A DNA stretch of 29,764 nucleotides, taken from IMG/VR virus record IMGVR_UViG_3300021963_000475, positions 1-29,764 of that record; one strand, 5' to 3'. Below the pieces are notes generated by a model, which had not been told where the DNA came from, searched no databases, and saw nothing but the letters and a program-made list of their open reading frames with translations. The number at the start of each line of letters is the position of its first letter. Positions within the stretch are counted from its first letter, which is position 1. This DNA is from a virus. Its lineage: Duplodnaviria; Caudoviricetes. A program made the position numbers and the translations under genes. This document shows, in pieces, positions 1-29,764 of this stretch.

Positions 1-1347
1 AGCGTGGCAACGCTGGAGCAATCGCTTTCCGCCCCGGCAACAAAGACGTTCTCAACAAGCATGAATGTTGATATGAGCGCAGCAGGCGACATCGTTGTGG
101 CAAAACTTACTGACGGATTTGCGATCTATGAGCGGTCTGGAACGACATGGTCGCTTGCCACTTCATTCGTTCTTGCGTCGGCGACTGCAACGATTTCTGG
201 TGACGGGTCTACCATCGCAGTATCTAGTGGCGCGACAATTTACTTGTACACAAAAACTGGCGGCGTGTGGTCTCTAAGCACATCCTTCGGATACGCTGCG
301 CCCAATTTGACAAGTTTTAATCTCGGCGGTAACAACCTTTCAATTGCGTATGACGCAACGTGGGTTGCGGGTATTGGCGTTTACGGGACAACCACTAAAT
401 TCGCTGTCTGGAGAAAAACTGGTGTCAATTCTTGGAGTGCCGCGGGGCTTGTTTCGCTTGCGACTCTTTCGGTTTATCGTTACGACTCAATCGGTATTAA
501 TGTCAATGGGTATGTGGCGCTAAATCGTTATCTCGCTAGCGGGTTCACGGCAAATAACTCCGACGCAATGCTGTATAAGTACGATTCTTTGTCTAATTCT
601 TATGTGCTTTCTAGAAACGGATTTTCTACCGGGAAGTCTGGTATCGGTGGAGCATCAATTGGATGGGATTCTTCAGGAAGTAACCTGAACATCTGGCGCA
701 ATACGGGCAATTTGACTATGAACACATCAACGTCAACTTTTTCGTATACGCGCTCAACGTACCAGTCGTACGGAATTGGAATCCGCGATTGGTCTGGCTC
801 TAGCGAAGTGTACGCCCCAAGGTATGGTGGGCCTACTCTTAGTTATCGATCTGATGCTGTTGTTCTTCTTGATTCGATTCTTGAAACAGACGATCAGATT
901 GTGACTACCGCATCCGGATTTAACCAATTGTTGGATGCTGGAACCTCAACGGCATACAACGCTACCATTGAAACAAAAGCATATTCGTTTGGCGACACGT
1001 CTGTTTTGAAATCGTTCAAAACTTTGATGTTTACCTACGATGCTGATGCCAAGAACGACGCTACTGATCCGGTTTTTGTGTGGTCGGCGGAGGGCCTTGA
1101 GCCGGTTTTCAACTTTGCCCTTGCGCCAAAGTACACTGCTGACGCGACGCCCTCAGCGACTCCTTCTGTGCCGTCTACGGAGACAACTAGGTACAGCATT
1201 TACCCTCGCGCCATTGACGCTGGTATCGGGTTTGCCTTCAAGACTAACTTTGTTGTTGCTGATTCTGCTACTGGGTTTGGGCGCTTCCAACTCTACGACG
1301 TAGGCATTAATGCTGTGGAACTTAGGAAGGGCCGAATCGTTCAGTGA
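1..1347 (+). CDS. Tail/DNA-stabilisation (tail tubular B / P22 gp10-like) beta-rich protein, probably 5'-truncated
   Basis: Ser/Thr/Gly-rich beta-propeller-like repeats (SISGDGSTIAVS, YERSGTTWS). C-terminal ETKAYSFGD..LKSFKTL resembles podoviral tail stabilisation proteins. Lies upstream of the fibre genes, and the frame is open at the window edge. Confidence 0.5.
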   Translation, partial: SVATLEQSLSAPATKTFSTSMNVDMSAAGDIVVAKLTDGFAIYERSGTTWSLATSFVLASATATISGDGSTIAVSSGATIYLYTKTGGVWSLSTSFGYAAPNLTSFNLGGNNLSIAYDATWVAGIGVYGTTTKFAVWRKTGVNSWSAAGLVSLATLSVYRYDSIGINVNGYVALNRYLASGFTANNSDAMLYKYDSLSNSYVLSRNGFSTGKSGIGGASIGWDSSGSNLNIWRNTGNLTMNTSTSTFSYTRSTYQSYGIGIRDWSGSSEVYAPRYGGPTLSYRSDAVVLLDSILETDDQIVTTASGFNQLLDAGTSTAYNATIETKAYSFGDTSVLKSFKTLMFTYDADAKNDATDPVFVWSAEGLEPVFNFALAPKYTADATPSATPSVPSTETTRYSIYPRAIDAGIGFAFKTNFVVADSATGFGRFQLYDVGINAVELRKGRIVQ

Positions 1348-2735
1348 CGCTTCCTCCGTTTGAAGATACTGAGGGTATGCGCATTGCTCTTTCTCAAGCG
1401 GGGACTATCCCGAATGCTGTCCTATACAACAATGGCAAAGCCCTATGGGACGCGATGGAAGCGGCTGGCGTGACGTCTGGAACATCCGATCCGCTCCCTA
1501 TCGGATCTGTGGTTGCTTATTCCGGCCCGACTATCCCAACCGGGTATCTAGATGCGGATGGTTCTAGCCAGTTGCGAGCATCATACCCTGATCTCTTTGC
1601 TGCTATTGGGACGACGTACGGGCCGGGTGCGGTTCCGGGCACGACGTTCGCGCTTCCGAACTTTGTTGGAACGTACACGAACTTCATCATTAAGGCGACG
1701 GCTGCGGCTGCTAGTACGACAGTGGTTAGTGAGACGCTCATTGCGGTGCCTCTAGGCTCGCTCCAGTTGTATGCGGGTAGTGTGTACCCGACGGGCTGGC
1801 TACGCGCTGACGGGACTGCTATCAGCCGCACAACGTACGCAGGCTTGTTCGCCATCATCGGAACAACGTACGGCGCTGGAGATGGCAGCACAACGTTCAA
1901 CCTCCCGAACCTTGCGTCTAGCGGCACCGGCAGCCCTGTCTACATCATTAAGGTTACGCTTAGTGGCAGTGTTGAGCCGTCTACCGTTGCCCATGCTTCG
2001 TCGCATATTCGTGCTGGAACGGATGTCATTGACGGGGATCGGGTACAGATTGATTATGTTCCGACCGCGTATACTCGCAATGCTGCGGCTCCCGGCGCTG
2101 GTGCTGTTACGGATCTTACTGCGCACCTTGCGGGGATTGATGCGGATAAATTGCGCGTAGGTGCTACTGCTGGAGGTGACTTAACTGGTTCGTATCCGTC
2201 GCCGACGGTGACGCAGTTGAGTAATACGCCGGTGCATAACAGCAACACCACGCTGAGTTTCCGAACGTCTAGCACTGAGCGCATGGGAGTTGACGCGAGC
2301 GGACGCGTCACGAAGCCTTACCAGCCAAGTTTCAAGGCATATGCCGCTGGTGGCGGACAGATTAACAATCCGGCAAACCCCACAAATCTTGTATTTGGTG
2401 ACGTGAGTACGCTTGGTGGGCATAACGTCGGAAGCCACTACAACACATCAACAGGAGTATTCACCGCTCCAGTAGCCGGGAAGTACCTGTTCTGTTTCAA
2501 CATGCTGATGAACCCGGCATTTAGCACAAATGATCCGGGGTTCGTGCTAGTTGGAATCTACTTGAATGGAACTTTCGCGTCCTATATGGCACATAACCAT
2601 AACCAAGCATGGGTTATGGAAGGTTCGTCAATCATCTTGTCAATGTCCGTAAATGACTACGCGCAAATGATTCTGCAATACGGGTCTGGACACTATGGCG
2701 TTTATTCGTATTTCAGCGGATGCCTACTTTCATAG
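1344..2735 (+). CDS. Tail fibre protein with two tail-collar domains and a C-terminal C1q-like head
   Basis: Two collar repeats (PIGSVVAYSG..PTGYL.ADG..YPDLFAAIGTTYG..F.LPN and PLGSLQLYAG..PTGWL.ADG..YAGLFAIIGTTYGAGDGSTTFNLPNL). C1q motifs (NVGSHYNTSTGVFTAPVAGKYLF, YSYFSGCLL). Confidence 0.85.
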   Translation: MTLPPFEDTEGMRIALSQAGTIPNAVLYNNGKALWDAMEAAGVTSGTSDPLPIGSVVAYSGPTIPTGYLDADGSSQLRASYPDLFAAIGTTYGPGAVPGTTFALPNFVGTYTNFIIKATAAAASTTVVSETLIAVPLGSLQLYAGSVYPTGWLRADGTAISRTTYAGLFAIIGTTYGAGDGSTTFNLPNLASSGTGSPVYIIKVTLSGSVEPSTVAHASSHIRAGTDVIDGDRVQIDYVPTAYTRNAAAPGAGAVTDLTAHLAGIDADKLRVGATAGGDLTGSYPSPTVTQLSNTPVHNSNTTLSFRTSSTERMGVDASGRVTKPYQPSFKAYAAGGGQINNPANPTNLVFGDVSTLGGHNVGSHYNTSTGVFTAPVAGKYLFCFNMLMNPAFSTNDPGFVLVGIYLNGTFASYMAHNHNQAWVMEGSSIILSMSVNDYAQMILQYGSGHYGVYSYFSGCLLS

Positions 2736-2744
2736 GGAGTAATA

Positions 2745-3005
2745 TTGCCTAAGTTCACCATTACTATCACCGACGTAGAAGCCGCAGCCCTCGCGCATGT
2801 GATGGCAGACCCGCAAGAGTGGGCGCAGAACGCGATCAGCGAACGTGCTCGGGTCGCTACGGAGGAGATCGTGCAGCGCGAGGTCGCTCGCATGGTTGCC
2901 GACCCAAGCATTACGGAGATTCCTGCTACTGCTGCTGAAATTGTGATGGCGGCTGCGCTTCCAGAAACTCTTACGCACACGCCAAAGATTTCCGGTGATG
3001 TATGA
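2745..3005 (+). CDS. Small protein downstream of the fibre (possible fibre chaperone)
   Basis: TTG start after GGGAG RBS, ATGA-coupled to the next gene. Function is inferred from position only. Confidence 0.55.
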   Translation: MPKFTITITDVEAAALAHVMADPQEWAQNAISERARVATEEIVQREVARMVADPSITEIPATAAEIVMAAALPETLTHTPKISGDV

Positions 3006-3736
3006 CTATTTTTGGTAGTGGGCATCAAGTAGTAACCAGTACAACTCGCCCGGGAAGCCCTATTGTCGGTCAGGTTATCTATGAAACGGACACGTTTAGT
3101 TACCGTTGGTGGACTGGCGCTGCATGGGAAGGAGTGGTGCCAGTTGGCACAGTCCAACCGTTTGCTGGGGCGACTGCCCCGAGCGGGTGGCTTTTCTGTG
3201 ATGGTGCCGCAGGTACGGGCGCTGGAACGGGTACGCTAAATGGTTCTGCTGGTCAGCCTTTTGCTGCTTTGTGGGCAATGATTGGCAATACTTACAACGT
3301 TGCTGGAACGCAGTCAGCATTCTATTTGCCTGATATGCGCGGACGCGCACCTGTTGGTAAGGGCGCGAACGCTGCTGTCAGTGCGTTGAATAACAACGAT
3401 GGTCTCGCCAACGCGTCTCGTAGTCCTAGCCATTCCCATACAGTAAATTCGCATAACCACACAGTTGATTCGCATGCCCATGGGCCGGGTGGGTATAACG
3501 CTCGCTGGGTCGCTGGCGGTAACATCTATTACGCTCAGGTCGGCGGCGCTGGCAACTGGGGCACAACTGTGTACGGTGGTGTCCAGACAATTGGCGCTAA
3601 CGCTGGCACTCTTGGCGGTGGTCTCATTGTGCAGGGAAGCAGCGACGCGTCTGCGCCGGGAACCAATTACTCGTCTCCGGGGACGACCGCTTCCGGCGGT
3701 TCGTACGTTACGTTGAACTACATCATCAAGTATTGA
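3002..3736 (+). CDS. Tail-collar domain protein (short fibre)
   Basis: PVGTVQPFAGATAPSGWLFCDG..LWAMIGNTY..FYLPDMRGR, SHSHT/SHNHT His repeats, C-terminal LNYIIKY. Confidence 0.85.
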   Translation: MTIFGSGHQVVTSTTRPGSPIVGQVIYETDTFSYRWWTGAAWEGVVPVGTVQPFAGATAPSGWLFCDGAAGTGAGTGTLNGSAGQPFAALWAMIGNTYNVAGTQSAFYLPDMRGRAPVGKGANAAVSALNNNDGLANASRSPSHSHTVNSHNHTVDSHAHGPGGYNARWVAGGNIYYAQVGGAGNWGTTVYGGVQTIGANAGTLGGGLIVQGSSDASAPGTNYSSPGTTASGGSYVTLNYIIKY

Positions 3737-3960
3737 GGTATAAAGTGAACACTGTTCTTATTTCCGTAAAGAATCCGATGACTGGCGAGATGATTGACAA
3801 CGTTGAAATGAAGTTGTTTTTCAACATCAGTTATGACGAGCACAACACTCGTCTTGTCGTGACCGGAATGTCGGAGATTTTCCTTGGCGACGACAACAGC
3901 GTTATTGACCGCGGAGTCATTACTGAACCCGATGTTATCCCGGAGATCCCTAATGGCTAA
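3733..3960 (+). CDS. Hypothetical protein
   Basis: Fills the gap between two tail genes and overlaps both. No recognisable motif. Confidence 0.45.
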   Translation: MRYKVNTVLISVKNPMTGEMIDNVEMKLFFNISYDEHNTRLVVTGMSEIFLGDDNSVIDRGVITEPDVIPEIPNG

Positions 3961-4663
3961 AGCATTCCCGGGTCTTGGCGCCACTGTGTGCGACACGATC
4001 AGTGATCTTCCGTCGTCCCCAACTGAAGGGATGATTGCGTATCAAAAAGATACGAATGAATTGAAGATTTATGATGGCTCACTGTGGGTAACGATGATGG
4101 ACACTGATGCTCCCCCGGGCCTTGTCCTTATTCAGCCAACAAGTGTCGTAAACGCCACTAACTCATCTGGTTCAATTACGTTTTCCAACGTTGCAAGTTT
4201 TAGTGTAAACGGTGTTTTCAGTAATCAGTTTACTAATTACAAAATTGTTGGGAGTATTTCTAATCCAGCCAATGTCCCCCAAAACGCTGTGATCAGAATG
4301 CGTTCTGCCGGTACAGACAACACATCTGCTGTTTATACAAAGATTCAACAGTACAGTTATCCAACTTCTGGCCCGTCTAGGGATGCGTATAACAATCTGA
4401 CATACGCTGGGTTTTGCTCTATGAGTAGTACGCAGAATGCTTTTAGTGGAGATGTTATGACTCCGTTTGCAGCAATGCCGACGTACGGACTTTTCTTGGG
4501 TACGTTCATTGGATCCTCAACAAGCATTGAGGCGGGAACGTTCCAGTGGGTTCATAATGCAAATTCTTCGTTTGATGGATTTACAATTGGAGGCCCGGGC
4601 GCTGGCGGATCGAATAACGTGTCTGGGTGGTTGCGCGTTTACGGGTATAGAGACAGTGTCTGA
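3953..4663 (+). CDS. Putative minor tail protein
   Basis: Likely start ATG 3953 (MAKAF) after GGAG. PSSPTEGMIAYQKDT..YDGSLW repeat and the terminal VYGYR are typical of phage tail-appendage proteins. Confidence 0.6.
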   Translation: MAKAFPGLGATVCDTISDLPSSPTEGMIAYQKDTNELKIYDGSLWVTMMDTDAPPGLVLIQPTSVVNATNSSGSITFSNVASFSVNGVFSNQFTNYKIVGSISNPANVPQNAVIRMRSAGTDNTSAVYTKIQQYSYPTSGPSRDAYNNLTYAGFCSMSSTQNAFSGDVMTPFAAMPTYGLFLGTFIGSSTSIEAGTFQWVHNANSSFDGFTIGGPGAGGSNNVSGWLRVYGYRDSV

Positions 4664-4675
4664 TAATCTTTAACT

Positions 4676-4972
4676 ATGGATTTGTACAACGCTCAGCGCA
4701 CAAACTTTCAGACTGCAATGCCTCGCCTCGCCACGAAGCCGGGCCAGCAGCGTCAGTTGATGCCGCGCAGTACGAATCGTGGGAAGGCCGCTATGCCGAT
4801 GCCTCCTCAGGCTATGCCGGTTAGTAGTACGGAGGGTGGTCCGGTACTTGCGAAGAAGCCGATGCCTAATGGTGGCGAGATGAGCATTATGCCGGTGAAG
4901 AAGGGCGCTGGCGGGCCGATGAAGTCTGCTGATATGATTAAGAAGATGGCTGCTTTTAAGCCGAGAATGTAG
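4676..4972 (+). CDS. Met/Pro/Lys-rich hypothetical protein
   Basis: 98 aa with 13 Met, low complexity, in the virion operon. Confidence 0.6.
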   Translation: MDLYNAQRTNFQTAMPRLATKPGQQRQLMPRSTNRGKAAMPMPPQAMPVSSTEGGPVLAKKPMPNGGEMSIMPVKKGAGGPMKSADMIKKMAAFKPRM

Positions 4973-4979
4973 GAGAATT

Positions 4980-5687
4980 ATGGCGAGCATGAACCCGTCT
5001 GCTGATCGTGTCGGTCGCAGCAAGTACAAGGGAAGCGCATTCCTTGGTGGTGCTGGTGGTTCCGGCCCGGGGCGCGCGTTGTCTGATGCTGAGAAGGCTG
5101 CTCAGCCGGGGATGAATCCTGCTGCTGAGAAGGCGCAGCGTGGCGCTCCGAAGACTGGGTATGGGCCGACTGGTTCTGGCAATCCGACTGATCAGTGGGT
5201 TGGTAAGGGTAGTGATCGTCGGTATGTGCAGGTTCCTAAGGCTAGTACTGATAGGGGTAAGGTTTCGACTCCTGTTTCTACTACGGAGAGTAATCGCGCT
5301 TCGGCTGCTGCTGGTGTGAACGCTGGGGCTAGTCGTAACGCTCCGACGCGCAAGGCCCCTACGAGCGCTTCTCCTAAGGATCAGGGCGATAGTCGTGGGG
5401 CTCCGATTGGTTCTGATAGTGCGGCTGCTCCTAAGCGTGACGGTGGTAAGCCGTCTAAGCCTGCTAATGATGCTCCTGCTTCGTCGTCGTCCGCGTCGTC
5501 GTCCTCTGCTTCGTCTGGCGATAAGCCGAAGAAGGCTGCTCCTGCTGTTCCGGGAACGCTGAACTACTTTATGAAGATGACCATGAGCGATGGTAAGAAG
5601 AACGCTCGCAACCGTGCTTATCAGATGTTCAAGAACTATAAGAAGTCTGGGAAGTTGCCGGGCGATATGGGTTCGGCCACGCAGTAG
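4980..5687 (+). CDS. Low-complexity basic protein (putative internal virion protein)
   Basis: AGGAG RBS. Ala/Ser/Gly/Lys-rich and apparently disordered. Lies upstream of the large virion protein. Confidence 0.55.
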   Translation: MASMNPSADRVGRSKYKGSAFLGGAGGSGPGRALSDAEKAAQPGMNPAAEKAQRGAPKTGYGPTGSGNPTDQWVGKGSDRRYVQVPKASTDRGKVSTPVSTTESNRASAAAGVNAGASRNAPTRKAPTSASPKDQGDSRGAPIGSDSAAAPKRDGGKPSKPANDAPASSSSASSSSASSGDKPKKAAPAVPGTLNYFMKMTMSDGKKNARNRAYQMFKNYKKSGKLPGDMGSATQ

Positions 5688-6955
5688 TGGCGACTCGTCC
5701 TGCCCCCGCTAAGTCTGGCAATAGGCCGCCCGCTCCTCCTCCGGCTCCTAAGCCTCCGGGTCCTAGGCCGCCTGCCGCTTCAGCGCCTAAGCCGCCGACT
5801 GCTCCTGCCGCTAAGCCAACGAGTTCTACTCCTGTAAGGAATGCTGGTGGCCAGCCGACTAGTCGTCAGGGTAGTGCTCCTGCCGCTAAGCCGCCGAAGC
5901 CTAAGGGTAACCCGGGGCCGGGCCGTTCGTGGGTGTTTAAGAATGGGAGTTGGGTTGCCGAACGTAAGACTGTTGCTGCGAATGTGAGCGCTCCGGCTGG
6001 GGCTACTGGTGGCAGGACGCAGACGGGTAAGAATGGTAGCGTTGTTCTCGGTGCGCCCGCTTCTGATGCTGATACTGGTGTCGATACCGGTGGTGCTGAT
6101 GTTGGCGCTGCTGTTGAGCCGCCCGTAACGTCCAAGACTCCTGAGCAGATTCAGGCAGACATTACTAGCGCCGCCCAGTCTGAAGTTGCTATGCGAGATC
6201 CCGCTTTGCAGGGACAATGGACTAGCGGCACAATGGGTCTTGGTGGCTTGGGATTTGGGTATACGAAGGCTGGCGGAGGAGCGGCAACGTATAACGATAT
6301 CTTTGGCTCTCTTGCCCCGGGTGCTGCGGTTGACCGTAATGCTTTTGAGGTACGAGATGCTCTTGGCCGTGTAATCAATACGGATATTCTCAACACTGAT
6401 GTGTATGGTGGCCGGGCCGCTACTGACATTGCTGGCACTGCGCTAGGTAATGCGATCCTTGAGTCTCGCCGTGGATCTGCTCGTGCTGCTGAGGAGCGTT
6501 CTGCTGGTGGTATTACTGGTGGTGGCTTGCGTACTGCTGCTGGCGAGGTTCAGAAGCAGCAGCAGGGCGCGGAGATCACTGGTCTGCTCGGCAAGTTGTA
6601 TGGGCTTGAGAGTGATATTACGAGCAGTAGGACGAAGACGTATCAGGATGCCCTAGAGAGCGCTGCTGGCGGTGACATTGGTCGTTGGGCACCGGAGACC
6701 GAAACCCCCGCTTCGACTGGTGGTTCGACTTCTGCTACTCCCACTGCTCCTTCTCCCGCTGGAAGAACTGCCCTTACCGGTGGCCCTGCGGGTACCTTTA
6801 TGAAAGAGGCTAACGCTGCTCGCGCGGCTGGTACTCCTAAGCAGAAGATTCAGAAGTTGACTGCGCTCTTGAACAACTCCAAGTACAATTTGACTGATCT
6901 TCAGAAGAAGACGATCAAGCAGATGATCACGAACATTCAGAAGAAGAAGAAGTAA
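5687..6955 (+). CDS. Putative internal virion/ejection protein
   Basis: Pro/Ala-rich N-terminus, Gly/Ala-rich helical middle (RSAGGITGGGLRTAA), poly-Lys end. Translationally coupled to its neighbours. Confidence 0.55.
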   Translation: MATRPAPAKSGNRPPAPPPAPKPPGPRPPAASAPKPPTAPAAKPTSSTPVRNAGGQPTSRQGSAPAAKPPKPKGNPGPGRSWVFKNGSWVAERKTVAANVSAPAGATGGRTQTGKNGSVVLGAPASDADTGVDTGGADVGAAVEPPVTSKTPEQIQADITSAAQSEVAMRDPALQGQWTSGTMGLGGLGFGYTKAGGGAATYNDIFGSLAPGAAVDRNAFEVRDALGRVINTDILNTDVYGGRAATDIAGTALGNAILESRRGSARAAEERSAGGITGGGLRTAAGEVQKQQQGAEITGLLGKLYGLESDITSSRTKTYQDALESAAGGDIGRWAPETETPASTGGSTSATPTAPSPAGRTALTGGPAGTFMKEANAARAAGTPKQKIQKLTALLNNSKYNLTDLQKKTIKQMITNIQKKKK

Positions 6956-7974
6956 TGGCAAAGCCAGTTAAGAAGAATACTCCCGGCCCGTACGATACGC
7001 CGTTTATGACTAAACGCGAGCGTGAGCGTAAGGCTCAGCAGACTGCGCGTGGTGCTGTTGAGAGCGTTACTGATATTGAGAATCGGAGGCGGCGTGAGGA
7101 ACTTGCTGCTCAGGGGATTACTCAGTCGTTTCAGCAGATGCTTGCTCAGCAGGCGAATGCTCAGGCTAGTCGCCTTGCTGCTATTCAGGGTGCTGCTGGT
7201 GAGAATGTTGGTGCTGGTACTCTTGCTGCTTCGATTACTGGTACGACGCAGGCTGCTGATCTTGCGCCGCGTCTTGCCGCTGGCCGCGGTACGGAGATTC
7301 AGTCTGATGTTGCTGCTCGCGCGTCGCAGGCGCGTAAGGAGCGGGCACAGGATTTTCGCAAGTATTTGACGCAGGCTCGTGCTGATGTCGAAGCGGGCGA
7401 GCGCGAGAAGCAGGCGGCACAAATCGAATCTGCTGCTACGGCTAAGGCTTATGATCTCAAGTTGAAGGATTATGAGCGTGGTGTGTACGAGTCTGATCGT
7501 AAGTACGAACTTGATCTTGCTAAGTATGAAACGCAGTTGGCTAAGGCCGACACGGGTAAGATTGATGATCTTATCCCGACGTTTACTTCTATTGCTAAGG
7601 ACTCCGCATCTAAGAAGGGCACCGGTGGTTGGGAGGGTACGGTCACTTATACGGATTCCATTGATGGTAAGCAGAAGAAGATTGATGTCAAGGGTGTCGC
7701 GTTTGACCCGTCGAAGAAGACGGGCGCTCAGCGTGATGCGTTTTGGAAGAAGTATGTTGAGCAGAAGACTGGGGCTAAGGTCTCAGGCATCCCTGTCCGA
7801 AATGTTGAGCGCGGTTCTACTAAGCGTTCTCCTTCTGAGATCGCCAAGATGATGTTTGAATCGGCGGGTACGCTTGGTTCGTTTAGCGATGCTGAGATCT
7901 ATCAGGCTATTATGCGCACTCCGTTCGGCATGATGAATGCTGCTGCGGTGCGAGAGGCATATCAGGGGCTGTAG
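6955..7974 (+). CDS. Putative internal virion/ejection protein (coiled-coil, Ala/Gln-rich)
   Basis: Helical A/Q/E-rich N-terminal half. TAATG overlap. Directly precedes the largest gene. Confidence 0.55.
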   Translation: MAKPVKKNTPGPYDTPFMTKRERERKAQQTARGAVESVTDIENRRRREELAAQGITQSFQQMLAQQANAQASRLAAIQGAAGENVGAGTLAASITGTTQAADLAPRLAAGRGTEIQSDVAARASQARKERAQDFRKYLTQARADVEAGEREKQAAQIESAATAKAYDLKLKDYERGVYESDRKYELDLAKYETQLAKADTGKIDDLIPTFTSIAKDSASKKGTGGWEGTVTYTDSIDGKQKKIDVKGVAFDPSKKTGAQRDAFWKKYVEQKTGAKVSGIPVRNVERGSTKRSPSEIAKMMFESAGTLGSFSDAEIYQAIMRTPFGMMNAAAVREAYQGL

Positions 7975-7975
7975 A

Positions 7976-10900
7976 TTGCCCCCGCTTCCGCGTAACCCTA
8001 AGAGGGGGCCAATCGTCATTACGTCGGGGCCGGGCCGCCCTGCTCCTATTAAGAAGCAGCCACTCCCGGCTTACGGGCCGTACAAGTTGCCGCTTACGGA
8101 TGTTGAGAAGCGCATTGTTATTAAGAAGCGCACGCCTAAGTACATTGATACGCCGCAGGGGAGGATCGCTACTGGTGGTGGTGGCGTTGGATTCTTCACT
8201 AAGGGCGACAAGGGTAAGATCATGGGGCGCGTTCGTGAGCGTGCCATGGAGCGCGAGGGTGCGTTGCGCGACAAGGTTGAGCGTCAGCGCGTTGCTGCGT
8301 CGGAGCCTCGGCTTGCTGCTCCGCCGTTGCCTAGCCTGAAGAGCGTTGTTCGCGAAACGAAGAAGGAGGATTCTAACACGGGTTTTCTTGAGGGGCTTGC
8401 TGACGACATTGGTCTTGACGACTTTTATCGGGACAATGTTCTCCCGACGGTTGGTCGTGCTTTTGGTCAAATGTTTGAGAATGCGAAGGAAACGTATGGC
8501 GTTAGCGTTGTTGCTCCGGGCCTAAACATTGCTCGTACTGTTGCTGACGCTACGGGTGTTAGTGACAAGATTGATGAGCCGTTTGATTATGCAGCGAACC
8601 TTGTCAAGGGTGGTGCTGGTATCGCGAAGACGCAGGGCTTTGATCGTGCTAAGCCGTATGTTGCTGGTGTGATTGATGGTGCTTCGAAGTTAGGCAAGGG
8701 CGGAGTTGAGGCTGTTGGCAAGGTAGATGATTTCTTGCAGACAGAGGTCCCTGTTTACGATTCTGTGAAGACGTGGACTGATCGTAACGCTGTGCAGCCG
8801 TCAAAGGATGCGGCCGTTGAAGTGTTGTCGCGTGTGACGGATCAGCCGATCAATAAGCGTATCGATAAGGCTGATGAGTTTGATCGTAACTTTGTTTATC
8901 AGGCTAACGATATTACGCAGCGCGGGATGGAGCGCGAGACTGCTGCTCCTCAGGAGCGCCGTGATGTGTGGGTGCAGATGGCGCTTGGCGAGTTTGACGA
9001 TCCGGCTTGGGAGGGTTACAAGTCTCCGTTTACTCGCGAGCAGTTGGAGCGAATGTCGGATTACGAGTTGGCGAATGCTGCGTATGGTACGCATACGAGC
9101 ACGATTGCTTCGTTGTTTGAGGCTGCTAAGAATGATCTGAAGAAGATTGGCGCTATGCCTGCGGCGATTGGCGCGTTGTCGCGACAGATTCAGGACGCGA
9201 ATGACAAGGGTGATTTTCGCGGTCTTGGCAACATGGCGGAGTTCCTTGTTCGTCAGGGCGTGTCGAACATGGTGGCGCTTAGTAAGGCGAACTTGTATGT
9301 GATGACTGGCGGCAAGGCTGGTAATTATCAGGATCTTGTTCGTGCTTTGCAGGCTGAGCCGATTCTCACTGGTCTTGATGTTGCCTCCACGGCAACGATT
9401 TATGGCAAGGCCGCGACGTTTGGGTTGAAGTCTGGCGGCGCCCTTACTAAGGCTGGCGCTGTTGCTAGCCGCGTCCCGGGTGCCGTTCCTGCTGGCCGTG
9501 TTATTGCTCGTGGCGCTGAGGCTGCTGCCGCTCGTCCTATTGCCGGTGCTCCTCTTCGGGCTGCTGCTACGACTGGTCGCGGGTTGCGCCGTATTGCTGA
9601 TGTTGAGGAGGTTCAGGTTCGCGATCCAGCCATGGCTGCTGTCGGGGATATCGCTGGCGCAACGGTTGGTGCTGACCGCACGTTCAGGCCGTCCTCCTCG
9701 TTCTTCTCTAAGTCTGCTTCGCTTTTGCGCAAGCGGCTATACGAGGGGAACAATCCCGTTTCGCGTGCTATCTACAAGCGCGGAGAAGTCGCTGACGCTA
9801 GCAAGTTCCGCGCTATCGCGTCTGCTGTTGTCGAAGAGTTGGGAACTGAGCGTGCCGCTCCTGTCGTCAAGGCGTTCAAGGAGATCTTTGATGAGGATCC
9901 AAACGTGGCGTTGCGCGTCATGTGGGATCTCAGCGGTTCTGAATCTTTCAAGATGCCTGAGGGTCTTGGTGGTCGCGTTGTTGATCTGACTCCGGGTAAG
10001 CGTGCTGACGAGTTGGAGGGCGTACTTGCTGGGCAGTTGTGGGTTAGGCGCGGCGGCAAGGATGGCGATGATGCGTTTAGGTTTAGCGATGCTTCTCCGG
10101 GGGAGGGTTGGGCAAACGTTGTCACCAAGAAGCCTAAGGGTATGCCCAAGGGTACCGTTATTAAACTAAGTAAGATTGAGAAGGCGAACATTGAGCAGAG
10201 CATTCTGCTTCTTCGCAAGATTGACGAACTCCCAGAAGATGTTGTTGCACGCGCTAAGGAGCGCCTTGACGCTCCGTATCGTGAACAGTTTGGCGAAACG
10301 ATTGGTAAGCGGATTGGCGGGCGTAACGCCCCAGAGGGTTCGCTTACTGATGTTCTGCAGTTGCAGGAGTTGCAGAACATGCGGAGCCTTGATCGGCTCG
10401 GAGTAAATATCGACCCACGTATTGCTGATATTTCTCCGGGTGTACAGTCACGTTTGTCTGAGCGGTTCGGTATCGGGAAGCCGACGAGTATTGGGCGTCG
10501 TGATGTTGCTGGTATTGCTCGTCTTCAGGACGAGACAATCGCGCGTCTGATGCCGCTGGTTGGCGACGAGTTCCGGGCGGAGATTGAGAAGATTCTCTCT
10601 GAACAAAAACTAGAAGTATCTAAGCGTCTTGTTGATCTTGAAAATAAAAAGGTCGCTATTGAAAAATCCAAAGAGAACCTTTCGGAATTCGTTGACAACA
10701 TTGATGAACTTGACGCTGAGATTAGTTTGCTTGAGGAAAAACTTGGCGCACTGAATGCGGAAAACCCCGAGGTTGTGCAACTTACTCATCAAGAGGCTTG
10801 GCGGTTTGCGTCTAAGGCTGCTGATTTTTGGAAGAAGTTGTATGGGAAAGCAAATGGTGGCGCTGGGTCTGTCGACGCTCCGACTTGGAAAGATAGCCCA

Positions 10901-13900
10901 GTCACGAGTCCCGGAATTGTTCTCGGTATAAAAACGGGAGATGCAACGGGTAGTAATACTTCTGGGGTTTCTGGTTTCTGGACTGGTATTGACGGTGTCA
11001 AGCGCTATGTAAAGCAATATGCTGATCGGAATCAGGCTGTTGGCGAGGTCATCGCTAACGAGATCTATCGTCGTCTTAGTGCTGGCGCTCCGGTAAGCAA
11101 GATCACTTCAAAGTACAGTGACGATACTCAGTTTGTTGCTAACGACATTATCGACGTCTTCAAATTTGAGAAGTCGTCTTTTGATGTAGACGAAATTCAG
11201 CAGTTGTCGGAAAAAATTGTTGACCGTATTGTTGCTGATTTGTGGCTAGCGAATTGGGATGCGGTTGGAGTAGGCGGGGAAAACATTGGCATTACCGTCG
11301 AGACAAATATTCCCGTGCGCCTTGATCAAGGCGGTGCGCTGTTCCACCGTGCTCAGGGAGAACTAAAGACTAGTGCCCAACTGGATAACTTTAGTATTGA
11401 GGATTTTGTTACTCAGAATCCGAACTATAAGGCAGTGATTAACAATGCTGGGTACGAGAATGTCGCGGACATTGAGGGTCTTGGTCTCCAACTTCTTGCT
11501 ATCCATAAACTTATTGACGATTCTGGTGGCCTATCTCGTTTTGTCGACGATCTTACAAATGATCTTGACGTAAGCCAATCGTATAAAAGCGACCTCTACA
11601 ATCTTCTTGAGAGGAGGCTCGCCGTTCTTGACGAGCAAATCAGGATTTCTGATAACGACTTGGCGCTGTGGAAAAAGTCTTTTGCTAAGTCTGATGAAAC
11701 TGTTGGTGACGTTGGCGATGCCGACTTGCCTACGCTTACGCCTGCTCAAGTTTCGTCAATGAAAAGTTCTCTGAACTGGTATATGGGAAGTGGCTACTGG
11801 GATATCAACACTGCTCTTAGGGGAAGCAGTCCAATTAACAGCAGTGTTCAGAAGTCTATTGACAATATGGACAGCCTCTTTGATCTAGCACCTGTAACTG
11901 AAAAGCCTATGATTCTTTTCCGTGGTATTGGAGATCCGGGTACATACGATGATATTCAGGCTGGGGAGATTATTGCTGATAAGGGATTTCTTTCTACGTC
12001 GTTCAAGCCAATGACTGCTGAGGGTTTCGGTGGATCACAGGGTCAGAAGGGGATTGTTCTTGAGATTTATTTGCCTGAGGGGAGTAAGGCTGTATATGGG
12101 CATGGCGCTGCGCATGAGGGTACTGGGACGCTTAGCGCTACGTCTTTTGCTGGTGGCGAAAACGAAGTAATCCTTCCTCGCGGGACAGAGTTTTACATTA
12201 CGGATGTTGCGAATTATGGAAGTGGCGCCAAACTCGCTCGTGTTTATGCGATTACTCCGGGTAGCAAGTTCTCTATCGAAGATATTCCAGAGTTTGGTGG
12301 AACTAAGCAGAAGGGAATGATTGAGGAAGCGCTTCCGAAGAAGTTGGAAAAGAAGCAGTTGGCTGTTCAGGCGAAGAAGGCAATTGAGGATCAGTCTAAT
12401 TACGAGAGCGTTGTTGCTGATCTTGAGAATGCTAAGCGTGAATACACGGCTATTGACGACGCGTTGAAGGATATTGACATGATCGCTGAGTCGCTTATGC
12501 GTGACGTGATTGAGTCCGGCGCTATCCCAACTGGCGCTCGTGTGCATATCCCGACGCTTGGTAGTCCTAAGGGCGCTAAGAAGACTGTGCTTCCTAAGGA
12601 GGCGCTTGCTGGTCGTGGTCGTCCTCGCGACATGCTCAATATTTATACGGGGCAGTTTGCTTTGCTTGGTTCGGTTGAGGATCTTGAGCGGTTCTCTGGT
12701 GCTCTTGCGCGCAATCTCCGTATTCCGTTTGTTGCGTTTGAATCTGTTACTCGGTTTACTGATTACTTGATGCGTACCGGTACTACGATCAAGTTTTCTG
12801 GTGATAAGGCCGCGTTTAAGAAGCAGAAGGCTGATCTTCTTGAGGCTGGAATTATCAACGGCAATGGAGAACTTGGTTCTGATTATGTTGTTCTGCCGGT
12901 TAACGAGCAGACTGGTTTTCTTGATGCTGACTCTTTTGCCAAACTTGACTTCAAGAGGGCTGAGGAGGTTGGCACAAAGGGGCGTAGTGATGCTGGAGTT
13001 GATGACGCGCAGATTGCCGTGATCTTTGAAAAGGCCCTGAACGACAATGCGTTTGACAATCTTGATTCGATCAAGCCGGGAAGCCGCGTTGTCATTCTTA
13101 GCAAAAAGCGCCTTGATTCGTTGAAGAAGGAGATGGCTGCCGCCGCCGAGAGTCCCGGTCTATTGCGAAGGATCACTCGCCAGTGGGTTCGCTTTACTCT
13201 TACGACCCTCCCTCGTACTCCGATTGCGAATATCGCTGGCTCTGGTTTGTTGTCTGCACTCGGTGGTGGACTTGGCGGATACCCGGAGGCAATGCGTATG
13301 CTGCGTCGTGGTCAGGCTCCGCCAGAACTGTTGAACAATGGTTTGGCTGGTTCGTTTGACGAGGGTGGAGATCTCGTTATTGCTCCTGAGCGTGGCGCCA
13401 AGTTCCGTGGTGCCCAGCGTTACATGAACTACATCTATTACTACAACGTAATGGGCGAGGACCTTGCTCGCTTGTCAGTATTCATGCAGGCCATGAAGCG
13501 CGGCCTGAAGGACCCGAAGACTCGCGCCAAGATTGATGCTGAACTCAAGGAAGTAATGGATCTTAACGATTCCTTCCAGACCCTTCTTGAGGCTGTCTCT
13601 CGTGGAGAGTTTGCGAATGGCAAGGCGCTTACACCAGAGTTAATCAAGATTCGCGATAACGCTTTGCAGAAGGCTGATGATTTTCTTGGTGGCGCTCGCG
13701 GGTTGACGAGTCGTCAGCGTCTTGTTACTACTGCTGTCCCGTTCTGGATGTGGTACAAGCACATCTTCAAGTTGTACTTCTATACGCTTCCGTTCAAGTA
13801 TCCGGGTCGGTCGCTTGCCCTGAATGCGATGGCTCGCCTTGGCGCTGAGGAGTCTGCTCGTAATGGCTTCTACGATTCGTTCTACGAGGATGCAATTAAG

Positions 13901-14503
13901 GTTGGCGAAGAGGCGTTCGGTAGCAACATTTATTCCAAGGGGCTTGCTACCAACATCTTCCCGTTCAACTTTGGTGGCGCTCTTGAGTACGACGAGGGCG
14001 CTCCGGGTGTCCAGTTTGCGCTATCGAACATTGCCCCGACGATTACTGTTCCTGCTCGCCTCGCTGGTATTGGCATCCCGGGTGCTCCAGTCATTGGCGC
14101 TGGCGGAGAGCGCCTGAAGCCGGGCGACGTGTTCGCTCCGGGTTATGCTGAGGCTGCCGTATCTGAGGCGGAGAAGTTGTTTGCTCCCCTTGGTCTTGCC
14201 CAGAGCACACTCGCTCCGCGATCTAGTCTCATCTTTGATGCGTATCGTCTTGCCGCTGGTCAGCCGTTGCCTGAGGCGCAGCAGCGTGGTGAGGGTGAGC
14301 AGTACGCCGTCACTCCGCGTGGCGCTGCTGGCCTTGGGTTGCCGCAGTCTGTGCTTGATATGTTCATGCGCAGTTTTGGTTTGAGCGTTGTCCGCACGCC
14401 TGTCAGGGGGCCGGTTGCCGAGCGGCGCATTCGTGACGAGCAGGCTCGCCTTGAGGAGGAGGCGCGGAAGCGCTATCGCGAGAGCCTTGGGTTAGACTAC
14501 TAG
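7976..14503 (+). CDS. Very large internal virion (ejection/polyvalent) protein with inserted kinase-like and ADP-ribosyltransferase domains
   Basis: Probable TTG start at 7976, just after the upstream stop. Kinase-like motifs YVK, EVIANEIY, DLWLANWD..N, RLDQGG (about 10950-11630). R-S-E ART motifs Y..INTALRG, LFRG, FLSTS, ENEVILPRG (about 11735-12260). C-terminal PFWMWY region resembles large phage ejection proteins. Confidence 0.8.
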   Translation: MPPLPRNPKRGPIVITSGPGRPAPIKKQPLPAYGPYKLPLTDVEKRIVIKKRTPKYIDTPQGRIATGGGGVGFFTKGDKGKIMGRVRERAMEREGALRDKVERQRVAASEPRLAAPPLPSLKSVVRETKKEDSNTGFLEGLADDIGLDDFYRDNVLPTVGRAFGQMFENAKETYGVSVVAPGLNIARTVADATGVSDKIDEPFDYAANLVKGGAGIAKTQGFDRAKPYVAGVIDGASKLGKGGVEAVGKVDDFLQTEVPVYDSVKTWTDRNAVQPSKDAAVEVLSRVTDQPINKRIDKADEFDRNFVYQANDITQRGMERETAAPQERRDVWVQMALGEFDDPAWEGYKSPFTREQLERMSDYELANAAYGTHTSTIASLFEAAKNDLKKIGAMPAAIGALSRQIQDANDKGDFRGLGNMAEFLVRQGVSNMVALSKANLYVMTGGKAGNYQDLVRALQAEPILTGLDVASTATIYGKAATFGLKSGGALTKAGAVASRVPGAVPAGRVIARGAEAAAARPIAGAPLRAAATTGRGLRRIADVEEVQVRDPAMAAVGDIAGATVGADRTFRPSSSFFSKSASLLRKRLYEGNNPVSRAIYKRGEVADASKFRAIASAVVEELGTERAAPVVKAFKEIFDEDPNVALRVMWDLSGSESFKMPEGLGGRVVDLTPGKRADELEGVLAGQLWVRRGGKDGDDAFRFSDASPGEGWANVVTKKPKGMPKGTVIKLSKIEKANIEQSILLLRKIDELPEDVVARAKERLDAPYREQFGETIGKRIGGRNAPEGSLTDVLQLQELQNMRSLDRLGVNIDPRIADISPGVQSRLSERFGIGKPTSIGRRDVAGIARLQDETIARLMPLVGDEFRAEIEKILSEQKLEVSKRLVDLENKKVAIEKSKENLSEFVDNIDELDAEISLLEEKLGALNAENPEVVQLTHQEAWRFASKAADFWKKLYGKANGGAGSVDAPTWKDSPVTSPGIVLGIKTGDATGSNTSGVSGFWTGIDGVKRYVKQYADRNQAVGEVIANEIYRRLSAGAPVSKITSKYSDDTQFVANDIIDVFKFEKSSFDVDEIQQLSEKIVDRIVADLWLANWDAVGVGGENIGITVETNIPVRLDQGGALFHRAQGELKTSAQLDNFSIEDFVTQNPNYKAVINNAGYENVADIEGLGLQLLAIHKLIDDSGGLSRFVDDLTNDLDVSQSYKSDLYNLLERRLAVLDEQIRISDNDLALWKKSFAKSDETVGDVGDADLPTLTPAQVSSMKSSLNWYMGSGYWDINTALRGSSPINSSVQKSIDNMDSLFDLAPVTEKPMILFRGIGDPGTYDDIQAGEIIADKGFLSTSFKPMTAEGFGGSQGQKGIVLEIYLPEGSKAVYGHGAAHEGTGTLSATSFAGGENEVILPRGTEFYITDVANYGSGAKLARVYAITPGSKFSIEDIPEFGGTKQKGMIEEALPKKLEKKQLAVQAKKAIEDQSNYESVVADLENAKREYTAIDDALKDIDMIAESLMRDVIESGAIPTGARVHIPTLGSPKGAKKTVLPKEALAGRGRPRDMLNIYTGQFALLGSVEDLERFSGALARNLRIPFVAFESVTRFTDYLMRTGTTIKFSGDKAAFKKQKADLLEAGIINGNGELGSDYVVLPVNEQTGFLDADSFAKLDFKRAEEVGTKGRSDAGVDDAQIAVIFEKALNDNAFDNLDSIKPGSRVVILSKKRLDSLKKEMAAAAESPGLLRRITRQWVRFTLTTLPRTPIANIAGSGLLSALGGGLGGYPEAMRMLRRGQAPPELLNNGLAGSFDEGGDLVIAPERGAKFRGAQRYMNYIYYYNVMGEDLARLSVFMQAMKRGLKDPKTRAKIDAELKEVMDLNDSFQTLLEAVSRGEFANGKALTPELIKIRDNALQKADDFLGGARGLTSRQRLVTTAVPFWMWYKHIFKLYFYTLPFKYPGRSLALNAMARLGAEESARNGFYDSFYEDAIKVGEEAFGSNIYSKGLATNIFPFNFGGALEYDEGAPGVQFALSNIAPTITVPARLAGIGIPGAPVIGAGGERLKPGDVFAPGYAEAAVSEAEKLFAPLGLAQSTLAPRSSLIFDAYRLAAGQPLPEAQQRGEGEQYAVTPRGAAGLGLPQSVLDMFMRSFGLSVVRTPVRGPVAERRIRDEQARLEEEARKRYRESLGLDY

Positions 14504-14504
14504 C

Positions 14505-15089
14505 ATGGCGACCTACTTTAATGACATTGCTCCTACGCTTGCTAAGCGAAGCAAACTAAATATTGGTATGCCGCTTAGTGGTGTGTCGCGCGAGGATGCC
14601 ATTGCTGTTCCTAGTGATCCTCGCTTTGATGCAAAGGCCGGGTCTGCGCCTTCCGAGATGAAGTATGGTGGCGCTCAGGACGGCCGTGTGTTTAACATTG
14701 GCGGCTATCCGGTCGCAACAAGGGGGAGCATTATTGGCACTCCGGGCGCGGGGACGCATAGTCTTGGCAACTGGGAATCGGATAACGCAATTGATATTGC
14801 TTCCAAGAATGGTACTCCTATTCTCGCTACGCAGGATGGGACAATCTCTAGGACGTTTGCTAGCAGCATGGATCCTAGTAGTCAGAAGGCTGGCATTCAG
14901 GTTCACTTCAACACTGGGGATAACGAGTGGTTCTATACGCACTTGTCTCGCCTCGCTGGTGGTATCAAGGCCGGTACCAAAGTGAAGAAGGGTCAGGTCA
15001 TTGGTTACAGCGGTAGCGCTAACGGCGTTGGCCATCTCCATCTTGGCGTGAAGAACGGCAATCCCCTTGACTTGTTGGGGCTACGGTGA
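14505..15089 (+). CDS. M23 family metallopeptidase (possibly virion-associated)
   Basis: H..NAIDIA..GTPILA..DG, YTHLS, G.KVKKGQVIGYSG, HLHLG. Confidence 0.9.
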   Translation: MATYFNDIAPTLAKRSKLNIGMPLSGVSREDAIAVPSDPRFDAKAGSAPSEMKYGGAQDGRVFNIGGYPVATRGSIIGTPGAGTHSLGNWESDNAIDIASKNGTPILATQDGTISRTFASSMDPSSQKAGIQVHFNTGDNEWFYTHLSRLAGGIKAGTKVKKGQVIGYSGSANGVGHLHLGVKNGNPLDLLGLR

Positions 15090-15322
15090 GCGACGAAAAC
15101 GTTAGCGTCATCTTGCATCGCCTTGAGGAGATGGACAAGAGGCTTTGTGAGATCCACGAAGAGGTAAAGAAGACCAATGGTCGTGTAACTTCTTTGGAGA
15201 TTGAGAATGCTAAGTGGAAGGGATTCTCTGAGGGGCGTCGTATTCACGGTATGATCGCGGCCAGTGTTATTAGCGGTGGAATCCTTGCTGCTATGATCTG
15301 GTTTGTTACTACGGCTATCTAG
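15086..15322 (+). CDS. Holin-like membrane protein (coiled coil plus C-terminal TM)
   Basis: KKTNGRVTSLE coiled-coil motif, hydrophobic C-terminus, upstream of the endolysin. Confidence 0.55.
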   Translation: MSDENVSVILHRLEEMDKRLCEIHEEVKKTNGRVTSLEIENAKWKGFSEGRRIHGMIAASVISGGILAAMIWFVTTAI

Positions 15323-15343
15323 TACACCCCAACTGGAGAAGAG

Positions 15344-16078
15344 ATGCGTACTCTTACTTTGACTTCGCCCGTCATGCGCGGCGAGGATGTCAGGACAGCG
15401 CAGCGTAGGCTGAATAACTTTGGTTGTTTCGCTGGAGCAGAGGACGGCGTGTTTGGAGAGCAGACCGCTCGCGCTTGTTCGCAGGCTAAGTGGATCCTTG
15501 GTTATGCGAACAAGGATGTGAAGCCAATCTATGGCGACGCGCTAAACGATTACCTGCTTGGTTTGCGTAAGCCTAACCTCGTGATGCGGCAGCGCGCTAA
15601 GAGCCGGTCGAATGGTAAGACGCTTGGCGAGAAGGCGCTGAAGATTGGTCGCGGCTTTGTCGGCGTCAAGGAGGATCCGCCGAATTCAAACCGCGTGATG
15701 TTCTCCGAGTGGTACGGGATCATCGGGCCGTGGTGCATGATGTTTGTTACCTACTGTTTCGCGAAGGCTGGTAGCAGGGCGTTCAAGCGTGGCGAGCGGT
15801 GGGCGTACTGTCCGTTCGCTGTGGATGACGCGCGTGCGCAGAAGGGTACGAGCATTGTTGCGCGCGGCGAGGAGGCTGGTGGAGATATTGTGTTCTTCTC
15901 TTGGAAGCGTGATGGCGTTGCCAATCATGTCGGCATCCTTATCAGCGTGAATAAGAATGGGACTATCCTTACGCTTGAGGGTAATACCAGCGCGGGAGAT
16001 GACTCTGATGGCGGAGAGGTGCAGGTGCGCACCCGCGACATTGCCGATGTTCTCTGCTATGTGCGGGTGGTTATCTGA
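15344..16078 (+). CDS. Endolysin: N-terminal peptidoglycan-binding domain plus CHAP catalytic domain
   Basis: GEDVRTAQRRL..DGVFGEQT..A (PG_binding_1). PWCMMFV, GDIVFF, HVGI, LEGNT (CHAP). Confidence 0.9.
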   Translation: MRTLTLTSPVMRGEDVRTAQRRLNNFGCFAGAEDGVFGEQTARACSQAKWILGYANKDVKPIYGDALNDYLLGLRKPNLVMRQRAKSRSNGKTLGEKALKIGRGFVGVKEDPPNSNRVMFSEWYGIIGPWCMMFVTYCFAKAGSRAFKRGERWAYCPFAVDDARAQKGTSIVARGEEAGGDIVFFSWKRDGVANHVGILISVNKNGTILTLEGNTSAGDDSDGGEVQVRTRDIADVLCYVRVVI

Positions 16079-16977
16079 TGCGACTCCTCAAGGTACGCGA
16101 GGACTTCTCTAAGACTGTCCCGCATGTAAACCTGTATCCGATTGGCGATACGCACCTTGGTGCCATTGACACGGACGAGGCTACGCTCCGCGCCGACATC
16201 AAGAAAATCGCTGACGATCCGTTCGCTCGCATCATCTTCATGGGCGACTGTGGTGACTGCATTACTCATCGCGACCCGCGCTTTGCGGCTGGCATGTGGG
16301 CGCAGCGCTACATCGAAGCGATGCACCATGAGGGTGGCGTTATTACTGAGACGGTTGAGCACGTCGCAGAGTTATTCGATCCGGTTCGGGATAAGATATG
16401 GGCTTGGCTTTCGGGCAACCATGAGCGCACGATCCGTAAGCACACTGATCGCGAGATCGGCAACGAGATCTGTGCTCTGCTTGGTATCCAGTCGAAGTAC
16501 CTTGGGTACGGCGGATTCGTCCGGGTGGAGTGGCATCGCTCGTCCACGAACTCTGGGGCGCAGGCTGTCACCGTGATCGACGCTATGCATGGCTGGCAGG
16601 GTGGCCGCAGGTCTGGTGCGAAGTTGAATCAGATGGAAGTGGAGTTGTCTTACACGGATGCTGACATGATTTTGCGTGGTCATTCGCATGATCGTGTCGC
16701 TCAGGTGATCCAGTCGTTGCGCGTTGCGCGTGGCGGTGTGCAGGATTGGCCTCGCGTCATTGCTCACACTGGAACGTACAAGCAGGGCTGGGTCGATACT
16801 GGCAATGATGAGACGCACGATACTTGGGAGGAGACTAGGGGTTTCCGCAAGCGCGGCTCTGCGACTACTGGCCCCCCGGTCATCACGATTATTCCGACCC
16901 TTTCTCTTGATCGCCCTAGCCGTGTGCGCGAAGGCGGTACACTTAATGCAAGCGTCAACTACGAAGTGAGGATCTAA
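16078..16977 (+). CDS. Calcineurin-like metallophosphoesterase
   Basis: IGDTHLG, FMGD.GD, GNHE, HG, GHSH motifs in the canonical order. Confidence 0.88.
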   Translation: MRLLKVREDFSKTVPHVNLYPIGDTHLGAIDTDEATLRADIKKIADDPFARIIFMGDCGDCITHRDPRFAAGMWAQRYIEAMHHEGGVITETVEHVAELFDPVRDKIWAWLSGNHERTIRKHTDREIGNEICALLGIQSKYLGYGGFVRVEWHRSSTNSGAQAVTVIDAMHGWQGGRRSGAKLNQMEVELSYTDADMILRGHSHDRVAQVIQSLRVARGGVQDWPRVIAHTGTYKQGWVDTGNDETHDTWEETRGFRKRGSATTGPPVITIIPTLSLDRPSRVREGGTLNASVNYEVRI

Positions 16978-16978
16978 A

Positions 16979-17161
16979 GTGAATCTCAATCCTAAGATTG
17001 CGTCGGCTGGTATTGCCGGTGCGCTGACCATTGTACTGATGTGGCTCGTTAGCCTGTTTGGCGTTGAGGTCCCTGCTGAGGTAGCGTCGGCTATCACCAT
17101 CATCATCGCGTTCGCTGCCGGGTACATTCGCCCGCAGGGTTCGTGGTCGCCGCGTGACTAG
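16979..17161 (+). CDS. Holin (two TM helices)
   Basis: 60 aa with two hydrophobic segments (KIASAGIAGALTIVLMWLV; VASAITIIIAFAAGY), in the lysis cassette. Confidence 0.75.
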   Translation: MNLNPKIASAGIAGALTIVLMWLVSLFGVEVPAEVASAITIIIAFAAGYIRPQGSWSPRD

Positions 17162-17366
17162 CGGCTTCCTCTACCGGCTCAACAAGCAGATCCTTCAAGC
17201 GCGAGAGCGCGTCATCAGCGGCCAGTTGTGGGCTGCCGATGACGCGCTCCGTGAGATACAGCGTCAGATCATTAGGGAACTATACGGTGATGTTGAGCAG
17301 GCTCCGCGTCAGAGGCTGGTCAGTCGTGGGATGCATCGCAGCCGCAAGCCTCACACGGGGGCGTAA
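17154..17366 (+). CDS. Hypothetical protein
   Basis: Overlaps the holin stop. Its 3' end overlaps a convergent ORF. Confidence 0.4.
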   Translation: MTSGFLYRLNKQILQARERVISGQLWAADDALREIQRQIIRELYGDVEQAPRQRLVSRGMHRSRKPHTGA

Positions 17367-17454
17367 CCCCGACTCGCTGCCAGCACGGGTATTCGCAGTC
17401 TTCGTCGCAGACGCAGTGCGGCGTGCTGATCTTGCCGTCCTTATGCGGAGTCAT
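17320..17454 (-). CDS. 44-aa Cys/His-rich peptide (not in the ORF track)
   Basis: Translated by hand: MTPHKDGKISTPHCVCDEDCEYPCWQRVGVTPPCEACGCDASHD. ATGA overlap with the upstream gene's stop. Confidence 0.55.
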   Translation of the reverse strand: MTPHKDGKISTPHCVCDEDCEYPCWQRVGVTPPCEACGCDASHD

Positions 17455-17837
17455 TCGGACTCTTCGCTTTCCGTCTGTGTTGCTGGGTTTTCCCATGTGC
17501 TTAGACTAGCGCGCGTTGCCCACGCTAGGTTGGCGACCTTGGCTTCGTTCCACGATGCATCTGGGTCGGTGTACTTTCGCGCAAAGTCGTAACGCGCTTT
17601 GTTCATGGCGAGGTATAAGACCATGTCGTACGCCTCTTCGCGCATGTTTTCGTGGAAGGTGTCCCACTTCCAGTCAAGCCATTCGCCGTCGTGTTCCTCG
17701 CAGCCAGCGATGTAGCGGCGCTTCAGAACTTCTCGTAGGGTTGCTGGGCGTAGGATGTCCCAGATGTGAAAGTCAACTATTTCTCTAATCGAACTTTCGA
17801 TGTGCTTTTCAATGTCGTCCCAGATTTCAGAACTCAT
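17451..17837 (-). CDS. Hypothetical protein, possibly all-alpha NTP-pyrophosphatase-like
   Basis: G..EH..W..MREEAYDMVLYL has an EExxD acidic helix. Weak similarity only. Confidence 0.4.
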   Translation of the reverse strand: MSSEIWDDIEKHIESSIREIVDFHIWDILRPATLREVLKRRYIAGCEEHDGEWLDWKWDTFHENMREEAYDMVLYLAMNKARYDFARKYTDPDASWNEAKVANLAWATRASLSTWENPATQTESEESE

Positions 17838-18294
17838 CTTCGCTCTCCAGTTCTTGCGCTAGGCGCGGGTGTAGTTTCGCCATCTGCTCGTAGGTGACGG
17901 TGAACTCTGTGCCGTCGTGGCGAGTGCATGTCTTCGGGCCTTCATGCTTTAGCCTAAGCATATGTTCCCTGAGGCTTAGCACCTGATTGGTTCCACTCGC
18001 GCATCCCTCATCACAGTAGGGCTTGCCGTTGACTTCAAGGGTTACGCTTGGTTGGAGGGGTGCCCCACACCGTTCGCAGGTATTGAATCCAAGCGGAGGT
18101 GTTACTGCGCCTAGCAGTCGGTCGCGTTGCTTTAGTAGCCATGCCGGGTCTTCCTTTGCTTGTGCCCGTGCTCGCTCTACTTTGTAGCGTAGGTACGCTG
18201 ACGGGTTGTCGATAATCATACCTTTGTCTTTGTCCTTCTGCACTGCCTCTTCGGCTACAAGCGTCAGGATCTTATCCATGTATTCGTCGTTCAC
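17827..18294 (-). CDS. Hypothetical protein with Zn-finger
   Basis: CERC..YCDEGC motif, plus an NPSAYL motif. Confidence 0.55.
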   Translation of the reverse strand: MNDEYMDKILTLVAEEAVQKDKDKGMIIDNPSAYLRYKVERARAQAKEDPAWLLKQRDRLLGAVTPPLGFNTCERCGAPLQPSVTLEVNGKPYCDEGCASGTNQVLSLREHMLRLKHEGPKTCTRHDGTEFTVTYEQMAKLHPRLAQELESEDEF

Positions 18295-18914
18295 TTCTTC
18301 TCTTCCCCGCTAAGCCACTGGATGTCTTGGTCAGTCAGTTCGATGGACTGTAGTGTTTCGATGCGATGAGCGAGAGCGATGCAGATTGCGTCTCGCTGAT
18401 CCTCTGTCGCTTTTTCCCACTGACTGCCAACCTGTGGGACGTTCTCTTGGATTGCGGCATGGATCCTATCCTTCATCCGCCCTCCCTCTGGCAGCGGGTA
18501 CTCCTTGCGGAGGATGCTCTGCCATGTCGTCGGCGAGTACCACTCTGTGTGCGGGCCGCAGGCTGCCGACACCGCGCCTACTAGGGGCATCAACTTGCCG
18601 CCGAATCCGACGGGCGATTCGATAGCGACGCTTGTGATGTCAACGCTGTCGTGGATGATGTCTAGTAGACCTGCGGTTTTGTAGTGGACTTCGACGCATC
18701 GCTCGTTCGGCTTCTTCGTGTCGATGCTGAACATTAGTGCGCCCGTGTCGGTCAGGTCGCCCATCGCCGGAATGATCCCAAGTGCGATGAACTTAGTACT
18801 GATGTCGATGCCGACGACGACTGGCTTGCGATCTGCCGGGTCTTCGTGAGGCGGATACAGCATGCTGGTGATGCACGACGGGCAGTCGCACAGTGTGTCT
18901 GGATTAGCGGTCAT
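18291..18914 (-). CDS. RuvC-like Holliday junction resolvase
   Basis: VVGIDIST, VAIESP, P.TWQ, DQRDAICIA (RNase H-fold catalytic D/E/D/D). Confidence 0.75.
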   Translation of the reverse strand: MTANPDTLCDCPSCITSMLYPPHEDPADRKPVVVGIDISTKFIALGIIPAMGDLTDTGALMFSIDTKKPNERCVEVHYKTAGLLDIIHDSVDITSVAIESPVGFGGKLMPLVGAVSAACGPHTEWYSPTTWQSILRKEYPLPEGGRMKDRIHAAIQENVPQVGSQWEKATEDQRDAICIALAHRIETLQSIELTDQDIQWLSGEEKK

Positions 18915-18981
18915 GTCTTCCTGACAGTAGATAGGCGATAAGGATAATGATTGCCAGCCCGATGACTTGGCTTGTGTTCAC
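18904..18981 (-). CDS. 25-aa single-TM peptide
   Basis: GTG start overlapping the upstream stop (GTGA). Sequence MNTSQVIGLAIIILIAYLLSGRHDR. Confidence 0.45.
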   Translation of the reverse strand: MNTSQVIGLAIIILIAYLLSGRHDR

Positions 18982-19427
18982 TTCCACGAACCGTCGCTGT
19001 TGAACCCGTAGAAGCCGATCATCTCGCTGCACTCCCACCCGGTGTAGCCGTAGCCGGGATAGGTCTTTTCTGCCCACTTGTAGAACCGCCACGATGCGGA
19101 GATCTGTTCAATGGGCGTTGCCTGATGCATGTCTTCGGGCTGACCCTTGCGCTTGAACGTGTCCCACAAGAGATTGGTCATGCCCAATCCCCCCTTGAAT
19201 GAGTGGTTGTGAGACTGGTGCCATGCGACACCAGCCCACTTACCCTTGCGCCCTGATGGCTGCTCGCACGCGCCAATCTTTAGGGCTGTGTCCACCCAGT
19301 ATTTGGGCGGAGTCGTTGCTCCCTGTGCGTTGCTCTGTCCCCACATGAATGCGCCGACGATGACGCATGTGAAGATCACACCGCAGACGAAGCCACGATC
19401 CCACTGATTAGAACGGGACATCGCCAT
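18978..19427 (-). CDS. Rpf-like (resuscitation-promoting factor) lytic transglycosylase with N-terminal TM/signal
   Basis: IGACEQ (catalytic Glu), FKGGLGM..W, ATP.EQI.A and GWEC match the Rpf domain pattern. Hydrophobic N-terminus ending in AQG. Confidence 0.72.
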   Translation of the reverse strand: MAMSRSNQWDRGFVCGVIFTCVIVGAFMWGQSNAQGATTPPKYWVDTALKIGACEQPSGRKGKWAGVAWHQSHNHSFKGGLGMTNLLWDTFKRKGQPEDMHQATPIEQISASWRFYKWAEKTYPGYGYTGWECSEMIGFYGFNSDGSWK

Positions 19428-19773
19428 CGAACGTCTCCTGCTTCGGCGCTGCGCTAGGCGCGTCGCTGTCCTTGCGGGGATCGAACGGGTAGGCGCGCAT
19501 GACGCTGACTTCGATCTTGTTGCGCTTCTGTCCGTCCTTCTCCCACTGGGAGTACTTCAACTTTCCTTCGACGCAGACGCGGCGACCTTTCGGGATCGAA
19601 GCGATGATCTCCCCGGTCTTGCCGAATGCGACGCAGTCGATGAAGTTAGTGTGCTCCTTCTCGCTGCCGTCCTGTGCGCGCCACTTCTCGTTGTGGGCGA
19701 TGGTGAACTTGATGGCAACGCCGTTAGGCTCCGGATCTCGGACGAGGTTGCCAATGAGGTATACGCTATTCAC
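19408..19773 (-). CDS. ssb: Single-stranded DNA-binding protein
   Basis: MNSVYLIGNLVRDPE, F..C.AFGK, KG.RV.VEGKL..WEKDGQKR, acidic DVPF tail. Confidence 0.95.
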   Translation of the reverse strand: MNSVYLIGNLVRDPEPNGVAIKFTIAHNEKWRAQDGSEKEHTNFIDCVAFGKTGEIIASIPKGRRVCVEGKLKYSQWEKDGQKRNKIEVSVMRAYPFDPRKDSDAPSAAPKQETFDGDVPF

Positions 19774-19919
19774 TTCTGCTTGCGCCTTTCAATGAGGGTG
19801 TCGAACAAGTATACGGGTGCTGCCAGTACTTCGATCAGCATGGCAGCCGCACAATACAGCACTGTGGTGACGATTACCACGCACGGGATTCCGATTAGGA
19901 AGAGTAGGACTTCTTTCAT
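19770..19919 (-). CDS. Small membrane protein (49 aa)
   Basis: ATG 19919 overlaps the upstream TGA. Hydrophobic MKEVLLFLIGIPCVVIVTT.. Confidence 0.55.
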   Translation of the reverse strand: MKEVLLFLIGIPCVVIVTTVLYCAAAMLIEVLAAPVYLFDTLIERRKQK

Positions 19920-20782
19920 CAGATGTTCCCGATGGGGATGACGTTGCGATTCTTGCTTCCGTACTCGCACCGGTTGTAGAACTCGCAGTACTGCTGCGAG
20001 CACGCCCATGTGCCACGGGCTAGCGGGGCGAACGATCCCGTCTCGCACGAGTGTTCCATCATGGCGAGCGTTGCGTTCGCATAGCGCAGGGCGAGGTCAT
20101 CAGTCGTGGACTGATCGTCGTCCTTGACTTGAATTGATTCGATCCTGCCCGGTGTCTTGCGTCCAATGTCGACGACGTTCCACCCTCGTCCAACGACGGG
20201 CGTGTCCTGCGTTGCGCTCATGCCTGTGGCGTACAGCGTCAACTGCTCGTCGATTGCCGCGGTTTCGTGCGTGTACCTGCCGCTGCGCTTCTTCATGGTC
20301 GACTTGTTGTCGACGATGATCAGGCCGCCCGCCTCTGGGCTAAGTTCGACGAGGTCGATGTTGCCGATCATCAGCACGTCGGGAGTGAGGCTGTACTCTA
20401 GATAGTGCTGAACGTACTGCACGTCAGTCTTCGCTGCGATAACGGAGTACTCGCGAATCGCGCTCATCATCTTGCCCATGAGGTCGTCGTCGCCAGCGAT
20501 GTCCGTCTCGTCGAAGTCGGTGTCGGGCGCGTCCCAGTACTCTAAGGCTGCGCCGATGCCAGCCTCTTCGTCGATGGGCTGGTCGTTCATGCGCTGCCGG
20601 AGCATCTCGTTGGCTGCCTTGTCGAAGGCGCTGCCGACCTTGACGCGTCCGGGCAGGATGCCCTTGATGCCTTCGACGTAGCGGTACTCGTACGCCTTGG
20701 GGCACTGCTTATACATCCGCATCTGGGAGTACGAGACGAGTGCCTTGTCGCCTTCGTCGTTCTTCTTGGGGAGGTTACTCAT
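19919..20782 (-). CDS. PD-(D/E)xK exonuclease, Cas4/RecB-like
   Basis: SYSQ..CP..Y, G.IDL, IVDNKS, QL.LY, C-terminal C..C..C (1+3 Cys arrangement typical of an Fe-S site). Confidence 0.85.
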   Translation of the reverse strand: MSNLPKKNDEGDKALVSYSQMRMYKQCPKAYEYRYVEGIKGILPGRVKVGSAFDKAANEMLRQRMNDQPIDEEAGIGAALEYWDAPDTDFDETDIAGDDDLMGKMMSAIREYSVIAAKTDVQYVQHYLEYSLTPDVLMIGNIDLVELSPEAGGLIIVDNKSTMKKRSGRYTHETAAIDEQLTLYATGMSATQDTPVVGRGWNVVDIGRKTPGRIESIQVKDDDQSTTDDLALRYANATLAMMEHSCETGSFAPLARGTWACSQQYCEFYNRCEYGSKNRNVIPIGNI

Positions 20783-21509
20783 TGGTGGCGATCTCCTCTA
20801 GATCCTTGATGATTTTGGCTTCGTTGTTCTCAACGTACTCGGCCGGGGTGTCTTCGGTGGGCTTGGCCTGATCCTTGACCCACGCTTCGATGTCGCGCGC
20901 CACGTCGGGGTGCTTACCTACCTGCTCTGCGAACAGTTCGAAGGTGGTTGCGGTGTCGTCGATGATGCCGCGGATCTTTAGAACCTGCTTGATCTTATCC
21001 CGCTTTGCCTTGCTCCAGCCCTTGGCCTGCGTCAAGACATGATCGCTGGGGGATGGCTCTGGTGCGGCTGTCTCCAGATCGTTCTTGCTCCAGAGGTTCA
21101 AGGCTACGCCGAACCGCATGGCTGCGTTGCGGATGCCATCGCCGATGATCTCTTTGATGAGGTCGCCGTCGGTGCGGCGGTCATTCGGTTCGACGCTGCC
21201 GTAGCCGATGCGGCTGTGGTCAAAGATGCAAAGCCTGATCCACATGCCGATGGGTCGCCCGTCTGCGTTGCGGTCAAGGATCGGGGATCCGTTGTCGTCT
21301 CGTCCGAGGGGGTACCAGTCCCAGAGCGGGTCGTGGCGGAGCAGCATCTCCGTGACGGCGGCGTGCCCGACGTACGAAAGATTAGTTCCACCCTTTGGCT
21401 TCGTCTCTACGAGGCTCGGGTGCGGGGTGCGGAGGTCGTCGTGCAGTTCGCGTAGCGCCTTGATGCGCTCAGCGTCTGGCAGGTCGGGGGCGTCAACGTA
21501 TTCCGGCAT
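20775..21509 (-). CDS. Rad52/Sak-like ssDNA annealing protein
   Basis: LSYVGHA.V..L..DP.W.W and KE.IGD.IRNAAMRFGVALNLWSK. Adjacent to the exonuclease and SSB. Confidence 0.8.
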   Translation of the reverse strand: MPEYVDAPDLPDAERIKALRELHDDLRTPHPSLVETKPKGGTNLSYVGHAAVTEMLLRHDPLWDWYPLGRDDNGSPILDRNADGRPIGMWIRLCIFDHSRIGYGSVEPNDRRTDGDLIKEIIGDGIRNAAMRFGVALNLWSKNDLETAAPEPSPSDHVLTQAKGWSKAKRDKIKQVLKIRGIIDDTATTFELFAEQVGKHPDVARDIEAWVKDQAKPTEDTPAEYVENNEAKIIKDLEEIATNE

Positions 21510-21930
21510 TGTTCTTTCTCCTTTGGCACTCTTCGATGTGCCTGTTGATTGCGTCCCTGTTCCACATGGGTCGCTTCTTTTGGGGCGTGCTCATTACGAA
21601 CAGCGGTGGTGGTACTCGGTGCCCGTGGTTTAGGTGCCCGGGCTTTGGTAGGTGGACGCTGTACTTGTCGCACATGCGTCTGGCCTCGTCGTAACTGATT
21701 AGGTCTGTGAAGTCTTTGGGTAGAAACTTCTCTGCTCCGTGGTGGTCTTTGACGACGTAGCCGCTTGCTGGTCTGTCGTCGCATGCGCAGTAGAACTTGT
21801 CTTCTTTCTTATAGTACAACTTGTCTGCTGCTGAGAAGTGCTTGTAGATGTGCGGCTTGCCGCCACGGTTCTTTACCTTGGGCGCGTTCATCGTGCCCTT
21901 GATGTAGAGCCTGCTACTCGTCTGATTCAA
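21493..21930 (-). CDS. Hypothetical protein
   Basis: Overlaps both neighbours within the operon. Basic protein. Confidence 0.55.
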   Translation of the reverse strand: MNQTSSRLYIKGTMNAPKVKNRGGKPHIYKHFSAADKLYYKKEDKFYCACDDRPASGYVVKDHHGAEKFLPKDFTDLISYDEARRMCDKYSVHLPKPGHLNHGHRVPPPLFVMSTPQKKRPMWNRDAINRHIEECQRRKNNAGIR

Positions 21931-22318
21931 AGATCAAACTCTCCCATCTCATCATCGGTCGTCGATGGCACTCCGGCCTGTCGGACCTGACGTACTCGTC
22001 GGTCGGCACGATGGCTCCATCCTTCGCTGCCTTCCTCATGACTGCTCCCATCGCTCGCGGTTCGTGTGTCTTGAACTGCGGGAAGAGGATGGAGATTTTC
22101 TGCCACACGTTGTCAGTCGTAAAGAACTGCTGGTCTTCTGCGACGAGTCGGCATGCGAGGTATGCAGCCTCCGCCCAGTCTGGGTCGGCGTTACGTTCCA
22201 CCCTGTCGATGGCTTCGTCTCGCGCCTGCGTTGCGGCGTTGATGCCGTGCGGAGTGTGGACGAGCGGCACCCCGTGCGAGCGGAGGATGTCTTCGACTGT
22301 CATCTGCTCGTCAGGCAT
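21914..22318 (-). CDS. Hypothetical phage protein (possibly wHTH)
   Basis: Likely start MPDEQ at 22318. FTTD.VW..HEPRAMGAV..A pattern. Confidence 0.6.
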   Translation of the reverse strand: MPDEQMTVEDILRSHGVPLVHTPHGINAATQARDEAIDRVERNADPDWAEAAYLACRLVAEDQQFFTTDNVWQKISILFPQFKTHEPRAMGAVMRKAAKDGAIVPTDEYVRSDRPECHRRPMMRWESLIFESDE

Positions 22319-22718
22319 TGTCCATACCTGCGATGCAGACGTAGCCGTCGGCGATGCTGCCGCCAATCGGCGTGATGTACAGGCTGTTCGATCCCGACGT
22401 GCTGGCCGTTACGCGAGCGTTGCCGTGGACGTGGTCTGCGATACGGCGCAGGTCGATATGCTCGCTTGGCTGGTCGATCCAGTTGATCGTCTCCTCCGGA
22501 TCGACGACGAGGATGGAGACGATGATCGACTCATCCCTTGCTGCGAATCCGAAGCGGGCGAGCATGTCCCGCGTCATGGCCGTGGCCACGTTGTTGATCG
22601 TGTTGATCTCGCTGGCGAACGTGCTCATGCGCTCTGCGATCTGCGCCTCTGTGAATGTCATGTCGTCCGGGTCTGGGGTGCGGTCGTACTCGTCCTGCTC
22701 GCGAATGTGCATTGCCAT
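22311..22718 (-). CDS. Hypothetical protein
   Basis: GAGG RBS, sits within the operon. Confidence 0.6.
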   Translation of the reverse strand: MAMHIREQDEYDRTPDPDDMTFTEAQIAERMSTFASEINTINNVATAMTRDMLARFGFAARDESIIVSILVVDPEETINWIDQPSEHIDLRRIADHVHGNARVTASTSGSNSLYITPIGGSIADGYVCIAGMDNA

Positions 22719-22721
22719 GTC

Positions 22722-22910
22722 TTACCTCTTTCTTTCGATGATGTAGTGCTCCGTATGGCCAGAGCGCTTGATGAACGTGACTTTCCCTTTCTTGTTCATC
22801 AGGTCGTGAGCCTCGCTTGTCGTTGCGACAACGTGTTCGGTGTTGCCGATCCAGACGTAGGCGAGGCTTCCCAAGTTGGGGCGGGTGATGCTAGCGGGTG
22901 TCTGCTGCAT
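22722..22910 (-). CDS. Hypothetical protein
   Basis: 62 aa, co-oriented, ends 3 nt before the next start. Confidence 0.5.
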   Translation of the reverse strand: MQQTPASITRPNLGSLAYVWIGNTEHVVATTSEAHDLMNKKGKVTFIKRSGHTEHYIIERKR

Positions 22911-22961
22911 AGTCGTATGGTAGTTGAGGTTTCTTACCTCAGATGTTTGGTGTTTGTAAAT

Positions 22962-23057
22962 CTTGGCACCCCTCTGGCTGCGGGGAAGGGGACGCGGCCA
23001 GAGGGGGAGAGACAGCCACTTGTCTCATCAGCGGCGAGAAGGGGAGCCGCTGCCAAG
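22962..23057 (-). ncRNA. Four-way-junction structured RNA with two UCCCCUUCYC loops
   Basis: P1 22962-68/23051-57. P2 22969-82/22993-23006. P3 23009-14/23021-26. P4 23031-35/23046-50. The two 10-nt loops are nearly identical. Strand is assumed from the flanking genes. Confidence 0.65.
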
Positions 23058-23100
23058 TTGAGCAGGCACACCCTACCTGCGTGCGCCTATCGTAGCAGGC

Positions 23101-23256
23101 TTACGCCTTGCTGTCTGGATTCTCTTTGGCCGGGCTTGTCGGAAACTTGCTATCCATTTTGCTTGGGAAGTTTTCCGTTAGCCAAGAGCGGTAGTCGCGA
23201 CCGCCGTCGAAGTCGATGTATCGAACGGTTCTCTTGGTGGTCTTCTTCTTGTCCAT
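23101..23256 (-). CDS. 51-aa hypothetical protein (not in the ORF track)
   Basis: MDKKKTTKRTVRYIDFDGGRDYRSWLTENFPSK..KA*. Starts 2 nt after the upstream stop. Confidence 0.55.
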   Translation of the reverse strand: MDKKKTTKRTVRYIDFDGGRDYRSWLTENFPSKMDSKFPTSPAKENPDSKA

Positions 23257-23258
23257 GG

Positions 23259-23606
23259 CTAAATCATATCACCCCACGTTGTGTCATCGATAACGCGGTC
23301 GTCAATGTAGAGCATGTCGATCCACACACGGTGGTATGCGGCGAGGTGCCGCTCGTCACTGATAGAAGACTTGAAGTTATCGTAATCAATGTCGTTGGTG
23401 ATCTTGGCAACGAATGCTGCCCAGCGTTCGCGGCTGCATTCCATGCGGTGCGGGTAGTCGGCGTTCTCGTCCGTCCACCATACGCCGCTTGTCTCATTGG
23501 CTGCGTTGATGATGTCGTCCTTGCAGCGTGCGCGTACCAGTAGCACGTTCGGGTTGTCGCGGTGTTCGACGACGGAGAAGAATCCTAGTTTTGTCATCAG
23601 CCACAT
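23259..23606 (-). CDS. Conserved hypothetical phage protein
   Basis: GGAGG RBS before MWLMTKLGFFSVV..LLVRAR..ADYPHR..IDYDNFK. Confidence 0.7.
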   Translation of the reverse strand: MWLMTKLGFFSVVEHRDNPNVLLVRARCKDDIINAANETSGVWWTDENADYPHRMECSRERWAAFVAKITNDIDYDNFKSSISDERHLAAYHRVWIDMLYIDDRVIDDTTWGDMI

Positions 23607-23809
23607 GGCTTGTCCTCCTCCGGGTTCTGGCGGTAGTAGATCTCCAGCATCAGGTCGGGCAACTTCTCGTCGCCGTCCTGCGATGCCTCGTACAGTGCGC
23701 GGTTCTCCTCCGGCGTGAGGTCGTCCGCATCGATGATGAGCATGTCGTGCGCTGCGCATCCGCCATGCGAGTGATCAGCCATGTTGTACCACAGGATATT
23801 CTTGGTCAT
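23597..23809 (-). CDS. Hypothetical protein
   Basis: AGAAGGA RBS before ATG 23809. Confidence 0.6.
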   Translation of the reverse strand: MTKNILWYNMADHSHGGCAAHDMLIIDADDLTPEENRALYEASQDGDEKLPDLMLEIYYRQNPEEDKPCG

Positions 23810-23839
23810 GTTTTTGTTCCTTCTGTCGGGTGCGGATCT

Positions 23840-23877
23840 CACCCCCGCCCGGAGTGATGGATAGTCGGGCGGGGGTG
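23840..23877. terminator. 12-bp GC hairpin (terminator-like or processing/stability stem)
   Basis: CACCCCCGCCCG/CGGGCGGGGGTG perfect inverted repeat with a 14-nt loop, 7 nt after the DUF932 stop. No U-tract. Confidence 0.5.
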
Positions 23878-23884
23878 GATTCGG

Positions 23885-24877
23885 TTAGGCGGCGAGCGCC
23901 ACCGCCACGCTGCGATCCTTCAGCGTGATGGACTGGTTGGCACCGAGCAGGTTCTTGTCGATGAACTTGTCGTCGGAGCGGTGCGTCTTGCTCCAGTCGA
24001 CGTACTCGGCGACGGCCTGCACGAATCCCCACTTGGTGTGCTTCACGTTGGCGAGGTTGTCCACGTCCCATGCGGTGTGGATGGCGTCGCGCGTGTTCTG
24101 TGCGATGGTAAGGCCGCGCGTGGACTCGTCGTCCTTGGGGGTCGGGAGCGGGACGAGCATCTCCAGCATGCGGTCGAACGAGATGCGGTTGATCGGCTGC
24201 GCGATGAGCGTGTCGCCGAGCGTCTGCAGTTCGTCGAAGTAGGCGTTACTGAAGCCGAGCATGTCACGCGCGTCGCGCACCTTGTCGGTCACGTTCGGCG
24301 TGTGCCGCCCCTTCCACATGTTCTTGGCCTCCTTCATGCTCCACTGCAGCGTGTTCTGGCAGACCACCCGGATCGGCGTGGTGTACACGCTGAGTGCGGT
24401 GTTGCCGTCGTGCCCGTTGCAGAGGGTGACGTAGGGGTCGATGCGCTCGTCGGGGTCGCCGCCGATCAGGATGTCCCTGTTGAGGCGGGCGAGCGCCCAG
24501 ATCTTGCGCCCGTTGTAGAGGCTACCGGCGGTGTGATAGTGCGCGTCGCCCTTGCCGATGATCTCGTCGAAGAAGTCGAAGGCGTCGACGTTCTGGATCA
24601 CCTTGTAGTGCGGGGTGACGATGCCGAGCGCCTCGCCCGTGTCCATGCGGACGTTCGCGACCTTGTTCGGGATCAGCGTGGTGGTGTCGGGCATGTCGTC
24701 GCCGTTGGGGATGTGGACGTGAATGTCGTGCTGTTCCACCGTCCAGTCCAGTCCGGCGAGGCTGATGGCCTCCGCGCTGGTGACCACGTCGGCGTCGATG
24801 ACGGTGCCGAGGCGGTGCCATGCGGGCTCGCGGTTTCCGTAGAACGCTTTGTCGTGCTCCATGATGCCGTGGCTCAT
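23885..24877 (-). CDS. DUF932 / phage-plasmid-like protein (TIGR03299-like)
   Basis: R.PAWH.LG, AGLDW.V, Y.VIQN..AF, AGSL..GR..W, N.HDG, TPIRVVCQNTL, RHT. Confidence 0.88.
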   Translation of the reverse strand: MSHGIMEHDKAFYGNREPAWHRLGTVIDADVVTSAEAISLAGLDWTVEQHDIHVHIPNGDDMPDTTTLIPNKVANVRMDTGEALGIVTPHYKVIQNVDAFDFFDEIIGKGDAHYHTAGSLYNGRKIWALARLNRDILIGGDPDERIDPYVTLCNGHDGNTALSVYTTPIRVVCQNTLQWSMKEAKNMWKGRHTPNVTDKVRDARDMLGFSNAYFDELQTLGDTLIAQPINRISFDRMLEMLVPLPTPKDDESTRGLTIAQNTRDAIHTAWDVDNLANVKHTKWGFVQAVAEYVDWSKTHRSDDKFIDKNLLGANQSITLKDRSVAVALAA

Positions 24878-24885
24878 GTCGTGCT

Positions 24886-24950
24886 CCCTTCTGTTGGTGT
24901 ACCCATAGTGTGGCACAAGATTGTGGGTTGTTTTGTAAATACTTTGTGAG
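24886..24950 (-). promoter_or_regulatory. Repeated early promoter/leader cassette, copy A
   Basis: CTCACA-N5-TTTACA, CACAATCTTGTG palindrome, CACACT -10-like hexamer, TACACC, AGAAGGG. Confidence 0.75.
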
Positions 24951-24959
24951 TATTTACCG

Positions 24960-25044
24960 GGGAACCGCGCTGCTCAACGAGGGCAGATTATTCGGGCCTA
25001 ACCATTCCCGATTTTGACCCCGTGGTTAGCGGGTCGTGGTTCCC
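24960..25044 (-). ncRNA. Four-way-junction RNA with a 7-bp loop-loop kiss
   Basis: Closing stem 24960-68/25036-44. Hairpins at 24970-86, 24992-25011 and 25016-35. Loops CTAACCA (24998-25004) and TGGTTAG (25023-29) are complementary. Strand is uncertain. Confidence 0.65.
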
Positions 25045-25077
25045 TTGGGAGAGGTTCGCCGGTACCGGCTAGCCTGT

Positions 25078-25138
25078 CCGCAGACACCCCCGTCGTGGCG
25101 GGTGTTTCGTCCGGCGCTCATCAGTGCGGGATGCCGGA
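25078..25138 (-). ncRNA. Type I hammerhead ribozyme (1-bp stem II plus pseudoknot)
   Basis: UCCGGC-AUC-CCGCA-CUGAUGA-G-CGCCGGA-C-GAAA-CACCC-loop-GGGUG-UC^UGCGG. Full core, stems I and III, GUC triplet, and loop II GCCGGA pairing with 5' UCCGGC. Confidence 0.92.
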
Positions 25139-25147
25139 TGTTTCGTG

Positions 25148-25582
25148 CTAGTCCTCTTCGACGTGCGTCACTTCTGCGTCGTAGTACTCCACCTCTGTGT
25201 CGATGGAGTCGTAGTGGCTCACGTCGATGCTGTCGACTCGGCCGAGCGCCTCGTCGCGGGCGTCGTCCTCACCGTTGGCCTCCACCTGAAAGGTGATCGT
25301 GACGGGCACGTTGACGGTCACGTTGTACGTTTTCGTCAGGCTGATGCCGACGAGGGTGCGGACGAGGTCGGCGCGGTCGTCGTCGCCGCCGGCCCAGTTG
25401 CGCAGGTCGTCGATCCAATCGGCCTCGCAGTCCTTCGCGAAGGGTGCGAAGACATCAGCGATCAGGCTGCGGAGCATTCCGATGGTGTCGTCCTTGCGCA
25501 TGCTCTTTTCCTTGAGCAGGTGGATCTCTGCGCGGAGGATCTCCGGGTCGGCGGTGTCGGTGGTGGTGATGGTGTCGGTCAT
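25148..25582 (-). CDS. Hypothetical acidic protein
   Basis: GAGAAGGG RBS before ATG 25582. VEA..ED.A.D.A motif is common in small early phage proteins. Confidence 0.7.
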   Translation of the reverse strand: MTDTITTTDTADPEILRAEIHLLKEKSMRKDDTIGMLRSLIADVFAPFAKDCEADWIDDLRNWAGGDDDRADLVRTLVGISLTKTYNVTVNVPVTITFQVEANGEDDARDEALGRVDSIDVSHYDSIDTEVEYYDAEVTHVEED

Positions 25583-25590
25583 GGTGTAGA

Positions 25591-25656
25591 TCCCTTCTCG
25601 TGGTGTACTTACAGTGTGCCACAAGATTGTGGCTTGTTTTGTAAATCCTTTGTAAG
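25591..25656 (-). promoter_or_regulatory. Repeated early promoter/leader cassette, copy B
   Basis: CTTACA-N5-TTTACA, GCCACAATCTTGTGGC palindrome, CACACT, TACACC, GAGAAGGG. Confidence 0.78.
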
Positions 25657-25658
25657 GA

Positions 25659-25883
25659 TTATTCGGCGTCGTCCGGGTAGTCGTAGTCTCCGGCGTATTC
25701 GTTACGCATTGCCGTGGTATGCGCCTCGCTGATCAGTCGCCGAAGTTCCCAGATCATGGTGCGTTCCGGGTTGATCGACGCCGGGGTATTAGTTAGCAGG
25801 GTCAGTCCGTCGATGATGGATGCCATCTCGCGGATGGTCAGTGTGTCGGCGATGATGTCGTGCCGCTTCTCTGTAGTGCTCAT
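25659..25883 (-). CDS. Hypothetical protein
   Basis: GAGAAGGGG RBS before ATG 25883. Confidence 0.65.
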   Translation of the reverse strand: MSTTEKRHDIIADTLTIREMASIIDGLTLLTNTPASINPERTMIWELRRLISEAHTTAMRNEYAGDYDYPDDAE

Positions 25884-25895
25884 ATCTGAATCGTA

Positions 25896-25933
25896 CCCCT
25901 TCTCTAGTGTCTCGTTTGTACGGATTTTGTTAG
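25896..25933 (-). promoter_or_regulatory. Partial cassette, copy D (no palindrome)
   Basis: CTAACA-N5-CGTACA..ACACTAGAGAAGGGG. Confidence 0.45.
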
Positions 25934-26745
25934 GGCTGCTGCAGGAATCCGTGCCGCGTACCCTCCTGCCCACGCATGCGCCCCTTCGCGCGTAGCCCGA
26001 CGATCACGCCGCCCGGGTCAGTGAATCGGAGATCGTGCGCATCACCGTCGACGACGGCGTACGTGTCGCCCCATGGTGCCGTCCACGTTGCGGGCAGCGG
26101 TGCACCCTTGCGCGTCGCGAATACCACGGCCACCCGGTAGCCCGCGTCAAGATACCGGCGTGCTGCTACGCCATCGCCGCCGGGATACGAATACGTCACG
26201 TCGATGCCGTGCTCGGCCGCGTCGGGCGTCGGTCGCTTTGTGTAGTCGTACAGGACGCATCCCTCCGCGATTGCGTGCGCGATCACCTCCGGGAACTTGC
26301 GGTGCCATACGATGTCCGACGTGCCGTTCAGCCGCAGGGCAGGCGTCAAGCCGTGCCGCCTAGCGTTGCGGGCGTGAAGCGTGATCTCGTGGCGCAGGCG
26401 GGCGCTGAACGCGTCCGGGTTGAGGATCATGGCCGCCGTGCGACGGATCCGGCTAGCCTGTATCGCGTTCCACCCGCTAGCGTCAAGGCTGATACCGCCC
26501 CTGCCGCTAGTGTTCAGGCACCCGGCGGTGCACTCAGTACTAGCCCACGGGCAGACATTCGCGCCCGACATAGTGGCGGGTGCGAGGTGCAGGACGGCGG
26601 GCAGGTAGCCCATATCCGCCGCTCCCTTTGCGACCTTCGGGTTCGTGGTGGTCAGCAGCCGCCCGGCCGACTTGACCGGGTAGTGCGTATCGATTGCGGC
26701 TACCGTCGCATTGACGGCGCGTAGTACGAGATTGCTGTAAGCCAT
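25930..26745 (-). CDS. GP88-like (mycobacteriophage gene product 88) protein, radical-SAM-like Cys cluster
   Basis: N.K..K, LAPA..SG..VCP.A...C...CL..SGRG, RLNGTSDI, YDYTK, DGD..DLRF.D..IVGL.AKG. Confidence 0.78.
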   Translation of the reverse strand: MAYSNLVLRAVNATVAAIDTHYPVKSAGRLLTTTNPKVAKGAADMGYLPAVLHLAPATMSGANVCPWASTECTAGCLNTSGRGGISLDASGWNAIQASRIRRTAAMILNPDAFSARLRHEITLHARNARRHGLTPALRLNGTSDIVWHRKFPEVIAHAIAEGCVLYDYTKRPTPDAAEHGIDVTYSYPGGDGVAARRYLDAGYRVAVVFATRKGAPLPATWTAPWGDTYAVVDGDAHDLRFTDPGGVIVGLRAKGRMRGQEGTRHGFLQQP

Positions 26746-26751
26746 TCCGAT

Positions 26752-26818
26752 TCCCCTTCGTTCGGTGTAGTCACACTGTACCGCACGATTGCGGCACGGT
26801 TTGTAAGTATTTTGTAAA
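26752..26818 (-). promoter_or_regulatory. Repeated early promoter/leader cassette, copy C
   Basis: TTTACA-N5-CTTACA, CCGCAATCGTGCGG palindrome, TACAGT, TACACC, GAAGGGGA. Confidence 0.75.
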
Positions 26819-26910
26819 GATTCGCGGCCGGCCACCCCCCCTAATCGAAGGCGCACTCCTCCCTTCCTCCTGCCCTCCGGGCGCACTCCGAACCGCCTAG
26901 CCTATCCAAA

Positions 26911-26953
26911 GGGGAGCGCCGGGAATCGAACCCGGCAAGGCCAGCCACTCCCC
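26911..26953 (-). ncRNA. tRNA-like minihelix (acceptor stem plus T arm; no D or anticodon arm)
   Basis: GGGGAGUG-GCUGGCCUUG-CCGGG-UUCGAUU-CCCGG-CGCUCCCC. Canonical T loop, 5-bp T stem, 8-bp acceptor-like stem. Confidence 0.7.
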
Positions 26954-26959
26954 GCGCGC

Positions 26960-27079
26960 CTACCCTATGCGTAGCACCCGGCACGCCTCACGCGCCTGCT
27001 CGCGCTCCTCCGGCGTCAGCACCTCCCCCGCCTTCAGTCGCGCCACGAATGCCGCCACCCGCTTTTCCGCCGGGCTCAT
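26960..27079 (-). CDS. 39-aa hypothetical protein (not in the ORF track)
   Basis: MSPAEKRVAAFVARLKAGEVLTPEEREQAREACRVLRIG*. ATGA overlap with the upstream gene. Confidence 0.6.
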   Translation of the reverse strand: MSPAEKRVAAFVARLKAGEVLTPEEREQAREACRVLRIG

Positions 27080-27396
27080 GCCGCCACCGCCATACGCGCC
27101 GCACGGTGCGCCCACTTCTCCCGGGATCCCTCCCGATACCCGCCACGCTTACCGTGCTGAGACTTGCCAACCGGCCGCGCCTTGCACGCCCACGCAGGCA
27201 CCCGCGCATCCGGCAACACCGTCACCGTGAACACGCGCCCATCGATCACCCGGAACCCCGCACCCGCAGGCACCGGCACGCCATCACGCTGCACGCCCAC
27301 GAACCGGCCACCCGCACCGCGCAGCATCACGCCACCACCAAAGGCGGCCACCCCCGTGGGGGAGATCATGCCGTCACCCCGCTTTGCAACCTTCAT
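27076..27396 (-). CDS. Hypothetical protein, first gene of the leftward operon
   Basis: TACACC..GGAAGGGG leader before ATG 27396. Confidence 0.6.
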   Translation of the reverse strand: MKVAKRGDGMISPTGVAAFGGGVMLRGAGGRFVGVQRDGVPVPAGAGFRVIDGRVFTVTVLPDARVPAWACKARPVGKSQHGKRGGYREGSREKWAHRAARMAVAA

Positions 27397-27402
27397 CCTG
27401 CA

Positions 27403-27476
27403 CCCCTTCCATTCGGTGTAACCACACCATACCACACCCCAACCCCCCCAAACCAAACCCTAACAAAACCCTTACA
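27403..27476 (-). promoter_or_regulatory. Cassette copy E (upstream box inverted)
   Basis: TGG-TATGGT extended -10, TACACC, GGAAGGGG. CTAACA-N5-CTTACA lies on the + strand at 27460-27476. Confidence 0.5.
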
Positions 27477-27989
27477 ACCCCAACCCGCCGAGGTGTTGGG
27501 AGGGTACGCGCGCGCGACGCCCACGCCCGAGCGAGAACCCCACCCAACGCGCCCGACCGTGTACCCATCCTCGGTCAGGTTTTTTTGTGGGTAAGGGGTT
27601 TGTGTAGGCTGCTTCTTGCGTTGGGCGGGTCGGGTATGTTCTGGATGATACTGGTGTGGGGGATATTCTTTGCCCCTCCCTAGCCTTTGGGCTAGCCAAC
27701 GTCCGTTTAGCGTGCTTGTTGTCCCTGCACGATCCGACCTAGCCGTTTCCGGGGTTGTTTGTCTGGCCGTCCGATGGAAGTCCGTGGTGCGGTTGCTTCG
27801 TCGGTGCTCCGGCTAGACGCGGAGGCTGGTGCCTTGACCCTTGAGCGTGGGTGTGGGGCTTGTGTGTAAAGAGTATCATGCTCTTTGTTCAATGATGTGT
27901 GTGCGTTTTGCACATTGTCGTGCTTGTTTGTGTGTTGGTGTTCGACATATCGTGCGAATGATCGTTATTTCGTGTATGGTTCTCGCATT

Positions 27990-28071
27990 GGCGGGATGGC
28001 GGAACTGGTAGACGCAGCAGACTCAAAATCTGCCGCCATGTGGCGTAAGGGTTCGATTCCCTTTCCCGCTA
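27990..28071 (+). tRNA. tRNA-Leu(CAA)
   Basis: Acceptor GGCGGGA/TCCCGCT+A, D loop with TGGTAGAC, anticodon arm GCAGA-CTCAAAA-TCTGC, long variable arm CGCCA/TGGCG, T arm AAGGG-TTCGATT-CCCTT. CCA is not encoded. Confidence 0.93.
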
Positions 28072-28109
28072 TTTGTTCTGTTCTATTAAAAATGCTTTAG
28101 GAGAACAAA

Positions 28110-28424
28110 TTGAAGAAGCAGATGAAGACGTACGGTATGTACGAAGAGGAGTTGCGTCAGTTCAACGAGGCGCAGAAGATTCGTCGTGGTAAGAAAAAGG
28201 ATGGTTACCCCCCATCGTTTTTCGCTGATGCTTTTGAGTACACGCAGCCTCGCCGTAATAGTCGTGGGTGCGGGGACGTGACGATTATCGATCAGAACAC
28301 TGGGGAAACGTCGAAAGTCGCGGCTGATGAGGTCACTACGCGCTTCAAGCACTATCGTGGGCAGGCTGGCGGGCGCTATTCTTTGCGTACGGACCGCATT
28401 GATCTAGCCGAAGAGAGCGCGTAA
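28110..28424 (+). CDS. Hypothetical protein
   Basis: AGGAG RBS, TTG start, TAATG coupling to the next gene. Confidence 0.65.
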   Translation: MKKQMKTYGMYEEELRQFNEAQKIRRGKKKDGYPPSFFADAFEYTQPRRNSRGCGDVTIIDQNTGETSKVAADEVTTRFKHYRGQAGGRYSLRTDRIDLAEESA

Positions 28425-28846
28425 TGGTCACCGAAGAGACAGAAGAGAAGTATTTTGGCGAGGCGGCTAAGCGCAGCATCCTTGAAATGGCCAAGCGCCC
28501 CATTGCGCTACTGACTATTGCTCAGGCGCACGGCATCCCACCGACGACTCTGGCTAATCGCGTCGAAGAAGAAGACGAATTCGGACTCGCCTTCCAGAAG
28601 GAGCGCTCCAACATCCAGTCGAAGATCATGGATCAGGTCATGGAAAAGGGTGATAATGATTGGCGCATGTGGTTTCAGGTCGCTGAGCGCTTGTTTCCTA
28701 GCGGATACGCGAAGGAGAAGGCAAATACGATCAAGATTGAGGCTTCAGCGTTTGATTGGAACCAGTTGGGGCGACTTTCGGAGAAGGATCTTCCGAAGCG
28801 CGAAGTCAAGCACATCGAAGCAGAAAGCGTAGAAGTCGATGGTTGA
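28424..28846 (+). CDS. Putative terminase small subunit
   Basis: N-terminal HTH (IAQAHGIPPTTL), DWR...W..ER.FP..Y motif, upstream of TerL. Confidence 0.65.
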   Translation: MVTEETEEKYFGEAAKRSILEMAKRPIALLTIAQAHGIPPTTLANRVEEEDEFGLAFQKERSNIQSKIMDQVMEKGDNDWRMWFQVAERLFPSGYAKEKANTIKIEASAFDWNQLGRLSEKDLPKREVKHIEAESVEVDG

Positions 28847-28991
28847 GCCATTTGACACCAATCGTGACCCCGGTGACGAGCAGCCTCCCGCTAAGGGCAA
28901 GGATTACTACCTCGTACTAGACGAAAACGGTTGCCTCAGTATTTCCGCCGAAGAGGAAATAAGTAGGAAATACGATGACACGACAGATTGA
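28839..28991 (+). CDS. 50-aa hypothetical protein (not in the ORF track)
   Basis: MVEPFDTNRDPGDEQ..DTTD*. Bridges TerS and TerL and overlaps both. Confidence 0.45.
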   Translation: MVEPFDTNRDPGDEQPPAKGKDYYLVLDENGCLSISAEEEISRKYDDTTD

Positions 28992-29764
28992 CGCGCAAGA
29001 AAAACGCCGAAAGCCCAAAGCCGGGTCGAAAGCACGACTTGTCAACGATCTACCAGAAGACCAGTTCGACCTACGCAAAAAAATTCTTTTAGATCCCGAT
29101 TGGATTTACCCAAATCTTCTCGGAATGCAGCCGTGGAGCAAGCAGTGGGAAGTAATCCGCAGCGTCAGAGACAACAAACGAACAGCAGTTCGATCTTGTC
29201 ACGGCTCCGGAAAGACGGCTGTCGCCGCCGCCGTCGTACTAGAGTTCATGCTACAAGGGCCATGCCGAGTCATCACTACGGCTCCAACGTGGTCGCAGGT
29301 CGAACAGTTGCTCTGGCGAGAGATCGCGCAGCGTCATCGACATATTGACCCCGCCTTCGGAAAACTCTTTAAGACGCAACTTGAAATAGCCCCAGACTGG
29401 TTCGCCATCGGCCTCTCCACTGATACTCCGGAGCGTTTTCAGGGCCACCACGCCCCCAGAATGCTGCTGGTAGTCGATGAGGCGAGTGGTGTAGATGACG
29501 CGATCTACGAAGCCTCCGAAGGATTCCTCACCGCCGAAGGCGCACGCGTTCTCCTTATCGGAAACCCGACCCGTACTGCTGGAACGTTCTACCGAGCGTT
29601 CAAACCAGACTCTGGATGGCATAGGGTACACATTAGCGCATTCGACACGCCCAACTTTACTGGCGAAGAAGTCCACGAAAACGCCGCACGCGCACTCGTC
29701 ACCCCAGAATGGGCCGCAGACGCAGCAACACAGTGGGGAATTGACTCTCCGGCCTACAAGATCC
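28975..29764 (+). CDS. terL: Terminase large subunit, ATPase domain (3'-truncated; missing from the ORF track)
   Basis: Translated by hand: PWSKQ, VRSCHGSGKT (Walker A), TTAPTWSQ, FQGHH, LLVVDEASG (Walker B), IGNPT. Confidence 0.93.
   Translation, partial: MTRQIDAQEKRRKPKAGSKARLVNDLPEDQFDLRKKILLDPDWIYPNLLGMQPWSKQWEVIRSVRDNKRTAVRSCHGSGKTAVAAAVVLEFMLQGPCRVITTAPTWSQVEQLLWREIAQRHRHIDPAFGKLFKTQLEIAPDWFAIGLSTDTPERFQGHHAPRMLLVVDEASGVDDAIYEASEGFLTAEGARVLLIGNPTRTAGTFYRAFKPDSGWHRVHISAFDTPNFTGEEVHENAARALVTPEWAADAATQWGIDSPAYKI

Follow-up and report, generated by a model that had tools for sequence, protein, structure and literature searches.

An uncultured aquatic phage was found to carry conserved folded RNAs between its early genes, all on the minus strand, and in relatives with only 58-64% identity at synonymous sites three of the structures (B+C, A+A' and E) are still conserved, compensatory changes included. 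The window analyzed here is the whole stretch of 29,764 nucleotides (IMG/VR record IMGVR_UViG_3300021963_000475, Caudoviricetes), and all coordinates refer to it. From the sequence, position, covariation, exchange and complementarity observed, we infer cleavage, release and repression, and we lean, with slightly better than even confidence, toward an early region where promoter-like cassettes and small genes form an array whose gaps hold exchangeable RNA modules, two of them likely consisting of a cutter plus a payload, and in which E is predicted to damp the translation of the early leaders. Both the hammerhead and the tRNA mimic would set a defined 5' end for the conserved RNA that immediately follows them.

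Organization of the early region

The leftward early region contains six gaps of at least 40 nt, and four of them are occupied by a structured RNA at the positions originally predicted, each beginning 1-10 nt 3' of a stop codon, also as had been claimed; the remaining two gaps (46 and 76 nt) hold promoter-like sequence only. The folded RNAs comprise a hammerhead ribozyme (B), a stripped-down tRNA mimic (A), two uncatalogued structures (C and E) and a generic hairpin (D). The first copy of the early promoter-like cassette (27404..27460, minus strand like every feature below; upper boundary approximate) was placed using repeat family D2 and a joint motif scan, and its 3' end consists of an ACACC motif and a ribosome-binding site (RBS). 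Further cassettes of the repeat family lie at 26753..26822, 5' of a GP88-family gene (25930..26745, domain match to PF17338), at 25591..25660, and at 24885..24954, 5' of a DUF932 gene (23885..24877, domain match to PF06067). The cassettes at 26753..26822 and 24885..24954 bear out the proposal that two of the structures precede a repeated cassette, and a variant promoter-like sequence, with a TTTACA-type motif kept in relatives and a function that is inferred, also follows E (22911..22961). The cassettes are called promoter-like solely for their repetition and position, and a sigma-70 scan detected no promoters. No terminator was found on the minus strand, so that the 3' ends of the payloads are undefined and the payloads may remain on the downstream message. 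Besides, features absent from the original prediction were seen, namely a purine tract after A, a hairpin with a palindromic tip between B and C, a pair of hairpins 5' of E and the promoter-like sequence behind E.

Conservation across relatives

Structural conservation in relatives, on which the original prediction depended, was found for A, B, C and E, with compensatory changes. The four-fold sites of the DUF932 gene are identical at 69/108 positions in L008 and 65/112 in L105, and the corresponding identities are 57/61 and 55/58 for the hammerhead and 26/26 and 22/22 for the purine tract A'. Two-sided changes occurred in 5 of 37 pairs of B+C and 10 of 30 pairs of E, with covariation scores reached by none of 500 shuffles in either case, and in 5 of 19 pairs of A+A', with a score reached by 1/500; these shuffle controls overstate significance, since the comparison set is about seven lineages, all related. 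Most hammerhead pairs are invariant across the aligned copies. Contigs from other runs were identical in letters, with 0 differences over 24900-25200 (X2) and over 22800-23098 (X3).

The tRNA mimic and its purine tract

Element A (26911..26953) is an anticodon-less tRNA mimic with a predicted RNase P/Z site. It has a 7-bp acceptor-like stem, a small hairpin replacing the D arm and a canonical T arm, and the anticodon arm and an encoded CCA are absent. The stack of acceptor stem and T arm measures 13 bp in 6/6 copies, although the position of the split shifts, and both acceptor strands covary. Lacking a cloverleaf with an anticodon arm, A is not called as a tRNA gene by ARAGORN or Rfam, which report the tRNA-Leu at 27989-28072 as the sole tRNA in the window; its acceptor stem stacked on a T arm with T loop, together with the reduced D arm, is the arrangement of t-elements and mascRNA. 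A-type sites occur once in the window against a mean of 0.0 in 30 shuffles, and the folding energy has z -2.2 for A alone and +0.4 with flanks. In Rfam, A has a weak match to RF01684 (26.9 bits, E 9e-4, gathering threshold 42.5).

Behind A lies A' (26846..26886), a purine-rich tract (26886-26861) in a 6-bp enclosing stem, with 24 consecutive positions invariant in 6/6 aligned copies. The tract resembles a Shine-Dalgarno (SD) sequence, and the start codon behind it is not conserved; its use as the RBS of an upstream GP88 start was rejected, given that relatives lose the frame or the start. The A' pattern had no matches in bacterial genomes and matched nine stretches in viral contigs, seven of them true, and the A+A' model gave nine matches in 44 sources, every one a training copy or a duplicate. 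No match to C or A+A' turned up at distant loci with GP88, DUF932 or terminase. It is likely that A is the front half of a cutter-plus-payload unit with A' behind: host RNase P would probably cut around 26953 and RNase Z close to 26910, and the invariant tract, now close to the 5' end so created, would serve as a stabilizer or decoy that binds ribosomes.

The hammerhead, the linker and the kissing-loop RNA

Element B (25078..25138) is a type I hammerhead with a 1-bp stem II and a 6-bp pseudoknot that joins loop II to the 5' flank, and it is the only hammerhead descriptor match in the window. The core is complete, with three stems and a NUH cleavage triplet, and is intact in 7/7 aligned copies; the pseudoknot supplies the stem I-stem II tertiary contact and shows one two-sided change (L003), its terminal pair being broken in 2/7. 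Against RAGATH-1-hammerhead (RF03152) B scored 33.3 bits (gathering threshold 56.3), over model positions 26-77 only and with the 5' hairpin missing, which places it outside that family. The hammerhead 5' pattern matched 28 stretches of viral contigs, seven of them true. B is followed by a linker hairpin (25045..25077), for which pairing with the newly formed 5' end is predicted once B has cut, and which carries a self-complementary hexamer at its tip (25066-25061). Such a palindrome is present in 7/7 copies, spelled as five different hexamers, compared to 3/195 control hairpins.

The adjoining element C (24960..25044) is a kissing-loop junction RNA without Rfam family, in which the loops 25029-23 and 25004-24998 are complementary over 7 nt. 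In 6/7 copies each loop has its own partner as best or tied best, and three different loop pairs are represented. The original description, a hammerhead plus a kissing four-way junction, stands for the hammerhead and the conserved kissing loops, and the four-way form is not constant, because the fourth arm is variable and nearly absent in L105. Folding energy lends no support to B and C (z -0.4, -1.2 and -0.65), which are supported by consensus and covariation only, nor does it fix the strand of C, the antisense being lower in 7/7. With the C model, the nine matches in 50 sources were likewise training copies or duplicates, and there were 0/151 in genomes sampled from the phylum of G005, a search with no positive control; the C pattern matched 17 stretches of viral contigs, of which seven were true and one of these new (L025). 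B is likely the front half of a second cutter-plus-payload unit, with the linker and C behind. Self-cleavage is very probable, and would fall at 25083/25082; the 3' product would open with a paired hairpin and its palindromic tip, followed by the kissing-loop domain, forming a nuclease-resistant RNA of about 120 nt, which would remain as a small RNA once its 3' end is trimmed and may dimerize.

Device exchange between lineages

The exchange slot lies 3' of the 144-aa gene without known family at 25148..25582, or of its homolog (31% identity, E 3e-11). It holds B+C in the window, L001, L006 and L008, a plain hairpin in L004, and in L101 a hairpin of 12 bp whose 6-nt loop resembles a T loop; the L101 lineage has this hairpin repeatedly, after its early genes. 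Run X7 contains both the B+C and the plain-hairpin allele, and in L025 B+C lies directly 3' of promoter-like sequence with no ORF; the metagenome scan covered 39 of 64 parts. B+C is missing in L004/L005 and in the complete relative G003, and is therefore dispensable. The predicted swap of hammerhead and minihelix at a syntenic position was observed as an exchange among B+C, the plain hairpin and the T-loop-like hairpin, the exchanged element being the 12-bp hexaloop hairpin and not A. The slot thus offers natural alleles (hammerhead unit, plain hairpin, T-loop-like hairpin), two of them within one sample. Given this allelic slot and the conserved structured 3' product of the ribozyme, cutting in order to release or cap an RNA can be tested in vitro without the host.

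A candidate anti-RBS RNA

Element E (22962..23057, z -5.6) is a four-way junction with CU-rich loops (23045-36 and 22992-83) complementary to early RBSs, and its 5' part (23062..23100) forms two hairpins, the second with a loop complementary to the ACACC(C) motif of the early leaders. The anti-RBS junction of the original prediction agrees with our pairing results, in which the CU loops fit early RBSs better than late ones: against hand-picked starts the energies were -15.6 to -18.5 kcal/mol for the cassette-proximal starts (5/5) and -5.6 to -12.9 for the late ones (12/12); a middle start (19181) paired at -18.0 and two early starts weakly (-8.3 and -11.9). For the ACACC-complementary loop, pairing energy gives no separation of early and late starts; moreover, ACACC is likely a transcription-start motif as well, and its enrichment consequently needs no antisense RNA.

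Pairing of E loops with the RBS sets of their own lineages ranked 1/24 and 2/120 among permutations, in a test with automatic start sets that include non-genes and with one L105 loop not extracted. The loop spelling, judged from these comparisons, tends to follow the RBS spelling of its own lineage, although the L008 loops match their own RBS set (7/14) no better than the foreign sets of L105 (7/12), L003 (4/6) and L101 (5/8). For E, too, folding energy does not settle the strand (antisense lower in 3/6), and a pattern that misses the window's own copy returned two matches in viral contigs, one by chance. E contains CUGAUGA, and a second hammerhead was considered and rejected, there being no descriptor match and no conservation of the motif. 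It seems marginally probable that read-through transcription at the array's end lets E accumulate, with separate loops covering the ACACC motif and the RBS, and that this negative feedback would end immediate-early translation. If so, early-gene feedback in this phage, in which no integrase was found, would be switched by RNA only.

Alternative explanations

A bolder version of the preferred explanation, which we entertain only tentatively, is that a lytic phage family uses an exchangeable ribozyme/RNase P toolkit to release three uncatalogued small RNAs, including a dimerizing RNA with kissing loops and an antisense repressor with two loops, which would read the start motif and RBS of all cassette genes, co-evolve with them and replace a protein repressor in the early-to-middle switch. 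Somewhat unlikely, in our judgment, is pure punctuation and stabilization of mRNA, in which the cutters divide the read-through transcript and the downstream message is capped and protected at its 5' end by A', the linker and C in the style of STAB-SD or SP82, with no trans-acting free small RNAs. The missing terminator 3' of A' and C, the SD-like A' without a conserved start codon, the L008 copy of C that runs straight into an RBS and gene without a cassette, and the hairpin-plus-RBS units repeated between genes of L101/L102 and L003 speak for such caps, and SD sequences stabilize transcripts, SP82 mRNA included (PMC7509114; PMC2358910). However, most lineages give the genes 3' of A' and C a promoter-like cassette of their own, L025 has B+C by itself 3' of promoter-like sequence, and a cap would need neither 24 invariant bases nor kissing loops nor a palindromic tip; E is left unexplained.

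That the RNAs target the host appears distinctly unlikely. E would then be a general anti-SD RNA that shuts host translation, and A, A' or C would be decoys for host proteins such as defence nucleases that cut tRNAs, the Y RNA partners PNPase or Ro60, or RNA-binding regulators. The CU-rich loops do resemble the design of 6C RNA (PMC6486639), A weakly matches the Deinococcus Y RNA model through its T arm and small hairpin (E 3.2), the DUF932 and GP88 neighbours are accessory early genes, and the invariance of A' suggests a conserved partner. Against this, E loops tend to track the phage's own RBS spelling, no Ro-binding stem is visible, and no Ro60 (TROVE) gene occurs in five records, three of them complete; A reached 14.6 bits of the 80 expected of a bacterial Y RNA, by the T arm only. 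Very improbable is the reading in which A is what is left of an attP site or of a tRNA, and the others are terminators or chance folds in GC-rich spacers, as might be supposed from a T-arm sequence shared by many tRNAs, the unremarkable z-scores of B and C, and D, which suits a generic hairpin. This reading is largely refuted for A, B, C and E, considering conservation far exceeding that of synonymous sites and the hammerhead core intact in all seven aligned copies; as an attP remnant A was rejected, five records (three complete) having no tyrosine integrase or serine recombinase and the covariation of both acceptor strands showing more than the 3' half of a tRNA.

Relation to known systems

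Hammerheads flank genes in phage and prophage operons, for which operon processing was proposed, and one with a 1-bp stem II and a 6-bp pseudoknot was active in vitro (Perreault et al., 2011, PMC3088659). B shares with them the type I core, the stem I/II pseudoknot, the 1-bp stem II and the location between small phage genes, and differs in being single, fused to a conserved structured 3' product and exchanged with non-catalytic devices; the purpose of hammerheads in phage operons is described as an open question (PMC6765202, PMC6155905). Punctuation by tRNA mimics is known from organelles and MALAT1, and no report of it in phage mRNA was found in the literature. Like A, plant-mitochondrial t-elements and mascRNA/menRNA combine an acceptor stem and T arm with a reduced D arm and no anticodon arm as an RNase P/Z signal at mRNA ends, whereas A is in a bacteriophage, precedes an invariant purine tract and has a predicted cleavage (PMC5499578, PMC4919922); the resemblance is one of convergence, not homology. 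The STAB-SD and SP82 polypurine 5' stabilizers likewise have an SD-like tract near a processing site (predicted for A'), but A' is stem-enclosed, invariant over 24 nt and behind a tRNA mimic (PMC7509114; PMC2358910).

The c4 RNA of P1/P7 and the CI RNA of P4, both RNase P substrates, are phage RNAs whose loop complementarity covers RBS regions of their own transcripts (PMC12197685, PMC5499578). E shares loops complementary to repeated sites at its own RBSs, with the exceptions given above, but its targets are a predicted family of repeated leaders and not an antirepressor, it has no identified processing site, and it had no Rfam match to a C4-type family up to E 10. With the 6C RNA of high-GC Gram-positives E has in common pyrimidine-rich loops on stable stems and pairing, predicted for E, with G-rich mRNA sites, whereas E is phage-encoded and without Rfam match, a four-way junction with a 5' two-hairpin domain and CU-rich loops in place of two hairpins with six-C runs (PMC6486639). 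With theta ribozymes, too, phages use a ribozyme in place of a host enzyme of tRNA processing; they are HDV-like and lie beside true tRNAs, whereas here hammerhead and tRNA mimic are separate alternatives (PMC10879173).

Phage-operon hammerheads, t-elements, phage RNAs cut by RNase P and loop-based antisense RNAs are separately known already. The claim that their combination is undescribed holds in so far as no description of the combined system was found in the literature, and is qualified by the hammerhead processing of phage operons described since 2011 (PMC3088659). The three payload motifs (A', C and E) matched no Rfam family. They may be among the 10,006 candidates mined from IMG/VR by Fremin et al. 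(2023) (PMC10690425), in four of whose supplements six contig ids and five sample prefixes had no matches, as was also the case for a control prefix.

Lifestyle, host and the generic hairpin

No tyrosine integrase or serine recombinase was found in the five records (three complete), and the phage is therefore probably lytic. Weak hints, including lysin domains, point to a host among the Actinomycetota; the pattern of the tRNA-Leu matched many phyla. Element D (23840..23877, z -5.1), originally proposed as a dedicated device, proved to be a generic 12-bp GC-rich hairpin whose position is kept and whose sequence is not, and no U tract follows it as in an intrinsic terminator. U-less terminators occur in actinobacteria, and D may be one of that type, or would act as a passive hairpin for stabilizing or processing.

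Early-region organization and its relatives

In the phage record (29.8 kb, 79% complete), structural and lysis genes run rightward and the terminase occupies the right end; the early region is read leftward and encodes GP88, DUF932, an annealing protein, an exonuclease, SSB and a resolvase. A 70-nt cassette is present in full at 24885, 25591 and 26753 and in part at 27404. At the end of each copy stand ACACC, a GAAGG-type RBS and a start codon, a combination seen five times in the window, always on the minus strand (mean of 0.3 in 200 shuffles). Repetition and position suggest that the cassette is promoter-like; a sigma-70 scan found no promoter, and weak hints point to an Actinomycetota host. 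Inside the cassette (25618-25633 and 24912-24927) lies an imperfect palindrome, and upstream of it are TTACA-type repeats spaced by 11 bp; these are candidate operator and activator sites.

Relatives came from a DUF932 search (8 viral loci, representing five sequence types), a terminase search (23 loci, with L025 added by a pattern search) and a metagenome scan (at least 15 loci, at least five of them close). An additional cassette-plus-gene module, common to L001 (about 3760-3980), L004 and L006, lies between GP88 and the purine-rich tract A'; its absence from the window is consistent with deletion between repeated cassettes.

Structured RNAs in the early gaps

The RNA system of the early gaps is real and conserved, is built from known principles and includes three uncatalogued motifs. 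As originally observed, structured RNAs follow stop codons in 4 of the 6 early gaps of at least 40 nt, each starting 1-10 nt past the stop, the other two holding only promoter-like sequence. The hairpin D (23877-23840) and the junction RNA E (23057-22962) folded far better than shuffles (z -5.1 and -5.6) and the tRNA mimic A (26953-26911) modestly so (z -2.2), while the hammerhead B (25138-25078) and the kissing-loop junction C (25044-24960) folded no better, as expected where pseudoknots carry a fold. Rfam gave sub-threshold matches of B to the RAGATH-1 hammerhead and of A to mascRNA, and no credible match for C or E. The 12-bp stem of D had been proposed as a further device; a hairpin is present there in every lineage examined, with unrelated sequence in four.

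The acceptor-plus-T stack of A measures 13 bp in 6/6 copies, the split between the stems shifting, and 5 of 19 pairs across A and A' (26886-26846) change on both sides, which bears out conservation of the minihelix. RNase P measures such a stack beginning at the elbow (PMC4919913), and t-elements and mascRNA, whose shape A shares, are RNase P/Z signals (PMC5499578, PMC4919922). About 25 nt 3' of A, A' contains 24 invariant, purine-rich positions, with no start codon conserved. A is unlikely to derive from attP, since its two acceptor strands covary and searches of five records, three of them complete, returned neither integrase nor recombinase; a membership test did not place A among Y RNAs. 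A distant GP88 locus (L022, about 3940-4010) contains one candidate tRNA-like acceptor plus T-arm match. A tRNA-Leu(CAA) (27989-28072) opens the rightward region, and some relatives carry a second tRNA, others none.

B is a type I hammerhead with a GUC triplet; its stem II has a single pair, and a 6-bp pseudoknot joins loop II to the 5' flank. It is present in 6/8 DUF932 loci and also in L025 and L105; the B+C unit is absent from L004/L005 and the complete genome G003. Across seven copies of B+C, 5/37 pairs change on both sides and 0/500 shuffles reach the score, but most hammerhead pairs never vary. The predicted conservation of hammerhead and junction is supported. The kissing loops of C occur in three versions, the own partner being best or tied best in 6/7 copies. 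Cleavage at the predicted site (25083/25082) would let the new 5' end pair into the linker hairpin between B and C, whose tip is a palindromic hexamer in 7/7 copies, in five spellings (control hairpins, 3/195), which suggests dimerisation by analogy with the retroviral DIS. No ORF separates the B+C unit from the promoter-like sequence ahead of it in L025, and in L008 an RBS comes directly after the unit. Identity to the window was 69/108 and 65/112 at four-fold DUF932 sites for L008 and L105, respectively, 57/61 and 55/58 at hammerhead positions, and 26/26 and 22/22 in A'.

Exchange of devices

Behind the 144-aa gene (25148-25582), the slot holds B+C in the window, L001, L006 and L008, a plain hairpin in L004 and, behind a homolog in L101 (E 3e-11), a 12-bp hairpin whose loop reads GUCRAA. 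Sequencing run X7 contains the B+C allele as well as the plain-hairpin allele joined at 25143. Devices thus alternate at a syntenic position as anticipated, but the tRNA minihelix is not among the occupants.

Cassettes are missing from the distal early region of the L101/L102 lineage, and each of 4 contigs has 4-6 copies of a hairpin-plus-RBS unit, mostly preceded by a 12-bp hexaloop hairpin; a similar repeated unit in L003 has the loop GUCACA. As this loop differs from a canonical T loop, cutting of these hairpins by RNase III or some other nuclease is a serious alternative. The repeated unit (L101 3918-4800; L102 3344-4790; L003 1-420) follows stop codons and comprises a 12-bp hairpin with a GUCRMA hexaloop, a 5-bp hairpin and an RBS; its CAUCCGGCA part resembles the sequence flanking the hammerhead on the 5' side, a hint that the two share a recombination junction. 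Within the L101/L102 leader RNA (about 300 nt; L101 about 3295-3600, L102 about 2790-3100) lie a longer tRNA-like element and an antisense tract that complements the repeated RBS of this lineage. The predicted pairing of the tract with the first RBS would enclose the tRNA-like element; an RNase P cut could free either the RBS or the tract.

Complementarity of E to early ribosome-binding sites

In six copies of E, 10/30 pairs change on both sides, supporting the predicted anti-RBS junction as a conserved structure. With hand-picked starts, its CU-rich loops paired at -15.6 to -18.5 kcal/mol with cassette-proximal RBS regions (5/5), at -5.6 to -12.9 kcal/mol with late ones (12/12) and at -3.3 to -12.4 kcal/mol with 6/7 middle ones, the seventh reaching -18.0 kcal/mol. 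Window loops matched at least 7 nt at 5/10 own candidate starts, 0/14 in L008 and 0/12 in L105; L008 loops matched 7/14 own and 0/10 window starts, and fit L105, L003 and L101 as well. The cognate assignment ranked 1 of 24 and 2 of 120, with lineages non-independent and start lists including false genes. A 5' hairpin (within 23100-23062) has a loop containing GGUGU in 11/11 loci scanned, complementing ACACC(C), which precedes 33/81 candidate starts upstream of E and 4/39 downstream (background 10.6%) and probably doubles as a transcription start-site motif; early and late starts were not told apart by the pairing energy of this loop. Sequence complementarity is suggestive, not proof, of E as an antisense RNA on early leaders.

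The gene behind E begins about 7 nt past a -10-like hexamer without an RBS (22910-22925), with ACACCC in codons 4-5, and is possibly leaderless.

Possible mechanisms

We somewhat favour modules in which a cutter RNA would free a payload RNA (A' behind A, C behind B) and a separate antisense RNA would feed back, all dynamic steps of which we infer, as a search for sequencing runs carrying the region listed no RNA run. Pure capping of downstream messages, with which the lack of terminators and the STAB-SD precedent (PMC7509114, PMC2358910) agree, appears distinctly less probable, and host-directed decoys are more doubtful still. Several of the elements have precedents: hammerheads flanking phage genes, including an active one with a 1-bp stem II as in B (Perreault 2011, PMC3088659); c4 and CI, RNase P-processed phage RNAs, the c4 loops targeting RBS regions (PMC12197685, PMC5499578); and 6C RNA, acting through C-rich loops (PMC6486639). 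Searches of the open-access literature turned up no description of a t-element in a phage, of payload RNAs of this kind or of an exchange between hammerhead and tRNA mimic.

Other features of the window

Where the early and late regions diverge, non-coding sequence between them (27660-27760) is about 80% conserved in L092-L097 and L105, lineages that otherwise share little in that area, and could be a packaging site, an origin site or another RNA. A 2188-aa protein (7937-14503) with an Alt-like ADP-ribosyltransferase domain (residues about 1273-1430) is likely a virion-borne host-takeover protein.

Follow-up and report, generated by a model that had tools for sequence, protein, structure and literature searches.

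A conserved four-way-junction RNA in related phages, predicted to act as an antisense regulator of early genes

The phage sequence analysed here (the window, i.e., the whole stretch of DNA, a virus record of 29,764 bases with an estimated completeness of 79%) carries an element of about 120 nt on its - strand, which consists of an extended -10 promoter motif, a 5' hairpin, and a four-way junction. It is a conserved structured RNA gene for which the comparative support for the strand is good, and it was found in 12 distinct related phage loci including the window, using pattern scans and scans with the flanking proteins. The sequence-only reading of this DNA had described a four-way junction whose two loops are complementary to the phage's own early ribosome binding sites (RBSs), and this was borne out: the - strand adopts the fold, and the five RBS motifs it quoted (5/5) lie on the - strand upstream of ATGs. 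According to loop and RBS sequences across the relatives, the element is probably a phage-encoded, trans-acting antisense RNA, which silences the phage's own early gene class by pairing of its loops with the RBSs. It is a new variant of multi-loop phage antisense RNA that is absent from Rfam.

Genome context

The + strand of the window contains genes for tail fibres, a 2188-aa protein, a CHAP endolysin, and a holin. The 2188-aa product (7937-14503, +) is likely a virion protein and possesses an Alt-like ADP-ribosyltransferase domain at residues ~1273-1433. The genes on the - strand, running from 27.4 kb to 17.4 kb, include GP88, DUF932, a single-strand annealing protein (SSAP), a PD-(D/E)XK exonuclease, SSB, and a RuvC-like resolvase. 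A tRNA-Leu(CAA) gene is located at 27989-28072 (+). The label "early" is our assignment from gene arrangement and refers to the block above 23.1 kb, in which small genes follow repeated promoter-RBS cassettes (three 70-nt copies and four 34-nt copies); "middle" refers to the block below the element, and "late" to the opposite strand. The early promoter cassettes at 24885-24954, 25591-25660, and 26753-26822 (-) have common TTTACAAA repeats and an inverted repeat, CCACAA...TTGTGG, just upstream of the -10, which is a possible operator for a protein.

Four complete relatives have genomes of 37.6-39.8 kb. The one integrase type sought separately, tyrosine integrase (PF00589), was found in none of the four, and no integrase, repressor, or antirepressor family was detected in the subset of ORFs scanned (40 from the window and 30 from relative G001). 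The phage clade is apparently lytic. An actinobacterial host would fit the extended -10 motifs, the likely leaderless gene, and the lysin, which is of the PG-binding/CHAP kind. In the host search, no SSAP relatives were found in genome contigs, and the DUF932 proteins found there were distant only (28-45%).

Structure and strand of the element

The extent of 22962-23057 proposed in the sequence-only reading holds for the junction but leaves out 23062-23097, where the promoter motif and the conserved 5' hairpin lie. The extended -10 motif TGnTACGAT occupies 23089-23097 (-), and its spacing places the predicted sRNA start at ~23082. A motif of the form TGnTAC(G/C)(A/C)T precedes the 5' loop by 13-19 nt in 12/12 loci, while on the opposite strand all 12 lack a TANNNT at distances of up to 38 nt from the element; a sigma-70 scan missed these extended -10 promoters. 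The 5' hairpin P0 (23062-23080, -) displays the loop UAGGGUGUG (23067-23075), which contains GGUGU, the complement of the ACACC found in early leaders. GGGUGU is present in all 12 loci, and the P0 stem keeps its pairing in 35/35 cells over the seven loci of the architecture termed type A below.

The four-way junction (22962-23057, -) is closed by P1 (23052-23057 with 22962-22967) and comprises P2 (23030-23051), P3 (23007-23029), P4 (22969-23006), and one unpaired U at 22968; this geometry (0,0,0,1 unpaired) is identical in 7/7 type-A loci. Loop 1, UCCCCUUCUC (23036-23045, -), is the complement of GAGAAGGGG(A), and loop 2, UCCCCUUCCC (22983-22992, -), is the complement of GGGAAGGGGA; both differ between lineages. 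Directly downstream, a putative promoter-like cassette (22910-22960, -) with TTTACAAA at 22953-22960, a -10-like TACCAT at 22917-22922, and an ATG at 22910 marks the 3' boundary of the element. This ATG lies six bases past the -10 and has no SD pairing (-0.3 kcal/mol), and its message is likely leaderless. No U-tract terminator was seen after the element. The element is read as a free-standing sRNA gene, predicted to be ~120 nt long and to start near 23082.

The - strand of 22962-23057 folds with -51.3 kcal/mol (z -5.62; 0/200 shuffles equally stable), and the + strand with -59.0 kcal/mol (z -5.74). The strand is undecided by folding energy alone, because the + strand folds equally well. It is fixed as the - strand by the pairing record: with positions anchored on the junction, all 203 cells of the type-A core (29 positions in seven loci) pair, as 190 Watson-Crick pairs, 13 G-U, and 0 A-C. 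The junction was located from the - strand fold of each sequence, which leans to that strand, and positions were then read stepwise, so that mismatches would show; this count was used in place of the one that forces type-B rows onto the type-A model, which is inflated. At least two different Watson-Crick pair types occur at 15/29 core positions, some of the P4 cases possibly through small shifts. In the distal P4 there is one A-C mismatch on the - strand of the window (G-U on +) and one A-C pair in 4/5 type-B loci. Across the 12 loci, each - strand fold has 1-6 G-U pairs and 0-2 A-C mismatches.

Two other interpretations of this region were rejected. ORFs cross the element (22934-23071, -; 22943-23095, +; 22011-23543, +), but its type-A homologues differ in length by 1 and 4 nt, and the element is therefore considered non-coding. 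A CUGAUGA inside the junction was tried as a hammerhead core, but no GAAA follows it and it is not conserved.

Homologous loci

The 12 loci show two architectures and fall into about four independent lineages according to the trees. Type A comprises seven loci (the window, L095, L096, L098, L108, L106, and L113), in which a 5' hairpin with loop UAGGGUGUG is followed by a junction carrying two pyrimidine loops. Type B comprises five loci (L104, L111, L102, L099, and L103), in which the GGGUGU hairpin is itself a junction arm, the next arm bears a single loop, AUCCCUUCCC, and P1 has just 3-4 pairs. The junction core is common to both types (GA...UC, CCC...GGG, and one unpaired U). Several contigs are known under two names (L090/L095, L087/L096, L093/L098, L094/L106, and L089/L102) and were counted once. 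Identity to the two closest relatives is 97-98% within the element and 86-87% in the DNA around it.

A covariance model built for type A recovered 10 type-A places (seven distinct loci) at 75-136 bits and four type-B places at 16-18 bits, missing L102/L128 and L103. It had no match in L115-L118, whose SSAP is 45-52% identical, nor in L100, L105, and L109, which have too little upstream DNA. An exact two-loop pattern scan returned 75 stretches, including four true homologues, all from close relatives, the remainder being repeats or chance; a promoter-plus-hairpin scan returned two stretches, one an already-found locus and the other a chance match in an unrelated virus contig. A blastn search against 50,697 annotated phage records gave 12 short matches with E values of 3-9, none of them meaningful. 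One locus, L099 (540-1000), is a mosaic with a type-B RNA, an SSAP that groups with those of type-A phages, and a hammerhead directly after the element; the RNA module appears to have been exchanged between lineages.

Early leaders of the window

A typical early leader consists of ACACC, 2-5 bases, an SD variant, and the ATG, with ACACC six bases past a -10-like hexamer. Five such leaders on the - strand are predicted targets. The leader at 27396-27419 has ACACC at its putative +1, GGAAGGGG at 27403-27410, and an ATG at 27396, with an 8-nt complement to the loops; that of the GP88-family gene (26745-26768) has ACACC, GAAGGGGA at 26752-26759, and an ATG at 26745, again with an 8-nt complement. 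The leader at 25883-25911 carries ACACU and GAGAAGGGG (25896-25904) before an ATG at 25883 and has the longest of these complements, 9 nt. At 25582-25606, ACACC is followed by GAGAAGGG (25592-25599; 8-nt complement), a second ACACC, and an ATG at 25582. In the leader of the DUF932 gene (24877-24900), ACACC is followed by AGAAGGG (24886-24892; 7-nt complement) and an ATG at 24877.

Of the complements of at least 8 nt to the window loops on the - strand, four out of five lie at early RBSs and one lies within a gene; on the + strand there is one outside the element. Composition-shuffled loops equalled the observed 5/8 leaders (at least 7 nt) in 277/5000 trials, and two of the eight early leaders have 4-nt loop matches only. 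The loop-RBS match in the window is marginal when taken alone, and the case rests on the relatives. Against the eight window leaders, a host-type anti-SD makes Watson-Crick runs of 4-6 nt, and the element loops make runs of 4-9 nt. For the five predicted targets, the best duplex with a C/U loop has -11.6 to -16.6 kcal/mol and that with the 5' loop -5.8 to -8.0, as computed for free loops, ignoring geometry. Two of three leaders folded were nearly unstructured (-3.2 and -4.2 kcal/mol).

The endolysin leader (15318-15343, +) contains ACACCCC and GAGAAG, both seeds at 6 nt. These seeds are retained in G002 and G004 and absent from G001, G003, and G005, and this leader is a possible secondary target through which lysis timing might be affected.

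Loops and RBSs across lineages

Co-variation of loops and RBSs in related phages had been proposed in the sequence-only reading as a check, and by the rank of the cognate assignment it holds for the phages' early genes, while the L102 leaders and loop 1 of L098 depart from it. Compared by eye, the window has the RBS GAAGGGG and the loop CCCCUUC; L113 has the RBS CGGAAGGA and the loops CCUUCCG and UCCUUCC; L106 has the RBSs GAAAGGA(A/G) and GGAGGGA and the loops UUCCUUUC and UCCCUCC; L104/L111 have the RBS GGAAGGGA or GGAAGGAA and the loop UCCCUUCC.

When loops were assigned to early leaders in all possible ways for five sets, the cognate assignment ranked 1/120 with a curated list. That list was made from the automatic one by dropping starts considered internal or duplicated and by manually adding three in the window and one in L104. 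With starts from a single automatic gene caller, a home-made one that overlooks or wrongly places some of them, the cognate assignment ranked 2/120 by Watson-Crick run, and 4/720 when G005 was added (six genomes); because of the relatedness of the genomes, none of these ranks can be taken as a clean p-value. The same automatic calls gave 97/120 and 414/720 for middle genes and 18/120 and 82/720 for late genes. With four lineages, the automatic early rank was 2/24 or 1/24, and late genes reached 2/24 in one set.

The class counts point in the same direction, although Fisher values for them overstate, given the relatedness of the genomes: in the six genomes, loop matches of at least 6 nt occur at 29/49 early, 8/52 middle, and 13/145 late starts, and after the same SD filter at 26/35 early versus 8/37 other starts. 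ACACC is present at 21/49 early versus 14/197 other starts in these genomes. The ACACC-GGUGU match is 5 nt long and has almost no variation on either side, which leaves no room for covariation, and ACACC might be no more than a motif for transcription start. In L104, early leaders do not start with ACACC, and it is found between the SD and the ATG in four cassettes, a placement which suggests that ACACC is kept for more than transcription start.

Several observations do not follow the cognate pattern. In L102, the early RBS is now GGGAGGGA while the loop is unchanged, so that pairing with its own loop runs only through a G-U, and the leaders make longer runs with the L106 loops (mean 7.4) than with the L102 loop (5.2). 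The L113 leaders also fit the L106 loops better on average (6.5 vs 5.7). In L098, loop 1 (GCGCCUUGCCC) has lost its RBS match, the RBSs being unchanged. Taken together, these sequence comparisons give fair support for early RBSs as the targets of the element.

Comparison with known RNAs

Rfam 15 at the gathering cut-off reported only the tRNA in the window, L089, L093, and L094. No match was obtained on the element in L108, L103, and L099 at E <= 2, and the best match on the window element was NRF2_IRES, on the + strand, at 24.6 bits compared with a cut-off of 50. The P4 CI RNA and the HK022 put RNA are analogues.

Among the closest known systems is the C4 RNA of phages P1 and P7 (RF01695), which, as predicted for the element, is a phage-encoded, multi-stem, trans-acting antisense RNA with one loop for the RBS and another for an upstream site. 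In C4, loop b' covers the RBS and loop a' binds the upstream site, and a few changed bases between relatives shift its specificity, as described in part of PMC5320573. The two kinds of loop have sequence counterparts in the predicted phage targets here, the C/U loops matching early RBSs and GGUGU matching ACACC. However, C4 has three stems and is released by RNase P, whereas in the element a 5' hairpin and a four-way junction come straight after a promoter motif of its own; the presence of this motif immediately upstream in 12/12 loci suggests a primary 5' end, unlike that of C4. In addition, C4 holds down one antirepressor operon for lysogeny, whereas the element matches at least five unrelated early leaders; the element varies between lineages in its RBS loop, not in the upstream loop as in C4; and phages with the element have no tyrosine integrase (0/4 complete relatives), unlike the temperate setting of C4. 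The RF01695 covariance model gave no match at E <= 1 in the one genome searched (0/1), 14 control genomes also having none over the cut-off, and cmscan of 21000-25000 at E <= 5 returned no C4. The element would work like C4 without belonging to that family.

The sequence-only reading had drawn a comparison with actinobacterial 6C and alphaproteobacterial cuckoo RNAs, which is useful for the possible way of working and does not extend to membership, as judged from the Rfam model and the loop motif. According to the part of PMC6486639 considered, the C-rich loops of 6C RNA inhibit translation by base-pairing with G-rich RBSs and need neither Hfq nor another chaperone. The element likewise has C-rich loops for G-rich RBSs, repression being predicted in its case, but differs from 6C (Actinobacteria, RF01066) in being phage-borne, in having loops that vary with lineage, and in lacking six-C loops: the window loops have at most 4 consecutive C, compared with six conserved C in 6C. 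The RF01066 model had no match at E <= 1 (0/1), with matches in 2/14 controls and none over the cut-off (0/14). The cuckoo RNAs carry a fixed CCUCCUCCC in 2-4 adjacent hairpins with anti-SD-like loops (PMC4615179, in part). Similar to these, the element shows an anti-SD-like loop on several hairpins, but its loop sequences are different, variable, and set within a closed junction, and CCUCCUCCC is absent from the loops of nine loci. Membership in C4, 6C, and cuckoo was therefore rejected, with no RF01695 or RF01066 match and no cuckoo loop motif.

In cluster K mycobacteriophages, repeated extended RBS motifs termed SAS precede non-structural genes, and the portion of PMC3203893 considered leaves open whether the partner is RNA or protein. 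The early leaders studied here are comparable in kind to SAS tags and different in sequence, and their genome also encodes a candidate for the RNA partner. Literature searches turned up no description of this RNA, although the catalogue of PMC10690425, with 10,006 candidate RNAs from viruses, may already contain it; the portion covered of a 2025 review of phage sRNAs (PMC12197685) describes no class-wide anti-early RNA.

Proposed function and alternative explanations

According to the proposed mechanism, the sRNA would be made early, from a host-type promoter on the - strand at the end of the early block. Its structure would stabilise it, and build-up during infection would impose a delayed negative feedback on the early genes. 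The C/U loops would pair with early RBSs and block ribosome binding on the short leaders, while the invariant GGUGU of the 5' loop, by sequence match, may pair with ACACC at the leader start or just past the SD. Each junction arm would present one seed, and a chaperone might not be needed, as for 6C RNA. Middle and late genes would escape through other SD variants or lack of a leader.

A more ambitious version of this proposal is tentative: the element may act as a class-wide early-to-middle switch by RNA alone, in which a two-part address on every early message (ACACC and a lineage-specific RBS variant) is read by separate arms of one junction RNA. If address and loops drift together, the RNA would in addition shut down superinfecting phages that share its lineage, but not those of another, creating RNA-coded exclusion groups without a repressor.

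To our knowledge, shut-off of the often toxic early genes in lytic phages is known for only a few phages, with mostly protein-based mechanisms. If the antisense reading is correct, it would widen the principle of C4, which governs a single lysogeny operon, to the control of a whole temporal class via a common, co-evolving RBS tag, and would offer a concrete answer to the open question of an RNA partner for SAS in mycobacteriophages. The natural loop/RBS variants are ready-made orthogonal pairs.

Four alternatives were weighed against early-gene silencing. The one that survives best, still an unlikely one, is a general anti-Shine-Dalgarno weapon against host messages, similar to 6C and cuckoo, whose match to phage early genes arises as both track host SD usage; host mRNAs were the other target that the sequence-only reading had allowed. 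The loops resemble the 16S tail, those of L106 containing UCCUUUC and CCUCCU, and seeds of 7-8 nt are expected in many host leaders; 6C RNA itself acts on many G-rich host RBSs (PMC6486639, in part). However, host SD usage as the driver predicts that middle and late genes follow the shift, which they do not, and a host silencer whose seeds best fit the phage's own early genes would silence those first.

Action in cis on its own transcript, as a terminator, a processing site, or a put-like antiterminator heading the recombination/replication operon, with incidental loop matches, is improbable. The element does start at the putative +1 of a promoter facing the SSAP-exonuclease-SSB-RuvC operon, P4 is a long G+C hairpin, and a U-tract terminator was not seen. 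Against a cis role, a second promoter-like cassette follows the element directly, L099 has a hammerhead and an early-type cassette in place of the usual one, and the lineage-specific loop-RBS matches would be left unexplained.

Pairing that protects or activates the early leaders, by shielding the 5' ACACC from nucleases or by storing messages, is less probable still. The extreme 5' end of the presumed early transcripts does have a complement in one of the loops, and the early block has other RNA-processing elements (a hammerhead and a tRNA-like minihelix), but the main seeds cover the SD itself, and such pairing blocks initiation in the systems cited (PMC5320573 and PMC6486639, each in part).

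Finally, the idea that the + strand is transcribed, with SD-like loops as a ribosome decoy (an RBS mimic, as the sequence-only reading had allowed), or that the structure acts as single-stranded DNA, is very improbable: the + strand of the window folds no worse than the - strand and turns one A-C mismatch there, and one such site in type B, into G-U, but the G-U excess over A-C on the - strand, in the type-A core and across the 12 loci, suits the G-U tolerance of RNA, and the promoter motif is on the - side only (sense extended -10 in 12/12 loci, antisense TANNNT in 0/12).

Neighbouring RNA elements

The early block of the window also contains a type I hammerhead ribozyme (25078-25140, -) with CUGAUGA, GAAA, a GUC site, a one-pair stem II, and a likely pseudoknot to the 5' side; it scores 29.4 bits with the RAGATH-1 hammerhead model, below the cut-off of 56.3. 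The hammerhead is present in 6/10 other loci examined, and its core is changed to CUGAAGA in L102.

A tRNA-like minihelix at 26912-26952 (-) has an acceptor stem and a T-arm, the anticodon arm being missing, and reaches 26.9 bits with the mascRNA model, below the cut-off. Its acceptor stem changes in step in L095, L098, L106, and L113, and it is a possible RNase P/Z processing site. Directly after it, a purine-rich element (~26850-26885, -) consists of a GCCC-GGA-GGGC hairpin and then AGGAGGAAGGG; it is found in all six type-A loci that reach that far and in 0/5 type-B loci. With ~7 nt of complementarity to the C/U loops, it might act as a decoy, either for the sRNA or for ribosomes.

In type B, a TTTCCTTCCTTCCTTAG tract upstream of the early genes (L104, 3745-3761; L111, 1143-1159) is a 12-nt complement of their common leader, and a local stem is predicted to take up part of this tract; it is possibly a second anti-RBS RNA. 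The type-B early genes of L104 (3870-5130) are preceded by repeated T-arm-like hairpins ending in CCA/TCA, then a small hairpin and the RBS, and these hairpin repeats are processing cassettes that replace promoters.

Follow-up and report, generated by a model that had tools for sequence, protein, structure and literature searches.

Why a phage genome should carry, a few nucleotides behind a stop codon, what resembles the top half of a tRNA is the question raised by a 43-nt element at positions 26953-26911 on the minus strand of the 29,764-nt stretch of viral DNA analysed here (the window). An initial annotation had placed at this site, without giving a strand, a canonical T arm on a two-stranded acceptor-like stem joined by a 10-nt linker, and had suggested an mRNA processing signal or a tRNA decoy. 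The element and this architecture were confirmed, on the minus strand, as was its start 6 nt past a stop codon: the TAG (26962-26960) of a 39-codon ORF is followed by GCGCGC and then by the element. Read 5'->3' it is GGGGAGUG-GCUGGCCUUG-CCGGG-UUCGAUU-CCCGG-CGCUCCCC, with 8 acceptor-like pairs, the 10-nt linker, a 5-bp T stem and a 7-nt T loop. The T arm, which lies outside any canonical tRNA, matches GGTTCRANYCC, the sequence criterion for t-elements. Neither RCCA nor CCA is encoded after the helix, where U/A-UUGG is found instead; a CCA could be supplied once the 3' end has been trimmed.

The real window holds exactly one such fold, and none was present in 300 order-3 Markov copies of the window or in 300 order-2 Markov copies trained on 24.8-27.6 kb (0/600 simulated windows). 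The 43-mer alone folds at -23.4 kcal/mol (z -1.98), with 7/200 shuffles being equally good. Its minimum free energy (MFE) fold is a 7+6 arrangement of acceptor and T stem pairs in which the linker forms a 2-bp GG-CUGG-CC stub, and both this and the 8+5 register comprise 13 bp. In the 8+5 register the outer pair is G-1:C73 in tRNA numbering, counted from the T loop. The likeness to tRNA-His that had been claimed on this basis is possible but hinges on the register chosen, the MFE fold being the other one; moreover, no CCA is encoded. The description of the element as lacking D and anticodon arms holds for the anticodon arm, but is too strong for the D arm, as the linker's predicted mini D-hairpin, with its UGG, is kept in orthologs. 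With flanking sequence included, ViennaRNA, the model of which omits tertiary elbow contacts, gives the outer acceptor pairs of the window copy a probability of 0.0-0.3. For the window copy and its ortholog in G002, the acceptor stem in context has P 0-0.3 and lies 3-11 kcal/mol above the MFE, for G004 and G005 it is favoured (P 0.79-1.0) and for G001 the outcome is mixed; folding in context is hence weak for 2/5 orthologous types.

ARAGORN at default settings and Rfam (E<=5) made no call on the element. Identity with tRNA (RF00005) was rejected given the silence of both programs, the absence of a cloverleaf and anticodon arm, and a linker of just 10 nt. Allowing introns at a low threshold, ARAGORN returned 12-27 spurious calls per genome, one of which ended at 26911, and these were set aside. 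Identity with mascRNA/menRNA was likewise rejected, as there is no RF01684 match in the window at E<=5 and no anticodon-like arm. Two other possible folds, a larger enclosing stem and an alternative in which the 3' strand pairs with the purine block, are not kept across orthologs. Rfam detected no C4 RNA in the window.

The window is a virus record encoding a terminase large subunit, an exonuclease, a single-strand annealing protein, DUF932 and gp88. From ~27.4 kb down to 22 kb it carries small minus-strand genes, several of them behind copies of a 70-nt repeat ending in a Shine-Dalgarno (SD)-like GAAGGGG (Table 1). In the hairpin of this repeat the letters vary among copies while the self-complementarity stays, and TA(C/T)AGT or TATAAT and then the SD follow. 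The repeat may represent an activator box plus operator or a hairpin promoter, and the small-gene block appears to be an early region with repeated promoters, as predicted from the repeats themselves; a sigma-70 scan found no promoter site, and no minus-strand terminator-like site was detected in 21.8-28.2 kb. The 39-codon ORF looks coding, because 17/24 of its variable sites are at third codon positions. Downstream, the trailer at 26861-26910 is conserved like the minihelix itself, contains a GCCC-GGA-GGGC hairpin and AGGAGGAAGGG, and is not followed by a conserved ORF; its variable columns number 3/50, compared to 29 in the next 40 (4 sequences), and the block is present in G005 and sequencing run X5 too. 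Elsewhere in the window, a 2188-aa ORF (7937-14503, plus strand) has an Alt-like ADP-ribosyltransferase domain at about residues 1273-1430, and its product is probably an injected virion protein for host takeover.

Table 1. Features of the minihelix locus and of related loci.
Feature	Position	Strand	Remarks
tRNA top-half mimic, 13 bp from T loop to helix end	26911..26953	-	43 nt
Acceptor-like stem, 5' strand GGGGAGUG	26946..26953	-	last G: acceptor (8+5) or mini D stem (7+6)
Predicted mini D-hairpin GG-CUGG-CC, D-loop-like UGG	26939..26946	-	
T arm GCCGGG-UUCGAUU-CCCGGC	26918..26936	-	T loop 26930-26924
Acceptor-like stem, 3' strand GCUCCCC	26911..26917	-	
Conserved 50-nt trailer: U/A, UUGG (no CCA), GCCC-GGA-GGGC hairpin, purine run	26861..26910	-	
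39-codon ORF	26960..27079	-	TAG 6 nt before element; absent in G005
106-codon ORF upstream (start may be later)	27076..27396	-	in G005 the element follows its stop
Promoter-like repeat (TTACA direct repeat, hairpin, TACAGT, GAAGGGG)	26753..26822	-	before gp88
Further promoter-like repeat copies	25591-25660, 24885-24954; partial 27404-27437	-	
Hammerhead-type ribozyme motif	25078..25129	-	18 nt after TAG; before another repeat copy
GUCRAA cassette repeats	G003:C1 11738-10860; L154 3765-2320	-	3 copies in G003, 4 copies in L154

The sequencing runs that hold this phage best are marine metagenomes, and among the listed runs there are no RNA sequencing runs. The closest cellular relatives of the terminase are just 38-44% identical, BLASTN against GenBank phages gave no relative, a metagenome scan with the upstream ORF gave no match, and a DNA-pattern search of metagenomes yielded 3 chance loci and 1 locus identical to the window. 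Related phages, in which a pattern search had been proposed as a check, carry the element at orthologous loci with its pairing intact. Out of 15 gp88 loci found, all of the close ones (6/6) carry it, and a search with the downstream block returned 8 loci, 7 with the element upstream and an eighth that matches by chance and is unrelated. Among the 4 close types 52/52 cells are paired, and across five orthologous sequence types all 13 pairs are kept, two pairs having changed on both sides. Pair 5/39 is A:U, G:C or G:U among orthologs; at pair 7/37 there is U:G, U:A or, in contigs from runs X3 and X4, C:G. The outer pair is G:C in 5/5 orthologous types (13 bp; register-dependent). The proposed register beats every slid register (100% versus 52-67% paired), and covariation within the 4 close sequences was not above the shuffle control (257/500). 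The UGG of the linker is conserved in orthologs, the loop reading AUGG in run X4, and the T loop differs between relatives.

More telling is the diverged relative G005, about 70% identical over the element region, where the junction of T stem and acceptor is shifted: a 6-bp T stem and 7 acceptor pairs again total 13 and the linker forms a 4-bp GGGC-UGGU-GCCC stub. The 39-codon ORF is lost there, and the element stands 7 nt past the stop of the preceding gene, which is then the last one. Run X5 was initially taken to be element-less, with a joint skipping 26890-27109; this was rejected since the 102 letters inserted there reproduce the spacing of G005 exactly, and judged by that spacing it most likely carries the G005 form.

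A sister subclade (G003, L155 and L154) has a different tRNA mimic in the leader of its first small gene. This mimic combines 8 pairs with a 5-bp T stem, again 13 bp, and has a longer D-like hairpin and no anticodon arm. In G003 and L154 it has C:G where the orthologs have the outer G:C; a T stem pair is swapped between C:G and G:C when G003 is compared to L154. In G003:C1 a ~350-nt structured minus-strand leader without an obvious ORF (~12400-12060) ends in this anticodon-less mimic. Ahead of successive small genes, G003 and L154 furthermore repeat a cassette consisting of a GUCRAA-loop hairpin, a CCGGC hairpin, an SD and an ATG. These GUCRAA hairpins differ in stem sequence, yet 6/7 are 12 bp long, and 5/7 begin 4-6 nt past a stop triplet. 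A looser hairpin of this kind occurs on average 0.95 times per simulated genome; the G003/L154 copies are clustered, on the same strand, of the same length and set in one shared cassette. When the cassette motif is found elsewhere in viral contigs, 64/71 distinct matches have stems of <=3 bp. The GUCRAA loop is not a canonical T loop, and may adopt a T-loop-like fold.

A spacer parallel to that of the minihelix contains a hammerhead-type motif whose stem II is very short and for which a cut after GUC at 25083 is predicted; it matches Rfam RF03152 (RAGATH-1-hammerhead) weakly, at 29.4 bits against a gathering score of 56.3. G001, G002, G005 and L182 retain the motif, G005 with stem III altered on both sides, and G004 and G003 lack it. 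Perreault et al. (2011, PMC3088659) proposed that phage hammerheads occurring in clusters divide long transcripts into mRNAs of gene size.

Minihelices of this kind recur in other viral contigs. A pattern scan covering 13/64 parts of the contig collection listed matches at 123 loci in 111 distinct contexts, and among these listed contexts there were 38 tRNAs, 41 tRNA 3'-half-like sequences, 12 weak cases and 20 minihelices, after L078, L101, L108, L138 and, weakly, L126 had been removed as tRNA matches by an Rfam scan before counting. Collapsing a 4-member family and removing the clade's own copy reduced the 20 listed minihelices to 16 families. Rfam, run on 17/20 of them, recognised no family beyond sub-threshold mascRNA/tmRNA matches. 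The G003 element, L037, L047 and L128 have matches to RF01684 below threshold. Arm lengths in the listed set were 11-15 bp with a mode of 13 (8/20), where the pattern itself allowed 11-16. UGG is present in the linkers of 11/16 unrelated families listed, where shuffles predict 4.25 (p 5e-5); in 9/16 it falls in the first 7 nt of the linker, the expectation being 2.0. A stop within 12 nt was seen on the same strand for 8/20 and on the opposite strand for 4/20 listed minihelices, a weak enrichment. In L017, an unrelated phage, a sequence (~2940-3010, plus strand) about 2 kb upstream of a gp88 gene comprises a T arm and, by eye, a 7-bp acceptor-like stem ending in GCCA, and has no Rfam match.

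The clade also encodes genuine tRNAs. A tRNA-Leu(CAA) without encoded CCA lies at 27989-28072 (plus strand); it is missing in L139, L146 and L150, three close relatives that keep the minihelix, and is followed in L149 and L151 by a tRNA-Gln(UUG). The tRNA-Leu of the window and the tRNA-Gln of the two relatives lack an encoded CCA and continue with UUUG or UUGG, from which it follows that the host would need a CCA-less 3' trimming activity. The U/A-UUGG trailer of the element resembles these trailers, and an origin of the element from the clade's tRNA-Gln, with its G-run acceptor and shared trailer, is plausible, the sequence being too low in complexity to show it.

We consider it moderately likely that the element is a phage 't-element' acting in cis, at which cutting by host RNase P and/or RNase Z would punctuate read-through transcripts. 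The upstream two-gene unit would be transcribed from the repeat copy at 27437, and the transcript would fold in vivo, its UGG contacting the T loop in the manner of tRNA G18/G19, whereupon host RNase P on the 5' side and/or RNase Z on the 3' side could take the T-loop elbow as reference point and cleave, with predicted sites at 26953 (or one base in) and after 26911/26910. Such cutting would provide a defined end for the upstream two-gene mRNA, where no intrinsic terminator was seen, and separate it from the downstream genes, and a ~43-45-nt RNA would be released as a by-product if both enzymes acted. Published work describes RNase P, RNase Z and the CCA enzyme as using the acceptor-T stack to measure distance from the elbow, with RNase Z acting on CCA-less precursors (PMC4919913), and reports cleavage of acceptor+T hairpins by bacterial RNase P (PMC11143913), t-elements as cutting signals in plant mitochondria (PMC1920247) and Haloferax (PMC4326828), and, in mascRNA, the rebuilding of the elbow by two G's of a small D loop (PMC11693755). 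The conserved T loop, UGG and 12-13-bp length are what elbow recognition would select, and the 6+7 split of G005 and the 5+8 split of G003/L154 all total 13 bp, which argues for a ruler. That the element stays behind a stop in G005 despite the loss of the 39-codon ORF supports the proposed role as well. Counting against this role are the disfavoured acceptor stem of the window copy and G002 in the ViennaRNA context folds, the covariation of the 4 close sequences, which does not exceed the shuffle control, the weak stop enrichment in unrelated phages and, for RNase P cutting, the missing RCCA, as RCCA is reported to strongly aid bacterial RNase P on non-tRNA substrates (PMC12710915). Between the two functions suggested by the initial annotation, the processing signal is favoured and the decoy less so, on account of the post-stop place, the conserved 12-13-bp length, the repeated copies in the sister subclade and the hammerhead-type motif in the parallel spacer.

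The element could instead remain uncut and act behind the stop as a block to 3'-5' exonucleases, a polymerase pause or a site for an elbow-reading protein, thus replacing a terminator. Its position closing the predicted unit, with the next promoter-like repeat 130 nt further on, would suit this, as would the lack of RCCA and of terminator-like sites on this strand in the 21.8-28.2 kb region; for a blocker, however, neither a fixed 12-13-bp length nor a T loop or UGG would be required, and the hairpins of G003/L154 stand ahead of an SD and ATG within what appear to be operons, which makes this reading rather unlikely. We regard it as a little less likely still that the released small RNA is the purpose, namely a CCA-tailed, possibly histidylated 13-bp minihelix serving as a defence decoy or synthetase occupier. 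HisRS is described as charging 13-bp minihelices with G-1:C73 (PMC9976931), and an outer G:C that can be read as this pair is present in 5/5 orthologous types; Cas12a3 is reported to read the T-arm, acceptor stem and CCA and to cut truncated tRNAs (PMC12851939), and two minihelix-like elements stand before two tRNA-Ser genes in L002 (in tandem at 2880-2920 and 3000-3041, plus strand, just ahead of these genes). On the other hand, CCA is not encoded, the register is ambiguous and the G003/L154 form has C:G at the outer pair, while anticodon nucleases would not be decoyed and the repeated SD-cassette copies suit a cis role better. Cutting by another host nuclease, for example RNase III, seems very unlikely for the element itself. 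RNase III cuts the early RNA of T7 into single-gene mRNAs, and the continuous 12-bp hairpins before successive genes of the sister subclade resemble that layout; the window element, by contrast, is a three-way junction with a canonical T loop and not a long duplex, and RNase III fits the plain GUCRAA hairpins better.

Two further explanations were weighed. A decayed tRNA gene or an attP core with no current role as RNA is highly improbable and has largely been refuted. Although tRNA 3' halves often mimic minihelices (41/111 contexts among the matches listed) and the acceptor strands and UUGG trailer resemble the clade's tRNA-Gln, no full tRNA occupies the site in any relative examined, the T loop varies, the stem changes all keep pairing and the element outlasts the tRNA-Leu in three close relatives, in support of the initial view that this is not a decayed tRNA. 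As for attP, the T arm with the 3' strand had 0 exact matches in the genomes of 185,579 species, from which the true host may be missing, and tyrosine integrase PF00589 was found in 0/5 related records, 4 of them >=90% complete. By the tests run, the element is neither a tRNA, a mascRNA nor an att core. Hardly to be expected, finally, is conservation due to an overlapping 47-codon frame (26984-26841) or a DNA-level role: the frame is open in 4 close sequences, but its variable sites are distributed 8/6/5 over codon positions 1/2/3 and its start is lost in G001, and the pairing changes fit RNA structure.

As a candidate cutting signal, the element can be compared to several known systems. Plant mitochondrial t-elements (Forner et al. 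2007, PMC1920247) share the GGTTCRANYCC T arm and a non-decoding tRNA-like fold at an mRNA end, for which cutting by RNase P and RNase Z is proposed there; the phage element is much smaller at 43 nt and lies 6 nt past a stop, and the transcript ends have been mapped only for the plant elements as described in that report. Likewise, the t-element upstream of 5S rRNA in Haloferax volcanii is a tRNA-like cis signal for tRNase Z and RNase P, although it is archaeal, makes an rRNA end and is reported with demonstrated cleavage, while the phage element is known from its sequence (PMC4326828). The mascRNA/menRNA family (RF01684) has an acceptor-T stack, a shrunken D loop with two G's contacting the T loop, and processing by RNase P and then RNase Z, but as described it is vertebrate, ~58 nt long and 7+5 bp, and keeps an anticodon-like arm, in contrast to the 13 bp and missing arm of the phage element (PMC11693755). 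Synthetic acceptor+T substrates of RNase P (PMC11143913) and minihelix-His (PMC9976931) share the top-half geometry, including, in one register, the 13 bp and G-1:C73. Those hairpins are laboratory constructs, whereas the phage element is natural, embedded in a transcript and without CCA. Both the synthetic acceptor+T hairpins and minihelix-His end in CCA. The clustered hammerheads of prophages (PMC3088659) similarly punctuate phage transcripts at the RNA level but are self-cleaving; M3 RNA, C4 RNA and T4 gene 32 mRNA are presented as natural phage RNase P substrates and are not top-half tRNA mimics (PMC11143913), and the theta ribozymes described beside phage tRNAs (PMC10879173) are a different device. 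Among the open-access papers that our searches listed, none describes anticodon-less phage minihelices.

A far-reaching extension would be that a kit of interchangeable phage tRNA top-half mimics (a 12-bp hairpin, a 13-bp form with a mini D-loop and a 13-bp form with a D arm) together with hammerheads widely punctuates early transcripts, and that the window copy is in addition excised, CCA-tailed and histidylated at G-1:C73, so that a naturally aminoacylated minihelix would act as a decoy for defences aimed at the acceptor end, Cas12a3 among them; we consider this combination improbable. What this locus contributes is a helix length kept through a shift of the junction, the post-stop placing of three distinct mimics in one clade and the enrichment of UGG. 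If the element is cut, tRNA punctuation, known from organelles and one archaeal rRNA, would extend to phage mRNA, and the substrate would be natural and close to minimal. A natural series within the clade (12 versus 13 bp; no, mini or longer D arm; canonical versus GUCRAA loop) lends itself to studying what RNase P and RNase Z require of CCA-less substrates, and the element is a possible compact cutting signal for synthetic operons. Such elements escape ARAGORN and Rfam and yet recur in unrelated phages, and may thus constitute an unannotated layer of phage gene control.
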